Assembly (NCBI GenBank): GCA_045600105.1
Contig: JAZRXG010000021.1
Coordinates: forward strand, 5,387 to 69,386
Direction: 5' to 3'
Source: Eubacteriales bacterium
Lineage (GTDB): Bacteria; Bacillota; Clostridia; Oscillospirales; CAG-382
Length of the DNA stretch: 64,000 bases
Shown piece after piece: positions 1-64,000 of this stretch; position 1 is the stretch's first letter, and each line of letters begins with the position of its first letter. The translations under genes and the position numbers were made by a program. The notes beneath the pieces are model-generated. The model made no database searches. It saw nothing but the letters and a program-made list of their open reading frames with translations, and was not told where the DNA came from.

Positions 1-1625
1 GGGATCTTGAGCATCTGAGCCTCGCGGACCTTGTAACCGGTCTTTTCCTGACGGTAGTCGGCTTCAACTCTCACGCCTGCCGCTTTGAGGTCGGCAAGGA
101 GTTTTTCGGTATATTCGTTGTTTCTGTCGGTAATGGGAAGGAGTTTCGCCTGAACGGGGGCGAGCCAGGTCGGGAACTTGCCTGCGTAGTGCTCGATGAG
201 TATGCCTATGAAGCGTTCGATGGAGCCGAAGCAGACGCGGTGGATCATGATGGGTCTGTGCTTCTGTCCGTCACTTCCGACGTATTCGGCGTTGAAGCGC
301 ATGGGAAGCTGGAAATCGAGCTGGATGGTGCCGCACTGCCACGTTCTGCCGATGGAGTCTTCAAGATGGAAGTCGATCTTGGGACCGTAGAACGCGCCGT
401 CGCCTTCGTTGATGACGTAAGGCATATTCATTTCATCAAGAGCGCTCTTTAGTCCGTCGGTAGCGGCTTCCCAATCCTCGATGGCTCCGAGGTGGTCTTC
501 GGGCATGGTGGAAAGCTCGACGTGATATTTGAAGCCGAATTTGGTGTAAACTTCATTGATGAGCCTGACGACGCCTTTGATCTCGCTCGTGATCTGATCC
601 TGCGTCATATAGATATGAGCATCGTCCTGAGTGAAGCAGCGTACGCGCATAAGACCGTGGAGCTCGCCCGATTTTTCGTGTCTGTGAACGAGTCCGAGTT
701 CACCAAGCCTGAGCGGCAGATCCTTATAGGAACGCGGTTCCATATTGTAAACGAGAAGACTTCCCGGGCAGTTCATGGGCTTGACGGCAAAGTCGGTCTC
801 GTCGATGACGGTGGTGTACATATTCTCTTTGTAATGAGCCCAGTGACCGGAGGTCTCCCAAAGGGAACGGTTGAGCATGATCGGGGTGTTGATCTCCTTG
901 TAGCCGTCACGGGTGTGTATCTCGCGCCAGTAGTTGATGAGTTCGTTCTTGACGATCATTCCGTTGGGAAGGAAGAACGGGAAACCGGGGCCCTGTTCCA
1001 TGATGGCAAACAGACCGAGCTCCTTGCCGAGCTTGCGGTGGTCGCGCTTCTTGGCTTCTTCGATCCTTTCAAGATGAGCGGCAAGCTCGTCCTTGGAAGC
1101 AAAAGCGGTGCCGTAGATACGGGTGAGCATCTTGTTCTTTTCGCTGCCTCTCCAGTACGCGCCCGCGACTGAAGTGAGCTTGAAAGCCTTGACGGCGGAA
1201 GTATAGGTGACGTGAGGGCCCGCGCAGAGGTCGACGTAGTCGCCCTGACGGAAGAAGGAAAGTTCGGCGTCCTCGGGAAGGTCGTTGATAAGCTCGACCT
1301 TATAGGGCTCGCCCTTTTCTTCCATGAGCGCGATGGCTTCGGCTCTCGGAAGAGTGAAGCGTTCGAGCTTGAGGTTTTCCTTGACTATTTTTTTCATTTC
1401 TCCCTCAAGAGAATCGAGTTCTTCGGGAGTGAAGGGATGGTCGCGGTCGAAATCGTAATAGAAGCCGTCCTTGATTGCGGGGCCTATCGCGAGCTTGGTG
1501 TCGGGATAAAGGCGTTTGACTGCCTGAGCGAGAATGTGGGAAGCGGTATGACGAAGCGAATTTCTGCCTATTTCTTCTTCAAAAGAATGTTCTTCGATCG
1601 TTCCGTCGTGAAGAATGATTTTCAT
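1..1625 (-). CDS. thrS: threonine--tRNA ligase, C-terminal part cut by window edge
   Basis: Absent from the ORF track because it runs off the left edge. My translation from ATG at 1625 (GGAGG ~7 nt upstream) reads MKIILHDGTIEEHSFEEEIGRNSLRHTASHILAQAVKRLYPDTKLAIGPAIKDGFYYDFD...RDHRKLGKELGLF..., a TGS/editing/class-II ThrRS layout. A Thr T-box lies upstream. Confidence 0.9.
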   Translation of the reverse strand, partial: MKIILHDGTIEEHSFEEEIGRNSLRHTASHILAQAVKRLYPDTKLAIGPAIKDGFYYDFDRDHPFTPEELDSLEGEMKKIVKENLKLERFTLPRAEAIALMEEKGEPYKVELINDLPEDAELSFFRQGDYVDLCAGPHVTYTSAVKAFKLTSVAGAYWRGSEKNKMLTRIYGTAFASKDELAAHLERIEEAKKRDHRKLGKELGLFAIMEQGPGFPFFLPNGMIVKNELINYWREIHTRDGYKEINTPIMLNRSLWETSGHWAHYKENMYTTVIDETDFAVKPMNCPGSLLVYNMEPRSYKDLPLRLGELGLVHRHEKSGELHGLMRVRCFTQDDAHIYMTQDQITSEIKGVVRLINEVYTKFGFKYHVELSTMPEDHLGAIEDWEAATDGLKSALDEMNMPYVINEGDGAFYGPKIDFHLEDSIGRTWQCGTIQLDFQLPMRFNAEYVGSDGQKHRPIMIHRVCFGSIERFIGILIEHYAGKFPTWLAPVQAKLLPITDRNNEYTEKLLADLKAAGVRVEADYRQEKTGYKVREAQMLKI

Positions 1626-1918
1626 GTTTTTTCCTCCGAAAATGATATATTTTTATTTTTATTTTCACAAAACAAAAGCACCCTCGCAAATGCTTTCGCA
1701 TTCGCAAGGGTGCGTGACGCACGGTTCCACCTTGACGTTTAACTCTTATGCCCTTGACGCGGGCAAACGGTGACGCTCATCGCGCACTGCTCCGGAGTGG
1801 TCTTCGCCGTGTCTGACATAAGGAGCTTTCAGCAGCTGCCCCTCTCTCTGAATGCCCGAATTACGGTTACTCTTTCCTTCAACGCATTTATTATGACTTA
1901 AAAAACTCCGTTTTTCAA
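1626..1918 (-). promoter_or_regulatory. sigma-A promoter plus T-box leader (Thr specifier ACC) with intrinsic terminator
   Basis: Promoter on the minus strand: TTGAAA (1913-1918), 17 nt, CATAAT (1890-1895). T-box core caaGGTGGaACCGtGCG lies at plus 1719-1736. It overlaps the terminator stem cacccttgcgaatgcgaaagcatttgcgagggtg (1678-1712), which is followed by cttttgttttg. Specifier-like gaagACCAct has ACC at plus 1799-1801. Confidence 0.8.
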
Positions 1919-1925
1919 GTGATTT

Positions 1926-2038
1926 TCTCGCGCTTATCGCACTCGTTTCATTTCATTGCACTCGTTTGATCGGCGCGAGGACTCGCATAAAGCTCGTCTT
2001 AAAGGTGTTTTTGCGTCGGCAAAGCAGACACAAAAACA
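1926..2038. repeat. ~113-bp structured intergenic repeat, copy A (partner at 56181-56295)
   Basis: ttatcgCACTCGTTTCATTTCATTgcaCTCGTTTgaTCGG...AAAGGTGTTTTTG aligns with copy B. The outer stem ctcgcgc/gcgcgag is replaced in copy B by cccgcac/gtgcggg, two compensatory changes. Confidence 0.7.
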
Positions 2039-2077
2039 TATTATTCTTATATCACACTTAACGGTTTTTGTCAAGAG

Positions 2078-4546
2078 TTAAATATCATATTTGGAAAGAA
2101 TCTCGCTCGGCGTTTTGCGCAGCAGCGCTATCGCGGGGAGAACGCCGAAGAACAGAGTCATTGACATGACGAGAACAAGCAGGATGAGCGCGAACCAGGG
2201 CGGGAAATAGAAAATCTTGTCGAACATCGCCGCCGACGACAGTTTTGCCATGATGAACGCCGAAATGACATATCCGATGAACACCGTTCCGAGGCAGAGA
2301 ACCAGACTTTCGATGCCGAAGCGGAAGAGCATATTCTTTTTGGAAACGCCGATGGCGCGGTAGATGCCGACTTCCTTCACACGTGCCATGAAGATGGAAC
2401 GCATTATGAAGTAAGCGCAGACGCACATCATCGCCGCGATGACGGCAAGCGACACGAACGACGCGACGGTCGAGGTGCGGTAGGAGCCGAAGATGTGTTC
2501 AAAGAATTCGTCGGGCGTGACGACGCCGACGTAGCGTGCGGAATTCTCTCTGAGATACTTGGCGGTCTCTTCGACGTCAGACGAATGGATACGGATATAT
2601 AAGCTGAGTTCGTCGTATTCAAGCAGATCGCCGTCCGACTTTCCGAACGAATGGTAAAGCGACTTGTAATCCTCGTCGTTCATGAATACCGTCGCGTATA
2701 CTCCGTCATTGATGTAGTAAATATACTCACCCGCGGGCTCGACCACGCTTTTGACGACGAATTCCCTGCCGCCGATGCTGAGCTTGTCGCCCTTGACGGT
2801 ACCGCGGTATTTGAAATCTTCCCTGTTGTAAACGACTATCTCGCCTTTTTCGGGGGACGGTATCAGATCCTTGACCTGAGAATAATGCCCGATGACGCCG
2901 TATGAGTCAAGTCTGCGGTTGACGACGTATTCCGCGTAGACGAGCGAATCGAAATAGATATACTTTTCGTCGCTTTCGAAGACGCCAACGACGGTACTTG
3001 ACGAACTGCCGAACATTTTTACGCCGGAAAAAGTGAGCCCGATGATGTCTTCGTAATCGTTGACGTAGCTGACGCCGCTGCTTTCGATGAACGCGTCGGC
3101 GGCGGCACTCGTGAGTATGACATCGTTCGGGTCTTTGATGTCGGTCCTGCCGCAGAGCGCATTTTTGCCGGATATCCACTCGGCGTCGCCGATCTCAAGG
3201 TCCGCTTCAAGTTCCCCCGCGGAGGCGGTGACGAAACGGCCGGGAGACAGGAAGAAGTTCAGCTTTCCGTAATAATCGGAAAACGTGACGTAATCTATGC
3301 CGTGTTCTCCGATCTGATCCGAAATGGATGCAAGATCGGCGGCGTTTCTGCTGCTGTAAGGAATGAGGAATTCGTTTTCGTTGACGTCGCTTCTGATGTT
3401 CACATAGTCCTTGATATTGACCGCGGTGACAGACGCCACGAAGATGAACACCACCGCGAGCAGCGCGAGGCATACGCGAAGGAAGCGTTTTCCCTTCTTT
3501 TTTCTCGTGGTGTAGTAATTGGCGAGCGAGTCCCTGAACGAGGGCCAAAAGCGGAACAGTCTGCCGTATCTGCCGCCCTCGAACGGAGTGAGCGCGCTTA
3601 TATCAACGTCGGAACTTCTTTCGTCGGAGTTCTGCGGTTTTTCTTCAAAAACGCCTTCGACGAGCTTGACCTCGGAGCTTTCGTCGAGGAATCTGAGCGA
3701 CGGCGTGTCGCTCTTGAGATAAAGTCTGCCGTCGATACTGACGATGCGGAGCTTTATCTCCTCGACGGGATCTCCGTAAAAATCGACGCGAAGTCGGTCG
3801 GACGACACGGCTTTGTGCTCAAGCTCGCCGAGATAGACGCTGTTTTTGTCCTTTTTGATATATCCGCCGGCAGACGCGTTTTCGCGTTCGGAAACCACCC
3901 TGCCGTCGACGAGCTCGATGACTTTGTCGCAGTAGTAGTCAACGAGATTTGCCTCGTGCGTGACGAGGATGACGAGATGTTCCTTTGACACCTCCTTGAG
4001 GATGTCCATGACCTTGACGGTATTGTATTCGTCGAGATTGCCGGTAGGCTCGTCGGCGAGTATGACGGACGGTGCTTTGACGAGTGCGCGGGCGATCGCC
4101 ACACGCTGCATCTGACCGCCGGAAAGGGTGTCGGGAGTGCGGTTCTTGAATTTATCCATGCCGACATTCGCAAGCGACGACATGACGCGTCTCTTTATCT
4201 CCTCCTCGTCCTCCATGCCGCAGAGGCGCAGCGACATCGCGACGTTTTCAAACACCGTGTCCTTGGCGCTGAGGTTGTAGTTCTGGAATATATAACCGAC
4301 GTATTTGTTGCGGAGATATTCGGTCTTTTCTCTTATGTCTTCACCGAAAAGCGTGATCGAGCCGCTGTTGATGCCGTCGAGTCCGCCGATGGCGTTGAGC
4401 AGCGTCGTTTTGCCGCAGCCGCTTCTGCCGAAGACCGCGACCATCCCGCTTTCGGGAAGCTCGAGGTTGACGCCGTTGATGACGTGTATCTCGTTGCTTC
4501 TGCCCTTGTTATAGAATTTGTGCGCGTTTTTGATCGATACGCTCAT
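2078..4546 (-). CDS. MacB-type fused ABC transporter (N-terminal ATPase + FtsX-family permease), 822 aa
   Basis: Walker A GRSGCGKTT, signature LSGGQMQR and Walker B ILADEPTGNLD. One TM at ~aa 355-378, a ~310-aa extracytoplasmic domain, and three C-terminal TMs. The start overlaps the upstream paralog by 4 nt. Confidence 0.85.
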   Translation of the reverse strand: MSVSIKNAHKFYNKGRSNEIHVINGVNLELPESGMVAVFGRSGCGKTTLLNAIGGLDGINSGSITLFGEDIREKTEYLRNKYVGYIFQNYNLSAKDTVFENVAMSLRLCGMEDEEEIKRRVMSSLANVGMDKFKNRTPDTLSGGQMQRVAIARALVKAPSVILADEPTGNLDEYNTVKVMDILKEVSKEHLVILVTHEANLVDYYCDKVIELVDGRVVSERENASAGGYIKKDKNSVYLGELEHKAVSSDRLRVDFYGDPVEEIKLRIVSIDGRLYLKSDTPSLRFLDESSEVKLVEGVFEEKPQNSDERSSDVDISALTPFEGGRYGRLFRFWPSFRDSLANYYTTRKKKGKRFLRVCLALLAVVFIFVASVTAVNIKDYVNIRSDVNENEFLIPYSSRNAADLASISDQIGEHGIDYVTFSDYYGKLNFFLSPGRFVTASAGELEADLEIGDAEWISGKNALCGRTDIKDPNDVILTSAAADAFIESSGVSYVNDYEDIIGLTFSGVKMFGSSSSTVVGVFESDEKYIYFDSLVYAEYVVNRRLDSYGVIGHYSQVKDLIPSPEKGEIVVYNREDFKYRGTVKGDKLSIGGREFVVKSVVEPAGEYIYYINDGVYATVFMNDEDYKSLYHSFGKSDGDLLEYDELSLYIRIHSSDVEETAKYLRENSARYVGVVTPDEFFEHIFGSYRTSTVASFVSLAVIAAMMCVCAYFIMRSIFMARVKEVGIYRAIGVSKKNMLFRFGIESLVLCLGTVFIGYVISAFIMAKLSSAAMFDKIFYFPPWFALILLVLVMSMTLFFGVLPAIALLRKTPSEILSKYDI

Positions 4547-6918
4547 TCGGCGATACCTCCCTTCAGAGTTTTCTTCACACTGGACTCAAACATCTTTTTG
4601 ACATATTTTCTCGAAAGTCTGACCGCGATGCCGATGACGATGGCGGCGATGAGGATATAGTCAAAAGCGTGCAGATAGCGGAACGCGCTGTTGAGCGACG
4701 GCGAACGGTAAACGAGAAACGCAAGGACCGCCGTGACGACGAACGCCGGAACGACCGAAATGAACGTCTGCACGTATGCGCTTATCTTTATAACTTTTGT
4801 CGGTATGCCCATCGAACGCATTATCGCGACGTCGCCCTTGACGGAGTCCATCGCGTGGGAGGTGCAGAGTCCGAGAAGCATTGAAATGAACACCACGCCG
4901 AGTATCCAGAGCACCACGAGCCAGCCGAGCGTCAGTATATCGAGAGCCGCCGACATGACGTTCTCGCTCTTGGTCTCGTCGCTCGCAACGGCGGTGTATC
5001 CCATTTTGCGGAGCGCTTCGACGGCATCGTGCGCGTCGCCGTCGGAATCAAAGAACAGCGACGTCTGATAATACGTGCCCGGAAAATAATCGTCGTACAT
5101 GAAATCGCAGAAGGTCTCGGGTGAAATTATCGCGTACATTTCGCCGCCGTATATACCGCCTGACGCGTCTTTTTCGATACCGTCGGGTATCTTGGTGATG
5201 ACGTCCGACGAATCAAAGAGCTTTTCGACTCTTTTGTCACCCGGGACGTATTCGTCGATCCCGAGCATTTCAAGATACGAATCGTATGCTCTGGTGACCG
5301 AATAGCCGAAAATGCCCATATCGGGGACGTATGGCTTTCCCCCGATATCCGATCCGATCACATCGAACACTGTCGGAGACACGTAGATCTTGCCTTTTTC
5401 GGCGCTGCGGCTCAGCCTGAGAGGCAGTGCGGTGCTGCTCATACCCGGTATGCCGACATAAGCGCCGAAGATGCTGCTGCCGTAATAGTAGTAATGCGAG
5501 CTGTCTCCGGTGCATTTTTCATAGAACGAAAGGGCGGTCGCGGTCTTGTAGCCTTCTTCGGTGAAGAAAACGCGGCCGTTTTTCGTGTTGTCGTAATAAT
5601 ACGAAACGCCGGTGACGACGTAGTCGATGCCGCCGCACATCTTCTCGACGGTGAACGGCGCAAAGCCGTTCTTTTCAAGCACGTTCTTGGCGCTTATCGG
5701 GACGCTTATGATTATCTCGCTGTCGTTTTCGGGATATCTTCCGGCGTCGAGCTCGAGTTTTTCGGCAGGATAGTCGAAATTGCATCTGTAAGAATAATCG
5801 TCCTGATCGTCGCCGTAGTAATAATATTCTTCCGCGGCGTCGTCTTTCTCGCCGAGTGCGAGAATTATGCTGCTGTCGAGCATGAAATCGACCCTTACGG
5901 CGTCGCAGGCGAATTTTTCACTTATCGAATCAAGCTCGGCGTCGGATATCGCGCTGCCGTCGTTCCGTGCTATGATAACGCGTCCGTCGACGTGACGGAA
6001 GATGTAATTCTTTTCAAACAACTGCTTGGAATCCGAGCTGACCGACGTGATCATCGCGAGGACCAGCGTCGTGACCGTCATGAGCAGGCACAGAAACGCC
6101 GAAAGCTTGGGCGTTGCCGTGAACCTCGCCATTCCGAGTATCAGTCCGTTTTTGAGAGTGGAAAAGCGCTTTTTGGGCTCTTCCTCCGCCTTTGCCGTGT
6201 ATTTCCCCGTCTCCTCGTGAGGAGCGACGACCTGATCGGCGCCGATCTCGCCGTTGAAAACGCGGATATGTCTGGTGGCGTATTTTTCGACCTGCTCGAA
6301 ATTGTGCGTGACGACTATGACGAGCTTATCACGCGAGACCTCGTGAAGCAGGGCGATTATCTCCTCCGAAGTTTTGCTGTCGAGGTTGCCCGTCGGCTCG
6401 TCGGCGAGTATCACGGGGCTGTCCTTGGCAAGAGCACGCGCAATGACGGTGCGCTGCTTCTGACCGCCCGAAAGCTTGCTGCCCTTGTGGTGTATGTGCT
6501 TTTCGAGCCCGACGCGCCTTATCAGCTCAAGCGCCTTTTCGCGCCTTTTCGCCGTGTCTTCTATGTTCATCAGCGCGAGCTCGACGTTCTGCAGCACGGT
6601 GAAGCTTTCGAGAATGTTGTAATCCTGAAAGATGAAGGAAATGTATTCCTTGCGGTATTCCTCCCAGTCCTTCTGCAGATAATGGCTCGTCGGCTCGCCG
6701 TTTATCAGAAGCTCGCCTTCTTCATAGGTATCCATTCCGCTTATCACGTTGAGAAGCGTCGATTTGCCCGAACCCGAGCTGCCGGTGACGGCTACGAATT
6801 CGCCTCTGTCGAACGCGAGATCCACGTGACGGATACCGACCGATACGTTGTTGTCCGAAACGTAAATTTTTCCTATATTCTTCAGTTCAAGGAAGCTCAT
6901 GTCTGTCTCCTTTTTCAA
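4543..6918 (-). CDS. MacB-type fused ABC transporter (ATPase + FtsX-family permease), 791 aa
   Basis: Walker A GSSGSGKST, LSGGQKQR and ILADEPTGNLD. Same topology as its downstream paralog: TM, large external domain, three C-terminal TMs. Confidence 0.85.
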   Translation of the reverse strand: MKKETDMSFLELKNIGKIYVSDNNVSVGIRHVDLAFDRGEFVAVTGSSGSGKSTLLNVISGMDTYEEGELLINGEPTSHYLQKDWEEYRKEYISFIFQDYNILESFTVLQNVELALMNIEDTAKRREKALELIRRVGLEKHIHHKGSKLSGGQKQRTVIARALAKDSPVILADEPTGNLDSKTSEEIIALLHEVSRDKLVIVVTHNFEQVEKYATRHIRVFNGEIGADQVVAPHEETGKYTAKAEEEPKKRFSTLKNGLILGMARFTATPKLSAFLCLLMTVTTLVLAMITSVSSDSKQLFEKNYIFRHVDGRVIIARNDGSAISDAELDSISEKFACDAVRVDFMLDSSIILALGEKDDAAEEYYYYGDDQDDYSYRCNFDYPAEKLELDAGRYPENDSEIIISVPISAKNVLEKNGFAPFTVEKMCGGIDYVVTGVSYYYDNTKNGRVFFTEEGYKTATALSFYEKCTGDSSHYYYYGSSIFGAYVGIPGMSSTALPLRLSRSAEKGKIYVSPTVFDVIGSDIGGKPYVPDMGIFGYSVTRAYDSYLEMLGIDEYVPGDKRVEKLFDSSDVITKIPDGIEKDASGGIYGGEMYAIISPETFCDFMYDDYFPGTYYQTSLFFDSDGDAHDAVEALRKMGYTAVASDETKSENVMSAALDILTLGWLVVLWILGVVFISMLLGLCTSHAMDSVKGDVAIMRSMGIPTKVIKISAYVQTFISVVPAFVVTAVLAFLVYRSPSLNSAFRYLHAFDYILIAAIVIGIAVRLSRKYVKKMFESSVKKTLKGGIAE

Positions 6919-7069
6919 GTACCTTCGATGGTTTTCTTATTGTATTCTAACACACTTTCCCTCCGTTTTCTTCAACAAAATGTGAATAAAGAAAAAACGA
7001 TATACAACCAACGCAACATACTGTTGCATTTTTACGAAAACAGTGATATTATAATATTTGGTGAAATAT

Positions 7070-7579
7070 ATGTTTTCCGATATCGTTATCGCACACGCGA
7101 AAAAATACCCGCGTCTTCAGCCGACGGACGTCGTAAAGCTCTGCTTTCAGAGCGAGTTCGGCGTCAGTCACTTCGTGAACGGCGGCTGCCTTGAGAATAT
7201 TGAAAAAGAATATGCCTCCGTCCTGAAAGGCACGGGAACGGAAGCGATCGAAAAGATCGGCGGCGGATACGTCAGAGTCAATCTCGCTTCCCTCGCAAAA
7301 GACGACCTTCCGCTTCTTGCCGAGGCGTTTGAAAAAACGTCGCGCTCGTCGGAAGGCACTTTGCCGCATTTTGAAAAGCTTCTTGACGAAGCGCTGAACG
7401 CGGTAAAGGCAAACGGGGAGCTGTTTTCGTTCACGGCAGACGAATTCGGCGCCTTCCTCGGCAATTACAAAGTGCTCGGATTCCCGCCCGTGCGTCACAG
7501 CGATGTTTACCGCGACGCGTACGCGCCGTCGTACCGTGTGGTAAAGGAAGATTATGTAAACCTGATCATGCGTGCGTAA
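7070..7579 (+). CDS. conserved hypothetical cytoplasmic protein (169 aa)
   Basis: Balanced protein-like composition (MFSDIVIAHAKKYPRLQPTDVVKLCFQSEFGVSHF...), whereas the antisense ORFs are Arg-rich junk. ATG 7070 is preferred over TTG 7058 because a promoter-like TTGCAT-17-TATTAT sits at 7024-7052. Function not recognised. Confidence 0.55.
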   Translation: MFSDIVIAHAKKYPRLQPTDVVKLCFQSEFGVSHFVNGGCLENIEKEYASVLKGTGTEAIEKIGGGYVRVNLASLAKDDLPLLAEAFEKTSRSSEGTLPHFEKLLDEALNAVKANGELFSFTADEFGAFLGNYKVLGFPPVRHSDVYRDAYAPSYRVVKEDYVNLIMRA

Positions 7580-7683
7580 AAAACAGCGGGAAAAAGAGGA
7601 ACGCATAATTAACAAATCGTTCACACATTGAAAGCTAAAGTATTGTATAATAATTCAGTTATCAAAACATCAGGAGGATGGCC

Positions 7684-8256
7684 ATGAAAAAGATCCTTAT
7701 TATTTCACTTTGCGTGCTATTTGCGCTTTCCGCGCTCCTTGCGGGATGCGGCGAGGCAAACGACGAAAGCAAAGCCGACGCGTCGGACGCGGTTTCGGAC
7801 AACGAAAGCAAAGAAGTTGAAATGGGCGACACCTACGAATATCACGGGACGAGCGTGCTGCTCCCGAAAGGATTTTCCGTCAGCGAAGCCTCGGAGCACT
7901 CTCTTGCCACCCCCGAGGATTACCCCGCACACGCCGACAACGTCGTCATCGCGTTTGAAAAGCGTTCGAAGGTCGCCGACATAGAAGAAGGATCGATGCT
8001 TTCTCTGTACAAGGAGACCGACAAAGATGTTTTCGCTACTCTTGAAAAGTTCGACGAATTCACCAAAGCCGAAAAGGACGGGCACGATACTCTCGTTCTC
8101 AGGTACACCATCACTTATTCCGATATCAAGATGACCGTCACGCAGTACGCGGTCGACGTTGCCGACGGCATCGTGTCGTACACCTTCACGAGCGTCACCG
8201 GCGACTACGACGACGCCTTCAGGGCTTCTCTTTCATCGATAAAAGTCACCGAATGA
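7684..8256 (+). CDS. small secreted lipoprotein (190 aa)
   Basis: Signal peptide with lipobox MKKILIISLCVLFALSALLAGC. AGGAGG lies 6 nt before ATG 7684; ATG 7678 abuts the RBS and is unlikely to be the start. Confidence 0.7.
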   Translation: MKKILIISLCVLFALSALLAGCGEANDESKADASDAVSDNESKEVEMGDTYEYHGTSVLLPKGFSVSEASEHSLATPEDYPAHADNVVIAFEKRSKVADIEEGSMLSLYKETDKDVFATLEKFDEFTKAEKDGHDTLVLRYTITYSDIKMTVTQYAVDVADGIVSYTFTSVTGDYDDAFRASLSSIKVTE

Positions 8257-8298
8257 CTTTGAAGAATAAGAAATAAAAAAACCGAAAGGAGCAACAAT

Positions 8299-9852
8299 AT
8301 GGCAAAACGCATCATTTCCCTTCTCGTTTGTGTGCTTCTCATCGTTTCGTCCCTGCTCGTCAGCTGCAGCGAAGAAAACGGCGAGGAAAGCAAAAACGAG
8401 TCCAAAGCAGCGGATACCAGCACCGAAGCCTCCGGCGAAGACAATGAATCGTCTGCCGAAGAATCGCGTGACCCCGGTTACGATTCCCGTTACTATGATG
8501 AAAACGGCGAATACTCCGCAAACTATCTCCCCGCTTTCGACGAAAGCTGGAAAGACTACGGCGAATTCCGCGTTCTCGTGATCAGCAACGAGAAAGAGAC
8601 CACCTACTACAGCGAAGAGATCGAGCCTCTTTACGATACCACCGACAGCGCGATAATCGACGGTGTGGTATCCAGAAACGAATGGGTCGAAGACAAATAC
8701 GGCATCACCGTAAAAGCCGTCCCCACCGCGGACATCTACAACGATATCCTTCGTGAGATCAGCGGCGGTCTCGATACCTTCGACGCGGCAATGCCCTTCA
8801 TGCCCGCGGCCGCTACCCTTGCCAGAAACGGCAACCTCTGGGACCTCAACAGCTTTGATTTCCTTGACCTCAACGCCCCTTGGTGGGACAGCAACGCCAC
8901 CGAATCCCTCTCGATAGGCGACAAGGTATTCTTCACCGCGAGCGATATGACCATCATGCAGAAGATCGTTTCCTCCGGCATCGCGTTCAACAAAGACCTC
9001 ATGGCGCAGTATTTCCCCGATTTCGATATTTATGAAGCAGTCGAAAACGGCACCTGGACGTTTGACACTCTCTATACGATGTGCAAAGAAATAACCCAGC
9101 CCCTCAACGACGACGGACGTATGGACGAAGACGACCTCTGGGGCATCCTCGACACCGGCCCTTCGTTCTTCTACGGCTGCGGCGAACAGCTCATCAGCAA
9201 GGACGCCGACAACTATCCCGTCATCTCCATCGGCTCGACCGAGCGTTCCATCAACGCCGCCATCAAGGTGCTTGAAAAGACCACCGAAAGAAAGACATGG
9301 CTCGCCAACACCGACGACTTCACCGACAGAACCAGCGTCTGGAACGAAATAGTCACCGTATTCGGTGAAAACCGTTCCCTCTTCATCGCGCTCCACTTCT
9401 CCGCCATCAAGAAGCTCCGTCCTTACGGCGTCAACTACGGCATCGTTCCCGCCGCTAAATACGACGAGAACCAGGACAATTATTTCACCAAGTGCTCCGC
9501 CGCCTACGCTTACGGCGTGTGCATCCCTCTCTCCGTCAAAGACCCCGACTACTCCGCTTATATGTGTGACGTAATGGCTCTCGGCGGAAAGAAATACGTT
9601 TCCAATACTTACTACAACGTAGTGCTCAAAGGCAGAGACATCGAGGACGAAAAGTCCGAAAAGATGCTCGACCTCATCTTCGGCGGTATCGTGTACGATC
9701 CGGCAGTCGTTTACGGCTTCTCCGGACTCAACAACATCATGAGCGAACTTGAAAAAGCAGGCTCCACCGATATCGTTTCCAAGCTCGAAAGCATCCAGGC
9801 GAGCGTTGAAAGCTCAATCGACGAGATCATCGAGGACTACGAAGCTCAGTAA
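8299..9852 (+). CDS. extracellular solute-binding lipoprotein (large family-1/LipO-like SBP), orphan
   Basis: Lipobox LLVSC followed by a Ser/Glu-rich linker. ~500-aa SBP-like body paralogous to 46356-47861 and to the N-terminal half of 32249-35116. No adjacent permease genes. Confidence 0.75.
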   Translation: MAKRIISLLVCVLLIVSSLLVSCSEENGEESKNESKAADTSTEASGEDNESSAEESRDPGYDSRYYDENGEYSANYLPAFDESWKDYGEFRVLVISNEKETTYYSEEIEPLYDTTDSAIIDGVVSRNEWVEDKYGITVKAVPTADIYNDILREISGGLDTFDAAMPFMPAAATLARNGNLWDLNSFDFLDLNAPWWDSNATESLSIGDKVFFTASDMTIMQKIVSSGIAFNKDLMAQYFPDFDIYEAVENGTWTFDTLYTMCKEITQPLNDDGRMDEDDLWGILDTGPSFFYGCGEQLISKDADNYPVISIGSTERSINAAIKVLEKTTERKTWLANTDDFTDRTSVWNEIVTVFGENRSLFIALHFSAIKKLRPYGVNYGIVPAAKYDENQDNYFTKCSAAYAYGVCIPLSVKDPDYSAYMCDVMALGGKKYVSNTYYNVVLKGRDIEDEKSEKMLDLIFGGIVYDPAVVYGFSGLNNIMSELEKAGSTDIVSKLESIQASVESSIDEIIEDYEAQ

Positions 9853-9872
9853 TACTTATTTCAGCGAATTAT

Positions 9873-9906
9873 GCCGGGACCTTGACGGTCCCGGCGATTT
9901 TTTATT
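9873..9906 (+). terminator. intrinsic terminator
   Basis: gccgggaccttgacggtcccggc followed by a T-run. Confidence 0.8.
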
Positions 9907-10127
9907 TGATTTTCAAACGCAAAAAAGGTTTTATTTTGCCGAAAAGTATTTACATCCGGCGATTATTGTGGTATTATAAACGTATGTTAAAAATTCATTT
10001 GTAAAAACCGTAACGGTTTCGGCTTACGGCGTTATTTTTTTGTTTTTCGTCTTCTTTCGCGCCGCGTTGACAAAATCCGCGAATTCGCAATAAACTGATA
10101 ACATCAGCCGTAAAAGGGGTAAGATTC

Positions 10128-11237
10128 ATGAACGACAGCTATCTGATGTCCGCGTTCGGGCAGCTTTGCGACGTTTTCCGCATCGGCGGAAAAGTCGTGT
10201 CATATAAAGAAAATACTTTCGGAAACATAAACTCGACCTACGTGATAAACGTTCTTCTCGACAACGGGAACGAAAAGCGCTTCTTCGTGCAGCGCGTCAA
10301 CAGATACGTTTTCAGCGATCCGCTCGCCATAATGGACAACATAGACCTTGTGACGACGTATATGATAAATAATTATCCGGACAGCGTGCAGGTGCATTAT
10401 CACCACACGGCAGACAAAAAGAACTACTTCATCGGGACCGACGACTCGTTCTGGCGTCTCACGAATTACATCGATTCGGTCACGTTCAACAGCTGCGACG
10501 ACCTCGGCGTGCTGAAGGGCGCGGGCAAAGCGTTCGGCGATTTTCAGCGCAAGCTCGACGGGTTCGACGCGTCGCTCCTCAAGGAGACCATTCCCGGTTT
10601 CCACGACACGAAAAAGAGATTCGACAAGCTGTTTGCCGATGCCGAGCGCGACGAATACGGCAGAGTGAACGAAGTAAAAGAAGAGCTCGACTTTCTGCGT
10701 TCCGTCTATGAAAAGGCGTGCATTCTCGGAGATATGCGCGAAAAAGGCGAGCTTCCCCTGCGCGTCACTCACAACGACACCAAGACCAACAACGTGCTTT
10801 TTGACAAGGTGACGCACGAGCCGCTCGTCGTCATCGACCTCGACACCGTAATGCCGGGACTCGCGTCGCACGATTTCGGCGACGCCATACGCTTTGCGGC
10901 GAACACCGCCGAAGAAGACGAACCGGACACGTCCAAAGTGTCTCTCGACCTCGAAAAATACAAGGCGTTCTGCGAAGGCTTCATCCCTTCCGTCGCTGAA
11001 ACGCTCACCGAAAAAGAGATAGATACCATGCATCTCGGAGCGATAACGCTGACGCTTGAACTGACGAGCCGCTTCCTCGACGACTATATCACCGGCGACA
11101 AATATTTCAAGACGAAATACCCGGGTCACAACCTCGTCCGCACCAGATGCCAGGCAGCGCTCGCGAAGGATATGCTTTCAAAAGAATCCGAACTTGAAAA
11201 GATCGTGCGCGATATCTACGATTCCGTAATTATGTAA
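10128..11237 (+). CDS. APH-family sugar kinase, N-acetylhexosamine-1-kinase (NahK)-like
   Basis: Aminoglycoside-phosphotransferase fold signatures HNDTKTNNVLFD (catalytic loop) and IDLDTVMPG. The length and N-terminus resemble NahK-type kinases. Substrate assignment is inference. Confidence 0.65.
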   Translation: MNDSYLMSAFGQLCDVFRIGGKVVSYKENTFGNINSTYVINVLLDNGNEKRFFVQRVNRYVFSDPLAIMDNIDLVTTYMINNYPDSVQVHYHHTADKKNYFIGTDDSFWRLTNYIDSVTFNSCDDLGVLKGAGKAFGDFQRKLDGFDASLLKETIPGFHDTKKRFDKLFADAERDEYGRVNEVKEELDFLRSVYEKACILGDMREKGELPLRVTHNDTKTNNVLFDKVTHEPLVVIDLDTVMPGLASHDFGDAIRFAANTAEEDEPDTSKVSLDLEKYKAFCEGFIPSVAETLTEKEIDTMHLGAITLTLELTSRFLDDYITGDKYFKTKYPGHNLVRTRCQAALAKDMLSKESELEKIVRDIYDSVIM

Positions 11238-11254
11238 ACCAAAATAGTTAAAGT

Positions 11255-11285
11255 AAAACGCAGGCGCCGCCTGCGTTTTTTTGTT
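11255..11285. terminator. bidirectional intrinsic terminator
   Basis: aaaacgcaggcgccgcctgcgttttttt sits between convergent genes. Confidence 0.8.
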
Positions 11286-11298
11286 TATTTTTCGTTTT

Positions 11299-11985
11299 TC
11301 AGAAATATCTGATCTCTACGGTGCTCATATTGCTTTCACCGTCGAGAACAAGACGCGGCCCGGAAGGATTTGCGGACATGGGAATGTTCACTTCCCCGAG
11401 TTTGTTCACTATTCTGGATTCGACGTACCAGTCAGACGGGACGTTGATGACGAGGTTGCTCATTCTGCAGTTGACGGTGAGTATCCCGTTGCCCGCGTAC
11501 TGGTCGGTGTTTTCAAAGCAGATCTCGCCGTTGGACATACTGAGCTTGTAATAGTATTTGGTGAATTTCGCGCAGTCGAAGTATTTGACGTCATCCGCGA
11601 ATTTGGTAGCAGAAGAATATTGACCGTATTCTTCCTTCTTTTTGAATTTTCTTTCTTTTATCGGCGACGAAATGAACGAAATACCGATGCTCGCGAGCAC
11701 GGCACAGCCGAGAACGACCCAGTTGTTGAGTATGTTTTCGCTTTCTCTGCCGAGGCTTTCGGCGATCTCGTTTTCGAATATGAAGAACAGGACCGCGGCG
11801 ACGAACGGAAGGACGCTCCACATTCTGTCGCGTATAAAGCACGCGCCGATGGCAAGCAGGATCACTCCGAGAATGATCTCGCTCACCGAAAGGAGTCCGA
11901 TGAAGCCGAGCTCAACGCCCAGACTCGAAAGTATGATGAGTACGGCACCGCTCAAAAACAGGATACCCCAAATTGCTCTTCTCAT
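11299..11985 (-). CDS. membrane protein with 4 TMs and a LiaF/DUF4097-like beta-rich C-terminal domain
   Basis: N-terminal hydrophobic helices, then a repetitive beta-strand C-terminus (LTVNCRMSNLVINVPSDW...LVLDGESNMSTVEIRYF). The start overlaps the LytTR gene stop (ATGA). Confidence 0.7.
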   Translation of the reverse strand: MRRAIWGILFLSGAVLIILSSLGVELGFIGLLSVSEIILGVILLAIGACFIRDRMWSVLPFVAAVLFFIFENEIAESLGRESENILNNWVVLGCAVLASIGISFISSPIKERKFKKKEEYGQYSSATKFADDVKYFDCAKFTKYYYKLSMSNGEICFENTDQYAGNGILTVNCRMSNLVINVPSDWYVESRIVNKLGEVNIPMSANPSGPRLVLDGESNMSTVEIRYF

Positions 11986-12440
11986 TTTGATAACCTCGTT
12001 TCGTATATCAGATTTCTGAGTGAACGGTAATACATCCTCGACACGTAGGTCTTTTTGCGTGACGACGCAAACGTCGCTTCGGCGGATCCGGTGATGCTGT
12101 TTCTGGTCAGCGACGTCACCTTTGCCGAATTGAGTATGCAGGATTTTGAAACGCGAATGAACGACGGCGGCAGCATTTTTTCGAGTTCAAACAGTTTTTC
12201 CTCGGTATAATACATTCTGTCTGCCGTATGCGCCGCGACCTTTCCGTCGTCAGTTTCGAAAAACAGCACGTCGTCGGTCGGAACGAAATACTCCGAATCC
12301 CCCGATTTCAGCGTCAGCTCGGTGCCGCCGATCACGGCTTCGAAAGCGCTCCTCAGCCGCATGACCTCGTCGGTCATCCTGCCGCACCGTATCACCACTT
12401 CGTCGGGCAGGTCGTCGGATATTTCCATTCTGAGTTTCAA
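11982..12440 (-). CDS. stand-alone LytTR-domain DNA-binding regulator
   Basis: The LytTR core (FVPTDDVLFFETDDGKVAAHTADRMYYTEEKLFELEKMLPPSFIRVSKSCILN) has no receiver domain. TTG at 12440 lies 7 nt after GGAGGTG and is preferred over the longer track start at 12527. Start choice is uncertain. Confidence 0.7.
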   Translation of the reverse strand: MKLRMEISDDLPDEVVIRCGRMTDEVMRLRSAFEAVIGGTELTLKSGDSEYFVPTDDVLFFETDDGKVAAHTADRMYYTEEKLFELEKMLPPSFIRVSKSCILNSAKVTSLTRNSITGSAEATFASSRKKTYVSRMYYRSLRNLIYETRLSK

Positions 12441-12578
12441 GTTATCACCTCCGCGTATCATGAGTACGCATCCGTTTACCACGGTCACGATTATAAAACA
12501 AGGTACGTTTTTTGTAAATACTTTCAACGCAAGAGGTCGGAAAACGGTGCTAAGATGCCGTTTTCCGACCGTTTGACG

Positions 12579-14861
12579 TCAGTCTTTTTCTTTCTTTATC
12601 CTTTTTCTGCCGATGAAGAAGACGCAGGCAGCTACCGCCAGAGCGGCGATGCCGCCGAATATTATCCACGGCACGATCGTTATCTCTGCTTCGTCTTTCA
12701 CGTTTTCGCTTTCAGACGATCCCGCCGGAGCTGACGATTCGGTTTCGGACGGTTCGGCATCTTTTTCGGGAAGCGACGCCTCGGGACCGGATATCTCCTC
12801 GGATATCTCCTCGGATATCTCTTCTGATATTTCCTCGAAAATCTCTTCGGAAATCTCTTCCGACGCTTCTTCGGACGGTTCCTCAACAGAAATCTCTTCC
12901 GACGCTTCTTCAGATGCTTCTTCTGCCGAAGGCTCCTCAGATGATTCTTCAACCGAAGGTTCCTCGGACGGTTCTTCGACGGAAGGTTCTTCGGACGGTT
13001 CTTCAACGGAAGGCTCTTCGGACGATTCCTCGACGGAAGGCTCTTCAGACGGTTCTTCAACCGAAGGCTCCTCCGACGGTTCTTCAACCGAAGGTTCCTC
13101 CGACGGTTCTTCAACCGAACGCTCTTCGGAGGATTCCTCGACGGAAGGTTCCTCTTGGATTTCTTCCCATATAGCGTAGAGGGTCACGTCCGCGTCCTTT
13201 TTGTAAACGGCGTAAGGCTGATATTCCGTGCCGCTTCCGTCAGCAGACGTGTTCCAGCCCTTGAATACGTAACCGTCACGAGTCGGTGTGATGCGCGGGA
13301 TGTTCACGTTCACACCCGACTGTTTCAGGATAACTCCCGGTGCGTTTTTGCCGCCGTTGGCAACGAACGTTATCTTGTATTCCCGCGGATGGATCGCGCT
13401 CGTATATACCCAGCCGAGCTTGTATTTGCCGCCGGAGATCGGGTAGAAAAGCTGGGTCATCCCGCTTTTTTCACCCGTGCAGTATACGTCGTCGCCTTTG
13501 CCGACGTAGCCGTATTCGGCGCCTCCCGGGCGTGTGTAGGTGGTTATCTGATTTTTGGCATTTTCTTTTTTGAGTCCGTTTTCGGCGGAAGCGACAACGT
13601 CGGACACGGGAACGAACGCCTCGATCATTCTGCCGCTGCTCATAAAGGTGATGCGGCAGGCGCCGGTATTGTATACGCGGTCAACGGTGTATTCGTTGTT
13701 GGCGTCGAGCGTCACGCCGTTTTTGTTCATATAGGCGTTCGCGTACGCCTGGACTTTCCCGCTTCCCGTAAGATAGCACACGAAGGGAAGGACGGCGGAA
13801 TACGTTTTGTCATCGGCGATGGGATTGCATATATCGCAGTCGCTCACCTTGCTGCCGCCGTCGAGTAATTCGACGTATCCGCATTCGCACACGCGGTAGC
13901 TTCTGTGGGGATGCGCGTCCTCGATCACGGGATCGGAGAACGTGTGGACGTGTCCTTCGGCACCGAAAAGCTCGGTGTTGACGCCGAGAGAGCGGGTGTA
14001 CGCCGTGATGGCGTCGACTATTTCCTCGGCGGTGCGGGTATTGTCGCTCTTGTAAATATCCTTGAGCTGCTCGGTATAAAGAGTGTGGTCGATGACCGCG
14101 ACACCGGCTTTTGCGCCCGTGGACGAAAACTTGCCGGAATAAGCGTTTTTGATGCCTGCGACGGCAAGCATGAAATCGTTGTATTTGCCGCCCGCTTCCA
14201 CGCTTTTGCCTACGTTGAAGCAGCCCGTGGAGCTGTATGTGGACGAATTGACGTAATCCCACGATCTCGCGTGGATGTTGATGCCGACGCTTGAGCTCAT
14301 ATAGCTTGAAGTCTCGGTGCATCTGATGACGTCGTTGGTGTTGTGGCACTCAAGATGGAGCGCGGCGTATCTGCCGCCGTGGTTGGTCGTGGTGACGGGC
14401 ATTATGCCGTCGACGACGGTCGGCACGGGAGTCCCTTCGTTGAGAGACGGCTTGCGCGGGTTATCGGGTATGGTGGACGTGAAGTCGTCCATATACGTTA
14501 TCTGCGGTATTCCGTCAACGAGCTTGACGACGACGCACACCGCCGAAAAGTGGTATCTTTTATAATCGGTGTACATTCCCTTGAGGGTGTTGTCGCTTGC
14601 TCCGTCAAAGAAGAAAATGACGCATTTTCCGCTTTTGAGCGTATCCCTGACCGTGGTGTCGAGCGCGTTGACGAGATGGAACTTTATCATCGCGTTGACG
14701 TAGGTACGGTGGGATTCGTCCTTGATTATGGAACAGTTTATGTGCCCGAGGTCACCGAGCGTATAGTCTGTCGCGGCATTTGCTTCCATTCCGACACCTC
14801 CGATCTCAATTGCGGAAAAACATATCAGGAGTGCAATTAACAGTGACGTGATCCTTTTCAT
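12579..14861 (-). CDS. multi-domain cell-surface protein with C-terminal TM anchor
   Basis: Signal peptide. The N-terminal domain has an IHA-x12-STGCFNV motif (L,D-transpeptidase/YkuD-like, tentative). Then SH3b-like segments, a Listeria-Bacteroides (Flg_new) repeat YKITFVANGG...GYVFKGWNT...YAIW, an acidic EEPS(V) repeat, and a TM plus a KKEKD tail. Confidence 0.8.
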   Translation of the reverse strand: MKRITSLLIALLICFSAIEIGGVGMEANAATDYTLGDLGHINCSIIKDESHRTYVNAMIKFHLVNALDTTVRDTLKSGKCVIFFFDGASDNTLKGMYTDYKRYHFSAVCVVVKLVDGIPQITYMDDFTSTIPDNPRKPSLNEGTPVPTVVDGIMPVTTTNHGGRYAALHLECHNTNDVIRCTETSSYMSSSVGINIHARSWDYVNSSTYSSTGCFNVGKSVEAGGKYNDFMLAVAGIKNAYSGKFSSTGAKAGVAVIDHTLYTEQLKDIYKSDNTRTAEEIVDAITAYTRSLGVNTELFGAEGHVHTFSDPVIEDAHPHRSYRVCECGYVELLDGGSKVSDCDICNPIADDKTYSAVLPFVCYLTGSGKVQAYANAYMNKNGVTLDANNEYTVDRVYNTGACRITFMSSGRMIEAFVPVSDVVASAENGLKKENAKNQITTYTRPGGAEYGYVGKGDDVYCTGEKSGMTQLFYPISGGKYKLGWVYTSAIHPREYKITFVANGGKNAPGVILKQSGVNVNIPRITPTRDGYVFKGWNTSADGSGTEYQPYAVYKKDADVTLYAIWEEIQEEPSVEESSEERSVEEPSEEPSVEEPSEEPSVEEPSEEPSVEESSEEPSVEEPSEEPSVEEPSEEPSVEESSEEPSAEEASEEASEEISVEEPSEEASEEISEEIFEEISEEISEEISEEISGPEASLPEKDAEPSETESSAPAGSSESENVKDEAEITIVPWIIFGGIAALAVAACVFFIGRKRIKKEKD
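12770..13145 (-). repeat. in-frame tandem coding repeat (27-nt EEPSEEPSV units decaying to 12-nt SEEI units)
   Basis: Visible periodic ggttcttc(a/g)ac(g/c)gaagg units. They translate to (EEPSVEEPS)n...(SEEI)n inside the surface protein. Confidence 0.85.
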
Positions 14862-14870
14862 CGCGTTTCC

Positions 14871-17048
14871 TTACACTTTCTCGAGTATCCACATGCTGCT
14901 CGCAAATTCGGCGGCGCAATTTACTCTGACGCCGAAGCCCATGAGCTGAGAACCCGTGTAGGTCTCCCCGGTCTTCGCGTCCCTGTAAACGGCGTTTTCG
15001 TCGAGTCCCTTAAGCACGAGATGCTCGTTTCTGTCGTATACTCTGACGTGGGTGTTGACGTAAACGGCGATGCAGACGTTCTTATCCGCCGAAACGGTGC
15101 ACCAAGCGGCACATTCTTCCTCGTAATTGTTTCTGAGGCGGTAATAATCGCCTTTCACGAGCATATCGCCGTACTTTTTATAAATATCGGCAGTTTCCGT
15201 AACGAGCTTTTTGTCGCCGTCGGAAAGCTGTGTGGGGTCGAGCTCGTAGCCGAACGAACCGTTGAACGCCACGTTGAAGCGAGTTTCGAACGGAGTGACG
15301 TGTCCGACCTGATGGTTGGGCGACGCCGAAACGTGTCCCGTCATGGTCGAAAGCGGATAGATGAGCGACGTGCCGTACTGTATCTTGAGCCGTTCTATCG
15401 CGTCGGAGTTGTCGCTCGTCCACGTCTGAGGCATATAGTAAAGCATGCCGCAGTCGTACCTTCCGCCGCCGCCCGAGCAGGACTCGAAGAGAACGTCCGG
15501 GAAATCGGTGACGAGGCGTTCGAGGACCGAATAAAGCCCGAGATAGTATCTGTGGAGCACTTCACCCTGTCTGTCGCGGGGCAGCAGAGCCGAGCCGACT
15601 TCCGCCACGTTGCGGTTGAAGTCCCATTTGATATAGTCGACGGTCTTCTGCCTGAGAAGCGACGCGACGCTTTCGTAAATATATTCGCAGACGTCCTGCC
15701 TCGAAAGGTCGAGTATGAGCTGACGTCTTCCTTCTGAGCGCGGTCTGTTCGCGGCGTGGAGGCACCAGTCGGGATGAGCGCGGTAAAGGTCGGAATCGGG
15801 CGAGATCATCTCGGGCTCGAACCATATACCGAGTCCGCAGCCTTTTTCGGCAAGAAGAGCGTGTATCTTATCAAATCCGTTGGGCAGTTTGCTTCTGTTG
15901 ATATACCAGTCGCCGAGCGAGCAGCTGTCGTCGTTTCTCTTGCCGAACCAGCCGTCGTCTATGACGAGCATTTCGATACCGAGGTCCGCGGAGCACTCCG
16001 CAATTTTCAGCAGACGCTCCTCGTTGAAGCCGAAATAGCAGGCTTCCCAGCTGTTGAGCAGCACGGGACGGCGTTTGTTTCTGTATTTGCCTCTGATGAG
16101 TCTGTCGTTGATCAGTCTGTGGAACGAACGGGTCATGCCCGTGAAGCCGGCTGCCGAATAGCAAAGCGCCGCCTCGGGAGTCACGAAGGTGTCTCCTGCC
16201 TCGGTCTTCCACGAAAATCCATCGGGATTGATCCCCGCGAGAAGACGGCAGGTGTTGTACTGTCCGCCCTCGACCGACATCGAATGCGAGCCCGAGTATA
16301 CGAGCACCGACGCGTAAACGTCGCCGTGGTCTTCGTCGGCGTTTCTTGACGCGAGTATTATGAACGGGTTGTGGACGTGTCCGGACGAGCCTCTGCGGCT
16401 CGCGAGCTCGGTCTTGCCGTGAACGATCGGGTGGCGCTCGATCATTCTTTCCTTTTCGTGAGTGCCGTAGTTGGAAACGAGGTCGTAATCCATTCTGTCG
16501 AGGTCAAGAGCGGCGGATGCGGCTGCCTTGATGACGAACGTATCCTTGCCGTCGTTGGTTATCTCGGCGTGTCTCGTGATGATATCATAATCGTAATAGA
16601 CCGAATAGAAAAGCCTGACGGTCACTCCCCCGACTTCGTCGCGGAGCGTTATGACGAGAGTTTCTACGTCGTCGCCGTCTTCGGCGTAAAACGCGGGAAG
16701 CCCCTTGAGCGACGGCTTGCCCTTGATGATCTCGTGCGTGACGTAACGCGGGTCGACTATGTCGCTGCCGTCGGAATTGATTATTTCAAGTGCGGGAGAG
16801 CGGAGGTCGCCTCTGCCGAAGCAGGGATATTCAAGGGGCGTGTCGTCGAGAATGAAGCCGGTGCAGCCCTCGAGACGCGGAGAGAACGCCGCTTTGGACT
16901 GGAACCACCGCATATACGAATGATCGGCGACACCGAGACGTTTTCCGTAATAAACGTGAACGAGGAAGCCGTCGCGGACGTGCATGACGTAGGACGTGTT
17001 TTTGGTGTCGAGCTGAAACTGCGTTTCGGAAGCGGAGAATGTGACCAT
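14871..17048 (-). CDS. aga: alpha-galactosidase, GH36
   Basis: GH36 hallmarks YIKWDFNR and CSGGGGRYD...TWTSDN. 725 aa, no signal peptide. Confidence 0.9.
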   Translation of the reverse strand: MVTFSASETQFQLDTKNTSYVMHVRDGFLVHVYYGKRLGVADHSYMRWFQSKAAFSPRLEGCTGFILDDTPLEYPCFGRGDLRSPALEIINSDGSDIVDPRYVTHEIIKGKPSLKGLPAFYAEDGDDVETLVITLRDEVGGVTVRLFYSVYYDYDIITRHAEITNDGKDTFVIKAAASAALDLDRMDYDLVSNYGTHEKERMIERHPIVHGKTELASRRGSSGHVHNPFIILASRNADEDHGDVYASVLVYSGSHSMSVEGGQYNTCRLLAGINPDGFSWKTEAGDTFVTPEAALCYSAAGFTGMTRSFHRLINDRLIRGKYRNKRRPVLLNSWEACYFGFNEERLLKIAECSADLGIEMLVIDDGWFGKRNDDSCSLGDWYINRSKLPNGFDKIHALLAEKGCGLGIWFEPEMISPDSDLYRAHPDWCLHAANRPRSEGRRQLILDLSRQDVCEYIYESVASLLRQKTVDYIKWDFNRNVAEVGSALLPRDRQGEVLHRYYLGLYSVLERLVTDFPDVLFESCSGGGGRYDCGMLYYMPQTWTSDNSDAIERLKIQYGTSLIYPLSTMTGHVSASPNHQVGHVTPFETRFNVAFNGSFGYELDPTQLSDGDKKLVTETADIYKKYGDMLVKGDYYRLRNNYEEECAAWCTVSADKNVCIAVYVNTHVRVYDRNEHLVLKGLDENAVYRDAKTGETYTGSQLMGFGVRVNCAAEFASSMWILEKV

Positions 17049-17129
17049 AAAAATGTCTCCTTTGTATGTGATGATTTTGATTTATATGATACGTCGGTGG
17101 CCGTGGGATACGCGGTCACCGACTGAAGA

Positions 17130-18485
17130 TCAGACCGAAGCCAGAAGCAGCTGCGCCACTTCGAAGAATACTATGAGCGAGATCGCGTCGACTATCGTCG
17201 TGATGAACGGCGACGCCATTACCGCGGGATCGAAGCCTATCCTCTTTGCGAGTATGGGCAGGGTGCAGCCGACGAGCTTTGAGCAGAACACCGTGACGAC
17301 GAGCGTGACGCAGACGACGACAGCCACGGCGACACTTACGTCGTTGTGGAAAATAAGGTTGTCGACGAGCATTATCTTGCCGAAATTGGCGGCGGCGAGC
17401 ACGATGCCGCAAAGAACGGATACGCGCATTTCCTTCCACATGACACGGAAGATGTCGCCCATTTTTATTTCGTCGAGCGCGAGTCCGCGGATTATGGTGA
17501 CGGACGCCTGGCTTCCGGCGTTTCCGCCCGTATCCATAAGCATGGGAATAAACGCGGTGAGCGCCATGCTTCCGGCGAGCGCCGACTCGAAGCCGGTGAT
17601 TATCTGCCCCGTGAAGGTCGCGGAGACCATCAGCAGAAGCAGCCACGGGATGCGCTTGAACATCGTTTCGAACACGCCTGTGCGCAGGTACGGCTTGTCG
17701 GACGGCGTGATAGCCGCCATCTTTTCGATATCCTCGGTCGCCTCTTCTTCGATAACGTCGACAGCGTCGTCGAACGTCACGATACCGACGAGTCTGTTTT
17801 CCTTATCGACGACGGGCATTGCCAGAAAGTCGTATTTCGACATTTCGCGCGCGACTTCTTCCTTATCCTCGTCGGTGCTGACCGAGATCACGTTTGTTTC
17901 CATTATTTCGCCGACCGTGACGTCGTCCGACGCCACGAGCAGGTCTTTTACCGTCACGACGCCCTCGAGCACCTTGGCACTCGTGGTGACGTAGCAGGTA
18001 TAGATGGTCTCTTTGTCGACACCGGTACGGCGTATGTGCTTTATCGCCTCTTCAACGGTCATAAAGCTCTGCAGCGTGACGTACTCGGTGGTCATTATGC
18101 TGCCCGCGGAATCCTCCGGATAATGGAGCAGTTCGTTTATCTGTTTGCGTGTTTCGCTGTCCGCCGCCCTGATTATCCTTTTGACGACGTTCGCGGGCAT
18201 TTCTTCGATGATATCGACGGTATCGTCGAGATAAAGCTCACCGAAGAGTTCTTTCAGCATTGCGTCCGAAAACGATTTTATCAGCAGTTCCTGCCCGTCG
18301 GGCGAAAGCTCGACGAACGTATCGGCGGCAAGCTCCTTCGGCAGCACTCTGAAAACGAGAGGAAGACTTTCCTCTTCGATCTCCTCGAGTGCCAGCGCGA
18401 TGTCCTGCGGCGTTTCTTCCGCAAGAAATTCCTTGAGTTCTCTGTACTTCTTTTCTTCAAGAAGTTCCGTGATCCTTTCGTTCAA
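17130..18485 (-). CDS. mgtE: magnesium transporter MgtE
   Basis: MgtE N-domain, tandem CBS domains and a 5-TM C-terminal domain (PMLMDTGGNAGSQ). TTG start 7 nt after GGGAGG. Confidence 0.9.
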   Translation of the reverse strand: MNERITELLEEKKYRELKEFLAEETPQDIALALEEIEEESLPLVFRVLPKELAADTFVELSPDGQELLIKSFSDAMLKELFGELYLDDTVDIIEEMPANVVKRIIRAADSETRKQINELLHYPEDSAGSIMTTEYVTLQSFMTVEEAIKHIRRTGVDKETIYTCYVTTSAKVLEGVVTVKDLLVASDDVTVGEIMETNVISVSTDEDKEEVAREMSKYDFLAMPVVDKENRLVGIVTFDDAVDVIEEEATEDIEKMAAITPSDKPYLRTGVFETMFKRIPWLLLLMVSATFTGQIITGFESALAGSMALTAFIPMLMDTGGNAGSQASVTIIRGLALDEIKMGDIFRVMWKEMRVSVLCGIVLAAANFGKIMLVDNLIFHNDVSVAVAVVVCVTLVVTVFCSKLVGCTLPILAKRIGFDPAVMASPFITTIVDAISLIVFFEVAQLLLASV

Positions 18486-18711
18486 TTCCTTGTACCTCCC
18501 AAAAAATATGGCTGACGGGTGTCCCCGCCTGCTGGAAGTACGGTGAACGTAACGGCGTCCGGGTTTTATTCGCCGAAAACGGCAAAAAGACGTCGTCGCG
18601 GTACGCCGTTGCTACTTCCGGATTCCATTCTTTTCGCCCCTTTCGTTTATTGTGCGCGTTTACGCACACTTCTATATTATATATAATACCCTTTTTTGTC
18701 ACGTTTGTCAA
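18486..18711 (-). promoter_or_regulatory. sigma-A promoter plus ~190-nt structured mgtE leader (class unknown, not a recognisable M-box)
   Basis: Promoter TTGACA-17-TATTAT at plus 18683-18711. Nested long-range helices: GGAAGTA/TACTTCC (18613-18619 with 18534-18540) and AACGGCGT/ACGCCGTT (18603-18610 with 18551-18558). A small hairpin plus U-run (18499-18529) sits just before the RBS. Confidence 0.5.
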
Positions 18712-18843
18712 GTAAAAACGCCCTTTGCCGTTTTTTTGATTTGACAAAAATAATAAATCTTGTAAAAATGTGTTGATTTTTGTGTTTTTGATGGTATAAT
18801 TAAATCAATATGACAGCCGTAAAACGGCAGAAGGGGCACAGCT

Positions 18844-19473
18844 ATGGGAAAAGTAACAGTATTCGATCATCCTCTCATCACTCATAAACTCACCATCATG
18901 CGTCAGAAGGACACGGGTTCCAAGGACTTCCGTGAGCTCCTCACCGAGATATCCATGCTCATGACCTACGAGATCACCCGCAATCTTCCTCTCGAAGACG
19001 TCGAGATCGAAACTCCGATATGCAAATGCACGCAGAAGATGGTTTCGGGCAAAAAGCTCGCTATCATCCCCATCCTCAGAGCAGGTCTCGGCATGGTAGA
19101 CGGCTTCCTCACCGTATGCCCCGTTGCCAAAGTCGGCCACATGGGACTTTACCGCGATCCCGTCACCAAAGAGCCGCATCAGTATTATTTCAAGGCTCCC
19201 GCGGACATTGCCGAAAGACAGATAATCGTTCTTGACCCGATGCTCGCCACCGGCGGTTCCAGCATTGCCGCCATCAACGAGCTCAAGAAGATCGGCTGCA
19301 GGGATATTTCGCTCATGAACCTCGTTGCCGCTCCCGAAGGCGTCAAAGCCGTTACGGACGCTCATCCCGACGTGGACATCTTCGTTGCCGCAGTCGATGA
19401 AAAGCTCAACGAAAACGCCTACATCGTCCCCGGTCTCGGTGACGCCGGCGACAGAATTTTCGGCACGAAATAA
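18844..19473 (+). CDS. upp: uracil phosphoribosyltransferase
   Basis: [20 protein letters not shown]..., LRAGLGM, and the PRPP motif [11 protein letters not shown]. Confidence 0.95.
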
Positions 19474-20132
19474 TGGTAAACATCGGAAACCGCTGGGACG
19501 AACTTCTTTCTGAGGAGTTTGCTTCGGAAAATTACAAAAAGCTGCGCGAATTTCTCAAGGATGAATACCGCCGTTTCACGGTCCACCCCGATATGTACGA
19601 CATTTTCAACGCGTTCCGCTATACCGATTACGACGACGTCAGAGCCGTCATAATCGGGCAGGACCCGTACCACGGCGCAGGTCAGGCACACGGTCTTTCG
19701 TTTTCCGTCAAGGAGGGCGTTGAGATACCGCCGTCGCTCCGCAACATTTTCAAGGAGCTTCACGATGACCTCGGCACGCCGATACCGCAGAGCGGCTGCC
19801 TTGAAAGATGGGCAAAATCGGGTGTGATGCTTCTGAACGCCGTTCTCACCGTCCGCGACGGAGAAGCCGGCAGCCACAGAAACAAGGGCTGGGAAGCCAT
19901 CACCGACAAGGCGATAAAGGTGCTCAACGAACGCGAAAAACCGATAGTTTTTCTGCTTTGGGGGAATTTTGCAAAAGAAAAACTGCCTCTCATAACGAAT
20001 AAGCGTCACCTCGTGCTGACGGCTCCGCATCCCTCGCCTCTCTCGGCGTACTACGGATTTTTCGGATGCAGACATTTTTCGAAATGCAACGATTTTTTAA
20101 GAAGCAGCGGACTTGACCCGATAGATTGGTAA
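19473..20132 (+). CDS. ung: uracil-DNA glycosylase
   Basis: Family-1 UDG motifs VIIGQDPYHG and HPSPLSA. Confidence 0.95.
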   Translation: MVNIGNRWDELLSEEFASENYKKLREFLKDEYRRFTVHPDMYDIFNAFRYTDYDDVRAVIIGQDPYHGAGQAHGLSFSVKEGVEIPPSLRNIFKELHDDLGTPIPQSGCLERWAKSGVMLLNAVLTVRDGEAGSHRNKGWEAITDKAIKVLNEREKPIVFLLWGNFAKEKLPLITNKRHLVLTAPHPSPLSAYYGFFGCRHFSKCNDFLRSSGLDPIDW

Positions 20133-20186
20133 TTTTCAAGGACTCGCCTGCGGCGGGTCCTTGTTTTATAAACAGAGGTGTATTCA

Positions 20187-21419
20187 ATGAAAATGACAAT
20201 AGGCGAGCCTCACGTCGTCGCTCAAAGCGCGAAAGAGCAGCTTATCGGCGGCGGATATCAGGACCCGCTCATCAGATGCCGCGACGGAAAGCTCTATCTG
20301 CGTTTCAGCGCGAGAATGGACAACTTCTCCACCTTCGGCAAGGAAGACGGCAACCCGCTTTTCACGTCGTCCGACATGGGCGAAACGTGGGTCAGGTCGT
20401 TTGACCTCGACGACTGGATAAGGGCGGCGTCTCCGCTCGGAAACGGCGACAGGCTGCAGATGTGCGAATATTCCACCATCTACGACTTCCCCGCTCTCCC
20501 CAAAGCGGATGAAGACAGAAAGAACATCTCGTATTGCTGCGGAAGAAGAACCGTCTACACCGTTGACGAGCTCGTTCCGTATCTCGGTGACAGGATCGCA
20601 AAAGAATTTGCGGCGAAACGCATAAAAAGCGGAGACGATACGCCGTATGCCGAAAAATGCAGGGTGATATGGAAGAACATGGACGTAAGCTGCTTCGACG
20701 CTTTCGATCCGCCTTTCATCAAGCGTCATTTCGGGATGCGGTATTACACCGACAAAAACGGAGTCCTCTGGATGCCGCTCTCGGGCGGATACGTCAAGGA
20801 CGACGGAAAAATGGGGTCGAGACGTGCGTGCATAAGTCTGCTCAGAAGCGATGATAACGGACATACATGGAACTATACCGGAACCGTCGCGTATAAAGAA
20901 GAATACAACATCCCGAGCGCAAAGGACGTCGAAGGCTTTTTTGAAGCGGCGGTGCTTTTTGCCGATAACGGCGACATCGTGCTCATAATGCGTTCGGGCT
21001 CGCTCTGCCCGTACGACATCGGCGACAAGGACCACCCCGCCCCGAAAATGTATTCCGCACGTTCTTCCGACGGCGGAAAAACGTGGAAGGAACCCGAAGT
21101 TTTCCACGACTACGGCGTGTTCCCGCGTGCGGTACAGCTCGGCTGCGGAGCGTCGCTCATGACGTCGGGACGTCCCGGCGTTTACGTGAGAGCGTCGTAC
21201 GACAAAAACCTTTATGAATGGGAAGACATCGAGCCGATACTCACCGTTCCCGAAGACGAGATATATACCGGATATTTCAGATACAGCTGCGCGAACAACG
21301 ATCTGTGCGTCTTCGACGACAACACCGCGTTCCTCGCGTACAGCGATTTTACCATGAACGACGAAAACGGCGACCGCGCCAAGTCCATCGTGGTGAGGAA
21401 GATAACGTTTGAGCATTAA
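20187..21419 (+). CDS. BNR/Asp-box repeat protein, sialidase-like beta-propeller, no signal peptide
   Basis: Three Asp-boxes: SSDMGETW, SDDNGHTW and SSDGGKTW. ATG 20187 lies 8 nt after AGAGG. Confidence 0.7.
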   Translation: MKMTIGEPHVVAQSAKEQLIGGGYQDPLIRCRDGKLYLRFSARMDNFSTFGKEDGNPLFTSSDMGETWVRSFDLDDWIRAASPLGNGDRLQMCEYSTIYDFPALPKADEDRKNISYCCGRRTVYTVDELVPYLGDRIAKEFAAKRIKSGDDTPYAEKCRVIWKNMDVSCFDAFDPPFIKRHFGMRYYTDKNGVLWMPLSGGYVKDDGKMGSRRACISLLRSDDNGHTWNYTGTVAYKEEYNIPSAKDVEGFFEAAVLFADNGDIVLIMRSGSLCPYDIGDKDHPAPKMYSARSSDGGKTWKEPEVFHDYGVFPRAVQLGCGASLMTSGRPGVYVRASYDKNLYEWEDIEPILTVPEDEIYTGYFRYSCANNDLCVFDDNTAFLAYSDFTMNDENGDRAKSIVVRKITFEH

Positions 21420-21428
21420 GCAAAAGAT

Positions 21429-21462
21429 GAACGGACTTTCGCAAGAAAGTCCGTTCCTTTTA
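21429..21462 (+). terminator. intrinsic terminator
   Basis: gaacggactttcgcaagaaagtccgttc followed by ctttt. Confidence 0.75.
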
Positions 21463-21556
21463 ATTGCAAATCGAAAATGTCAAATTACAAATTAATGAAG
21501 ATTTCCGCACGGAACCGTGCGGAAATCAACCGAAACTATTAACTTATAGTTTATAA

Positions 21557-22303
21557 TTATAAGTTTTCAATTCCGTCCACCGCCGCCCAGGTGTTGACGC
21601 CCGCGAGGAGAACGGCTTTTTCGCCTCCCTTGAGCACTTCTTTGCCGCCGAGCGACGTCTGCAGGACCGTCCACGTCCCTTTCTTTACGTATTCGGGTAT
21701 CTTCGGTCCGTCTTTCCAGTAAGTGACGGCGCCGCTTCTGAAACGTACCCTGTCGCCGACGGCGTACTCTTTTTCAAAGTACCCCTCGTCGAGGTCGACG
21801 CTTCCGTCTATCCCGTCGACCTTTCCGCGGTCGCTCCACTGATACATAACGATGTGCGGCACGTCGGGCTTGGGGGTCGGTGACGGAGTCGTGCGGTAGG
21901 TCGCGTACCAGACGCCGAGGTCGGAAAGCGCCGACAGATCGAGATAGTTGGTCCTGAAATCGTTGTTGGTGTAGACGACGGGAGTGAATCCCGCTTCCTT
22001 CACCATATCGGCAAAAAGCCGCACGAACGCCGTATTCTGTGCCTTCGTGAGCTTTTTGTACCGCGCGTCCTCGATATCGCAGGCGCAGAACAGCCCCACG
22101 TTCCCGCGGAAACGCGACACGACGCCGATAAAATAATTGGTTTCGAGTTCGACCTCCCTTTCGGTGACTCCCGTGAGGAAATGATACGCCCCGCACTTTA
22201 TGCCGTTTTCGGCAGCGCCCTTTACGTTGCGTATAAACGCCGTGTCGGTGAACGGACAGACCGCGTTTTCCCTCACAAGACAGCCTTGGCTCGCCTTGAT
22301 CAT
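21557..22303 (-). CDS. GH25 muramidase (lysozyme) with C-terminal SH3-like domain; true start probably upstream (to ~22381)
   Basis: GH25 motifs (GAYHF, DIE, WQWSD...VDGIDGSVDLD). The in-frame sequence upstream of the first ATG encodes KGIDVSHYQGDINWKKVKNDGIGFA, the GH25 N-terminal catalytic motif, with no ATG/GTG/TTG available. Confidence 0.8.
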   Translation of the reverse strand: MIKASQGCLVRENAVCPFTDTAFIRNVKGAAENGIKCGAYHFLTGVTEREVELETNYFIGVVSRFRGNVGLFCACDIEDARYKKLTKAQNTAFVRLFADMVKEAGFTPVVYTNNDFRTNYLDLSALSDLGVWYATYRTTPSPTPKPDVPHIVMYQWSDRGKVDGIDGSVDLDEGYFEKEYAVGDRVRFRSGAVTYWKDGPKIPEYVKKGTWTVLQTSLGGKEVLKGGEKAVLLAGVNTWAAVDGIENL

Positions 22304-22455
22304 GGCGAATCCGATACCGTCGTTTTTTACTTTTTTCCAATTTATATCTCCCTGATAGTGAGATACGTCAATGCCTTTTATAACAAAGCACCTCCTTCAC
22401 CATCAGTATATCACAAAAGAGCGGACTTGGATGTCCGCTCTTTGTACGCAATTTT

Positions 22456-23739
22456 TCAGTTATTCTGCACAAAACGCGCAAAGCGCATTTCGGCTTCCTT
22501 TTCGACCGTCGCGGTGACTATCGCGCCGTCGGCGGTGTATTCGGTGCCGATCACCGCGGACATACGGAAAAGGCGGTTCATTTCTCCCGCGTCAGTGTGC
22601 GGGAAGAAGAAGCGCAGCGTCTTTCTGCCGCCGTCGATGACTTCCTTTATCCTTGCGAGCAGGTCATTTACTCCGTCGCCGGTACGCGCCGAAACGCAGA
22701 CGGCGTCAGGCATCATGAACTCGGTGTCAACGGCGTTGTCGCACTTGTTATAGCACCATATTATCTCTTTTTCGCCGCCCGAAAGCTCGTTGACGAGTTC
22801 AAGGGTGACGTTCTTTTTGCGCGTTCTTTCGGAGTCGTCCTCGGACGCGTCGATAAGGCAGACGATGACGTCGGCGTAGCGTATCTCCTCGAGTGTCGAG
22901 CGGAACGCCTTGACAAGGTGCGTCGGCAGCCTGTCGATGAACCCGACCGTGTCGGTGAGCAGCACGTCGGTACCGTCGGGAAGCGTCAGTTTTCTTGTGG
23001 TGGGGTCGAGGGTGGCGAACAGCTTGTCTTCAGAAAGCACGCCCGCGCCCGTAAGGTAGTTGAGCAGCGTCGACTTGCCCGCGTTGGTGTAGCCGGCGAT
23101 CGCCACGGTCTTCATGCCGTTGCGTTCCCTGCCCTTGCGTTTGACTTCGGACGTTCTCTCAAGTTCTTTGAGATGCTCGTTGAGCGCGTCGATGCGTCTC
23201 TGCAGGTGGCGTCTGTCGGTCTCGAGCTGGGATTCGCCGGGGCCTCGCGTGCCGATGCCGCCGCCGAGACGCGAAAGCATCCTGCCTTTGCCCATGATAC
23301 GCGGCGCGGTATAGCGCAGGCAGGCGATCTCGACCTGAAGCTTTCCTTCGCCCGTGACCGCGTGAAGCGCGAATATATCGAGGATGAGCATCGTTCTGTC
23401 GATGACTCTGACGTCGAGCGCGTCCTCGAGATTCTTTATCTGCGACGGCGACAGCTCGTTGTCGAATATCGCCATTGAAATACCGCCGTCGTTTTTGATA
23501 TACTCTGCGATCTCTTCGCATTTTCCTTTGCCGATAAAGGTCTTGTTGTCGGGCGACGGACGCGCCTGCACCACGCGCAGCACCGCTTCTCCGCCCGCCG
23601 TGTCGAGGAGCCGTTCAAGCTCGTCGAGCGACGTTTCGACCTCTTTTTCGGTCATTTCCGGGAGAAAAAGCGACACGAGGACCGCCTTGGTCTTTTCGCC
23701 TTCTTCTCCCGACGTAATTATTTTTTCGATTTCCGCCAT
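22456..23739 (-). CDS. hflX: GTPase HflX
   Basis: HflX N-domain plus G-domain GYTNAGKSTLLN and DTVGFI. Confidence 0.9.
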   Translation of the reverse strand: MAEIEKIITSGEEGEKTKAVLVSLFLPEMTEKEVETSLDELERLLDTAGGEAVLRVVQARPSPDNKTFIGKGKCEEIAEYIKNDGGISMAIFDNELSPSQIKNLEDALDVRVIDRTMLILDIFALHAVTGEGKLQVEIACLRYTAPRIMGKGRMLSRLGGGIGTRGPGESQLETDRRHLQRRIDALNEHLKELERTSEVKRKGRERNGMKTVAIAGYTNAGKSTLLNYLTGAGVLSEDKLFATLDPTTRKLTLPDGTDVLLTDTVGFIDRLPTHLVKAFRSTLEEIRYADVIVCLIDASEDDSERTRKKNVTLELVNELSGGEKEIIWCYNKCDNAVDTEFMMPDAVCVSARTGDGVNDLLARIKEVIDGGRKTLRFFFPHTDAGEMNRLFRMSAVIGTEYTADGAIVTATVEKEAEMRFARFVQNN

Positions 23740-23827
23740 AAATTCACCTCCGATTTATACGGTAAGCACATAAGCACATAAAAAAACAGCACGGCTGTTG
23801 ATGACAACAGCCGTGAAGATACGCAAT

Positions 23828-24028
23828 TCAGTTGAGGTTGAATTTCTTTTTGAATTTATCAACGCGTCCGCCCGCATCGACAAACTTCTGTTTGCCGGTG
23901 AAGAAGGGATGGCATTTAGCGCATATATCAACCTTTATGGAGTCTTTGCAGGAATATGTTTTATATTCTTCGCCGCAAGCGCATCTGACAACTGTTTCCT
24001 TGAATTCAGGATGGATTCCGGATTTCAT
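23828..24028 (-). CDS. rpmE: 50S ribosomal protein L31 (Zn-binding type)
   Basis: [22 protein letters not shown]...[12 protein letters not shown]. The internal ATG at 24028 was chosen over the longer track ORF. Confidence 0.9.
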
Positions 24029-24148
24029 CTTCGTTTTCCCTCGCTTTCTTGTACGCACAACATATTGTTCACGCAAAGTATAGTATATCACACAGTTTTT
24101 TATATTGCAAGTGTTTTTTTCAATTTTTTCAAAATATTTTGAACTTTT

Positions 24149-25219
24149 TTATTCTTCGCCTTCGGCGGCAAGCTTCGCTGCCCTGTCGGCGGTGATAAGA
24201 CCGTCTATCATCTCGTCCATTTTGCCGTTGAGGAAGGCTTCGAGCTGATATATCGTGAGCCCGATGCGGTGATCGGTGACGCGTCCCTGCGGATAGTTGT
24301 AGGTGCGTATCCTTTCGCTTCGGTCGCCGGTACCGACCTGACTGCGTCTTTCGGAAGCGATGGCGCTTTCGCGCTTTTCTTTTTCAAGTGCGGCAAGCCT
24401 GCTCTTCATGACCTTGAGCGCCTTGTCCTTGTTCTTCATCTGGCTTCGCTCGTCCTGACAGTCGACCACCGTTCCCGTGGGGATGTGTATGATGCGGATG
24501 GCGGATTCGGTTTTGTTGACGTGCTGACCGCCCGCTCCCGACGAACGGTGAGTGGTTATTTCAAGCTCATCCATATTCAGTTCAAAGTCAACATCCTCTA
24601 CTTCGGGGAGCACCGCGACGGTAGCGGTGGAAGTCTGTATCCTGCCCTGCGATTCGGTCTCGGGGACTCGCTGTACACGGTGAACACCCGATTCAAACTT
24701 AAAGCGTGAATACGCGCCGTCGCCGATGACCATGAACGAAACCTCCTTCATTCCGCCGAGTTCGGTCTCGTTGGTGTAAAGCAGCTCGCATTTGAAGCCC
24801 GCCTGTTCGGCGTACATATTGTACATACGGTAGAGGACGTAGGCGAAAAGGCACGCTTCTTCGCCGCCCGCTCCGGCACGTATCTCGATGATGACGTTCT
24901 TTTCGTCGTTGGGGTCGACGGGAAGCAGCATTATGCGAAGCTCGTCGTGGACTCTTTTCAGCGTTTCCTCGGCTTCGTCAAACTCGTTCTTTGCAAGCTC
25001 CTTCATTTCGGGGTCGTCGGACGACATGAGCTCGAGCGCGTCCGCCTTGACGGAAAGAGCGCTCTTGTACTCACGGTATTTTTCGACTATCGGGGATATC
25101 TGCTTGTATTCCTTCATAAGCGCCGTATACCCGGCAAGATCGGAAACGACCTCGGGGTCGGCAAGGCGCGATTCGGTGTCGATAAGTTTTTTTTCGATTT
25201 GTACGAGTTTTTCAAACAT
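24149..25219 (-). CDS. prfA: peptide chain release factor 1
   Basis: GGQ motif SSGAGGQHVNKTESAIR and an RF1-type P-x-T tripeptide (RVPETESQGR). Confidence 0.95.
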   Translation of the reverse strand: MFEKLVQIEKKLIDTESRLADPEVVSDLAGYTALMKEYKQISPIVEKYREYKSALSVKADALELMSSDDPEMKELAKNEFDEAEETLKRVHDELRIMLLPVDPNDEKNVIIEIRAGAGGEEACLFAYVLYRMYNMYAEQAGFKCELLYTNETELGGMKEVSFMVIGDGAYSRFKFESGVHRVQRVPETESQGRIQTSTATVAVLPEVEDVDFELNMDELEITTHRSSGAGGQHVNKTESAIRIIHIPTGTVVDCQDERSQMKNKDKALKVMKSRLAALEKEKRESAIASERRSQVGTGDRSERIRTYNYPQGRVTDHRIGLTIYQLEAFLNGKMDEMIDGLITADRAAKLAAEGEE

Positions 25220-25292
25220 ACCGGCGTGATTCCTTTCGTATATATGGATTCGTAGGGACTTCCCTAACGTTTGAAATATGGAGTGAAAATCA

Positions 25293-26240
25293 ATGAAAAA
25301 CAGCGCATATCCGCCCGAAGGCGGGCTTTACGGCGAACAGAGCGTTAAAGATTACTGCCGTTCTCTTTCGTCGCTTGAAAAAGCGAAGGAAAGCGGCGTC
25401 ATCCTCGAAGGCAAGGCGTTCCGCTGCAGCGAGGAGCACGACCTCTACGTCAGACTGAAAAGCGGCATCGTCGGCGTCATCCCGTTTGAGGAATGCACGT
25501 CGCGCACGGTACGCGAAAGCGCCCGCGAGATCGCCGCGATAAGCCGCGTCGGCAAATACGTCTGCTTCAAGGTGACCGACACCCGCGGCAGCATCCCCGT
25601 CTTCTCACGTCGGGAAGCGCAGGAGGAATGTATGGAAAACTGCGTTTCGCGTTTTGAGTCCGGCGACGTCATCGACGCGGTAGTCACGCACATGGAGCCG
25701 TTCGGGGCGTTCTGCGACGTTGGCTGCGGCATAATATCGCTGCTGCCGATAGACTCGATGTCGGTGTCACGCATTTCTCACCCTCGCGACAGATTTTACG
25801 CGTCGCAGCGCATCAAAGCCGTCATACGCACGCCGTACGACGAAAACGGCAGAGTCACGCTGACACACAAGGAGCTGCTCGGAACGTGGGAAGAGAACGC
25901 AGCGCGTTTTTCGCCGTGTCAGGCAGTGACCGGAAAAGTCAGGTCTATTGAAAAATACGGCATTTTCGTGGAACTCGCCCCGAATCTGGCGGGGCTTGCC
26001 GAGTACGCCGAAGGGTACGAGGTCGGCGACACGGTCTCGGTCTACATAAAGAGCGTCATTCCGCAGAAAATGAAGGTGAAGCTCATCATCATCGACAAAG
26101 CCGAGAACGAAAAACCGGATTTCGCGTACGAATACGTTATCCCGTCCGAAAGGCTCGAACGCTGGGTATATTCGCCGCGCGACAGTTTCAAGACCGTGGA
26201 AACGGTGTTTCAGAACACGAATTCGAACTGGATGCCGTAA
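25293..26240 (+). CDS. S1 RNA-binding domain protein
   Basis: Repeated S1/OB-like segments (GDVIDAVVTHMEPFGAFCDVG, VTGKVRSIEKYGIFVELAPNLAGL). The 3' end overlaps the obg 3' end by 31 nt (convergent). Confidence 0.75.
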   Translation: MKNSAYPPEGGLYGEQSVKDYCRSLSSLEKAKESGVILEGKAFRCSEEHDLYVRLKSGIVGVIPFEECTSRTVRESAREIAAISRVGKYVCFKVTDTRGSIPVFSRREAQEECMENCVSRFESGDVIDAVVTHMEPFGAFCDVGCGIISLLPIDSMSVSRISHPRDRFYASQRIKAVIRTPYDENGRVTLTHKELLGTWEENAARFSPCQAVTGKVRSIEKYGIFVELAPNLAGLAEYAEGYEVGDTVSVYIKSVIPQKMKVKLIIIDKAENEKPDFAYEYVIPSERLERWVYSPRDSFKTVETVFQNTNSNWMP

Positions 26241-27469
26241 ATATCGACGGTGTCGTTTTCGTGGATGCCTTTTGCTTCGAGAGCGTCGATAACGCCGTAT
26301 TCACGAAGCATACGCTGGAAATATGCAAGCGATTCCCTGTCGTCGAAATTGATGTTCTCGCAAAGCCTCACGAGTTTTCCGCCCGTGACGACGTAGGTTC
26401 CGTTCACGTTCTTTACGGTGATGGGCTCGTCTTCTTCCTCGATCTCGTAGTATTCCCTTTCGTAAACGACGGGAGGAGGAAGAAGCGCGACTTCCTTTGA
26501 TATCTCCTCAAGAAGCTCGTCGAGTCCTTCACCGATACCGGCGGAAATAAGGAACACCTTCTGCTTTTTGCGGGAAGCGTAGGCTTTTATCTTTTTGTAT
26601 ACTTCCTCGTCATACCCCTCGTCGATCTTGTTCGCGGCAAGTATCTGTTTGCGCGATGCAAGCTCGGGGGAATACTTTTTGAGTTCTTTGTTTATCTGTT
26701 TGATGTCTTCGAGCGGGTCGCTTCTTTCGGAAGCGGAGATATCGAAAACGTGGACGAGCAGTCTGCATCTTTCGATGTGGCGCAGGAATTCGTGACCGAG
26801 TCCCTTGCCTTCGGAAGCGCCCTCGACAAGTCCCGGGATATCCGCCATGATGAAGTTCTTTTCATAAGCCGAAATTACGCCGAGGTTGGGCGACAGAGTG
26901 GTGAAATGATAGTCGGCGATCTTGGGACGCGCCGACGACACCATGGAAAGAATGGTGGATTTGCCCACGTTCGGGTAGCCGATGAGGCCTACGTCGGCAA
27001 GCATTTTGAGCTCGAGAGTGAGATTATATTCCTCGCCCTCGCGTCCGACCTTGGCAAAATGCGGGGTCTGACGGGTAGCAGTGGCAAAATGGGTGTTGCC
27101 CCAGCCGCCCTTGCCGCCGTGAGCGATGATGAAATCGTTCCCGTCGGACATATCGTGGATTATCTTTCCGCTTTCCTTGTGGCGTATTATCGTTCCGCGG
27201 GGAACCTTGAGGATTATGTCTTCCCCGTTCTTGCCGTGAAATTTCTTGTTGGCACCGTTATCGCCGTTTTTGGCGATGAACTTGCGGTGATATTTATAGG
27301 CGAAAAGCGTGCTGTCGCCGTCTTCGACCGAAAAAATGACGTCGCCGCCCTTTCCGCCGTCGCCGCCGTCGGGCCCTCCGTGGGACACGTATTTTTCGCG
27401 TCTGAACGAAATGGAGCCGTCGCCGCCTTTGCCGGCTTTGACGTAAATATCCACTTTATCTATGAACAT
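26210..27469 (-). CDS. obg: GTPase Obg/CgtA
   Basis: MFIDKVDIYVKAGKGGDG Gly-rich Obg fold, GYPNVGKST, and a C-terminal OCT domain. Confidence 0.95.
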   Translation of the reverse strand: MFIDKVDIYVKAGKGGDGSISFRREKYVSHGGPDGGDGGKGGDVIFSVEDGDSTLFAYKYHRKFIAKNGDNGANKKFHGKNGEDIILKVPRGTIIRHKESGKIIHDMSDGNDFIIAHGGKGGWGNTHFATATRQTPHFAKVGREGEEYNLTLELKMLADVGLIGYPNVGKSTILSMVSSARPKIADYHFTTLSPNLGVISAYEKNFIMADIPGLVEGASEGKGLGHEFLRHIERCRLLVHVFDISASERSDPLEDIKQINKELKKYSPELASRKQILAANKIDEGYDEEVYKKIKAYASRKKQKVFLISAGIGEGLDELLEEISKEVALLPPPVVYEREYYEIEEEDEPITVKNVNGTYVVTGGKLVRLCENINFDDRESLAYFQRMLREYGVIDALEAKGIHENDTVDIYGIQFEFVF

Positions 27470-27548
27470 ACCTCAGACCTCCTTTATGTGTTTGCAAGCA
27501 CAAAAAAAGAGCATACTGCGCCGCAGCATACTCTTTCCGTTTGATTTA

Positions 27549-27827
27549 CTATTTTGCGTAAACGCTGATTCTTCTTCTGCCGTTTGCGATCGGTTCGTAT
27601 TTGACTACGCCGTCGATAAGAGCATAAAGAGTATCATCGGAGCCGATGCCCACATTTACGCCGGGATGGAAATGAGTGCCTCTCTGACGATAGATGATGT
27701 TGCCGGCGATAACGGACTGACCGTCGCCTTTTTTGGCGCCGAGACGCTGAGCACGGGAGTCTCTGCCGTTCTTGGTCGAACCAACACCTTTTTTATGTGC
27801 AAAGAACTGTATTGACAATCTAAGCAT
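27549..27827 (-). CDS. rpmA: 50S ribosomal protein L27 with Prp-cleaved N-terminal extension
   Basis: [24 protein letters not shown]. The propeptide is typical of Firmicutes, and prp is adjacent. Confidence 0.95.
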
Positions 27828-27846
27828 GGTAAGTAACTCCTTTTCA

Positions 27847-28164
27847 TTATTCTGCTGCTTTTTTCACCGCCGCGTATTTCGGGTTTTCCTTGGCGATCTC
27901 AAGAGCCTCGCAGTAAAAGCTCTTTATCACTGAGGACGAAACAGCGGTGCCGTTAAGAACGTTGACCGATACGGCGGGAACTTTGTCATCAACGAACGAA
28001 TCGTATTCGATGCCCGATTCGTCAAGGATCCGCGTCACGAGGTTCACCATGGTGGAGAACGCCGCGCAGATTATGTCGGACCCGCTTTCGGCATAACCGG
28101 AATGTCCGCTTATGTCAAAGCCGCTGAAAGAGCCGCCTCGCGTTTTGAACAACGCTTTGATCAT
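27847..28164 (-). CDS. prp: ribosomal-processing cysteine protease Prp
   Basis: [18 protein letters not shown] motif. Located between rplU and rpmA. Confidence 0.9.
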
Positions 28165-28170
28165 TTTTTC

Positions 28171-28479
28171 TTACTTGGTTATGGATACGATCTGAAGCTT
28201 GGTGTAGGGCTGTCTGTGACCGATGTGCTTCTTTTCGTTCTTTTTGGATTTGTAACGAATGATGTGAAGCTTCTTGCCTTTACCGTTCTTGACAACAGTT
28301 GCTTCGCACTTGTAACCGGTGTAAGGAGCGCCGATCTCAAGATTTTCGCCGTCGGAATAAGCGATGACCTTGTCAATGATGACGTTGGAGCCTTCTTCGG
28401 CATTCAGCTTTTCGGCAAAAATGATATCGCCTTCGCTGACTTTGAACTGTTTTCCGCCCGTTTCGATAATTGCGTACAC
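28171..28479 (-). CDS. rplU: 50S ribosomal protein L21
   Basis: (V)YAIIETGGKQFKVSEGD. GTG start at 28479 after GAGAGG. The track ORF is over-extended. Confidence 0.9.
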   Translation of the reverse strand: MYAIIETGGKQFKVSEGDIIFAEKLNAEEGSNVIIDKVIAYSDGENLEIGAPYTGYKCEATVVKNGKGKKLHIIRYKSKKNEKKHIGHRQPYTKLQIVSITK

Positions 28480-28595
28480 GAAAAGGACCTCTCTTTCATA
28501 ATAAACTCGCTGTCTTACGCAGGCACGCGGATGCGTTTTATGAGCCCCGGACACGCGGCATTGTGCATTGTAACACAGAATATTTCTCTTGTCAA
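28480..28595 (-). promoter_or_regulatory. sigma-A promoter and ~80-nt rplU leader (possible L21 leader, not verifiable by eye)
   Basis: TTGACA-17-TACAAT on the minus strand (plus 28567-28595). The leader length fits the Firmicutes L21 leader, but I cannot confirm its consensus. Confidence 0.4.
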
Positions 28596-28651
28596 TACCT
28601 TTTTCGAGATATTTTCAAGTAAAATCAATGTTTTTTGCTCTGCTCCGGCTT

Positions 28652-29236
28652 TTAATGTATCTTTTTGCTCATTTTGATGATGCGGACGATCGTGGGGCTG
28701 AGGATGAGGTTGAACAGCAGCTCGAACACGAAATTGAGTCCGACGAGTCCCACGAACATATACGCGATGACCGAACCGCCGCTGTCGCCCATCAGCGCTT
28801 TTATCGCGTCAAGCAGGAAGCAATAACCGCCGATGAGGAAGATGCCGGTATTGACGATCGGACATACAGCGGCTGCGATTATCGCGGCAAGAAGTTCGCC
28901 CTTCGGCTTGAAGAAGCTGTACACGAGTCCGGCGCAGAGTCCGGCGGCGGTACCCTTGACGAGAACTATGACCATCGTCCAGAACGGACTGTATTCCATA
29001 AAGAAGGCGGCGTCACCCGAGAGAAGCACCACGACGCCGAAAACGAGCCCGAGCCAGCCTCCCGACACTCTGCCGTAAAGAGCTGCTCCGACGACGATGG
29101 GAACGAGAACGAGCGACACGGAAAAAGGTCCGAATTTGATAAAGCTGCCGACAAGCTGAAGTACGACGACCATTGCCGTTATCAGGGCAATGCCCACTAT
29201 CATTTTGGTTTTTTCTTTGTTGAATCTTTCGCGCAC
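28652..29236 (-). CDS. ECF-transporter S (substrate-capture) component, substrate unknown
   Basis: ~190 aa with 5-6 TMs and a small Gly/Ala-rich helix pattern typical of ECF-S proteins. GTG start after GGAGGG. Own promoter TTGATT-17-TATAAT. Confidence 0.6.
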   Translation of the reverse strand: MRERFNKEKTKMIVGIALITAMVVVLQLVGSFIKFGPFSVSLVLVPIVVGAALYGRVSGGWLGLVFGVVVLLSGDAAFFMEYSPFWTMVIVLVKGTAAGLCAGLVYSFFKPKGELLAAIIAAAVCPIVNTGIFLIGGYCFLLDAIKALMGDSGGSVIAYMFVGLVGLNFVFELLFNLILSPTIVRIIKMSKKIH

Positions 29237-29309
29237 GTTTTTCCCTCCGTCCGTAATAATTTTCTACAGATTATATTATAACGAAGAAAAAAGCGGAAAT
29301 CAATGGAAA

Positions 29310-29585
29310 TTATGACGGATTTTCATTATTTCGGCAGGTATTTATGTGATATTTAACTATTTGTTCTTCTATCTTATGCCTGAACGAAGAGTTTATCGGG
29401 TGGACGATGTCCTTGAATTCTCCGTCCAAGACCCTGCGGTTCGGCATCACGACGAGGTATGAATCGTTTTTGCGGACGAGCTTGACGTCGTGGAGCACGA
29501 GCTCGTTGTCGAACGTGACCGAATAGATCGCCTCGAGAGGGGTGCCGAAAAAGCTTTTTCTGAGTTTGATATCGGTGATATCCAT
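29310..29585 (-). CDS. spoVG: septation protein SpoVG
   Basis: MDITDIKLRK...VLHDVKLV...VVMPNRRVLDGEFKDIVHPINSSFR matches the SpoVG signature. Confidence 0.9.
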   Translation of the reverse strand: MDITDIKLRKSFFGTPLEAIYSVTFDNELVLHDVKLVRKNDSYLVVMPNRRVLDGEFKDIVHPINSSFRHKIEEQIVKYHINTCRNNENPS

Positions 29586-29719
29586 AAAGCAGCTCCTTGT
29601 AATAATGTTTGTATTATTATGGAAAAAATCATGCCGTGTTATTCAAAATAACGGTTGCATTTTTCAAACGGAAAATATATAATGTATATTTGGAAATCAT
29701 TGCGGAGGTCTTGTGAAAG

Positions 29720-31084
29720 ATGAACGGTTACTCGTTGAACGACTGTAAAAAAGTATATTTCGTCGGCATCGGCGGCGTCAGTATGTCCGCTCTTGCCCTA
29801 ATACTCAAAAGCAGGGGGATATCCGTACTCGGATACGACCGTTCCCCGTCTCATGAAACCGGGATACTCGAAGATCACGGTGTTGAAATAAGCTATACCA
29901 CCGATTCCCCCGAGCTTGAAAACGTCGACCTGCTCGTCTACACCGCCGCGGTCAACGAATCGCATCCCATCGTCGCTGAAGCCTTGAAAAGAGGCATTCC
30001 CTGCATATGCCGTTCGGTGCTTCTCGGCGACATCGGCGACGGATACGCCGTTTCGATAGGCGTGAGCGGTACTCACGGCAAATCGACCACGAGCGGCATG
30101 ATATCCAAGATATACACCGACGCTCCGGGTCACGACCCGTCGTTCGCGGTCGGCGCGCTGCTCCCGTTCATAAACGCCTATTACAGAGTCGGCAAAGACG
30201 ACACGTTCATTTATGAAGCCGACGAATACAAGGATTCGTTCCTGCAGTTCAGACCGACGACCGCCGTCGTGCTCAACGTGTATCACGACCACCCCGACTA
30301 TTACAAGGACGTCGGTCAGGTGATACGCTCGTTTGCGAAATACATCTCGTCCGCGAAAAACGTCGTCATCAACCTCGACTGCGAGAACACGCCGGGAGTC
30401 ATTGAAAACTATAAAGGAAACGTGTTCACCTTCTCGGCGGACGGAAACGAAAAAGCCGATTTCTACGCGACCGACGTCGATATTTCGACGGGATACGCCT
30501 CCTACACGCTTCACCGCGGCGGAAGCTCCATTGCGATAAAGCTTTCGGTGCCGGGGCTCCACAACGTGGCAAATTCCCTCGCGGCGTACGCTGCCTGCTT
30601 CATCAACGGACTCGAGCCGGAGGTGATCGCGTCGGGCATCGCGTCGTTCGGCGGCGTTTCGCGCAGATTCGAAAAATTCGGCACTCTCAACGGCGCCGCG
30701 CTGATAAGCGATTACGCCCATCACCCCGACGAGATACGCGCCTGCCTCGGTTCGGCAAAGCGCATATCCAAAAACAAAGTCATCACGGTGTTCCAGGCCC
30801 ACACCTATTCGCGCCTCAAGGGGCTTTACGACGCCTTCGTCGAATCGCTCGGGATGTCGGACGTCACGGCGGTCACAGACGTCTTCGCCGCGCGCGAGAC
30901 AGACAGCCTCGGCATGAGCGGCGAAAAGCTCGCGCACGATATCGGCGGCACTTACGTCCCGTCTTTCGAGGCTGCCGCCGAGTTTATCAAAGAAAACGCG
31001 GGCGAAGGAGACCTTGCCGTCGTCATGGGAGCCGGAGATATTTATAAAGTTTGCGATATTTTGAAAAAAATGCTTGACAAATGA
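29720..31084 (+). CDS. murC: UDP-N-acetylmuramate--L-alanine ligase
   Basis: GIGGVSMSALA, GTHGKSTT, and the Mur ligase C-terminal domain. Confidence 0.95.
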   Translation: MNGYSLNDCKKVYFVGIGGVSMSALALILKSRGISVLGYDRSPSHETGILEDHGVEISYTTDSPELENVDLLVYTAAVNESHPIVAEALKRGIPCICRSVLLGDIGDGYAVSIGVSGTHGKSTTSGMISKIYTDAPGHDPSFAVGALLPFINAYYRVGKDDTFIYEADEYKDSFLQFRPTTAVVLNVYHDHPDYYKDVGQVIRSFAKYISSAKNVVINLDCENTPGVIENYKGNVFTFSADGNEKADFYATDVDISTGYASYTLHRGGSSIAIKLSVPGLHNVANSLAAYAACFINGLEPEVIASGIASFGGVSRRFEKFGTLNGAALISDYAHHPDEIRACLGSAKRISKNKVITVFQAHTYSRLKGLYDAFVESLGMSDVTAVTDVFAARETDSLGMSGEKLAHDIGGTYVPSFEAAAEFIKENAGEGDLAVVMGAGDIYKVCDILKKMLDK

Positions 31085-31147
31085 GTTTCCGCGTTGTATA
31101 CTAAATTGCTTTGTAAAATGCTGACAATATCCGGGAGGTGTAAAATA

Positions 31148-31336
31148 ATGGCTAAATGTATGTTTTGCGGCAAGGGCGTTACGTTCGGCAACAACGTTTC
31201 CCACTCCAAGAGAAGAACGTCCAGACCCTGGAAAGCTAACATAAGAAAGGTTCACGCCAACATTGACGGAACCAGCAAGACCGTTTACGTCTGCGCTCGC
31301 TGCCTCAGAAGCGGTAAGGTTTCCAGATCCGTTTGA
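31148..31336 (+). CDS. rpmB: 50S ribosomal protein L28
   Basis: MAKCMFCGKGVTFGNNVSHSKRRTSRPWKANI. GGGAGG upstream of ATG 31148. The track ORF is over-extended. Confidence 0.9.
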   Translation: MAKCMFCGKGVTFGNNVSHSKRRTSRPWKANIRKVHANIDGTSKTVYVCARCLRSGKVSRSV

Positions 31337-31349
31337 ACCAAAGCAAATC

Positions 31350-31378
31350 AAAAAATCCGGTTTTTGCCGGATTTTTTT
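31350..31378. terminator. bidirectional intrinsic terminator
   Basis: aaaaaatccggtttttgccggattttttt. Confidence 0.8.
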
Positions 31379-31396
31379 GTTTTATTCTTTTTTTCG

Positions 31397-31990
31397 TCAG
31401 ACGGTGGGATAAGGGTATTTTTTGAAATACTCGTCTTCAAGCATCGAATAATACAGCACGGTGCGATAGGAGCCCTTGCAGAGTATGACGTCGCGCAGCC
31501 TGCCTTCGTAAACGAAGCCCATCTTCTCCGCGAGTTTTACCGAGTCTTCGTTCCCTTCCATTATGCGAAGCTGCACGCGGTGGAGCGCCATAGTGCCGAA
31601 CGCGAATTCGAGTATGCGCGTGAGCGCCTCGGTCATATAGCCCTTGTGGTGATAGTCGGGGTTCAGAACGTATCCGAGCTCGCCCGAGTTGTCGTCCATA
31701 TTTATGTCCGAAAACCCGATCGTGCCGATGAAAACGCCGTTTTCCTTGCAGGTGATGCCCCAATCGGCGTAATTCCCCTTGCGGTACTCGCGCTGAAGAT
31801 ATTCGATATATCCCTTGGTTTCGTAAATATTCAGATGCGGCGACCAGAGGAGGTAGCGTGTGACGCTCTCGAGACGCGAGTAGGCGTACATATCGAGCGC
31901 GTTTTCGGGGGCTATTTTTTTGAGAACGAGACGTTTCGTCTCGATCTGCGGCAGCGATGAAAATGCTTTTCTGTATCTTGACTGATCCAT
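31397..31990 (-). CDS. GNAT N-acetyltransferase (RimJ/RimL-like)
   Basis: GNAT core ...GYVLNPDYHHKGYMTEAL...LHRVQLRIMEGNEDS. Confidence 0.8.
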   Translation of the reverse strand: MDQSRYRKAFSSLPQIETKRLVLKKIAPENALDMYAYSRLESVTRYLLWSPHLNIYETKGYIEYLQREYRKGNYADWGITCKENGVFIGTIGFSDINMDDNSGELGYVLNPDYHHKGYMTEALTRILEFAFGTMALHRVQLRIMEGNEDSVKLAEKMGFVYEGRLRDVILCKGSYRTVLYYSMLEDEYFKKYPYPTV

Positions 31991-32248
31991 ATCGATTTTG
32001 CGGAAGAGCGTTCCTTCTCCTTTCGGTGTGTCTTTGAAAGACGGATTTCATTATATAACCCGCGCGGTTTTTTTTCAAGAGTTTTTTCAAAAAAAGCGTC
32101 ATTCTTCGGCGACGTTGACGGCGTATATAAAAACTTTACAAATATATATTAAAATAAAACGTCATATTCGTTTTTTTCTATTGACAGAAAGTTGTTTTTA
32201 GTGTATATTAAATATGTATTATTCCGTTTGAAGATTTGGAGGTCCCAC

Positions 32249-35116
32249 ATGAAAAAACGCATTCTTTCGTTCATTCTGATCTGCGTGATGGTTCTGTCGA
32301 CTCTCATTCTTTCTTCGTGCAACGGTGAAACCGTTATCGAAGACGAGCCGGCAAAGGTCTACACCCTTTACACCATCTGCGAAGAAGGCACGACTCAGGA
32401 AGCAATCCATGAAGTCGAAACAGCCCTCAACCGTCTCACTTTTTACAATAAGGGTCTCTGCGTCAAGCTCGTTATGCTCACCGCTGACGAATACGACGCC
32501 GTGATAGACGCGAAGCTTGCCGAAGTCAAGGCATACAACGATGCCAAGAACGCCAAGGGCAAGGACAAAAACAAAGACAAGGATACGTCTTCCGCCGCCG
32601 AATCTTCCGAGGAAGTATCGGTCGACGTCATGACCGGCGACGATTACATCGAGCTTCTCGAAAATGACGAATCCTACGAATACGAATATAAAAATCCCCG
32701 TCTCGACATCTTCCTCGTAAGAGGCTACGACAGATACATCGACCTCGTCGGCAAGGATCAGCTCGCCGCCCTCGATGAAAAGCTTTCCAGCGAAGCGAAG
32801 GTCATCAGAGACTACGTTTACCCGACGTTCCTCGACGCCGCCAAGGTCACCAACACCAAGGGCACCCGCAAGACCTACGGTATCCCCATGAACAAGGGCA
32901 TCGGCGAATACAGCTACATCGTATTCGACAAAGAATACCTCGACAAATATCAGATCGACGAAAGCACCATGACCAACCTCGAAGACCTTGAAGAATACCT
33001 CAAGATCATCTCCACCAACGAAAAGGACGTCGTTCCCCTCGTCAACGTATTCGACTCCCCCGATTTCGCTTATCTGTTCGGCGACGGTTTCCCCGCATAC
33101 ATTTCCAAGGGGACCTATGTTACCGATACCTACACCGATGACAACGCCCTCAACTACTTCACCATGATCGCCCGTTACGCTTCCCTTGATTACCTCAAGG
33201 ACGAGCCCGCAAACGGCAAATGGGCAGTCAAGTTCATCCGCGGTACTTTTGAGGATATCGACGCTCTCGAAAAAAAGAACGGCCGTGATTACGAGTACAC
33301 CATCCACTCCTATCCCGTTGCCACCAACGACGACCTTCTTTCCTCCATGTTCTGCATATCCGCTTACACCATCTCCAACGAGCTCACCGACGTTGCCACC
33401 CTTCTCTCCTACATCGAGACCGATCCCGCGGTAGCCAACCTCCTCGCTTTCGGCGTCGAAGGCACTCACTACACCCTCGACGACAACGGTCAGGTAGTAC
33501 GCAACCCCGCCGCAGGATATATGGTTGATCTTTCCAGCGTGGGCAACTCCTTCCTCACCTACACCGAAGCAGGCGAGAACCCCGACAAATGGGAAATTCT
33601 CAAACAGCAGAACATCGACTCCCAGAACACCGCCGACCAGTCCGTTTCCGTCGGTTTCGCATACTACCCCAACAGCATCAAGGACCCCAACGATTCTTCC
33701 GTTCTCTGGTCCGAGCCCAACTACGTCAACATAATCAAAGAAAGCTCCTCCGATTTCTATAAGAAGATAATCGAGGGCAAATACATTTCCGTTTCCGCTA
33801 AGGACGTTGAAAACGTCGTCGTTCCCATGATCAAGGATGAAATGATCGCCGAGATCGAAGCAAGATATCTTGCTGAACTCGATGAAGTCATCAACGCCGA
33901 AAAGCAAGCCGAATACGCTCCCGAGACCGAAGCGTACAAGAAGCTTGAAAAATCCGCTTACAATCAGGCAATCAGAAAATACATGACCGGCAACACCTAC
34001 AAGTCCAAGATAAAGAGCGAAGTCGTCGCACAGCTTTCTCTTGAACCCGAGTATTCCGGCACCGATACCGAGACCATCGCAAAGCGCAACGCGAAAGCCA
34101 CCGAGATCTGCACCGACGCGTACTACGAAGAAAGATTCAACGAGATCTACGCAAAAGAGATCCACGACAATATGGAAAAATCCATAAACGCGACGATATC
34201 CAGCAAGGTCAAGACCAACGTGACAGACTACAAGAAGACCGACGAATACGCCGCACGTCTTGCCGCAATGTACGCTTCCGAAAGCTACGTTTCCGAGACC
34301 GACGCGATCAAGAACGCGAACATCCAGGACGAATTCAGCAGCAGATACATCACCGCTTCCAACGATTACATGAGGATCACTCTTGAAGATAAGATCAAGG
34401 AAGAATTCGTAAAGATCAACGACGACCTCAGAAAAGCCTACGTTGGTTTCCAGAACGAATACATCGCAAGATATTCCTTCGATGACGACGCCACCCGTTC
34501 CGAGCCCGACTACCGTACCGCCATCACCGCCGCTCTCGCGGACATCAAGACCAAGAGAGTTGACGGCAGCACGTTCAACGGTGCGCTCCAGCAGTACGTC
34601 ACCGCGATCGTCAAGGAAAAGATGCTTGCCGCCAACCCCGACGAGCTTGATGCCAACATCACCGATACCGTATCCGATATGCTCAACGACAAGTGGATAC
34701 AGAACATCGTTATCGAAGCCTTCGCTTTCGACACCAACAAGGGTCTCAACGAGACCGGCGACGGTGACAGCGAAGAGATCAAGGCAGCCGTAAACGAATT
34801 CATCACCAAAGACGAGCTTCCCGGAATCAGAGATATCATCAAGAAGTATCTCACCAAAGCCGCCGTCAAGGACAAATACAACACTTCCCTTATCGTTTCG
34901 TTCGAAAAAGCGGTAGGCCTCATCAAGACCGTTGAAAACACCGTTTCCAAGGATGAAGAACCCGAGGAACCCGAAGAAGGCACCGATGAAAAAGACGAAA
35001 AAGAGGAAGAAGATACCGGTCTCGTAGACATCAACACCGTTGAGCTCTACCCGATCATCTTCGAAAAGCGTATCGAAGAACAGTATTACGCATATCATCC
35101 TCTTCCCACTGCCTGA
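32249..35116 (+). CDS. 955-aa lipoprotein: SBP-like N-terminal half plus ~450-aa helical/acidic C-terminal extension
   Basis: Lipobox LILSSC. The N-terminal half is paralogous to the 8299 and 46356 SBPs. The C-terminal half is Lys/Glu/Ala-rich, predicted helical, with an acidic EEPEEPEEGTDEKDEKEEED tract. ATG 32249 follows TGGAGG. Confidence 0.8.
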   Translation: MKKRILSFILICVMVLSTLILSSCNGETVIEDEPAKVYTLYTICEEGTTQEAIHEVETALNRLTFYNKGLCVKLVMLTADEYDAVIDAKLAEVKAYNDAKNAKGKDKNKDKDTSSAAESSEEVSVDVMTGDDYIELLENDESYEYEYKNPRLDIFLVRGYDRYIDLVGKDQLAALDEKLSSEAKVIRDYVYPTFLDAAKVTNTKGTRKTYGIPMNKGIGEYSYIVFDKEYLDKYQIDESTMTNLEDLEEYLKIISTNEKDVVPLVNVFDSPDFAYLFGDGFPAYISKGTYVTDTYTDDNALNYFTMIARYASLDYLKDEPANGKWAVKFIRGTFEDIDALEKKNGRDYEYTIHSYPVATNDDLLSSMFCISAYTISNELTDVATLLSYIETDPAVANLLAFGVEGTHYTLDDNGQVVRNPAAGYMVDLSSVGNSFLTYTEAGENPDKWEILKQQNIDSQNTADQSVSVGFAYYPNSIKDPNDSSVLWSEPNYVNIIKESSSDFYKKIIEGKYISVSAKDVENVVVPMIKDEMIAEIEARYLAELDEVINAEKQAEYAPETEAYKKLEKSAYNQAIRKYMTGNTYKSKIKSEVVAQLSLEPEYSGTDTETIAKRNAKATEICTDAYYEERFNEIYAKEIHDNMEKSINATISSKVKTNVTDYKKTDEYAARLAAMYASESYVSETDAIKNANIQDEFSSRYITASNDYMRITLEDKIKEEFVKINDDLRKAYVGFQNEYIARYSFDDDATRSEPDYRTAITAALADIKTKRVDGSTFNGALQQYVTAIVKEKMLAANPDELDANITDTVSDMLNDKWIQNIVIEAFAFDTNKGLNETGDGDSEEIKAAVNEFITKDELPGIRDIIKKYLTKAAVKDKYNTSLIVSFEKAVGLIKTVENTVSKDEEPEEPEEGTDEKDEKEEEDTGLVDINTVELYPIIFEKRIEEQYYAYHPLPTA

Positions 35117-35192
35117 TCACAATCAGCAAACCGAAAGGCTGTCGTAAAAACGGCAGCCTTTCTTGATAAATTCAAGTCAACGAGGGAACAAA

Positions 35193-36770
35193 ATGAAAAG
35201 AATGAAAAAACTCATCGCGTTTTTCCTTGCATTTAGTTTCATATTATCCGGAGGTCTTACGATCATGGCGGAAAACGAGCCTCTTCCCCCCGAAAGCATG
35301 CAGTCCAAGGGCATATCGCCCATAACCGGAACGTTCATTCAGCCGTGGCTTTACAACGCGTATTCAAACGAACGCTGGGACAAGGAATTCGAAATGATGA
35401 AGGAGCTCGGCATCGAGTACATCATCATGGGCGACACTCTCTCCTGCGTTACGGGCGAACCGATAACCGACACCTCAAAATGGGTCATAACCGCCGATTA
35501 CGCTACGCAAAACCCGTCTTTCAAAAAAGGCAACGACATCCTTACCCCGCTTTTTGAAAGATGCAAAAAGTACGGTATCAAGCTGTACGTCGGCATGGGC
35601 AACACTCCTGCCGGATGGCCGTTCTTCGATTACGGCGCAACGGGATTCGTACAGATCGCCGAAATGTTCGCCGAAGTCGCCGAAGACCTTTACAACGTCT
35701 ATTACACCGCCTACCCCGAGACTTTCGCGGGCTTCTATTTCGTTCCGGAAATGTACAATTCGAGCAATTTCGACAACGATTATCAAAGAAGCAACTACGT
35801 CAAGAACCTCGGCAAAGGCTTTCACATCATATTCGACAAGCTGACCGAGCTCAACCCCGACCTGCCGTTCATCTTCTCGCCGTACGTCAATATGTTCGGC
35901 GGAAGCTGGGTCTCCAAGGATCCCGAAAAGATCGGTCTGTTCTGGAAGGAGCTGCTTTCCACCGCGGGCTTCCGCGACGGCGACATCCTCTGCCCGCAGG
36001 ACAGCGTGGGCGCGGGCGGCAACGATCTGACGCTGCTTGAAGACGTCACGAAAGCGTATAAATACGCCGTTGACAACTGCGGACTCGACATCAAGCTCTG
36101 GTCCAACTGCGAGATATTCGTCCAGCCCACCGGAAAGTTCTATGACAACTACGACGGCGCCGGATACTGGTCGGCGTGCACCACCGACAGAATGGTGAAG
36201 CAGTTCGAGATCGTATCGAAATACGTTGACCGCATCTTCTGCTTCGCGGTTCCGCACTACCTCTCCCCGTACAACAACGTGCACGGTTACTACGATTCCT
36301 ATATGTATTACCTTGAAAACGGCAAGCTTGACGATGAGCCTCCCACGCCTCCCGACACGTTCAGAACGACGTATGAGACCGTCAACGGCAAGAAGGTCCT
36401 TACGGTATACTGGTCGGGAATGTACGATAACATCGGCGTTCACAGAGTCAACATATATAAGAACGGCGAGCTTTATACCTACCGCGTCGCCACGAGAAAC
36501 GAAGGACACGACGGGACGGAGTCCTACCCCAACAAGTTCTGGGACCTCGATTTTACTCCCGAAAGCACGTCCGGCGTCACTTATCAGTTCGAAGTCATCG
36601 ACTGCGCGGGCAACGTGAGCAAGCGTTCGAGGATCACCATCACTCCGAGCTCCGTTCCCAACAACGTCAAGCTTACCGAGACCTACACCGGCCCCATTCC
36701 GGCAGGCATTTCCCTCGCCGAAGGCGCAAAAACGAGCGCCAGAGCCGCAAAGAGAAAACCCGTGAAATAG
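35193..36770 (+). CDS. secreted DUF4434-like (TIM-barrel glycoside-hydrolase-like) protein
   Basis: Sec signal MKRMKKLIAFFLAFSFIL. ITGTFIQPW...WDKEFEMMKELGIEYIIM is typical of DUF4434. C-terminal beta-sandwich-like domain. Confidence 0.65.
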   Translation: MKRMKKLIAFFLAFSFILSGGLTIMAENEPLPPESMQSKGISPITGTFIQPWLYNAYSNERWDKEFEMMKELGIEYIIMGDTLSCVTGEPITDTSKWVITADYATQNPSFKKGNDILTPLFERCKKYGIKLYVGMGNTPAGWPFFDYGATGFVQIAEMFAEVAEDLYNVYYTAYPETFAGFYFVPEMYNSSNFDNDYQRSNYVKNLGKGFHIIFDKLTELNPDLPFIFSPYVNMFGGSWVSKDPEKIGLFWKELLSTAGFRDGDILCPQDSVGAGGNDLTLLEDVTKAYKYAVDNCGLDIKLWSNCEIFVQPTGKFYDNYDGAGYWSACTTDRMVKQFEIVSKYVDRIFCFAVPHYLSPYNNVHGYYDSYMYYLENGKLDDEPPTPPDTFRTTYETVNGKKVLTVYWSGMYDNIGVHRVNIYKNGELYTYRVATRNEGHDGTESYPNKFWDLDFTPESTSGVTYQFEVIDCAGNVSKRSRITITPSSVPNNVKLTETYTGPIPAGISLAEGAKTSARAAKRKPVK

Positions 36771-36776
36771 CAAACG

Positions 36777-36810
36777 AAAACGACCGAAAAGATCACTTTT
36801 CGGTCGTTTC
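36777..36810. terminator. bidirectional intrinsic terminator
   Basis: aaaacgaccgaaaagatcacttttcggtcgtttc. Confidence 0.8.
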
Positions 36811-36828
36811 TTTATTATACTCGCGTTT

Positions 36829-37305
36829 TCAGCGTGCTTTTCCCTTCCACACGAAGCGCGGTCCCTCTTCCCCGTATTCGCCGGTCGGGACGTAGCCCGC
36901 TTTTTCGAGCACGCGCTTTGATCTGACGTTATCATCATCGGTCTCGGCTTCGATACGCGTCACTCCGTCACGGCGCGACGCCCATTCGGTGGCGGCGATG
37001 ACCGCCTCGGCAGCGTAGCCCCTGCCCTGATATTCCTCAAGCAGACCGTAACCGATCTCGACGCTTCCGTCGTCGTTCAGCCCCTTGAAGCCAAGGTCGC
37101 CTACTCTTTTTCCGTCCTTGAGCTCAATGAACCAGGCGGCGTACCATTCGCGCTTTTCGGGACATTTTACGCTGAGCTCAAGCATCTGCGAATACGCTTC
37201 CTTCAGTTCGGCGTTCTTTTCGTTTTCGACAAGAAGACGCATTTCTTCGTCCGTCGCGGCATGTATGACAAGTCTTTCGGTTTTAATAACACAGTTTTCG
37301 TTCAT
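36829..37305 (-). CDS. GNAT N-acetyltransferase
   Basis: GNAT motif A YQGRGYAAEAV. Confidence 0.8.
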   Translation of the reverse strand: MNENCVIKTERLVIHAATDEEMRLLVENEKNAELKEAYSQMLELSVKCPEKREWYAAWFIELKDGKRVGDLGFKGLNDDGSVEIGYGLLEEYQGRGYAAEAVIAATEWASRRDGVTRIEAETDDDNVRSKRVLEKAGYVPTGEYGEEGPRFVWKGKAR

Positions 37306-37859
37306 TGCATCGATTCCTCAATCGGTATCATTCCGGCGTAGTGCTCCATATCCTCAAAAACAAGAGCGACGTATCTGCGCGTCTCATCTATCGGGATCGC
37401 CTTGAGCGTCATACCGTCGTCGGAATACCTTTCGTCGTCCAGCCAGTTTCTCACTCTGCCCATTCCCGCGTTGTAAGCGGCAACGGCGCTCTTCCAATCG
37501 TTGAAGTATCTATATAAATAGGAAAGATAATACGTTCCGAACCTCACGTTCGTGTCCGTGTCGTCGATGCTGTATTCATCGACTCCGAGCCGTTCCGCCA
37601 TTTCGTCGCAGGTCGGCTGAATGAGCTGCATGAGCCCGTGAGCGTCCGCTCTCGAGACGGCGTCGGGATCGAATCCGCTTTCGACATTGATGACGGCGTA
37701 GACGAGCTCCCGCGGGACGCCGTATTCGCGTGCCCATTTGTTCACGGAATCCTCGAAGTCCATCGGGTAATCGCGCACGTATCTTTCGTTATAGTAGATC
37801 GCGTACACAAGCGCGGCGAGTACCGCTATCGTAAGAATGACAGGGATGATCTTTTTCAC
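37302..37859 (-). CDS. membrane-anchored lytic transglycosylase (SLT domain)
   Basis: N-terminal TM. SLT motifs VINVESGFDP and GLMQL. Confidence 0.85.
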   Translation of the reverse strand: MKKIIPVILTIAVLAALVYAIYYNERYVRDYPMDFEDSVNKWAREYGVPRELVYAVINVESGFDPDAVSRADAHGLMQLIQPTCDEMAERLGVDEYSIDDTDTNVRFGTYYLSYLYRYFNDWKSAVAAYNAGMGRVRNWLDDERYSDDGMTLKAIPIDETRRYVALVFEDMEHYAGMIPIEESMQ

Positions 37860-38437
37860 AGACGTTTCTCCATTATCATACGGTAAAGTGTTTCGGCTTT
37901 TTCCTCAAGCATTTTTTCGGTCGAGTCGTTGGTGATGACGTAATCGCAGTTGGTGCGAAGAAAATCGTTGTCCTTCTGACGGCGAAGGCGGGAAAGCGCC
38001 GTGTCGCGGTTGATGGAATCGCGGCGCATGACGCGCATGACGCAGTCTTCGTCGTCGGCAATGACGCCCACGATGACGTCGCATTCCTTGTCAAGCCCCG
38101 ATTCAAAAAGCAGAGGCGCGTCAACGACGTCCACGTTTCCGCGGATTTTTTCCTTCGTTCTCGCGATAATATGTCGGTGGGTGATCGCGTTGAGGTTTTT
38201 GTAGCCTTCGGGGTCGTTCATCGCGAGCGACGCGAGACGGCTTCGGTTGAGAGTGCCGTCGCCGTTCAGTATGCTTTGCCCGAAACAGGACACAAGCTCT
38301 TCAAGGCATTTTTCGCCCTTTTCGGTCACTTCTCTGCTGACAAGGTCGGTGTCTATGTAATTTATCCCGCGGTTTTTGAGATATTTGCCGACGGTGGATT
38401 TTCCGCTGCCGCTTCTGCCGCAAAGACCTATTATCAT
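37856..38437 (-). CDS. coaE: dephospho-CoA kinase
   Basis: P-loop GLCGRSGSGKST and CoaE length. Confidence 0.9.
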   Translation of the reverse strand: MIIGLCGRSGSGKSTVGKYLKNRGINYIDTDLVSREVTEKGEKCLEELVSCFGQSILNGDGTLNRSRLASLAMNDPEGYKNLNAITHRHIIARTKEKIRGNVDVVDAPLLFESGLDKECDVIVGVIADDEDCVMRVMRRDSINRDTALSRLRRQKDNDFLRTNCDYVITNDSTEKMLEEKAETLYRMIMEKRL

Positions 38438-39063
38438 TTCAGTGCTTCCTCGATTTCTTCTTTTGTGATGCTTCCCTCGCGGAGTACCTTTATGCCGTTG
38501 TCGAGCGTCACTATCGTCGACGCGATGCCGCTGCCGACCTTGCCCGCGTCAAGCAGCGCGTCTATCCTGCCGTCAAGATACGCCATGACCTCGTCGCCGG
38601 AAGTCGGTGCCGGAAGGTCGGAAATGTTGGCGGATGTTGCCGCGAGAGGCACGCCGCACGCTTCCATGAACAGCAGGGCTTCACGGTTCGACGGGAATCT
38701 GAGCCCCACGGTGTCGCCTCCGGCGGTGACGGTGCGGCAGACTCCGTCCTTTTTTGGGGCGATGACGGTGAGAGGACCGGGCGTGAAAGCGCCTATGAGC
38801 TTTCGCATATCGTCCGTGAGATACGCTGTCTCCTCCGCCTGGGTTATCGAATAAAGGTGGCAGAGCAGCGGCTTTTCGGCAGGTCTGTTTTTGGCTTTGT
38901 AAATATTACGGCACGCCACGTCATTATATGCGTCAGCCCCGAGCCCGTAGACCGTTTCGGTCGGGAACGCGACGATGCCGCCGTTCTTGATGATACCGGC
39001 GCAGATATTTATTTTTTCAATATCGTTTTCGCTTCCGTCAAGCTTGTATACGGTTGTTTTCAT
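38434..39063 (-). CDS. tsaC: L-threonylcarbamoyladenylate synthase (Sua5/YwlC/TsaC family)
   Basis: FPTETVYGLGADA and ATSANISD motifs. Confidence 0.9.
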   Translation of the reverse strand: MKTTVYKLDGSENDIEKINICAGIIKNGGIVAFPTETVYGLGADAYNDVACRNIYKAKNRPAEKPLLCHLYSITQAEETAYLTDDMRKLIGAFTPGPLTVIAPKKDGVCRTVTAGGDTVGLRFPSNREALLFMEACGVPLAATSANISDLPAPTSGDEVMAYLDGRIDALLDAGKVGSGIASTIVTLDNGIKVLREGSITKEEIEEALK

Positions 39064-39185
39064 TTTTCATTACCTCTTTTTCAACGTGATTATACCACGA
39101 AAAGAAGCGTAAAAAAAGTATTTTTCGTAAAAAAAGCGCGTTTTTTCACGACTTTTTTGAAATTTGTTATATACTTTTCGGTTTT

Positions 39186-39585
39186 TATGGTATATGCTCC
39201 CGAAGGTTGGGACGAGGAACGGAGCGCAGGCTTCTGCGGGACCATCCGTTGGGGATACAAAGGCTGAATAAACGAAGTGCGGAGCAAACCTCCGCACTTC
39301 AGACCGAAGACAAACTCGTTCCTTACGCCATTGAAATGCAAATAGAATAGAGAAAAGAGTAAAAGTGTACTTTTATCCAAGACGGATGAGAGTACACTTT
39401 TATAATAGGAATATTGATTTTATCAGAAATTTCAATGGCTTCGACGAAAAACTCGACTGCCGTAGTAATCTACGCCGACGCTCGTTTTTCGCCGAAATCA
39501 ACTTCGCTTGTCTCAGTCTGCTCAGATTGCAGACTTTGTCTGCAATCTGAAGTGCGGAGCAAACCTCCGCACTTATTTTATCAAA
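39186..39585 (+). other. gene-free structured locus bracketed by two identical 26-nt hairpins (candidate ncRNA or decayed element)
   Basis: GAAGTGCGGAGCAAACCTCCGCACTT occurs at 39274-39299 and 39549-39574, the second followed by ATTTTAT. Several nested helices (see findings). No credible ORF. Strand assignment is tentative. Confidence 0.35.
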
Positions 39586-39590
39586 AACAC

Positions 39591-39619
39591 TTGAATAAAG
39601 CCGTAAAGCGTGCTATAAT
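39591..39619 (+). promoter_or_regulatory. near-consensus sigma-A promoter of metA
   Basis: TTGAAT (39591-96), 17 nt, TATAAT (39614-19). About 28 nt to ATG, with GAGGTGAG as RBS. Confidence 0.7.
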
Positions 39620-39647
39620 AACACATCATTTGCACGAGGTGAGTTCA

Positions 39648-40571
39648 ATGCCCATAAAGATCCCTTCTTCGCTGCCCGCAGCCGAAACGCTTGAAAAAGA
39701 AAATATTTTCATAATGGACGAAAAGCGCGCGATATCGCAGGATATCCGTCCGCTCAAGATCGCCATACTCAACCTCATGCCGACCAAGGAAGTCACCGAG
39801 ACCCAGATGCTCCGCCTTCTTTCCAATTCCCCGCTGCAGGTCGAGGTACAGCTGCTCACGACCGCGACGTACGAGGCAAAGCACACGGCGAAGCAGCACC
39901 TGGAGTCGTTTTACAAGACGTTCGACGAAATAAAGAACACCAAGCTCGACGGTCTCATAATCACGGGCGCTCCCGTCGAATACCTTGATTTTGACAAGGT
40001 CGAATACTGGGACGAGCTCTGCGGCATCATGGACTGGGCGAGCGAAAACGTATTTTCCACCCTCTACGTCTGCTGGGGCGCTTTCGCCGGACTTTATCAC
40101 AACTGCGGTATAAAAAAATATCCGCTTGTGAACAAGATAAGCGGCGTTTACCGTCATCACACGCTTTTGTCTGCCGATCCGCTCGTGAGAGGCTTTGACG
40201 AATATTTCTACGCGCCTCATTCGCGCTATTCCTACGTCCTGCGCGACGACGTCACGGCAAACGAAAACCTCAAGCTGCTTGCCGAGGGCGACGCCGGCGT
40301 CTACCTCGTGGCGTCGAAGGACTGCCGTCAGGTGTACGTCACGGGACATCCCGAATATGACCACAACACGCTTCAGCTCGAATACGAGCGCGACGTGAAA
40401 AAGGGGCTCGACATCGCCGTGCCGAGGAACTATTTCCCGAACGACGACCCGACGAAAACTCCCCCCAATATGTGGCGTTCCCACGCGCATCTCCTCTACG
40501 CCAACTGGCTCAACTACTACGTCTATCAGGTGACTCCTTACGACATTGACGAGATCGGAAAAAATAAATAA
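39648..40571 (+). CDS. metA: homoserine O-acyltransferase MetA
   Basis: MPIKIPSSLPAAETLEKENIFIM...LKIAILNLMPTK. 307 aa. The track ORF is over-extended upstream. Confidence 0.95.
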   Translation: MPIKIPSSLPAAETLEKENIFIMDEKRAISQDIRPLKIAILNLMPTKEVTETQMLRLLSNSPLQVEVQLLTTATYEAKHTAKQHLESFYKTFDEIKNTKLDGLIITGAPVEYLDFDKVEYWDELCGIMDWASENVFSTLYVCWGAFAGLYHNCGIKKYPLVNKISGVYRHHTLLSADPLVRGFDEYFYAPHSRYSYVLRDDVTANENLKLLAEGDAGVYLVASKDCRQVYVTGHPEYDHNTLQLEYERDVKKGLDIAVPRNYFPNDDPTKTPPNMWRSHAHLLYANWLNYYVYQVTPYDIDEIGKNK

Positions 40572-40577
40572 TATAAG

Positions 40578-40617
40578 AAAGGATTTCCGCATAGCAAAAA
40601 ACGCGGAAATCCTTTTT
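40578..40617. terminator. bidirectional intrinsic terminator
   Basis: aaaggatttccgcatagcaaaaaacgcggaaatccttttt. Confidence 0.8.
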
Positions 40618-40641
40618 CATGTTTACTTAAGGCTTGATGCT

Positions 40642-42999
40642 TTACTTGAACTCCACCACGGTGACGCCGGTGTCGCCTTCACCGTATCTGCCGCTGCGGA
40701 ACGAGGAAACGCGTTTGTCGTGCCTGAGCTGGTCCTGTATCGCCGATCTCAGCGCGCCCGTTCCTTTCCCGTGGATGATGCGGACGGTCTTGTAGTTCGC
40801 CATTATCGCCGACTCAAAATAACGGTCGATAACGAAATACGCGTCGTCGCCGGTGAGTCCGCGGACGTCGACCTCGTTCTTGACCGCTTCGGTCGGATGG
40901 CTGTACGATACGGTCGACTGCTGCCTGACCTTTTCTTTGGTCTCGTCAACGAGTTTGAGCTCGGAAACCTTGACCTTGGTGGTGATGATACCCGCTTTGA
41001 TAACGGCGTTGTCGCCGTCGACGCTTACGACGATGCCCTTTTTGTTGATGCCTTTTATCAAAACGTCATCGCCTGCTCTGAGCGGACGCGGAAGCACGTA
41101 ATCGTCTGTCTCTTCTATTTCAGCCGGCGACGAGTTCTTTATTTCGTCCCTTATCGCCTTGCGGGCGGAATCCATATTGTCGAATTTTTTCTCTTTTTCT
41201 GCGTCTCTTCTCAGCTTGTTCAGCTCGTCAAAGATAAAGTCACTCGACGCCTTTGCCTGCGCCATGATACGCGCGGCTCTGTCTTCGGCTTTGGCTATCT
41301 GCTCGGCGGCGTTCTTTTCGGCTTTTTCTTTTTCCGCCTTCGCGTCTTCAAGCGCGTCTTCCGCCTGCTTTTTCATTTTGGCGAGTTCTTCTTTTTCTTT
41401 GGAAAGCCTGCCTTCAGTCTCTTCGAGACGGGTTATGACGTCCTCAAACTTAATGCTTTCCTCGCTCATCGCGGCTTTCGCCTTGTCGATGATGCGTTCG
41501 GGGATTCCGAGACGCAGCGAAATGGCGAACGCGTTCGATTTGCCGGGGAGCCCGACGATGAGGCGGTAGGTGGGGCGCAGGGTCTCGATGTCGAATTCAC
41601 ACGAGGCGTTCATAACGCCCTGCGTTTCAAGCGCATAGGTCTTGAGCTCGGCGTAATGCGTCGTTGCCGCGGTGACCGCGCCGATGCGCTTCATATCCTC
41701 GAGTATCGCAATCGCGAGAGCCGCGCCCTCGGTGGGGTCGGTCCCCGCTCCGAGCTCGTCGAAAAGCACGAGCGAACGGCAGGACGCGTTTTTGATTATA
41801 TCGACGATGTTCGTCATGTGCGCCGAGAACGTGGAGAGCGACTGCTCTATCGACTGTTCGTCGCCGATGTCGGGCAATATGCGGTCGAACACGGGAAGCG
41901 TAGTGCCGAAGTCGCACGGTACCTCGATGCCGGACTGTGCCATCATGGCAAGCAGACCTATCGTCTTGAGCGTGACGGTCTTGCCGCCGGTGTTCGGACC
42001 CGTGATGACGAGAGTGCCGCATTCTTCGCTGCCGAGCGACACCGAAATAGGCACCACCTTATCCTTGTCGAGCAGCGGATGACGGGCGTTTATCAGCTTG
42101 ACCGCCATGTTTTTTTCGTTTATGACGGGAGAAATGCCGCGGATATCGAACGAATAGTCCGCTTTGCCGAATATGACCGAAAGATCTGTCGACACCTTGA
42201 AGTCGATGGCGATCAAGCCTTCGGAAAGTGCGACCTGATCGGAAAGGGCGGCAAGTATCTTTTCGATCTCTCTGCCTTCGGCGACCTTGAGCTCACGGAG
42301 CTTGTTGTTGCTGTCGAGCACCGCCATGGGCTCGATGAACAGAGTCGCGCCCGACGCGGACGTGTCGTGAACGAGACCTTTTATTTCGTTTTTGTATTCC
42401 GCCTTGACGGGAACGACGTATCTTCCGTTGCGGATGGTGACGATGTTTTCCTGCAGATATTTGGAATAGCTGCCGGCGGTATATTTTGCGAGCACGTCTC
42501 GGACATCCGACTCACATTTTCTTATCGCTCTTCTGATCCTGAAAAGCTCGTCCGACGCAGAATCGGCTATCATATCCTCGGCGATTATGGCGTCGCCGAT
42601 TGCGCGTTCGAGCGTTCTGTTCTCGCGCAGCATTTCAAAATATTCGTCAAGCGGGCCAAGATCCTCGCTTTTTGCGGGGTACGCCTTGAGAGCCGACGCG
42701 CTTCTGAGCAGCGACTGTATGTCGAGCAGCTCGCGCGGCGACAGAGCTGCGCCCTTTCCCGCGCGTTCGACCGACGGGATTATGTCTTTTCCGCTTCCGA
42801 ACGGGGGCATCGAACGCTTGGCGAGCAGTTCCTTTGCCTTTGCCGTTTCGGCAAGACGCCTTTTGACGACGACCGGGTCGTCGCTCGGCTCAAGGGATGC
42901 CGCAAGCGCCTTTCCGCTTTCGGTACGGACGTAGTGAGTGAGTTTTTCTATTACTTTATCGTACTCAAGGATCCTTGATGCTTTTGCGAATGAATCCAT
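40642..42999 (-). CDS. mutS2: endonuclease MutS2
   Basis: GPNTGGKTV Walker A, a long coiled-coil, and a C-terminal Smr domain (VDVRGL...IIHGKGTGALR). Confidence 0.95.
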   Translation of the reverse strand: MDSFAKASRILEYDKVIEKLTHYVRTESGKALAASLEPSDDPVVVKRRLAETAKAKELLAKRSMPPFGSGKDIIPSVERAGKGAALSPRELLDIQSLLRSASALKAYPAKSEDLGPLDEYFEMLRENRTLERAIGDAIIAEDMIADSASDELFRIRRAIRKCESDVRDVLAKYTAGSYSKYLQENIVTIRNGRYVVPVKAEYKNEIKGLVHDTSASGATLFIEPMAVLDSNNKLRELKVAEGREIEKILAALSDQVALSEGLIAIDFKVSTDLSVIFGKADYSFDIRGISPVINEKNMAVKLINARHPLLDKDKVVPISVSLGSEECGTLVITGPNTGGKTVTLKTIGLLAMMAQSGIEVPCDFGTTLPVFDRILPDIGDEQSIEQSLSTFSAHMTNIVDIIKNASCRSLVLFDELGAGTDPTEGAALAIAILEDMKRIGAVTAATTHYAELKTYALETQGVMNASCEFDIETLRPTYRLIVGLPGKSNAFAISLRLGIPERIIDKAKAAMSEESIKFEDVITRLEETEGRLSKEKEELAKMKKQAEDALEDAKAEKEKAEKNAAEQIAKAEDRAARIMAQAKASSDFIFDELNKLRRDAEKEKKFDNMDSARKAIRDEIKNSSPAEIEETDDYVLPRPLRAGDDVLIKGINKKGIVVSVDGDNAVIKAGIITTKVKVSELKLVDETKEKVRQQSTVSYSHPTEAVKNEVDVRGLTGDDAYFVIDRYFESAIMANYKTVRIIHGKGTGALRSAIQDQLRHDKRVSSFRSGRYGEGDTGVTVVEFK

Positions 43000-43736
43000 T
43001 ATAAGTCCTTTCTGATCTCGTGGTAAAAGTCAAGACTTTTGGGCTTGACGTCAGCCGCGTAGATCAAATATTTCTCGCAGAAATCGCAGAAGACCTTTTC
43101 GTCATCGGGTGTGAGCGAAAACGAAAGTATCTTGCTCTGCGGGCATTTCCCGAGATAATCAAGCGCTTTGACGGCGCTTTTCGTGAGTCTGTAAGCAAGC
43201 TCCGGAACCGGAGCGCATTCGTCGCAGAACAGGGCGCTTTCGTCGAAATCGTAAAGCGTTCCTTCCGCTTCACATATCGCACAGCCCGAAAAATCAGGCG
43301 CCATACCCATGACGACGCAGAGTCTGTACTCGAACACCGCCTTGATGAGGTCGGTATCGGCAAGACCGCGCGAAAGAGCGAAAAGACAGTTCAGATAAAG
43401 GCGGAGTATGCCGTCATCGTACGACGGAACGGAAACCATGGCGCATATCTCGGACATATAAGACGCGGCGGCAAGCGTGAAGATGTCGGAACGCAGTCCG
43501 TAAAAATTCTCGATGAGCGTCGCCTCGGTGAGCGTCATGTGACCGTTCTTTTCGTATACGGAAAGTTCGGAATAGGCAAAAAGCTGGACCGACTTGAGAT
43601 ATGACGACGAAATATTGCGCGCGCCCGTGGCATGCACGGTGACGACGCCGTCGTTTTCGGTGAGAACGTAAAGCAGTTTTCCTTTTTCTCCGGTCGGGAT
43701 CTCTCTGATGACGGCGCCTTTGAACGTCTTATTCAT
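42999..43736 (-). CDS. recO: DNA repair protein RecO
   Basis: RecO OB N-domain and a Cys-rich Zn motif (CAICE...CDEC). Conserved era-recO neighbourhood. Confidence 0.85.
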   Translation of the reverse strand: MNKTFKGAVIREIPTGEKGKLLYVLTENDGVVTVHATGARNISSSYLKSVQLFAYSELSVYEKNGHMTLTEATLIENFYGLRSDIFTLAAASYMSEICAMVSVPSYDDGILRLYLNCLFALSRGLADTDLIKAVFEYRLCVVMGMAPDFSGCAICEAEGTLYDFDESALFCDECAPVPELAYRLTKSAVKALDYLGKCPQSKILSFSLTPDDEKVFCDFCEKYLIYAADVKPKSLDFYHEIRKDL

Positions 43737-44672
43737 TTATTCTTTATCTCCGTAGCCGAAATTGTTGAGAAACGCCGGACGGTCGCGCCAGTTTTCCTTG
43801 ACTTTGACCCAGATGTCGAGGAATATCCTCGCGCCGAGTATGTTTTCGAGGTCTTCACGCGCGTATGAGCCGATCTTTTTGAGCATCGCGCCGTCCTTGC
43901 CGATGACGATTTTCTTGTGCGCCTGCTTTTCGACGTAAAGCTCGGCGCGTATCGTGATGACGTCCTTCTTTTCCTTGAACTCCTCGATGACGACGGCGAT
44001 GCCGTGAGGTATCTCGTCGTCGGTGAGGCGAAGCGCTTTTTCGCGGATGACCTCGGCAACTATCTGCTTTTCGGGCTGGTCGGTATAAAGGTCTTCCGGG
44101 AAGAAATGAGGCGACGGAACGAGGTATTTTTCTATTTCGTCCATAATGATGTCGATGCCGTCGTTATTGAGCGCCGAAACGGGGATGACGGAATCGAACG
44201 AATACAGCTGCGATATTTCGGAAATGTATTTGAGGATGGCGGTCTTGTCGGTGATGTCGGTCTTGTTGATGACGAGCACTTTTTTCATATCCGCCTGCGA
44301 ATAAGACTCGAGCGCGTTCCTTTCGGTCACCGTGAGCGGCACGGAAGCGTCCACTACGAATATTACCGCGTCAGCGTCGGACGACGCCGAGCCGACGGCT
44401 TTCATCATATATTCGCCGAGCAGGTTCTTGGGCTTGTGAAGTCCCGGTGTATCGATGAAAACGTACTGGTCGTTTCCCTTCGTGAGCACGCCGGTGATGC
44501 GGTTGCGCGTGGTCTGCGGTTTTTTTGAAACTATCGCCACTTTTTCACCGACGAGAGCGTTCATCAGAGTGGATTTGCCCACGTTGGGGCGTCCCGTTAT
44601 CATTATGAAAGCGCTTCTGGTCCCGGGGTTTTCGGTGTTTTCGTTCATTTCGATGATATTTTCGTTTTTCAT
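43737..44672 (-). CDS. era: GTPase Era
   Basis: GRPNVGKST, DTPG, NKTD, and a C-terminal KH domain. Confidence 0.95.
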   Translation of the reverse strand: MKNENIIEMNENTENPGTRSAFIMITGRPNVGKSTLMNALVGEKVAIVSKKPQTTRNRITGVLTKGNDQYVFIDTPGLHKPKNLLGEYMMKAVGSASSDADAVIFVVDASVPLTVTERNALESYSQADMKKVLVINKTDITDKTAILKYISEISQLYSFDSVIPVSALNNDGIDIIMDEIEKYLVPSPHFFPEDLYTDQPEKQIVAEVIREKALRLTDDEIPHGIAVVIEEFKEKKDVITIRAELYVEKQAHKKIVIGKDGAMLKKIGSYAREDLENILGARIFLDIWVKVKENWRDRPAFLNNFGYGDKE

Positions 44673-44675
44673 TTG

Positions 44676-45131
44676 TCAGTCCCTCGTGATGCCGAGCGAA
44701 TCAAGTATCTCGTCCTGCATCCTTTCCATTTCGATCCGTTGTTCTTCGCCCTGCTCGTGGTCGTAGCCGAGCAGGTGCAGCGTCGAATGTACGCTCAAAA
44801 AGCACATCTCGCGTCTGAGCGAATGGCCGTATTCCGCCGCCTGCTCCGCCGCCTTGTCTATCGATATGACTATGTCGCCGAGCTCCTTGAGCCCGTCGGG
44901 AAGGTCGAAATCGTCCATCGGGAACGAGAGCACATCAGTCGGACGGTCGACACCGCGGTATTCGGCGTTGAGCGAATGAATGTATTCGTTATCGCATACC
45001 GTGATATAGACCTCGAACTCGCCGTCCTCGTACTCACGCGATACGGCGGCGCGGACGCATTTTTTCATATCGTACATTATGCTTTTATCGACTTTTACGT
45101 CGGTGATGTTTTTGTAATAAACGTGGACCAT
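44676..45131 (-). CDS. ybeY: rRNA maturation endoribonuclease YbeY
   Basis: HSTLHLLGYDH metal-binding motif. Confidence 0.95.
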   Translation of the reverse strand: MVHVYYKNITDVKVDKSIMYDMKKCVRAAVSREYEDGEFEVYITVCDNEYIHSLNAEYRGVDRPTDVLSFPMDDFDLPDGLKELGDIVISIDKAAEQAAEYGHSLRREMCFLSVHSTLHLLGYDHEQGEEQRIEMERMQDEILDSLGITRD

Positions 45132-45132
45132 A

Positions 45133-46149
45133 TCAGATTTTCCTCCTGAAGGTCATTCTTTCCTTGTCTCTTTCTTTCATCGCGTCGGACGCGCCTTTCT
45201 TTTCGTAGGCGAGAATTATCTTCTGTACGAGCGGATGACGCACTACGTCCTTGTGGCTGAACTTGTATATCGCGATGCCGTCGATGTCGCCGAGGATGTC
45301 TATCGCCTCAACGAGTCCGCTCTTTTTGATGAACGGAAGGTCGATCTGCGTGACGTCGCCCGTGACAATCGCCTTTGAGTTGTTGCCGAGCCGCGTCAGG
45401 AACATTTTCATCTGTTCGGGGGTCGTGTTCTGTGCTTCGTCGAGGATTATGAACGAATCGTCGAGCGTTCTGCCGCGCATATAGGCGAGCGGCGCGATCT
45501 CGATGGTGTTCTTTTCCATGTGCCGCGCAAACGACTCGCCGCCCAGCATTTCGTTGAGCGCGTCGTAAAGGGGACGGAGGTACGGGTCTATCTTCTGCTG
45601 GAGGTCACCCGGCAGGAATCCCAGCTTTTCGCCCGCTTCCACCGCAGGCCGCGTGAGGATTATGCGGGATATCTGTTTCTGACGGAGCGCCGTCACCGCC
45701 ATTGCCACGGCAAGGAAGGTCTTGCCGGTACCGGCGGGGCCGACACCGAAGGTTATGGTGTTCTTTTTGATGGCATCGACGTATTTCTGCTGACCGACGG
45801 TCTTGGCTTTTATCGGCTTGCCCGTGTTGGTGAGGCAGACGCAGTCGTTGAGCATTCCCTCAAGTTCGGAGGAACGGTCGTCACGCACCATCGAAACGAC
45901 GTAGTTTATCGTATTTTCGCCTATCGAATCCTCGAATTTCGCGAGTTTTTCAAGCTGCAGCACGGCTTCATACGCCATGTCCACGTTGTCCTTGTTCTCG
46001 CCCGAAACGCTGACGTTGCCGTCACGGCTCGATATGCGAACCTGAAATTCCTTTTCGAGTATATCGGTGTTGCCGTCAAGCGTACCGAAAAGCTTCAGCA
46101 CGAAATCGAGGCTCAGCTCACTCATTTTTCTTTCATAAAGATCCGCCAT
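45133..46149 (-). CDS. phoH: PhoH-family ATPase
   Basis: [11 protein letters not shown] and PhoH length and context (phoH-ybeY-era). Confidence 0.9.
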
Positions 46150-46355
46150 ATTTCAACCTCCGTATAAGTCAGATCGCCGTTTTTATACGAACCCTTTGTA
46201 TTATATCACACGTTTTTGTAAATGTACAGTTATATTTTAATTATTTTGGGCGTTTTCGGCATATCTCAGACCGCAAAAATAAATTATTGACAAATATAAA
46301 GAATTATGATACAATGTATTCAGCATAATATACAATATAAGAAGGAGAATCACTT

Positions 46356-47861
46356 ATGAAAAAAACACTGGCACTCATCCTTGCGTTGATGCTCGTGGCA
46401 GCGTCGCTCATTGCCTGCTCCGAAAGCGGCAGCGATACCTCCGACCCGGAATCCAAAGCCGATCCCGTTTCTCAGGCAGACGAATCGGCCGCAGACGAAT
46501 CCGAGGTTGAAGAATCGAGCGAAGCGACCCCCTACGAACACCTCAAAAGATTCAATTTCGCAGACACCGAAGTTCTCTTCCTCGTTGTAGGCGACGGCAA
46601 AGACAGATATAAATCCATCGAGATCATGCCGTACGAAGACAGCGCGGACGCTATCAGAGAAGCGGTCGAAACCAGAAACAGCATGGTCGAAGACCTTCTC
46701 AGCGTTTCCATCGACGAGATCAGAACCGACAACTTCCTCCAGGATGCCAGAAACGACATTCAGGGCGGCGGTGAATACGACATCATCTGCCCGTGGATGC
46801 CCGACGCGGCTACCCTCGCTTCCGAAGGTTCCCTCTACGACCTTTACGAATTCAGCGACATCCTCCTCCTTGACAAACCTTATTGGGATCAGGGCGCAAA
46901 CGCCGACCTTTCCTTTGCCAACAAGCTTTATTTCACCACCGGCGACTTCTCTCTTCTCACCTTCGACTGCACTCACGCGATCGTCTTCAACAAGACTCTC
47001 CGCGAACAGTGCGGCGCTGAAGATCCTTATCAGCTCCTCAGAGATGACAAATGGACCTTCGACGCACTTTACAGAAACGCCAAACTCGCTACCGCCGATA
47101 CCGACGGCACCGACGGCATGAAGTACACCGATACCTGGGGCCTCATCCTCAACGAGAACTATACCACCTCGATGTTCATCGGCTCCGGTGAACGTATCAC
47201 CACCAAGGACTCCGACGACATCCCCATGCTCGCCATCGAGACCCAGAGAGCTCCCACGGTAGTTGAAAAGATCCGTCAGATCACCAACGACCCCGAATCC
47301 ACCATCCTTATCGAAAAACAGTCCGTTGCCGGCACCGGCTACAAGGACGTTTACTACGCGGCTTCCGCAGCGATCGGCGAAGACAGAGCACTCTTCAGAA
47401 CTCTCGCGATCGTCGACCTCGGCGAGCTTGACGACTTCGACTGCAGCTACGGCGTTCTTCCCACCCCGAAGTTCAACGAAGAACAGGAAAATTACTACAA
47501 CGTAGTTTCCGCCATCATGGCTACCTCGTTCTGCATCCCGATGTCCGCAGAAGACCCCGAGATGTCCGCGGCAGTCGGCGAAGCAATGTCTCTCTTCTCC
47601 ACCGACACCGTAAGAAAAGCTTACTACAACACCATCCTCAAAGGCCGCCGTATCGCCGATGAAGAAGGCGAATTCGCGCTCGACATCATCTTCAACAACC
47701 GCGTATACGAAATGGCTACCATTTATCAGTTCGGCTCCATCTACACCGTCATCAGCGACTGTGCAAAAGCTTCCAGCGATATCTTCGCTTCCAAGGTCGA
47801 ATCCGTTAAGGGCTCGGTCGAAGCAGCCATCGAAGACCTCGCTGAAAAATATATGGACTGA
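46356..47861 (+). CDS. extracellular solute-binding lipoprotein (paralog of 8299-9852), orphan
   Basis: Lipobox SLIAC plus an acidic linker. Colinear similarity to the 8299 SBP. Strong promoter TTGACA-17-TACAAT upstream. Confidence 0.75.
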   Translation: MKKTLALILALMLVAASLIACSESGSDTSDPESKADPVSQADESAADESEVEESSEATPYEHLKRFNFADTEVLFLVVGDGKDRYKSIEIMPYEDSADAIREAVETRNSMVEDLLSVSIDEIRTDNFLQDARNDIQGGGEYDIICPWMPDAATLASEGSLYDLYEFSDILLLDKPYWDQGANADLSFANKLYFTTGDFSLLTFDCTHAIVFNKTLREQCGAEDPYQLLRDDKWTFDALYRNAKLATADTDGTDGMKYTDTWGLILNENYTTSMFIGSGERITTKDSDDIPMLAIETQRAPTVVEKIRQITNDPESTILIEKQSVAGTGYKDVYYAASAAIGEDRALFRTLAIVDLGELDDFDCSYGVLPTPKFNEEQENYYNVVSAIMATSFCIPMSAEDPEMSAAVGEAMSLFSTDTVRKAYYNTILKGRRIADEEGEFALDIIFNNRVYEMATIYQFGSIYTVISDCAKASSDIFASKVESVKGSVEAAIEDLAEKYMD

Positions 47862-47985
47862 TTAACAGTTTAAGCTTAACAAGGCAAAGGGCACGGATAA
47901 ATCCGTGCCCTTTGTTGCACAAAAGAACACGTCCCGTGAGGCGCCATGCGCCTTGTGGGACGTGTTTTGCGTTTGCTGTGTGTTG

Positions 47986-48942
47986 TTATCTTTCCTCGCG
48001 GAAATACGATTGCCCGAGGCTTGCGGGAGGCAGGTTCTCACGCTTCTTACGTGCGCTGACAAAGATAAGAACGATGATGGTAACCGCATAGGGAAGCATC
48101 TTGAATATCTCTTTGCCGGCAAATCCGATGCCCGGAATGAAGCTGCTGGCGATATAGAGTCCGCCGAATACGATGGAGCAGAAAATGCTGAGGTATGGTT
48201 TCCAAACGGCGAAGATAACGAGTGCGATGGCAAGCCAGCCCATTGCGTCGATATCGTATTCCCAGTTTCCGTACAGCGTGTCCATGATGTAAGAGAGACC
48301 GCCGAGTCCCGCGATACCGCAGCCGATGATAGTCGCAAGGTATTTATAACGGGTTACGTTTATACCGGTCGCGTCTGCAGTCGCGGGGTTTTCGCCTACT
48401 GCTCTGAGATAAAGACCGACTTTGGTACGAGTGAGAACGATCGATGCGATTATGGCTACCGCTATTGCGAGCCATACAAGTATCCCGTATGAGAATGTAA
48501 CTGTTCCGAAATCACCGAGCTTGTCGGCAAAAGGAAGCCCCTGAGTAAAATATTTTCCTCCGCGGCTGAATGTGGTGTCGATCTGCGCTATCATGTAGTC
48601 CGAAACACCGACGCCGAGCGTGGTAAGCGTAAGACCGGTGACGTTCTGGTTGGCTCTGAGAGTGACCGTCACGAACGAATAAATAAGACCTACGGCAGCG
48701 CCGCCGAGGATAGCGGCTATGATCGGGATGAGAACGACGAGGATATAAACGGGTTTGGAACGTCCGATCGACTGGAAATAAATGCTTTCGGCAACGCATC
48801 CGCACGAAGCGCCGACGCACATGACGCCGGGGATACCGAGGTTGAGGTTGCCCGATTTTTCGGTGATTATTTCACCGGTGGAGCCAAACAGAAATACCGC
48901 GCTGAGTCGTATTGCGCTTGTAATGAAATTCAACCAGTTCAT
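47986..48942 (-). CDS. ABC permease (BMP/nucleoside-type, second subunit)
   Basis: ~9-TM BPD type-2 permease. Overlaps the upstream permease by 4 nt. Confidence 0.85.
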   Translation of the reverse strand: MNWLNFITSAIRLSAVFLFGSTGEIITEKSGNLNLGIPGVMCVGASCGCVAESIYFQSIGRSKPVYILVVLIPIIAAILGGAAVGLIYSFVTVTLRANQNVTGLTLTTLGVGVSDYMIAQIDTTFSRGGKYFTQGLPFADKLGDFGTVTFSYGILVWLAIAVAIIASIVLTRTKVGLYLRAVGENPATADATGINVTRYKYLATIIGCGIAGLGGLSYIMDTLYGNWEYDIDAMGWLAIALVIFAVWKPYLSIFCSIVFGGLYIASSFIPGIGFAGKEIFKMLPYAVTIIVLIFVSARKKRENLPPASLGQSYFREER

Positions 48943-50057
48943 TCAGCTTTCTCCTTTCCCGTTTTATTGAATATGACTTTATAGTTGAGGAAGAATTCGC
49001 ATCCTATGACAAACAGCAGGATTATTGCCACCATTATATCCGAAATGGCGCTGCTGACACGGAATTTTGATTCGATTTCGCTCGAACCTCTGTTGAGGAA
49101 AACGACAAGAAGCGTCGTGAGCATCATAAAGAGCGGATTGAATTTTGCGAGCCACGATACCATTATTGCGGTAAAACCTCTGCCGCGGACTGTCGTGGTG
49201 CTTATCGTGTGGTCGGTAGCGCCGACGAGAAGAAGACCGGCGATTCCGCAGACCGCGCCCGATATGAGCATCGTGCGGATTATGACTTTTTTGACGTTTA
49301 TGCCGATATAACGTGCGGTGTTTTCGCTTTCGCCAACGACGGATATTTCATATCCCTGCTTGCTGAAGCGGAAATAGATATAGAAGAAAGCGGTAAGTGC
49401 AAGAACTACCAGCACATTGAGCAGATAAGGCTTGCCGAACAGTACCGGGAAGCCATATTCTTCCATCGTGCTGAGAGTTCCCGAGCCGTTCGTTACCCAT
49501 ATCTTTATGAAGAACGCCGTAAGCTGAATCGCGATATAGTTCATCATGAGGGTGAAGAGCGTTTCGTTGGTGTTCCATTTTGCTTTGAATATCGCCGGTA
49601 TGAGTGCCCAAACGGCACCTGCAAGTATACTCGTGACGATCATCGTTACAAGAAGAAGAGGAAGCGGGAATTTATCGCCGAGATAATACATGCAGGCAGT
49701 AGTTGCAAGACCGCCGACAAGTGCCTGACCTTCGGCACCGCAGTTCCAGAACTTCATTTTGAATGCGGGAGTTACTGCAAGCGAAACGCACAGCAGCATT
49801 GCGAATTCCTGAAGCAGGTTCCATATTCTGTCGCCCGTGGCAAATGCGCCGTCAACAAGCGTTTTGAACACCGTGAACGGGTCGGGATGCTTTTTGGCAA
49901 GCAGCGTTACGAGTGTGCTTGCCACGACAAATGCGATGACCACCGTTACCGCTCTTATGAGGATCGCTTTTTTCATCGGTATCTGTTCGCGTTTTATTAT
50001 ATGTACCAATTTTTCGCGGTTTTTCTTGACCGCAGTAGTTTTAATCTCTTTATCCAC
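48939..50057 (-). CDS. ABC permease (BMP/nucleoside-type, first subunit)
   Basis: Polytopic membrane protein in the BMP operon. Confidence 0.85.
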   Translation of the reverse strand: MDKEIKTTAVKKNREKLVHIIKREQIPMKKAILIRAVTVVIAFVVASTLVTLLAKKHPDPFTVFKTLVDGAFATGDRIWNLLQEFAMLLCVSLAVTPAFKMKFWNCGAEGQALVGGLATTACMYYLGDKFPLPLLLVTMIVTSILAGAVWALIPAIFKAKWNTNETLFTLMMNYIAIQLTAFFIKIWVTNGSGTLSTMEEYGFPVLFGKPYLLNVLVVLALTAFFYIYFRFSKQGYEISVVGESENTARYIGINVKKVIIRTMLISGAVCGIAGLLLVGATDHTISTTTVRGRGFTAIMVSWLAKFNPLFMMLTTLLVVFLNRGSSEIESKFRVSSAISDIMVAIILLFVIGCEFFLNYKVIFNKTGKEKAE

Positions 50058-50097
50058 TTTTACCCTTCCTTTCCCGAAAACAAAAATTCGTTTCTTC

Positions 50098-51630
50098 TTA
50101 GTTTTCAGTCTTGGTCATAAGGAACCCTACCTGCTCTTTTGTCGCTGTACGGCCATCCACTATACCTGTGATCTTACCGGAGTTAAGAACAAGTATTCTG
50201 TCGCAAAGTTCAACGAGCACGTCAAGGTCTTCGCCGACGAATATAACGGCGACTCCGTTGCGCTTCTGATCGGTAAGGAGATTGTAAATCAAATACGAAG
50301 AGTTTATATCAAGTCCCCTGACAGGATAAGCCGCCATAAGCAGTTTGGGCGACGCGGCTATCTCACGGCCGACAAGCACCTTCTGCACGTTGCCGCCCGA
50401 AAGACGTCTGACCGACGTATGCGAGCTCGGTGTGACAACGCCGAGGCTTTCGATTATTCTGTCGGCAAGTTCGCCGGGAGTTTTTCTGTCAAGGAAAACG
50501 GTTTTTCCTTTTTTATAGCTTCTGAGCATCATATTGTCTATGATGTCCATATTTCCGACAAGTCCCATTCCGAGTCGATCCTCGGGAACGAACGAAAGGC
50601 GCACGCCGAGTGCTTTTATCTGTTCGGGCGTTTTGTCTTTAAGATCGACTACTCCTTCTCCGCTCGGATCATCGTACATAATGTTGCCGGCATCTATCTT
50701 TTTGAGTCCCGCTATTGCTTCGAGCAATTCTCTCTGACCATTGCCGGTGATGCCTGCGATACCGAGTATTTCGCCGGAACGTGCTTCAAACGAAATATTG
50801 TCGAGCACCTTTCTTCCGTCGGACGAATGGCACGACAGATTGGTAATGCTGAGTCGGATCTTGGGATTTACCGGATCGGGACGGTCGATGTTGAGCGCGA
50901 CCTTTTGACCGACCATCATTTCGGTAAGCTCTGATTCGTTCGTTTCGGAGGTTTTGACGGTAGCAATATGCTGTCCTTTGCGAAGAATGGCTACCCTATC
51001 CGAGATCGAAAGTACCTCGTGAAGCTTGTGCGTGATTATGATGACGGACTTGCCGTCTTCTTTCATTTTTCTGATGACTTTGAAAAGATTTTGTGTTTCC
51101 TGAGGAGTGAGCACCGCGGTAGGTTCGTCGAGAATGAGGACGTCGACTCCGCGGTAGATGACCTTGACGATCTCGACCGTCTGTTTTTCGGAAACTGACA
51201 TATCGTAGATCTTTTTGTTGGGATCGAGCACGAAACCGTATCTTTCGGTTATTTCTTTGATTTTTTCGGCTGATTTTTTGACGTTGAATCCGTCTTTTTC
51301 GTCAATGCCGAGGATGATGTTTTCGGTAGCGGTGAACAGATCGACAAGCTTGAAATGCTGATGCACCATGCCTATCTTATAGCCGAAAGCATCCTTAGGA
51401 GACGCTATCCTCGCAAGTTCACCGTTTACATATATTTCGCCTTCGTCGGGATAATATATACCGGCGATCATATTCATAAGGGTCGTCTTGCCGCTTCCGT
51501 TTTCGCCGAGGATGGCAAGGATCTCGCCCTTCATTACTTCAAGGTCCACGTTCTTGTTTGCAACGACCTTGGTGCCGAACGCTTTTGTTATGTTGCGCAG
51601 CTCTATTGCGATATTATTGTTATTGCTCAC
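50098..51630 (-). CDS. ABC transporter ATP-binding protein with duplicated ATPase domains
   Basis: GENGSGKTTL in the first domain and LSGGNVQKV in the second. 510 aa, typical of sugar/nucleoside importers. Confidence 0.9.
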   Translation of the reverse strand: MSNNNNIAIELRNITKAFGTKVVANKNVDLEVMKGEILAILGENGSGKTTLMNMIAGIYYPDEGEIYVNGELARIASPKDAFGYKIGMVHQHFKLVDLFTATENIILGIDEKDGFNVKKSAEKIKEITERYGFVLDPNKKIYDMSVSEKQTVEIVKVIYRGVDVLILDEPTAVLTPQETQNLFKVIRKMKEDGKSVIIITHKLHEVLSISDRVAILRKGQHIATVKTSETNESELTEMMVGQKVALNIDRPDPVNPKIRLSITNLSCHSSDGRKVLDNISFEARSGEILGIAGITGNGQRELLEAIAGLKKIDAGNIMYDDPSGEGVVDLKDKTPEQIKALGVRLSFVPEDRLGMGLVGNMDIIDNMMLRSYKKGKTVFLDRKTPGELADRIIESLGVVTPSSHTSVRRLSGGNVQKVLVGREIAASPKLLMAAYPVRGLDINSSYLIYNLLTDQKRNGVAVIFVGEDLDVLVELCDRILVLNSGKITGIVDGRTATKEQVGFLMTKTEN

Positions 51631-51753
51631 GGTAATAATCTCCTAAGCTTACATAAATTGTATTTGTTCGGATAAAAAGTCATAAGGCGGGGCAATAAAG
51701 CCCCGCCTTTACTTAACGGTATTCAGGCTTTGGAATACCGAACGCGTTTAGAA

Positions 51754-53043
51754 TTAATACTTTTCGTTGACGAGAGTGATATCGTCGATTCTGATATCGA
51801 AATAAGGAGCAGAACGGAATTCGGATTCATGGAAATAACCGTCGATGATGACTTCCTTATCGGGAGTGTAAGCAGGATCGGTATCAACGTCAGCAGTGTA
51901 GGAGGTGAGGTTAACGCCGCCTACCTTGAAGGTGGAAACGTCGAAAGCCTTGAGAGAACCGTCTTTGAATTTGCCTGCGAGTTCTTTGAGTTTTGCTTCG
52001 GTGCCTTCAGCGGCAACGTCGAGGTTGATTCCGGAAAGAACGACGGAGCCGGTGGAAATGGTGCCGGTCCAGTCAGCAGCGATAGCTTCGCCGGTGCAGA
52101 CGCATTTGATGATGTATTTGTAGTAAGGAGCCCAGTTGATGGCGGAAGAAACGATGAAGGTGTTGGGACCGGCGTCATAGGTAGCGCCGTTGTAGGATAC
52201 GTTGGGAACGCCGTTTTCTTCGCAGGCGGAAGGAGCGCCGAGAGAGTCAGCGTGCTGGCTGATAAGGTTGCAGCCTCTGCCGATGAGAGCGAGAGCAGCG
52301 TTTCTTTCTTCTACTGCGTCATACCAGGAACCGGTGAACTGAACGTCCATGGTAACGGTCGGGCAAACGGAGCGAGCGCCGAGGAAGAAGGAGGTATAAC
52401 CGGAGATAACTTCAGCATAGGTGAAAGCGCCTACGTAACCGATCTTTGCGTTTTCGGCAGTGACCTTAACGCCTTTGATCTCGGTGCCGTTGGCAATCAT
52501 TTCGTTGAGCTTCATTCCTGCGGCAACGCCGGCAAGATATCTGCCTTCGTAAATGGAAGCGAAAGCGTTGTGATAGTTGGCAAGTCCTTCGGTGTGAGCC
52601 TTGGTGCCGGTAGCATGGCAAAACTGAACTTCGGGGAATTCTTTTGCGGCTTTGATCATGAAATCTTCATGACCGAAAGAATCGGCAAATATAACTTTGC
52701 AGCCCTGGCTTACAAGGTCTTTTGCCATTTCGTAGCATTCGGTGCCTTCGGGGATGCCGGTTTTGATGATGACCTGTTCATCGGAAAGCTCGAGAGCCTT
52801 CTGAACGTTTTCCATAGCTTTGATGAAGTTAAGGTCATAGGTGGATTTTTCATCGTGGAGACAAATGAGACCGATCTTGAAATCGCTGCCGATCTCGAAA
52901 TCTTTTTCGATTGCGGGAGCGGGAAGGATCTCGGCACTCATGCCTTTGGAATCATCTTCCTGTTCGCCGCAGGATGCGAGAGCGAAGCAGAGAGAAGCGA
53001 CCATTGCGAGAGTAAGTACGAGAGCAAGTACTTTTTTGAACAT
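51754..53043 (-). CDS. BMP-family (PnrA/Med-like) substrate-binding lipoprotein
   Basis: Lipobox ALASC. BMP fold length. First gene of the transporter operon. Confidence 0.85.
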   Translation of the reverse strand: MFKKVLALVLTLAMVASLCFALASCGEQEDDSKGMSAEILPAPAIEKDFEIGSDFKIGLICLHDEKSTYDLNFIKAMENVQKALELSDEQVIIKTGIPEGTECYEMAKDLVSQGCKVIFADSFGHEDFMIKAAKEFPEVQFCHATGTKAHTEGLANYHNAFASIYEGRYLAGVAAGMKLNEMIANGTEIKGVKVTAENAKIGYVGAFTYAEVISGYTSFFLGARSVCPTVTMDVQFTGSWYDAVEERNAALALIGRGCNLISQHADSLGAPSACEENGVPNVSYNGATYDAGPNTFIVSSAINWAPYYKYIIKCVCTGEAIAADWTGTISTGSVVLSGINLDVAAEGTEAKLKELAGKFKDGSLKAFDVSTFKVGGVNLTSYTADVDTDPAYTPDKEVIIDGYFHESEFRSAPYFDIRIDDITLVNEKY

Positions 53044-53089
53044 GACAGTTCCTCCAAATTTTATTTTTTACAAGGGTTTCCCCGTTTGT

Positions 53090-53236
53090 AAACAAAATCA
53101 AATGCCGACAGCCGCATTCGACGATACGGACAGTCGGCGTTTCCGCGTATAAAGCGGAACATGATCAGCCAATAGCCGCACATCGGGCAGTACGTCAGAA
53201 ACTTCCGTACCAAGAATAACGGAGATATATTGCTGA
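53090..53236 (-). promoter_or_regulatory. purine (guanine-type) riboswitch with terminator expression platform
   Basis: The minus strand reads CAGCAAUA-UAUC-UCCGU-uauucuugg-UACGGA-AGUUUCUGA-CGUAC-ugcccgau-GUGCG-G-C-UAUUGGCUG. This gives a P1 helix, the J2/3 AGUUUCU core, and a J3/1 C before P1. Terminator gccgactgtccg...cggctgtcggc plus U-run at plus 53090-53138. Confidence 0.6.
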
Positions 53237-53238
53237 AA

Positions 53239-53814
53239 CTATATGCAGAATTTTATGCCGTCCTCGACGCTCATGGACGCCACTCTCGCGAGGGATTCAA
53301 CGCGTATCCCCTTTTCGCGCAGAAGCTTTCCGCCGTCCTGATAGGCTTTTTCGATGACGATGCCGCAGCCGACGAGCTTTGCGCCCGCCTGGGAAACGAG
53401 ATCTATAAGTCCGTTCAGAGCGTTGCCCTTGGCGAGGAAATCGTCGATGACGAGGACCTTGTCGTCGGGAGAGAGATATTCCTTTGACACTACGACGTCG
53501 TAGACCTGATCATGCGTGTAGGACGCGACCTTGGTGACGTAGGAATCCTTTGCCATATTGCTGGATTTTGATTTTTTCGCAAAAAGAACGGGAACATGGA
53601 AATACCGGGCGGCAAGGCAGGCGATGCCGATGCCGGAAGCCTCGATGGTGAGTATCTTCGTGACGCCTTCACCGGCGAAAAGACGGTAGAATTCTTTTCC
53701 GACTTCGCACATCAGATCGGTGTCTATAAGGTGGTTGACAAAGCCGTCGACCTTGAGAACGTCACCCGGGAAAATCTTTCCGCACTCGGAAATTTTCTTC
53801 TCCAGAAGTTCCAT
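53239..53814 (-). CDS. xpt: xanthine phosphoribosyltransferase
   Basis: MELLEKKI...LTIEASGIGIA...VLVIDDFLAKGNA. ATG 53814 follows GGGAGG. Confidence 0.9.
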   Translation of the reverse strand: MELLEKKISECGKIFPGDVLKVDGFVNHLIDTDLMCEVGKEFYRLFAGEGVTKILTIEASGIGIACLAARYFHVPVLFAKKSKSSNMAKDSYVTKVASYTHDQVYDVVVSKEYLSPDDKVLVIDDFLAKGNALNGLIDLVSQAGAKLVGCGIVIEKAYQDGGKLLREKGIRVESLARVASMSVEDGIKFCI

Positions 53815-53855
53815 TTTAAGCCTCCCGTGAAAAACATTATCCATATTACATTCCC

Positions 53856-53884
53856 ATTATAACTTATATCAATAAGTAATTCAA
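53856..53884 (-). promoter_or_regulatory. sigma-A promoter of xpt
   Basis: TTGAAT-17-TATAAT on the minus strand. The leader is only ~35 nt. Confidence 0.65.
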
Positions 53885-54034
53885 CTTGGAAAAATAGCAA
53901 AATATTGACGATTTTTTTCGATGTTTTTGTGCTATTTTTTACAAAATAATTGTTCGTTCATAAATAGCCGTTAATATTTCCCCGCCGTTTTCGGGCGAAA
54001 AAGCGCCAAAAAACGGCATTATTCCCGCAACGGG

Positions 54035-54063
54035 TTGACAAAACAGGCAGCGTATTATATAAT
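54035..54063 (+). promoter_or_regulatory. consensus sigma-A promoter of the peptide/radical-SAM operon
   Basis: TTGACA (54035-40), 17 nt, TATAAT (54058-63). Confidence 0.7.
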
Positions 54064-54093
54064 TAAAGAAAAAAGTTCACGGAGGAATACAAA

Positions 54094-54426
54094 ATGGCAA
54101 AAAAGGATAACAAGACCGCTACTCCGATGATGTGCGTGTACGCAGGTCCGGATTCGCTTTATTGGAAGACCGGGAACCTGAGCGACGCGAGCAGGATCGA
54201 TCCCGATTCCGAAACGGCGAAGAATAATATCGGAGCTGCCGATCTCCGTATGCGCGGCGTTTACGCGGGTCCCGAGGCGATGAGTCAGCCGATCCCTCAG
54301 CCGAACATACAAGCCGAAAAGAAAAAGTTCTGCCCCGAGTGCGGTGCGCCCAACGCGCTCGTCAACCGTTTCTGCACCGAATGCGGAACGAAGCTGACCT
54401 ACCCCGATTCCGATAAACAAGGCTGA
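54094..54426 (+). CDS. 110-aa protein: low-complexity N-terminal part with duplicated M-x-x-VYAGP motif plus C-terminal Zn-ribbon; candidate radical-SAM substrate
   Basis: GGAGG 8 nt upstream. Contains MMCVYAGPDS and MRGVYAGPEA, then CPECG-x10-CTECG. The stop lies 2 nt before the radical-SAM start. Confidence 0.7.
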   Translation: MAKKDNKTATPMMCVYAGPDSLYWKTGNLSDASRIDPDSETAKNNIGAADLRMRGVYAGPEAMSQPIPQPNIQAEKKKFCPECGAPNALVNRFCTECGTKLTYPDSDKQG

Positions 54427-54428
54427 AT

Positions 54429-55439
54429 ATGAGTGTTTACAAGCTCGATTCCTGCGTTTGGGAAATAACGCTCGGCTGCTGCTTTTCGTGTAAATACTGC
54501 GGTTCGGGCGGCGGCAGAAAGCGTGAAAACGAGCTGACGACGGACGAATGTCTTTCGGTCGCCGAACAGCTTTCGTCTCTCGGCTGCAGGCGCGTGTCGC
54601 TCATCGGCGGCGAGGTCTTCATGCGGAGCGACTGGGACGTTATCGTTTCCTCCCTCACGTCGCGCGGCATTTCCGTCGTCATCATCACCAACGGCTGGCT
54701 TTTCACCGACGAGCTGATAGAAAAACTCAAAAAGCTCGGTATCGAATCGGTCGCGGTGTCACTCGACGGGCTGAAGGACGTTCACGACAAATACCGTCAG
54801 GCGGGCAGCTTTGACAGAGCGGTAAAAGCCTTGGATATGCTTACGTCGCACGGTGTGCCGACGTCGGTCATTTCGACTCTGAACGCCGAAAATGCGCGTT
54901 CTCTCGCGCTTTTTTATGAATTTCTCAAAACCAAAAGGTTGTGCGCCTGGCAGCTTCAGGCGTGTTCTCCCATGGGCAACGCCGCGAAAGGCGGAATAGA
55001 TTATCGATTTGACTTCAACTCCGTCATTTCGTTCGTCTCGTCGGTGATGCGCTCCGCTCCCTTCCCCGTCGGCATTGCCGACAATATCGGTTATTTCACC
55101 GAGGACGAAGGTTCCCTCAGGGGCAACCTCAGCGGATACGCCTATTTCAGGGGCTGCAGAGCCGGACTTACGTGCATCGGCATCGACAGCGTGGGCAGCG
55201 TGAGAGGCTGCGAGTCGATGTACGATGAAAAGTTCATCGAAGGAAACCTGCGCGAAAGAACGCTTGCCGAAATATGGAACGATCCCGATGCTTTTGCCTA
55301 TAACCGCAGGTTCGATCCCGATATGCTGACCGGAAAATGCGCTGAATGCGAATACGGTCATATCTGCGGAGGCGGCTGCAGATCGTACAATCACTTCGTC
55401 CACGGCAAAATGTACGAATCACCTTTCTGCGCGAAATAA
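54429..55439 (+). CDS. radical SAM enzyme with C-terminal SPASM domain (peptide/protein-modifying type)
   Basis: CxxxCxxC (GCCFSCKYC) near the N-terminus. SPASM CxxCxxxxxCxxxC (CAECEYGHICGGGC) plus upstream Cys (GCRAG...GCES). 336 aa. Confidence 0.85.
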   Translation: MSVYKLDSCVWEITLGCCFSCKYCGSGGGRKRENELTTDECLSVAEQLSSLGCRRVSLIGGEVFMRSDWDVIVSSLTSRGISVVIITNGWLFTDELIEKLKKLGIESVAVSLDGLKDVHDKYRQAGSFDRAVKALDMLTSHGVPTSVISTLNAENARSLALFYEFLKTKRLCAWQLQACSPMGNAAKGGIDYRFDFNSVISFVSSVMRSAPFPVGIADNIGYFTEDEGSLRGNLSGYAYFRGCRAGLTCIGIDSVGSVRGCESMYDEKFIEGNLRERTLAEIWNDPDAFAYNRRFDPDMLTGKCAECEYGHICGGGCRSYNHFVHGKMYESPFCAK

Positions 55440-55445
55440 AGATAC

Positions 55446-55475
55446 AAAAAAGAGTGCCGAGGCACTCTTTTTTTT
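55446..55475. terminator. bidirectional intrinsic terminator
   Basis: aaaaaagagtgccgaggcactctttttttt. Confidence 0.85.
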
Positions 55476-55486
55476 CGCTGAAATAA

Positions 55487-56131
55487 TCAATAATTCTTTT
55501 CGTTGACTTCGAAATAAGCCTGAGGATGAGCGCAGACGGGGCAGATCTCGGGGGCTTTGGTGCCGACGACGATGTGTCCGCAGTTGCGGCATTCCCAAAC
55601 CTTGACTTCGCTCTTTGCGAATACTTCCTGTGCTTCAACGTTGTGAAGAAGTGCGCGGTAGCGTTCCTCGTGAGCCTTTTCGATGGCGGCGACTCCGCGG
55701 AATTTTGCGGCAAGCTCGGGGAAACCTTCTTTTTCGGCGGTAACCGCGAAGCCCTCGTACATATCGGTCCATTCGTAGTTTTCGCCGTCAGCCGCTGCCG
55801 CGAGATTCTCGGCGGTGCTGCCGATGCCGTTCAGTTCCTTGAACCAGAGCTTTGCGTGTTCTTTTTCGTTATCGGCGGTCTTGAGGAAGAGAGCGGAGAT
55901 CTGTTCAAATCCGTCCTTCTTTGCCTGCGACGCGAAATAGGTGTATTTGTTTCTTGCCTGGGATTCACCCGCAAAAGCGGCTTCGAGGTTCTTTTCGGTC
56001 TGAGTGCCGGCGTATTTGTTGGCGATGAGTTCAAGCTTTTCACCCTTCTGTCTGCATTTTGGGCAAACCGCTTCTTCTCCGTCCTTCACGGTGAATATTT
56101 CGCCGCATACTTTGCATTTGTAAGTTTTCAT
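55487..56131 (-). CDS. rbr: rubrerythrin with rubredoxin-like CxxC pairs at both termini
   Basis: N-terminal CKVCG...CPKC, a ferritin-like diiron core ([19 protein letters not shown]), and C-terminal CRNCG...CPVC. Confidence 0.9.
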
Positions 56132-56180
56132 TTCTGTTCTCCTTTTTTCGGCAATTGCAAAACTGCGTTTACGATTGGTT

Positions 56181-56295
56181 TTCCCGCACTTATCGAACTC
56201 GTTTCATTTCATTCCGCTCGTTTGGTCGGTGCGGGGACGGGCCGCGAGCCCGTCTCAAAGGTGTTTTTGAACCGGTAAAACCGTTTCAAAAAACA
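56181..56295. repeat. ~113-bp structured intergenic repeat, copy B (partner at 1926-2038)
   Basis: See copy A. Lies between perR and rbr. Confidence 0.7.
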
Positions 56296-56345
56296 GATCT
56301 TTTACAAAACCGTTAAAAGTCCGATTTTTACAATCGCCTGATTTT

Positions 56346-56732
56346 TTATTGTTTTTCAAGACAATCGGCGCATACTCCGTCAAATCTGAGCTGTGCCGAA
56401 ATAACGGCATACCCGGTGGATGATGTGACCTTTTCGGTCAGCTTTTCGGGAAGAGGCACGTCGTGTACGTCGTCCATTCTTCCGCATTTTACGCATACGA
56501 CGTGCGTATGCGGCACAATGTTGCCGTCGAAGCGTTCCTGACCGTTGACCGTGCCGACGGATCGGATCACGCCCGCTTCCTTGAGCTGCGAAAGATTACG
56601 GTAAACGGTGGCAAGGCTCATATTCGGATAATCGGGCTTGAGTCGGGAATAGACCCAGTCCGCGGTCGGATGTGAAGTCGTATTTATAAGGCAGTCTATT
56701 ATCGCCTGTCTGTTTCTGCTGTATCGCTGCAT
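56346..56732 (-). CDS. perR: Fur-family regulator, PerR-like
   Basis: Winged-helix N-domain, HTHVVCVKCG and CADC Zn site. Upstream of rubrerythrin. ATG 56732 lies 6 nt after GGGGGA. Confidence 0.8.
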   Translation of the reverse strand: MQRYSRNRQAIIDCLINTTSHPTADWVYSRLKPDYPNMSLATVYRNLSQLKEAGVIRSVGTVNGQERFDGNIVPHTHVVCVKCGRMDDVHDVPLPEKLTEKVTSSTGYAVISAQLRFDGVCADCLEKQ

Positions 56733-56936
56733 CGATATCCCCCGCAATTATGGTTGGTAATAATGATTACTATTTGATAATAGCATTATTATTTGTTTTG
56801 TCAATAGTTTTTTCAATAATTTTGTTATCCCGATCGTATTTTTTGCTCAAAAAAAGTGCAAAGTGTGTTTTTTTCATTGCAAAAAAAGAAAAAACGGATT
56901 ATAATGGTATAACAAAAAACGAACGGGGTATTTTTT

Positions 56937-59459
56937 ATGGAATACTTTCTCGCAATAGACATAGGAGCGTCGTCGGGACGCCACATCATCGGATACCGCG
57001 AAAACGGAGTTATGAAGACGAAAGAGGTCTTCCGTTTTCCTAACGGAGTCATAAAAAAAGACGGGCATCTGACGTGGGACATCGCGTCGCTGAACGAAAA
57101 CGTAAAAAAAGGCATTGCGAAAGCGAAAGCCGAATACGACGGGATAGTGAGCCTTGCCATCGACACGTGGGGCATCGACTACGTTCTGATGAAGGGCGAT
57201 GAAGAGGTGACGCCGTGCTTTGCCTACCGCGACGACAGAACAAAGAAATACATAGACGAGCTTCATTCGGTCGTTCCTTTCGAAACGCTGTATTCGCACA
57301 CGGGCTGTCAGTTCCAGCCTTTCAATTCCATCTATCAGCTTTACACCGACCTAAGGGAAGGCAGGCTGGAGGACGTCACCGATTTTCTGATGATACCCGA
57401 GTACCTTATGTATAAGCTGTGCGGCGTAAAGATAAAAGAATATACCAACGCCACCACGACGGGAATGATAAACGCGAAGACCGGCGGATTCGACGAGGAT
57501 ATCGTAAGTTCTCTCGGACTGCCGCGTCATCTCTTCCCTTCTCTCACGCGTCCGGGAAAGGTCATCGGCGAATACGACGGCATAAAGGTAATGACCTGCG
57601 CCACGCACGACACGGGCTCTGCCGTCGAGGGCATACCGATGGACGGCGACGAGATATACATATCCTCCGGAACGTGGTCGCTGCTCGGCGTAAAGACGGC
57701 GTCCCCCGTTACGGATTACGGCAGCATGAAAGAAAACTACTCGAGCGAAGGCGGAGTGGGATACAACAGATACCTCAAGAACATAATGGGCATGTGGCTC
57801 ATAAACAGGCTGAAAGACGAGCTTTGCCCCGAAAAATCGTTTGCCGACATAGTAAAGGGCGCCGAAGCAAGCACGTTCGACGGTCTGGTCGACGCAAACG
57901 GAAGCGCGTTTCTGTCGCCCGAGAGCATGAAGGAAGCGTTCGACTCAGCACTTGACGAAAAGCCGAAGAGGGACGACGACTATTTCAGATGCGCCTACCG
58001 TTCGCTCGCCGTCTGCTACAAAAAAGCAGTCGAAGGGCTGGAAGGAGCACTCGGCAAAAAATACTCAAAGATATACATCGTCGGAGGCGGCGCCAAAAAC
58101 GATTTTCTCAATTCACTCACCGAGGAATACACGGGCAAAAAGGTCATTGCCCTGCCGATAGAGGCAACGTCGCTCGGCAACTTGAAAATACAAGCGGAGG
58201 CATACGACAAAATGACACGTTACGAAAGCGCAAAGCAGATCTATGCAAAATACGGCATCGACGCCGAAAAAGCCATCTCGCTCGCCTCGTCCAAGCCCAT
58301 TTCCATCCATTGCTGGCAGGGCGACGACGTGACGGGCTTCGACAACCCCGACGGAGGCGCCGGCAACGGCATACAGACGACGGGCAACTACCCCGGAAAA
58401 GCGCGTAATTTTGAAGAACTCAAAGCCGACTTTCTCAAAGCCGCTTCCCTCATCCCCGGCAAAAAACGCATCAATCTGCACGCCTGCTACGCCGTTTTCA
58501 AGGACGGCGAATGGGTCGACAGAGACAGGATAGAATACAAACACTTCGCTCCATGGGTAGAGTTTGCCAAGGAAAACGGCTTCGGCATCGACTTCAACCC
58601 TACGGTGTTCAGCCACCCGATGATGAAGGACGGGCTTTCGCTCTCTTCCCCCGACGAGAACGTCCGCCGTTTCTGGATAAACCACTGCAAGGCGTGCCGC
58701 AGGATCGCCGAAAGGATAGGCGAAGAGCTGAACGACAGCGTGCTTGACAACGTGTGGATCCCCGACGGACTCAAGGACGTGCCTGCCGACAGGCTCACGC
58801 CGCGTCTCCGTCTCAAGGCGAGCCTTGACGAGATATTCGCCGAAAAGCTGCCGCACGTCATCGACTGTGTCGAAAGCAAGGTGTTCGCCATCGGCGTCGA
58901 AAGCTACACGGTGGGCAGCAACGAGTTTTATATGAGCTACGCCGCGACTCATCCCGGCGTGTATAACCTGCTCGACAACGGTCACTATCACCCGACGGAA
59001 GTCGTCAGCGACAAGATCCCCTCGCTGCTCGCGTTCTTCGACAAGGTGCCGCTCCACGTCACCCGCGGCGTCCGCTGGGACAGCGACCACGTAGTCATAC
59101 TCGAAGACGAGATAAAAGAGATAATGAAAGAGATCGTCAGAAACGACGCGCTCGACAAGGTTATAATCGGCCTTGACTTCTTCGACGCTTCGATCAACCG
59201 CGTCGCCGCGTGGGTCATCGGCGCGAGAAACGCCGAAAAGGCGCTGCTCTGGGCGCTTCTCCAGCCGCACGACGAACTGAAAAAGCTTCAGGACGAAGGC
59301 AGCTTCACGAAGAAGCTGATGCTGATGGAGGAAGCGAAAACACTTCCGTTCGGCGATATATGGACCGAATACTGCTCCCGCAGCGGCGTTCCCGCCGATG
59401 AAAGCTGGTATAACGTCGTGGAAGACTATGAAAAGAAAGTGCTGGTGGAAAGAAAATGA
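56937..59459 (+). CDS. rhaBA: fused rhamnulokinase / L-rhamnose isomerase (RhaB-RhaA), 840 aa
   Basis: aa 1-425 form a FGGY kinase (AIDIGASSGRH...GGGAKNDFLN). aa 426-840 form rhamnose isomerase (MTRYESAKQIYAKYGID...SIHCWQGDDV). There is no stop codon between the two halves. Confidence 0.85.
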   Translation: MEYFLAIDIGASSGRHIIGYRENGVMKTKEVFRFPNGVIKKDGHLTWDIASLNENVKKGIAKAKAEYDGIVSLAIDTWGIDYVLMKGDEEVTPCFAYRDDRTKKYIDELHSVVPFETLYSHTGCQFQPFNSIYQLYTDLREGRLEDVTDFLMIPEYLMYKLCGVKIKEYTNATTTGMINAKTGGFDEDIVSSLGLPRHLFPSLTRPGKVIGEYDGIKVMTCATHDTGSAVEGIPMDGDEIYISSGTWSLLGVKTASPVTDYGSMKENYSSEGGVGYNRYLKNIMGMWLINRLKDELCPEKSFADIVKGAEASTFDGLVDANGSAFLSPESMKEAFDSALDEKPKRDDDYFRCAYRSLAVCYKKAVEGLEGALGKKYSKIYIVGGGAKNDFLNSLTEEYTGKKVIALPIEATSLGNLKIQAEAYDKMTRYESAKQIYAKYGIDAEKAISLASSKPISIHCWQGDDVTGFDNPDGGAGNGIQTTGNYPGKARNFEELKADFLKAASLIPGKKRINLHACYAVFKDGEWVDRDRIEYKHFAPWVEFAKENGFGIDFNPTVFSHPMMKDGLSLSSPDENVRRFWINHCKACRRIAERIGEELNDSVLDNVWIPDGLKDVPADRLTPRLRLKASLDEIFAEKLPHVIDCVESKVFAIGVESYTVGSNEFYMSYAATHPGVYNLLDNGHYHPTEVVSDKIPSLLAFFDKVPLHVTRGVRWDSDHVVILEDEIKEIMKEIVRNDALDKVIIGLDFFDASINRVAAWVIGARNAEKALLWALLQPHDELKKLQDEGSFTKKLMLMEEAKTLPFGDIWTEYCSRSGVPADESWYNVVEDYEKKVLVERK

Positions 59460-60268
59460 AAGATATACTTGAGTCGCCGTTCCTTATTGAAATGATACGC
59501 ACGACGAGCGAAATGTACGCCCACGGCTGGGACGAAAGAAACGGCGGCAACGTCAGCCTGATGCTTGACGAAAAGGACGTCGCCGAATACGTCGATATCA
59601 ACTCCGTGATCCGCAGCATACCGACGGGCTTCAAAGCTCCCGAGCTGAAGGGCAAGTATTTCCTCGTGACCGGAACGGGCAAGTATTTCAAGAACGTCAA
59701 ATACGACCCCGCGAAGAATCTGGGACTTTTCAGAGTCAGCGAAGACGGCGAAAACGCCGAGCTCCTCTGGGGCTATTCCGACGGCGGACGCTTCACGTCC
59801 GAGCTTCCCGCTCATCTCATGAGCCACATAAGCCGTCTCGGTGTCGACGGCGAAAACAGGGTCGTCATGCACTGCCACCCCGCGAACCTGCTTGCGATGT
59901 CGTTCGTACACGACCTTGACGAAAAGGAATTCACCCACACTCTCTGGCAGATGTGCACCGAGTGCGTGGTCGTCTTCCCCGACGGCGTGAACGTGCTGCC
60001 GTGGATGATATGCGGCACGAACGAGATAGGCGAAGCCACCGCCGAGAAGATGAAGACTTCCCGCCTCGTCGTATGGGCGCAGCACGGCATCTACGGCGCG
60101 GGGCGCGACCTTGACGAAGCGTTCGGACTTATCGAGACCGCCGAGAAAGCCGCCGAAATATGGCTGAAGATAGCGCACCTGCCCATAAAGCAGACAATCA
60201 CCGACAGTCAGATGCACGAGATCGAAAAGCGCTTCGGCGTCAAAACGAGAGACGGCTGGATAGAATAA
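59456..60268 (+). CDS. rhaD: rhamnulose-1-phosphate aldolase
   Basis: Class II aldolase: GWDERNGGNVS and HCHPANLLA. ATGA overlap with rhaBA. Confidence 0.9.
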   Translation: MKDILESPFLIEMIRTTSEMYAHGWDERNGGNVSLMLDEKDVAEYVDINSVIRSIPTGFKAPELKGKYFLVTGTGKYFKNVKYDPAKNLGLFRVSEDGENAELLWGYSDGGRFTSELPAHLMSHISRLGVDGENRVVMHCHPANLLAMSFVHDLDEKEFTHTLWQMCTECVVVFPDGVNVLPWMICGTNEIGEATAEKMKTSRLVVWAQHGIYGAGRDLDEAFGLIETAEKAAEIWLKIAHLPIKQTITDSQMHEIEKRFGVKTRDGWIE

Positions 60269-60387
60269 AAAAGCCATTTGGCCTTTTTATTGCAAATGGC
60301 AAATTGCAAATTATTCGGATGAACATAAAAATAGGCATCATTTTGAGAGTGATGCCTATTTAAGCGAACAAAGACGGATGCAGAAAT

Positions 60388-60522
60388 GCCTCCCTCCGGG
60401 AGGGAGGGGGACCGCGATAGCGGTGGAAGGAGAATGCGGAATGCGATTTACCTCGCTGAAATAATGAACTTCCGCACTCTCCTTCAGTCAGCTTCGCTGA
60501 CAGCTCCCTCCCGGAGGGAGCC
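60388..60522. repeat. 135-bp palindromic (MITE-like) element built from five hairpins
   Basis: ~53-nt imperfect terminal inverted repeats. CTCCCTCC(C)GGAGGGAG occurs at both ends. The inner arm GAAGGAGAATGCGGAA pairs with TTCCGCACTCTCCTTC. The arm-internal hairpins ACCGCgataGCGGT and GTCAGCttcGCTGAC differ in sequence but both fold. Confidence 0.65.
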
Positions 60523-60630
60523 TTTTTCGCAATCTGCCCTATCTGTAAAATCGTTTTGAGGTTTGTCTTCAGTTTGAAAGGATTTCCGCGGTAAAAAGCG
60601 GAAATCCTTTCCTTAATTTGGAATTTGCAA

Positions 60631-61791
60631 TTATTTTTTGCTGTTGTAATGGATGTTGGCGGAGGTTAAATATTCGTTATATTCGCCGATCTCTATCTTG
60701 TTCCATTCTTCTTCCGTGCCGGTGAAATACACATCGGTGAGAGAGGAGCAACCGTAGAACGCATGACCGCCAATGCTCGTTATGCTGTCCGGGATGGTGA
60801 TGTTTGTGAGAGAGGAGCAATCGAGGAACGCATAATCACCAATGCTCGTTACGCTGCCCGGGATTGTGATGTTTGTGAGAGAGGAGCAACCGTAGAACGC
60901 ATACCAGCCAATGCTCGTCACGCTGTCCGGGATGGTGATGCTTGTAAGAGAGGAGCAACCGTAGAACGCTTCATCGCCAATTCTCGTTACGCTGCCGTCA
61001 TCGGGAATAACGCTGTTATTACATCCTTTAATAAGCTCTTTTTCAGAAGTTTTTATAATGCAGTTGCCTGAGCTATGATATATGGGATTTTCGCTTTCAA
61101 CTTTTATTGAGGAAAGATTGTCACAACCAGCAAACACACCGTAACCAATGCTTGTTACGCTGTCCGGGATGGTGACGCTTGTAAGAGAGGAACAACCGTC
61201 GAACGCATCATCACCAATGCTCGTTACGCTGTCCGGGATTGTGATGTTTGTGAGAGAGGAGCAATCGCAGAACGCCTCGGTGCCAATTCTCGTTACGCTG
61301 TCCGGGATTGTGATGTTTGAGAGAGAGGAGCAATCGCGGAACGCCCAATAGCCAATACCCGTCACCTTATCGCCGTCGGGACTGACGGAGGGGATAACAA
61401 CATCTGTGTCGGTACAGCTTCCGATGCCCGTAACACTGCACGTTCCGTCGCCGTTGGATTTGAACTCGAGTCCGCTTGATGCCTCCGTCGGTTCACTTGA
61501 TTCTTCGGGTTCGCTTTGTTCTTCGCTTACCGAAACGTAAGACGATCCGTCGCTCGAAGTGTCGGACGTCAACGGGTCAATGGGATCGACGGGACGTTTT
61601 ATGAGTGCGAAAATAAGGAAGCCGAGCGTCACGACGACCACGACGCTTGCCGCGATCTTTGCGATGCTTGCGAACAGCACGCCTTTCGGTTTTGTGCTTG
61701 CCGCGTTCCCCGACGCTTTCGACGGAACGGATTCTTCTATATACTTGGCGCTGACGCCGCCGAGAGAATCAAGCAGCTTTTTCGATTTCAT
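60631..61791 (-). CDS. membrane-anchored anti-sigma-like protein with extracellular BspA-type leucine-rich repeats
   Basis: The start overlaps the sigma gene stop (ATGA). Short cytoplasmic N-terminus (LDSLGGVSAKYIEES), one TM, a Ser/Glu linker, then ~23-aa repeats ITIPDSVTSIGxxAFxGCSSLT. Confidence 0.75.
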   Translation of the reverse strand: MKSKKLLDSLGGVSAKYIEESVPSKASGNAASTKPKGVLFASIAKIAASVVVVVTLGFLIFALIKRPVDPIDPLTSDTSSDGSSYVSVSEEQSEPEESSEPTEASSGLEFKSNGDGTCSVTGIGSCTDTDVVIPSVSPDGDKVTGIGYWAFRDCSSLSNITIPDSVTRIGTEAFCDCSSLTNITIPDSVTSIGDDAFDGCSSLTSVTIPDSVTSIGYGVFAGCDNLSSIKVESENPIYHSSGNCIIKTSEKELIKGCNNSVIPDDGSVTRIGDEAFYGCSSLTSITIPDSVTSIGWYAFYGCSSLTNITIPGSVTSIGDYAFLDCSSLTNITIPDSITSIGGHAFYGCSSLTDVYFTGTEEEWNKIEIGEYNEYLTSANIHYNSKK

Positions 61792-62342
61792 ATAGTAATG
61801 CCCTCCTTTTCGAGAAATTCTCTGAGTTTTCGGCGAGTTCTCGAAAGCATCGTCTTTACGCTGCCTTCGGTCACGGACAGCTCTTCCGCTATTTCGCCGA
61901 CCGTCATGGCGTACCAATAACGCCGCATGAATACGACGCGTTTCCTTTTTGAAAGCGACGCGATAAACGAATCGAGCAGTTCACGCAGCGTCGTTTCGTC
62001 CGCTTCTTCCCCGTCGCCCGACGGTATGCACTCCTCAAGCTCCTCAAGGATGAGCGGGACGCCGTCCTCGTTCCTCTTCTCGGCGTTCAGATGCTTCAGC
62101 TTGTCGAGCGCGAGATTCCTGCTTATCGTGCCTACGTACGGACGGAGCGGGTCCGGTTCGGCGGGCGGTATGGAGTTCCACAGCCTGAGGTATGTGTCAT
62201 TCACCACTTCGTCGGCGTAAAAGCTGTCGGACAAGATATTGTTTGCTATGTAATGACAGTATTTCCCGTATTGCTTTTCCGTTTCACGCAGAGCCTGCTC
62301 GTTTCTCGCAAAATACAGTTTCACGATCTCTCTGTCGTTCAT
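61788..62342 (-). CDS. sigma-70 family (ECF-like) RNA polymerase sigma factor
   Basis: Region 2 (DEVVNDTYLRLW) and region 4 HTH (MTVGEIAEELSVTEGSVKTMLSRTRRKL). 184 aa. Confidence 0.9.
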   Translation of the reverse strand: MNDREIVKLYFARNEQALRETEKQYGKYCHYIANNILSDSFYADEVVNDTYLRLWNSIPPAEPDPLRPYVGTISRNLALDKLKHLNAEKRNEDGVPLILEELEECIPSGDGEEADETTLRELLDSFIASLSKRKRVVFMRRYWYAMTVGEIAEELSVTEGSVKTMLSRTRRKLREFLEKEGITI

Positions 62343-62387
62343 TGCTTCTCCTTTCGCCGATACCCCGATTTTTTCTTTTCATCCTAA

Positions 62388-62416
62388 GTAACGAAAAACA
62401 CGTGCCGAAGGTTACA
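62388..62416 (-). promoter_or_regulatory. possible ECF-type autoregulated promoter
   Basis: The minus strand reads tGTAAC-17 nt-CGTTAc, ~45 nt upstream of the sigma gene. It resembles AAC...CGT ECF promoters. Weak evidence. Confidence 0.3.
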
Positions 62417-62611
62417 TTTTTTCAAAAAAACTTTTATTTTTATTTTAACTTGATTTTTGTGAAAAAGCAAGAGCTTTCACAAAGCCGGACAGAGCAAAAC
62501 GGATCGTAAACGACGGAAAGCCGCCCGAAAGGAAAATACTTTCTTTCAGACGGCTTTCGCTGTTGTTATTCTGATTTTACACCGAAACGGACTCGGATCG
62601 TTTTGCCGTTA

Positions 62612-64000
62612 TCAGTCTGCGTACGGCACATACAGATATATGAAACCGGGCTGACCGTCCAGCCAGCTGTAACGCAGATCCAGCCAGAACGTATTGTGGA
62701 AGACCATATTGTATCCGTCAAGATCGGATAAACGGTCATAACCGTCAATGCGGAAGCGGTAATGCGGATTTTCGTCGTTGTTTATTTCAAAAAGAGCCGC
62801 ACCGTTTTCGTTGGTATAAACGTAGTCTATATCATTTCCGTTTTCATCGCATATCCAGATCTTGATGTTTTCTTTCGCAACGTCATAATCCTCATAGCCG
62901 CGCCTTGTTATATTCGTTCTTCCGGGGCCGCCGATATCCACGACAAATACCGCAATGGGTATCGGAGCGTTCTTGGGTATGGGCGTATAAGCGTACAGCG
63001 CCGTAAAATCGGATATCGAAAGAGATTCCGGCGTATAGTGCGATGACTGCGTATGATATGATTTGCCGTCCACGGTCACGGTACCCGTTGTCGGTGCCTT
63101 GCTTGAGTCGACCGAGATTATCTCACATGAAGACACGGACAGCGTGTAAACGTATTCCGTACCGTCTTTTGTAAGAGTAACGATACATTTCAGTCCGTGA
63201 TCGTTCAATACGTTGTCCTGTACGCCGTCAAGGTAATAATCGAACGTGTCGGGCTTATTCGTTCCGAGATGCGAAAATACTTTTTGCTTGATTCCGGAGA
63301 TCGCCGTATTATCAAGTCTTGCGTCCGTCAGCTTTATACTGTCGTCAACGCTGTCATAAATCAGCCCGTACTGCAGTTTGCCGATATCAAGGGAAGCAGT
63401 CCATTCGTTGCCGATCTGTGAAATAATATCAAGCGAAACAATGTCGTCTTTATCGACACCCGACAAAGCGATCACGCGTTCCCTGACCTCTTCCTCTGTC
63501 AGCGCTTTTCTGGGATCGCCCGATTTATAATCCCAAATGACCGTGCGGACCGTATCGGGATAATAATCGTGATTCCAGTCTTTGTTCCATCCCGAAGGCT
63601 GCCTTTCGGCTTCGCAGTATATCGTAACGGAAAGAGATTTGGTGAACACATCTTTTCCGATGCTTACAACGCCTTTCGGAATGTTTATGCTTTCAAGATG
63701 ATTGCACAGGGCAAACGCGTAATTGTCGATGCTTGTCAAGCTGTCCGGAAGAGTAAGGTTCACAATACCTTCACAGCATTCAAACGCGCTTACACCGATG
63801 GCGGTTATCCCCTCCGGAATGGTTACGCTCTTTATATTACGCTGCATATAGAACGCATAGCTGCCGATTTCCGTGACCTTGTCACCGTCGGGGCTGAAAG
63901 ACGGGATCATTACTTCCGTATCATCACAGTCTCCTCTGTAAACGGCACACGTTCCGTCGCCGTTCGATATAAACTCAAGTCCTCTCGAGCCTTCGGATCT
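62612..64000 (-). CDS. BspA-type LRR surface protein paralog with PepSY-like and beta-sandwich C-terminal domains; N-terminus beyond window
   Basis: The reading frame stays open upstream of the track ATG to the window edge (...LEFISNGDGTCAVYRGDCDDTEVMIPSFSPDGDKVTEIG), colinear with the neighbouring LRR protein. C-terminal segment YCEAERQPSGWNKDWN. Confidence 0.75.
   Translation of the reverse strand, partial: RSEGSRGLEFISNGDGTCAVYRGDCDDTEVMIPSFSPDGDKVTEIGSYAFYMQRNIKSVTIPEGITAIGVSAFECCEGIVNLTLPDSLTSIDNYAFALCNHLESINIPKGVVSIGKDVFTKSLSVTIYCEAERQPSGWNKDWNHDYYPDTVRTVIWDYKSGDPRKALTEEEVRERVIALSGVDKDDIVSLDIISQIGNEWTASLDIGKLQYGLIYDSVDDSIKLTDARLDNTAISGIKQKVFSHLGTNKPDTFDYYLDGVQDNVLNDHGLKCIVTLTKDGTEYVYTLSVSSCEIISVDSSKAPTTGTVTVDGKSYHTQSSHYTPESLSISDFTALYAYTPIPKNAPIPIAVFVVDIGGPGRTNITRRGYEDYDVAKENIKIWICDENGNDIDYVYTNENGAALFEINNDENPHYRFRIDGYDRLSDLDGYNMVFHNTFWLDLRYSWLDGQPGFIYLYVPYAD

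Follow-up and report, generated by a model that had tools for sequence, protein, structure and literature searches.

A two-gene operon in a 64-kb window (the whole stretch of DNA analysed) is a genuine, conserved and uncharacterised system, a variant related to the known tyramine spliceases. It encodes a radical SAM/SPASM enzyme and a small protein with two V-Y-A-G-P sites, and the pair probably yields a protein that is chemically modified in a new way. The reading that we place first, while rating it a little under an even chance, is that the enzyme is a leaderless, motif-directed, Tyr-centred protein maturase that excises tyramine at V-Y-A and leaves an alpha-keto-beta-valine ketoamide. What we observe is the gene pair, its conservation, its motif and the relationships of its enzyme; the original prediction of an undescribed maturase and substrate cassette draws support from the pairing and from the lack of a curated-family match.

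Locus and signals

The unit opens on the plus strand with a sigma-70-type promoter (TTGACA at 54035-54040, a 17-nt spacer and TATAAT at 54058-54063) that agrees with consensus at 12 of 12 positions, although there are no expression data for it. A ribosome-binding site read from the sequence (GGAGGA, 54081-54086, plus strand) lies 7 nt 5′ of the ATG of the small ORF, the putative substrate gene (54094-54426, plus strand; 110 aa), which ends in TGA at 54426. After a gap of 2 nt comes the ATG (54429) of the enzyme ORF (54429-55439, plus strand; 336 aa), with the radical SAM domain PF04055 and the SPASM domain PF13186. An intrinsic terminator hairpin, AAAAAAGAGTGCC-TCGG-GGCACTCTTTTTT (55446-55473), closes the unit; it has a 12-bp stem with A-run and T-run flanks, is bidirectional, and is common to the operon and the convergent rubrerythrin gene. 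Its stem was found by the minus-strand scan, and the plus-strand T-run was seen in the sequence. Promoter, 110-aa ORF, 2-nt gap, 336-aa enzyme, Cys motifs and bidirectional terminator all lie where they had been predicted.

No protease or exporter gene adjoins the two-gene unit, which bears out an earlier claim; the nearest transporter genes, for an ABC ATPase and a BMP-like binding protein, lie on the other strand, 1-4 kb upstream. That nothing nearby would release or export a peptide product is a point against the favoured reading. Other flanking genes encode a xanthine phosphoribosyltransferase, rubrerythrin, a PerR-like regulator and a RhaB-RhaA fusion. An Rfam scan of the 50-58 kb part of the window returned zero RNA families, with no purine riboswitch at the divergent xpt gene. 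The best reading of the operon is that it is self-contained, encoding a maturase together with its own substrate.

Conserved pairing

The enzyme has 1,748 homologs at E<=1e-20, and pairing was surveyed at 80 homologs from different Clostridia genomes. Conserved pairing with VYAGP-repeat, zinc-ribbon ORFs had been proposed as a check on the original prediction, and a VYAGP-type ORF does adjoin the enzyme at 77 of the 80 loci, most of them with the ribbon; the count includes one locus where the substrate gene is downstream and one where it is partial, at a contig end. Among the evaluable upstream ORFs, 75 of 76 contain at least one [VAIL]YxxP site and 69 contain at least two. The upstream ORF overlaps the enzyme start in 34 of 76 cases, and most others are no more than 30 nt away. 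No other neighbour is conserved: this ORF recurs at 60 loci, any other gene cluster at six or fewer. The pairing holds in otherwise unrelated genomic contexts.

Natural enzyme-substrate fusions were not found, the four longer homologs carrying only unrelated N- or C-terminal tails. An A. rectalis enzyme of 39% identity has no recognisable Tyr-motif ORF adjoining it and was kept out of the evidence. Near the enzyme there is no conserved MftB/PqqD-type chaperone, peptidase or tailoring oxidoreductase, nor were mft genes found, and neither the window nor the set of conserved neighbours includes a Y-like (PlpY-type) ORF.

The V-Y-x-G-P site

The family motif is P-x-M-x-x-V-Y-A-G-P-(E/D), present in 1-8 copies per adjoining ORF. 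We counted 255 motif sites in 77 partner ORFs versus 16 in 171,279 aa of neighbouring ORFs, a ~170-fold enrichment. The residue after Tyr is Ala at 245 of the 255 sites, both window sites among them, and Gly at 9; V-Y-G-x-P sites within the family also number 9. Val stands at -1 in 225 of the 255. Cys is the commonest residue at -2 (43 sites, 17%) and is found there in window site 1, not in site 2. Over all 255 sites, no second aromatic residue, Lys or Cys is conserved at a fixed distance from Tyr. Across clades the residue at +1 varies freely (A, F, Y, N, M, G), and a sister enzyme clade of 45% identity is paired with V-Y-(F/Y/A)-G-P ORFs, with a bulky Phe or Tyr at that place. Because this sister clade pairs with V-Y-(F/Y)-G-P proteins, the conserved core is taken to be V-Y-x-G-P.

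A zinc ribbon occurs in 58 of 78 homologous small ORFs, C-terminal to the last motif in 49 of the 58, and is missing from about a quarter of the substrates and from most sister-clade substrates. A role for the ribbon as the recognition element was considered and rejected on this ground. Judged from sequence alone, the V-Y-x-G-P site is the sole element universal to the substrates, the ribbon being common yet dispensable.

Substrate ORFs are also found fused to WXG100, FHA, GNAT and (at two loci) FMN-reductase domains. The possibility raised earlier, of a modified protein in place of a secreted peptide, fits these fusions and the character of the family substrates, which are disordered, multi-site and without signal peptides. 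The searched literature made no mention of the motif in connection with radical SAM enzymes; it did not cover the Scott 2022 survey, which may list the clade.

The small protein

In the 110-aa protein VYAGP appears twice, at residues 15-19 and 56-60, with Met at -4 in both. The predicted modification sites, each fitting the consensus of the 255 instances, are MMCVYAGPDS (residues 12-21, Tyr16; 54127-54156, plus strand) and MRGVYAGPEA (residues 53-62, Tyr57; 54250-54279, plus strand). They had been described as an exact internal duplication, which is correct for M-x-x-VYAGP but not beyond it, and their codons differ at three of five synonymous third positions (GTG/GTT, GCA/GCG, CCG/CCC). These synonymous differences show that the two sites are kept by selection on the protein and do not reflect recent DNA duplication. 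YAGP is found nowhere else in the six frames of the 64-kb window, which holds no further V-Y-A-G-P-bearing ORF.

The protein is predicted to be intrinsically disordered (AF2 mean pLDDT 54.9) and, on that model, its sites should be accessible. Its four-Cys ribbon CPECG...CTECG (residues 80-98; 54331-54387, plus strand) matches PF13240 at 33.7 bits (cutoff 25), and all Pfam matches of this part are zinc ribbons, with no rubredoxin among them. In relatives with 1-3 repeats M-x-x-VYAGPDS-x-YWK, the four Cys and a YPD tail are invariant, and the tail is present and conserved in the window protein. There is no DUF1842/1843 match or GDL motif in this protein, and no Nif11/NHLP leader or evident leader helix. 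An amphipathic MKNFFKxLFxKKYP segment, with which many family substrates begin, is missing from the window protein. Its role as substrate is an inference, as is the choice of Tyr as the modified residue.

The enzyme

Both Pfam domains score well over cutoff, PF04055 at 102.7 bits (cutoff 29.5) and PF13186 at 34.6 bits (cutoff 21.5). The radical SAM cluster motif C17-x3-C21-x2-C24 lies within VWEITLGCCFSCKYCGS (54477-54500, plus strand), and the SPASM domain (55155-55430, plus strand) supplies seven Cys for two auxiliary [4Fe-4S] clusters (C243, C261, C304-x2-C307-x5-C313-x3-C317 and C334); the cluster motif and the SPASM Cys are invariant in 48 homologs. Because the radical SAM motif begins at residue 17, the enzyme has no RRE; it is also without a C-terminal extension and without a partner protein. 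The AF2 model (pLDDT 86.3, pTM 0.87) fits the partial TIM-barrel core of radical SAM enzymes and has PqqE as its top Foldseek match, with SuiB, SkfB and anSME also among the best, and SkfB is the nearest solved structure by sequence (74.3 bits).

No curated NCBIfam cutoff is reached, and neither partner has a curated name. The best matches are TIGR04103 (227.6 bits, cutoff 725) and TIGR03913 (209.2 bits, cutoff 591.75), followed by WgkB (143.7 bits). The original prediction could have been undone by membership of a known family; the enzyme falls below the cutoffs of the heme-related models AhbD (142 bits versus 500) and NirJ (126.2 versus 515), of anSME (73.6 versus 349), of the sactipeptide-type models StsB (128.5 versus 625) and SkfB (87.2 versus 300), of MftC (126.6 versus 265) and of the other curated families. 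PqqE gives 73.5 bits.

Relation to tyramine spliceases

The enzyme had been called an orphan. This stands in that no curated family claims it; phylogenetically, scores and tree point to a place as sister of the tyramine-splicease families, and this gives a specific mechanistic lead that the original prediction lacked. TIGR04103 and TIGR03913 are likewise the two best matches of each of the 10 outside cluster representatives nearest to it. In a neighbour-joining tree (300 bootstraps) the enzyme family and the splicease clade are each supported at 100% and their joint clade at 92%, the enzyme family being sister to the named splicease clade and not inside it. This tree rests on a distance method only, with 19 sequences and few outgroups (MftC, NirJ, TIGR04053, PqqD-associated; five in all). 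Three sequence features (VWEIT...CGS, WQ(I/L)Q..PMGNA and NIGY(Y/F)) are common to the family and the spliceases and missing from the outgroups.

Reference loci for the named splicease families were found by tblastn against annotated plasmids. The enzyme is ~33% identical to named TIGR04103/TIGR03913 members (32.7% to a PGAP-named Nostoc member), and these carry an 80-180-aa C-terminal extension which the window enzyme does not. The Nostoc reference enzyme adjoins a substrate with ...ALYGLPPELF, and the DUF1842/1843 proteins of Burkholderia, Azospirillum, Aureibacter and Ralstonia show MYG, PYG and LYG and also LYA, MYA and MYM. Since LYA and MYA occur beside reference enzymes, Tyr-Ala is already represented among presumptive splicease substrates. 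Scott and colleagues reportedly proved in 2022 that TIGR03913 systems are spliceases; in the literature searched we found no experimental chemistry of these systems, and the DUF1842/1843 papers are silent on radical SAM chemistry.

Spliceases obtain an activating helix from a Y protein in type I systems and from the leader of the precursor in binary ones. We take TIGR04103 and IPR026482 to be the same family. The splicease literature places PlpX in IPR026482, giving the InterPro number only. PlpX cuts tyramine out at X-Y-G and can act leader-free on a short tag (PMC11414181, PMC11002830, PMC9811515, PMC5995677). Binary X+A splicease systems without a Y protein are widespread, and recognition can be leader-independent (PMC11414181).

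Proposed chemistry

Under the favoured reading, a cytoplasmic enzyme would meet a disordered substrate displaying short sites (two here, 1-8 in relatives). Reductive cleavage of SAM would give a 5′-deoxyadenosyl radical, and radical chemistry at the invariant Tyr would then excise a tyramine equivalent (C8H9NO) and join the Val carbonyl to the former Tyr carbonyl. Each V-Y-A would become an alpha-keto-beta-valine ketoamide followed by Ala-Gly-Pro, and each site would lose 135.07 Da. The resulting protein or peptide would bear one or several electrophilic ketoamide groups. The ketoamide is the pharmacophore by which known spliceotides inhibit Ser and Cys proteases; multivalent protease inhibition by ketoamides is one possible role. 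Both the excision and any biological role are inferences made without mass-spectrometry or expression data.

Some observations run against splicing. The scores are far below both splicease cutoffs (227 versus 725 and 209 versus 592) at ~33% identity, and the X-Y-G rule is unmet, with Gly shifted to +2 and the sister clade bulky at +1.

Alternative readings

The strongest competitor, which we nonetheless consider unlikely, keeps the same maturase-substrate pair and changes the reaction at V-Y-x-G-P. The enzyme might cross-link the Tyr ring through a C-C or C-O bond, in the manner of cyclophanes or streptide, epimerise Val, Tyr or Ala, or dehydrogenate or hydroxylate C-beta; the mass change would be -2, 0 or +16 Da. 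The site is X-Y-G plus one inserted residue, its conserved G-P at +2/+3 suggests turn geometry, and the enzyme is well under the splicease cutoffs and lacks the C-terminal extension; SPASM enzymes of similar fold (SuiB, PqqE, SkfB, EpeE) cross-link or epimerise, and WgkB is the third-best NCBIfam match. Against it, Gly at +2 has no side chain, a side-chain link to +1 is unlikely because that residue is freely variable across clades, and no aromatic, Lys or Cys stands at a fixed distance from Tyr. We also put the cross-linking and epimerase families at least 85 bits below the two splicease families.

Much less probable is a reading modelled on mycofactocin or PQQ (where Glu...Tyr is processed by PqqE): V-Y would give rise to a small redox cofactor or metabolite, and the repeat protein would be a multi-copy scaffold, proteolysed later. 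Val-Tyr is the same dipeptide as in MftA and Val at -1 is unusually conserved, MftC and PqqE give scores of 126.6 and 73.5 bits, and PqqE heads the Foldseek matches. But V-Y is internal here, not C-terminal, MftC falls in the tree outgroup, and the neighbourhood lacks a conserved chaperone, peptidase or tailoring oxidoreductase; fusion of sites to WXG100, FHA and GNAT domains better suits protein modification than a sacrificial scaffold.

Slightly weaker again is the proposal of sactionine- or ranthionine-type thioether bridges from a Cys, at -2 of the motif or in the ribbon, to the motif backbone. The frequency of Cys at -2, its presence in window site 1, the closeness of SkfB and the 128.5 bits of the StsB-type sactisynthase would agree with it; yet that Cys is at only 17% of sites and is missing from window site 2, the ribbon is absent from many substrates as noted above, and sactipeptide families score ~100 bits under the splicease families.

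We give still less credence to the small protein as an accessory factor, a rubredoxin-like four-Cys electron donor or a regulator, with the enzyme's target encoded elsewhere. CPxCG...CxxCG knuckles do resemble rubredoxin metal sites, and the two FMN-reductase fusions hint at a redox link, but Pfam recognises zinc ribbons only, the window has no other V-Y-A-G-P ORF, and a universal site in 1-8 copies beside a dispensable ribbon is the behaviour of a substrate core and not of a cofactor site. Chance adjacency of a housekeeping SPASM enzyme (heme, sulfatase or cofactor maturation) to a low-complexity ORF is effectively refuted, despite partial but significant scores of 74-142 bits for the AhbD, NirJ and anSME models, by pairing in 77 of 80 genomes with no other common neighbour, by its recurrence in the 45%-identity sister clade, by start/stop overlap at 34 of 76 loci and by housekeeping scores all far under cutoff.

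Implications

Splicing at V-Y-x-G-P would mean that the accepted X-Y-G rule does not cover all ribosomal beta-amino-acid formation, and that genome-mining filters based on 'YG' frequency have missed a family found in well over 100 species-level Clostridia genomes, human-gut MAGs included. An enzyme of 336 aa that needs neither partner nor leader and works on 5-10 residues in disordered sequence would serve well for placing ketoamide handles in proteins. If the chemistry differs, the system would instead offer a new Tyr-directed radical SAM reaction, to be studied with an enzyme and a substrate that are already matched and highly conserved. In both cases there is an unexplored post-translational modification to be expected in the dominant gut and rumen Lachnospiraceae and Oscillospirales, on carriers as varied as zinc-ribbon, WXG100, FHA and lipoprotein-like proteins. 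It is possible rather than likely that the V-Y-x-G-P enzymes form a distinct Clostridia-wide maturase class, performing either tyramine splicing with a new site grammar or undescribed Tyr radical chemistry, whose multi-site modified products are non-secreted, or delivered by T7SS or as lipoproteins in some lineages, and have a physiological role.

Comparison with known systems

MftC is likewise a SPASM radical SAM enzyme acting on a Val-Tyr dipeptide, the exact one modified in MftA. It requires MftB and a C-terminal Tyr, whereas V-Y is internal here, and MftC lies in the tree outgroup. The anSME enzymes resemble the window enzyme in being compact SPASM proteins (~340-370 aa) with no RRE that act without a leader on a short motif in a protein substrate, and they are structural neighbours (Foldseek TM 0.69-0.72). 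They oxidise Cys or Ser in C/S-x-P/A-x-R, and their sulfatases are usually encoded elsewhere; the window locus has no sulfatase and no such motif.

The TIGR03913 (GDL-motif peptide-associated) systems act on proteins or small domains, not on leader-core peptides, with at least one copy directly upstream, and their Tyr site accepts Ala or Met after Tyr, as the window family does Ala. Their enzymes are longer (470-520 aa), with a long C-terminal extension that in Burkholderia holds a CxxC...CxxC ribbon. DUF1843 substrates differ from the window substrate: they are helical and non-repeat, and their one site precedes a (G/N)D(L/V) motif. The hosts are Proteobacteria and Bacteroidota.

In the PlpX/PcpX/RhaX/RcsX spliceotide systems, with Nif11/NHLP-type precursors, a radical SAM/SPASM enzyme is encoded beside its substrate, as here. 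The site is again short, Tyr-centred and Pro-flanked (PIRP-L-Y-G-LPI and ALYGLPPE, compared with PxMxx-V-Y-A-G-P-E in the window family), and can be multiplied in both. The window pair differs in having no C-terminal extension, PlpY or Nif11/NHLP leader, in its enzyme's ~33% identity and score of less than one-third of the curated cutoff, and in placing Gly at +2 of Tyr, not at +1 as in X-Y-G; its substrate, unlike spliceotide precursors, is long, disordered and built of repeats, and carries a zinc ribbon. Hosts differ too: plpX homologs were summarised in 2018 as occurring in cyanobacteria, proteobacteria and some actinobacteria (PMC5995677), whereas the window family belongs to anaerobic Clostridia of the gut and rumen.

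Gene organization of the cassette

The cassette is a conserved operon in which a SPASM radical SAM enzyme accompanies a protein displaying V-Y-x-G-P in disordered sequence, and the nearest relatives of the enzyme are Tyr-directed splicease families. In the window a sigma-70 promoter matching the consensus perfectly (TTGACA-17 nt-TATAAT, 54035-54063) is followed by the ribosome-binding site GGAGGA, read from the sequence 7 nt 5′ of the ATG at 54094, which opens a 110-aa ORF (54094-54426). The 336-aa enzyme ORF (54429-55439) starts after a 2-nt gap, and a 12-bp terminator hairpin with flanking A-run and T-run (55446-55473) is common to the convergent rubrerythrin gene. The enzyme shows the cluster motif C17-x3-C21-x2-C24 and a complete SPASM domain with seven Cys (Pfam PF04055, 102.7 bits, and PF13186, 34.6 bits). 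VYAGP occupies residues 15-19 and 56-60 of the small protein, both copies with Met at -4; C-terminally the protein carries a zinc ribbon of four Cys (PF13240). The promoter, ORF sizes and gap, cysteine motifs, repeat, ribbon and terminator had been called in the original prediction and are borne out. Between the two VYAGP copies three of the five synonymous positions differ; the repeat is therefore kept at the protein level. YAGP does not recur in six frames of the 64-kb window, and no Rfam family was found at the region.

Flanking genes are unrelated (ABC ATPase, BMP-like binding protein, xanthine phosphoribosyltransferase, rubrerythrin, PerR-like regulator and a rhamnulokinase/rhamnose-isomerase fusion). 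The rubrerythrin (55487-56131, minus strand; 251.8 bits, above cutoff) has an additional N-terminal CxxC...CxxC rubredoxin-like segment besides the C-terminal one, and its gene adjoins that of the PerR-like Fur-family regulator (56346-56747, minus strand); the two look like an oxidative-stress module sharing its bidirectional terminator with the cassette. In the rhamnulokinase/rhamnose-isomerase fusion, a single 840-aa ORF (56937-59459, plus strand), residues 5-437 match rhamnulokinase at 425.6 bits, short of the 528 that TIGR02627 requires, and residues 427-839 match L-rhamnose isomerase at 639 bits, which exceeds the cutoff for that family.

Pairing of enzyme and site-bearing ORF

At E<=1e-20 the window enzyme retrieves 1,748 homologs from the database. 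Many of them share 65-72% identity with it, come from MAGs of Lachnospiraceae and other Clostridia, and bear no annotation beyond 'radical SAM protein'. Scanning one genome per species gave 108 loci, and 80 of these were retained. The original prediction had left to be checked whether homologs are accompanied by VYAGP-repeat ORFs, and nearly all are: of the 76 loci with an upstream ORF running up to the enzyme start, 75 have at least one [VAIL]-Y-x-x-P site in that ORF and 69 at least two, with a maximum of eight; at 34 of the 76 the stop of the ORF overlaps the enzyme start. One locus alone among the 80 has the motif ORF directly downstream of the enzyme gene (L073, approximately 5020-5255; MSFFGRIFGSKKEKK...PPLCVYAGPPVDE...). 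At L003 the motif ORF is truncated by the contig end, at L075 and L078 there is none in the mere 195 and 313 nt of upstream contig, and L063 is the only locus without one within 4 kb of the enzyme gene.

All-against-all clustering of neighbouring ORFs gave no other conserved neighbour (60 loci versus at most 6), so the two genes travel together through differing genomic contexts. With neighbouring ORFs of the same loci as control (171,279 aa), relaxed motifs number 255 in 77 substrate ORFs versus 16 in control ORFs, an enrichment of about 170-fold. We infer with high confidence that the small protein is the substrate of the adjoining enzyme.

The site and its carriers

The 255 instances yield the consensus P-x-[M/I/T/F]-x-x-V-Y-A-G-P-[E/D/P/G]-x-[M/F], with Val in 225, Ala in 245 and Gly in 210, at a median inter-site spacing of 20 residues. 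Variants VYAAP, VYAPP and VYASP come mostly from Oscillospirales, VYNGP, VYMGP and VYFGP make up a minority of sites, and VYGxP accounts for nine. Outside the sites the proteins are acidic, Pro-rich and fast-evolving, and no hydrophobic segment was found in those of the VYAGP-associated family; the window protein is predicted to be disordered (AF2 pLDDT 54.9), and its close relatives have one to three repeats. The zinc ribbon is found in 58 of 78 upstream ORFs (after the last site in 49 of the 58); another short motif, YP-x-(N/R)-(Y/H/A), recurs in 60 of 77. Source names are 'hypothetical' or 'zinc ribbon domain-containing' only. Many substrate proteins (e.g. at L002, L005, L006, L008, L010 and L016) share an N-terminal amphipathic segment, MKNFFK(K/N)LF(G/K)KKYP(E/D)R, which the window protein does not have; it could be the counterpart of the activating helix of binary spliceases.

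Some genomes attach the site-bearing tail to a folded domain. Three Clostridia MAGs (L054, L060, L067) have a WXG100/ESAT-6-like protein (PF06013, 43.7 bits), encoded by an ORF that ends about 90 nt before the radical SAM gene. It has a single C-terminal tail, ...MIMTLYAAPNSFKF or ...MLYGAPQTIL, which suggests that the modification can sit on a type VII secretion substrate. The tail also occurs on unrelated folded domains, GNAT (L055) and FHA (L062, a Faecalibacterium MAG), the latter with the canonical X-Y-G site DVYGPPELF. An NADPH-dependent FMN reductase domain (PF03358, 75.9 bits) lies N-terminal to the VYAGP-plus-ribbon region in L061 (364 aa) and L070 (346 aa); the fusion might give the radical SAM enzyme its own source of electrons or, alternatively, be an artefact of MAG assembly or a frameshift.

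The nearest outside clade, that of cluster representative P0189 (45% identity; loci taken from metagenomes), has upstream ORFs with one or two copies of (N/Q)YPxxxE..V-Y-(F/Y/A)-G-P-(Q/D)-Y-(F/Y)-E. V-Y-x-G-P is therefore the core that the clades have in common, and the association of enzyme with site persists down to 45% enzyme identity. Zinc ribbons are present in sister-clade ORFs L093 and L094, and N-terminal hydrophobic, signal-like segments in L095-L099. On the JGI metagenome contigs L095-L099 and L101 the putative substrates start with a signal- or lipoprotein-like hydrophobic segment (MKKILAIMMFLLYILSFGKCG...) and have YPxxxE..VY(F/Y)GP(Q/D)Y(F/Y)E modules; judging from this N-terminus, the modified product of the sister clade is probably exported. 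Directly upstream of a more distant homolog (L103, L107) lies a 157-aa apparently folded protein ending ...V(V/I)LYMAKP(K/Q), another Tyr-tail substrate type by inference; Met follows the Tyr there, likewise in one Azospirillum DUF1843 protein.

Relationships of the enzyme

The window enzyme reaches no NCBIfam equivalog cutoff. It scores highest against TIGR04103 'nif11-class peptide radical SAM maturase 3' (227.6 bits versus a cutoff of 725) and second against TIGR03913 'GDL motif peptide-associated maturase' (209.2 versus 591.75), with the third-ranked family at 143.7 bits. We take TIGR04103 to correspond to IPR026482. The latter includes PlpX, the prototype tyramine splicease (PMC11002830). 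PGAP-named proteins of both families, obtained by tblastn against annotated plasmids, served as reference members. Their neighbours are a Nif11 precursor in Nostoc (Tyr site ALYGLPPELF), DUF1842/1843 proteins in Burkholderia (MYG, PYG) and Ralstonia (LYG, MYA), and DUF1843 proteins in Azospirillum (LYG, PYG, MYM) and Aureibacter (LYA, MYA, PYG). Tyr-Ala is thus already present among presumptive splicease substrates (LYA, MYA), as is Tyr-Gly inside the VYAGP-associated family (VYGxP).

In an NJ tree (300 bootstraps; outgroups MftC, NirJ, TIGR04053 and two PqqD-associated enzymes) the VYAGP-associated enzymes and the named spliceases are each monophyletic at 100%, and the two together with an Agathobacter rectalis enzyme split from the outgroups at 92%. 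The motifs VWEIT...CGS, WQ(I/L)Q..PMGNA and NIGY(Y/F) are common to both groups and missing from the outgroups. In an exhaustive HMMER search the family comprises a single full-length representative (clusters at 50% identity) and fragments, after which identity drops to 35-49%; at E<=1e-30 the search recovers 473 cluster representatives. For each of the ten nearest representatives outside the family, TIGR04103 and TIGR03913 are again the top two families, with no cutoff reached, which indicates a large uncurated splicease-like superclade.

The A. rectalis locus (L081; strain DFI.5.28, plasmid NZ_CP143948.1, 207982-209136) encodes a 384-aa radical SAM/SPASM protein that shares 39% identity with the window enzyme and is followed by an MFS transporter gene; no recognisable Tyr-motif ORF adjoins the enzyme gene. 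Two relatives are very long (P0186, 731 aa; P0195, 938 aa), the former an apparent tandem fusion of two radical SAM/SPASM modules, with a TIGR04133-like N-half (262 bits) and a splicease-like C-half (317.6 bits).

The AF2 model of the window enzyme is confident (pLDDT 86.3, pTM 0.87) and matches PqqE, SuiB, SkfB and anSME at TM 0.66-0.75; SkfB is also the closest solved structure by sequence (74 bits). No protein named splicease is among the PDB matches of either search.

Proposed reaction

We tentatively favour tyramine excision as the specific reaction. Each site would be recognised directly, without a leader, and a radical reaction would centre on its invariant Tyr; a tyramine equivalent would be excised and the Val and former Tyr carbonyls joined by a C-C bond. 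The inferred product would read alpha-keto-beta-valine then Ala-Gly-Pro, with a change of -135.07 Da per site. The main rival, some other Tyr-directed chemistry, would act on the same enzyme-substrate pair, and we regard it as less likely. A local side-chain cross-link is disfavoured, as the +1 residue is variable and Gly at +2 has no side chain. Known ketoamide spliceotides inhibit Ser/Cys proteases (PMC11626197, PMC9811515); if tyramine is excised here, the strongly conserved Val would, we speculate, set the P1 side chain.

Comparison with known systems

NCBIfam, Pfam and homolog annotations offer no curated family or name for either partner. The motif is not mentioned in the literature searched, which did not cover the splicease survey of Scott et al. 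2022 (Chem), and that survey may include the clade. By the summary in PMC10849128, it filtered on YG-motif frequency beside SPASM enzymes; V-Y-A-G-P would go unflagged by such a filter, but the presence of the clade in the survey is not excluded.

The window enzyme is minimal: with its radical SAM motif already starting at residue 17 it lacks an RRE, and it stops two residues past the last SPASM Cys, whereas named spliceases have 80-180 residues more at the C-terminus. Because the enzyme falls short of the curated splicease cutoffs, the X-Y-G splice-site criterion is not fulfilled and the diagnostic mass loss is only predicted, we do not file the cassette as a spliceotide member. It works like a binary spliceotide system, the chemistry being inferred. 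Compact, directly testable and common among Clostridia of the gut and rumen, it either widens the splice-site grammar or conceals a new reaction.
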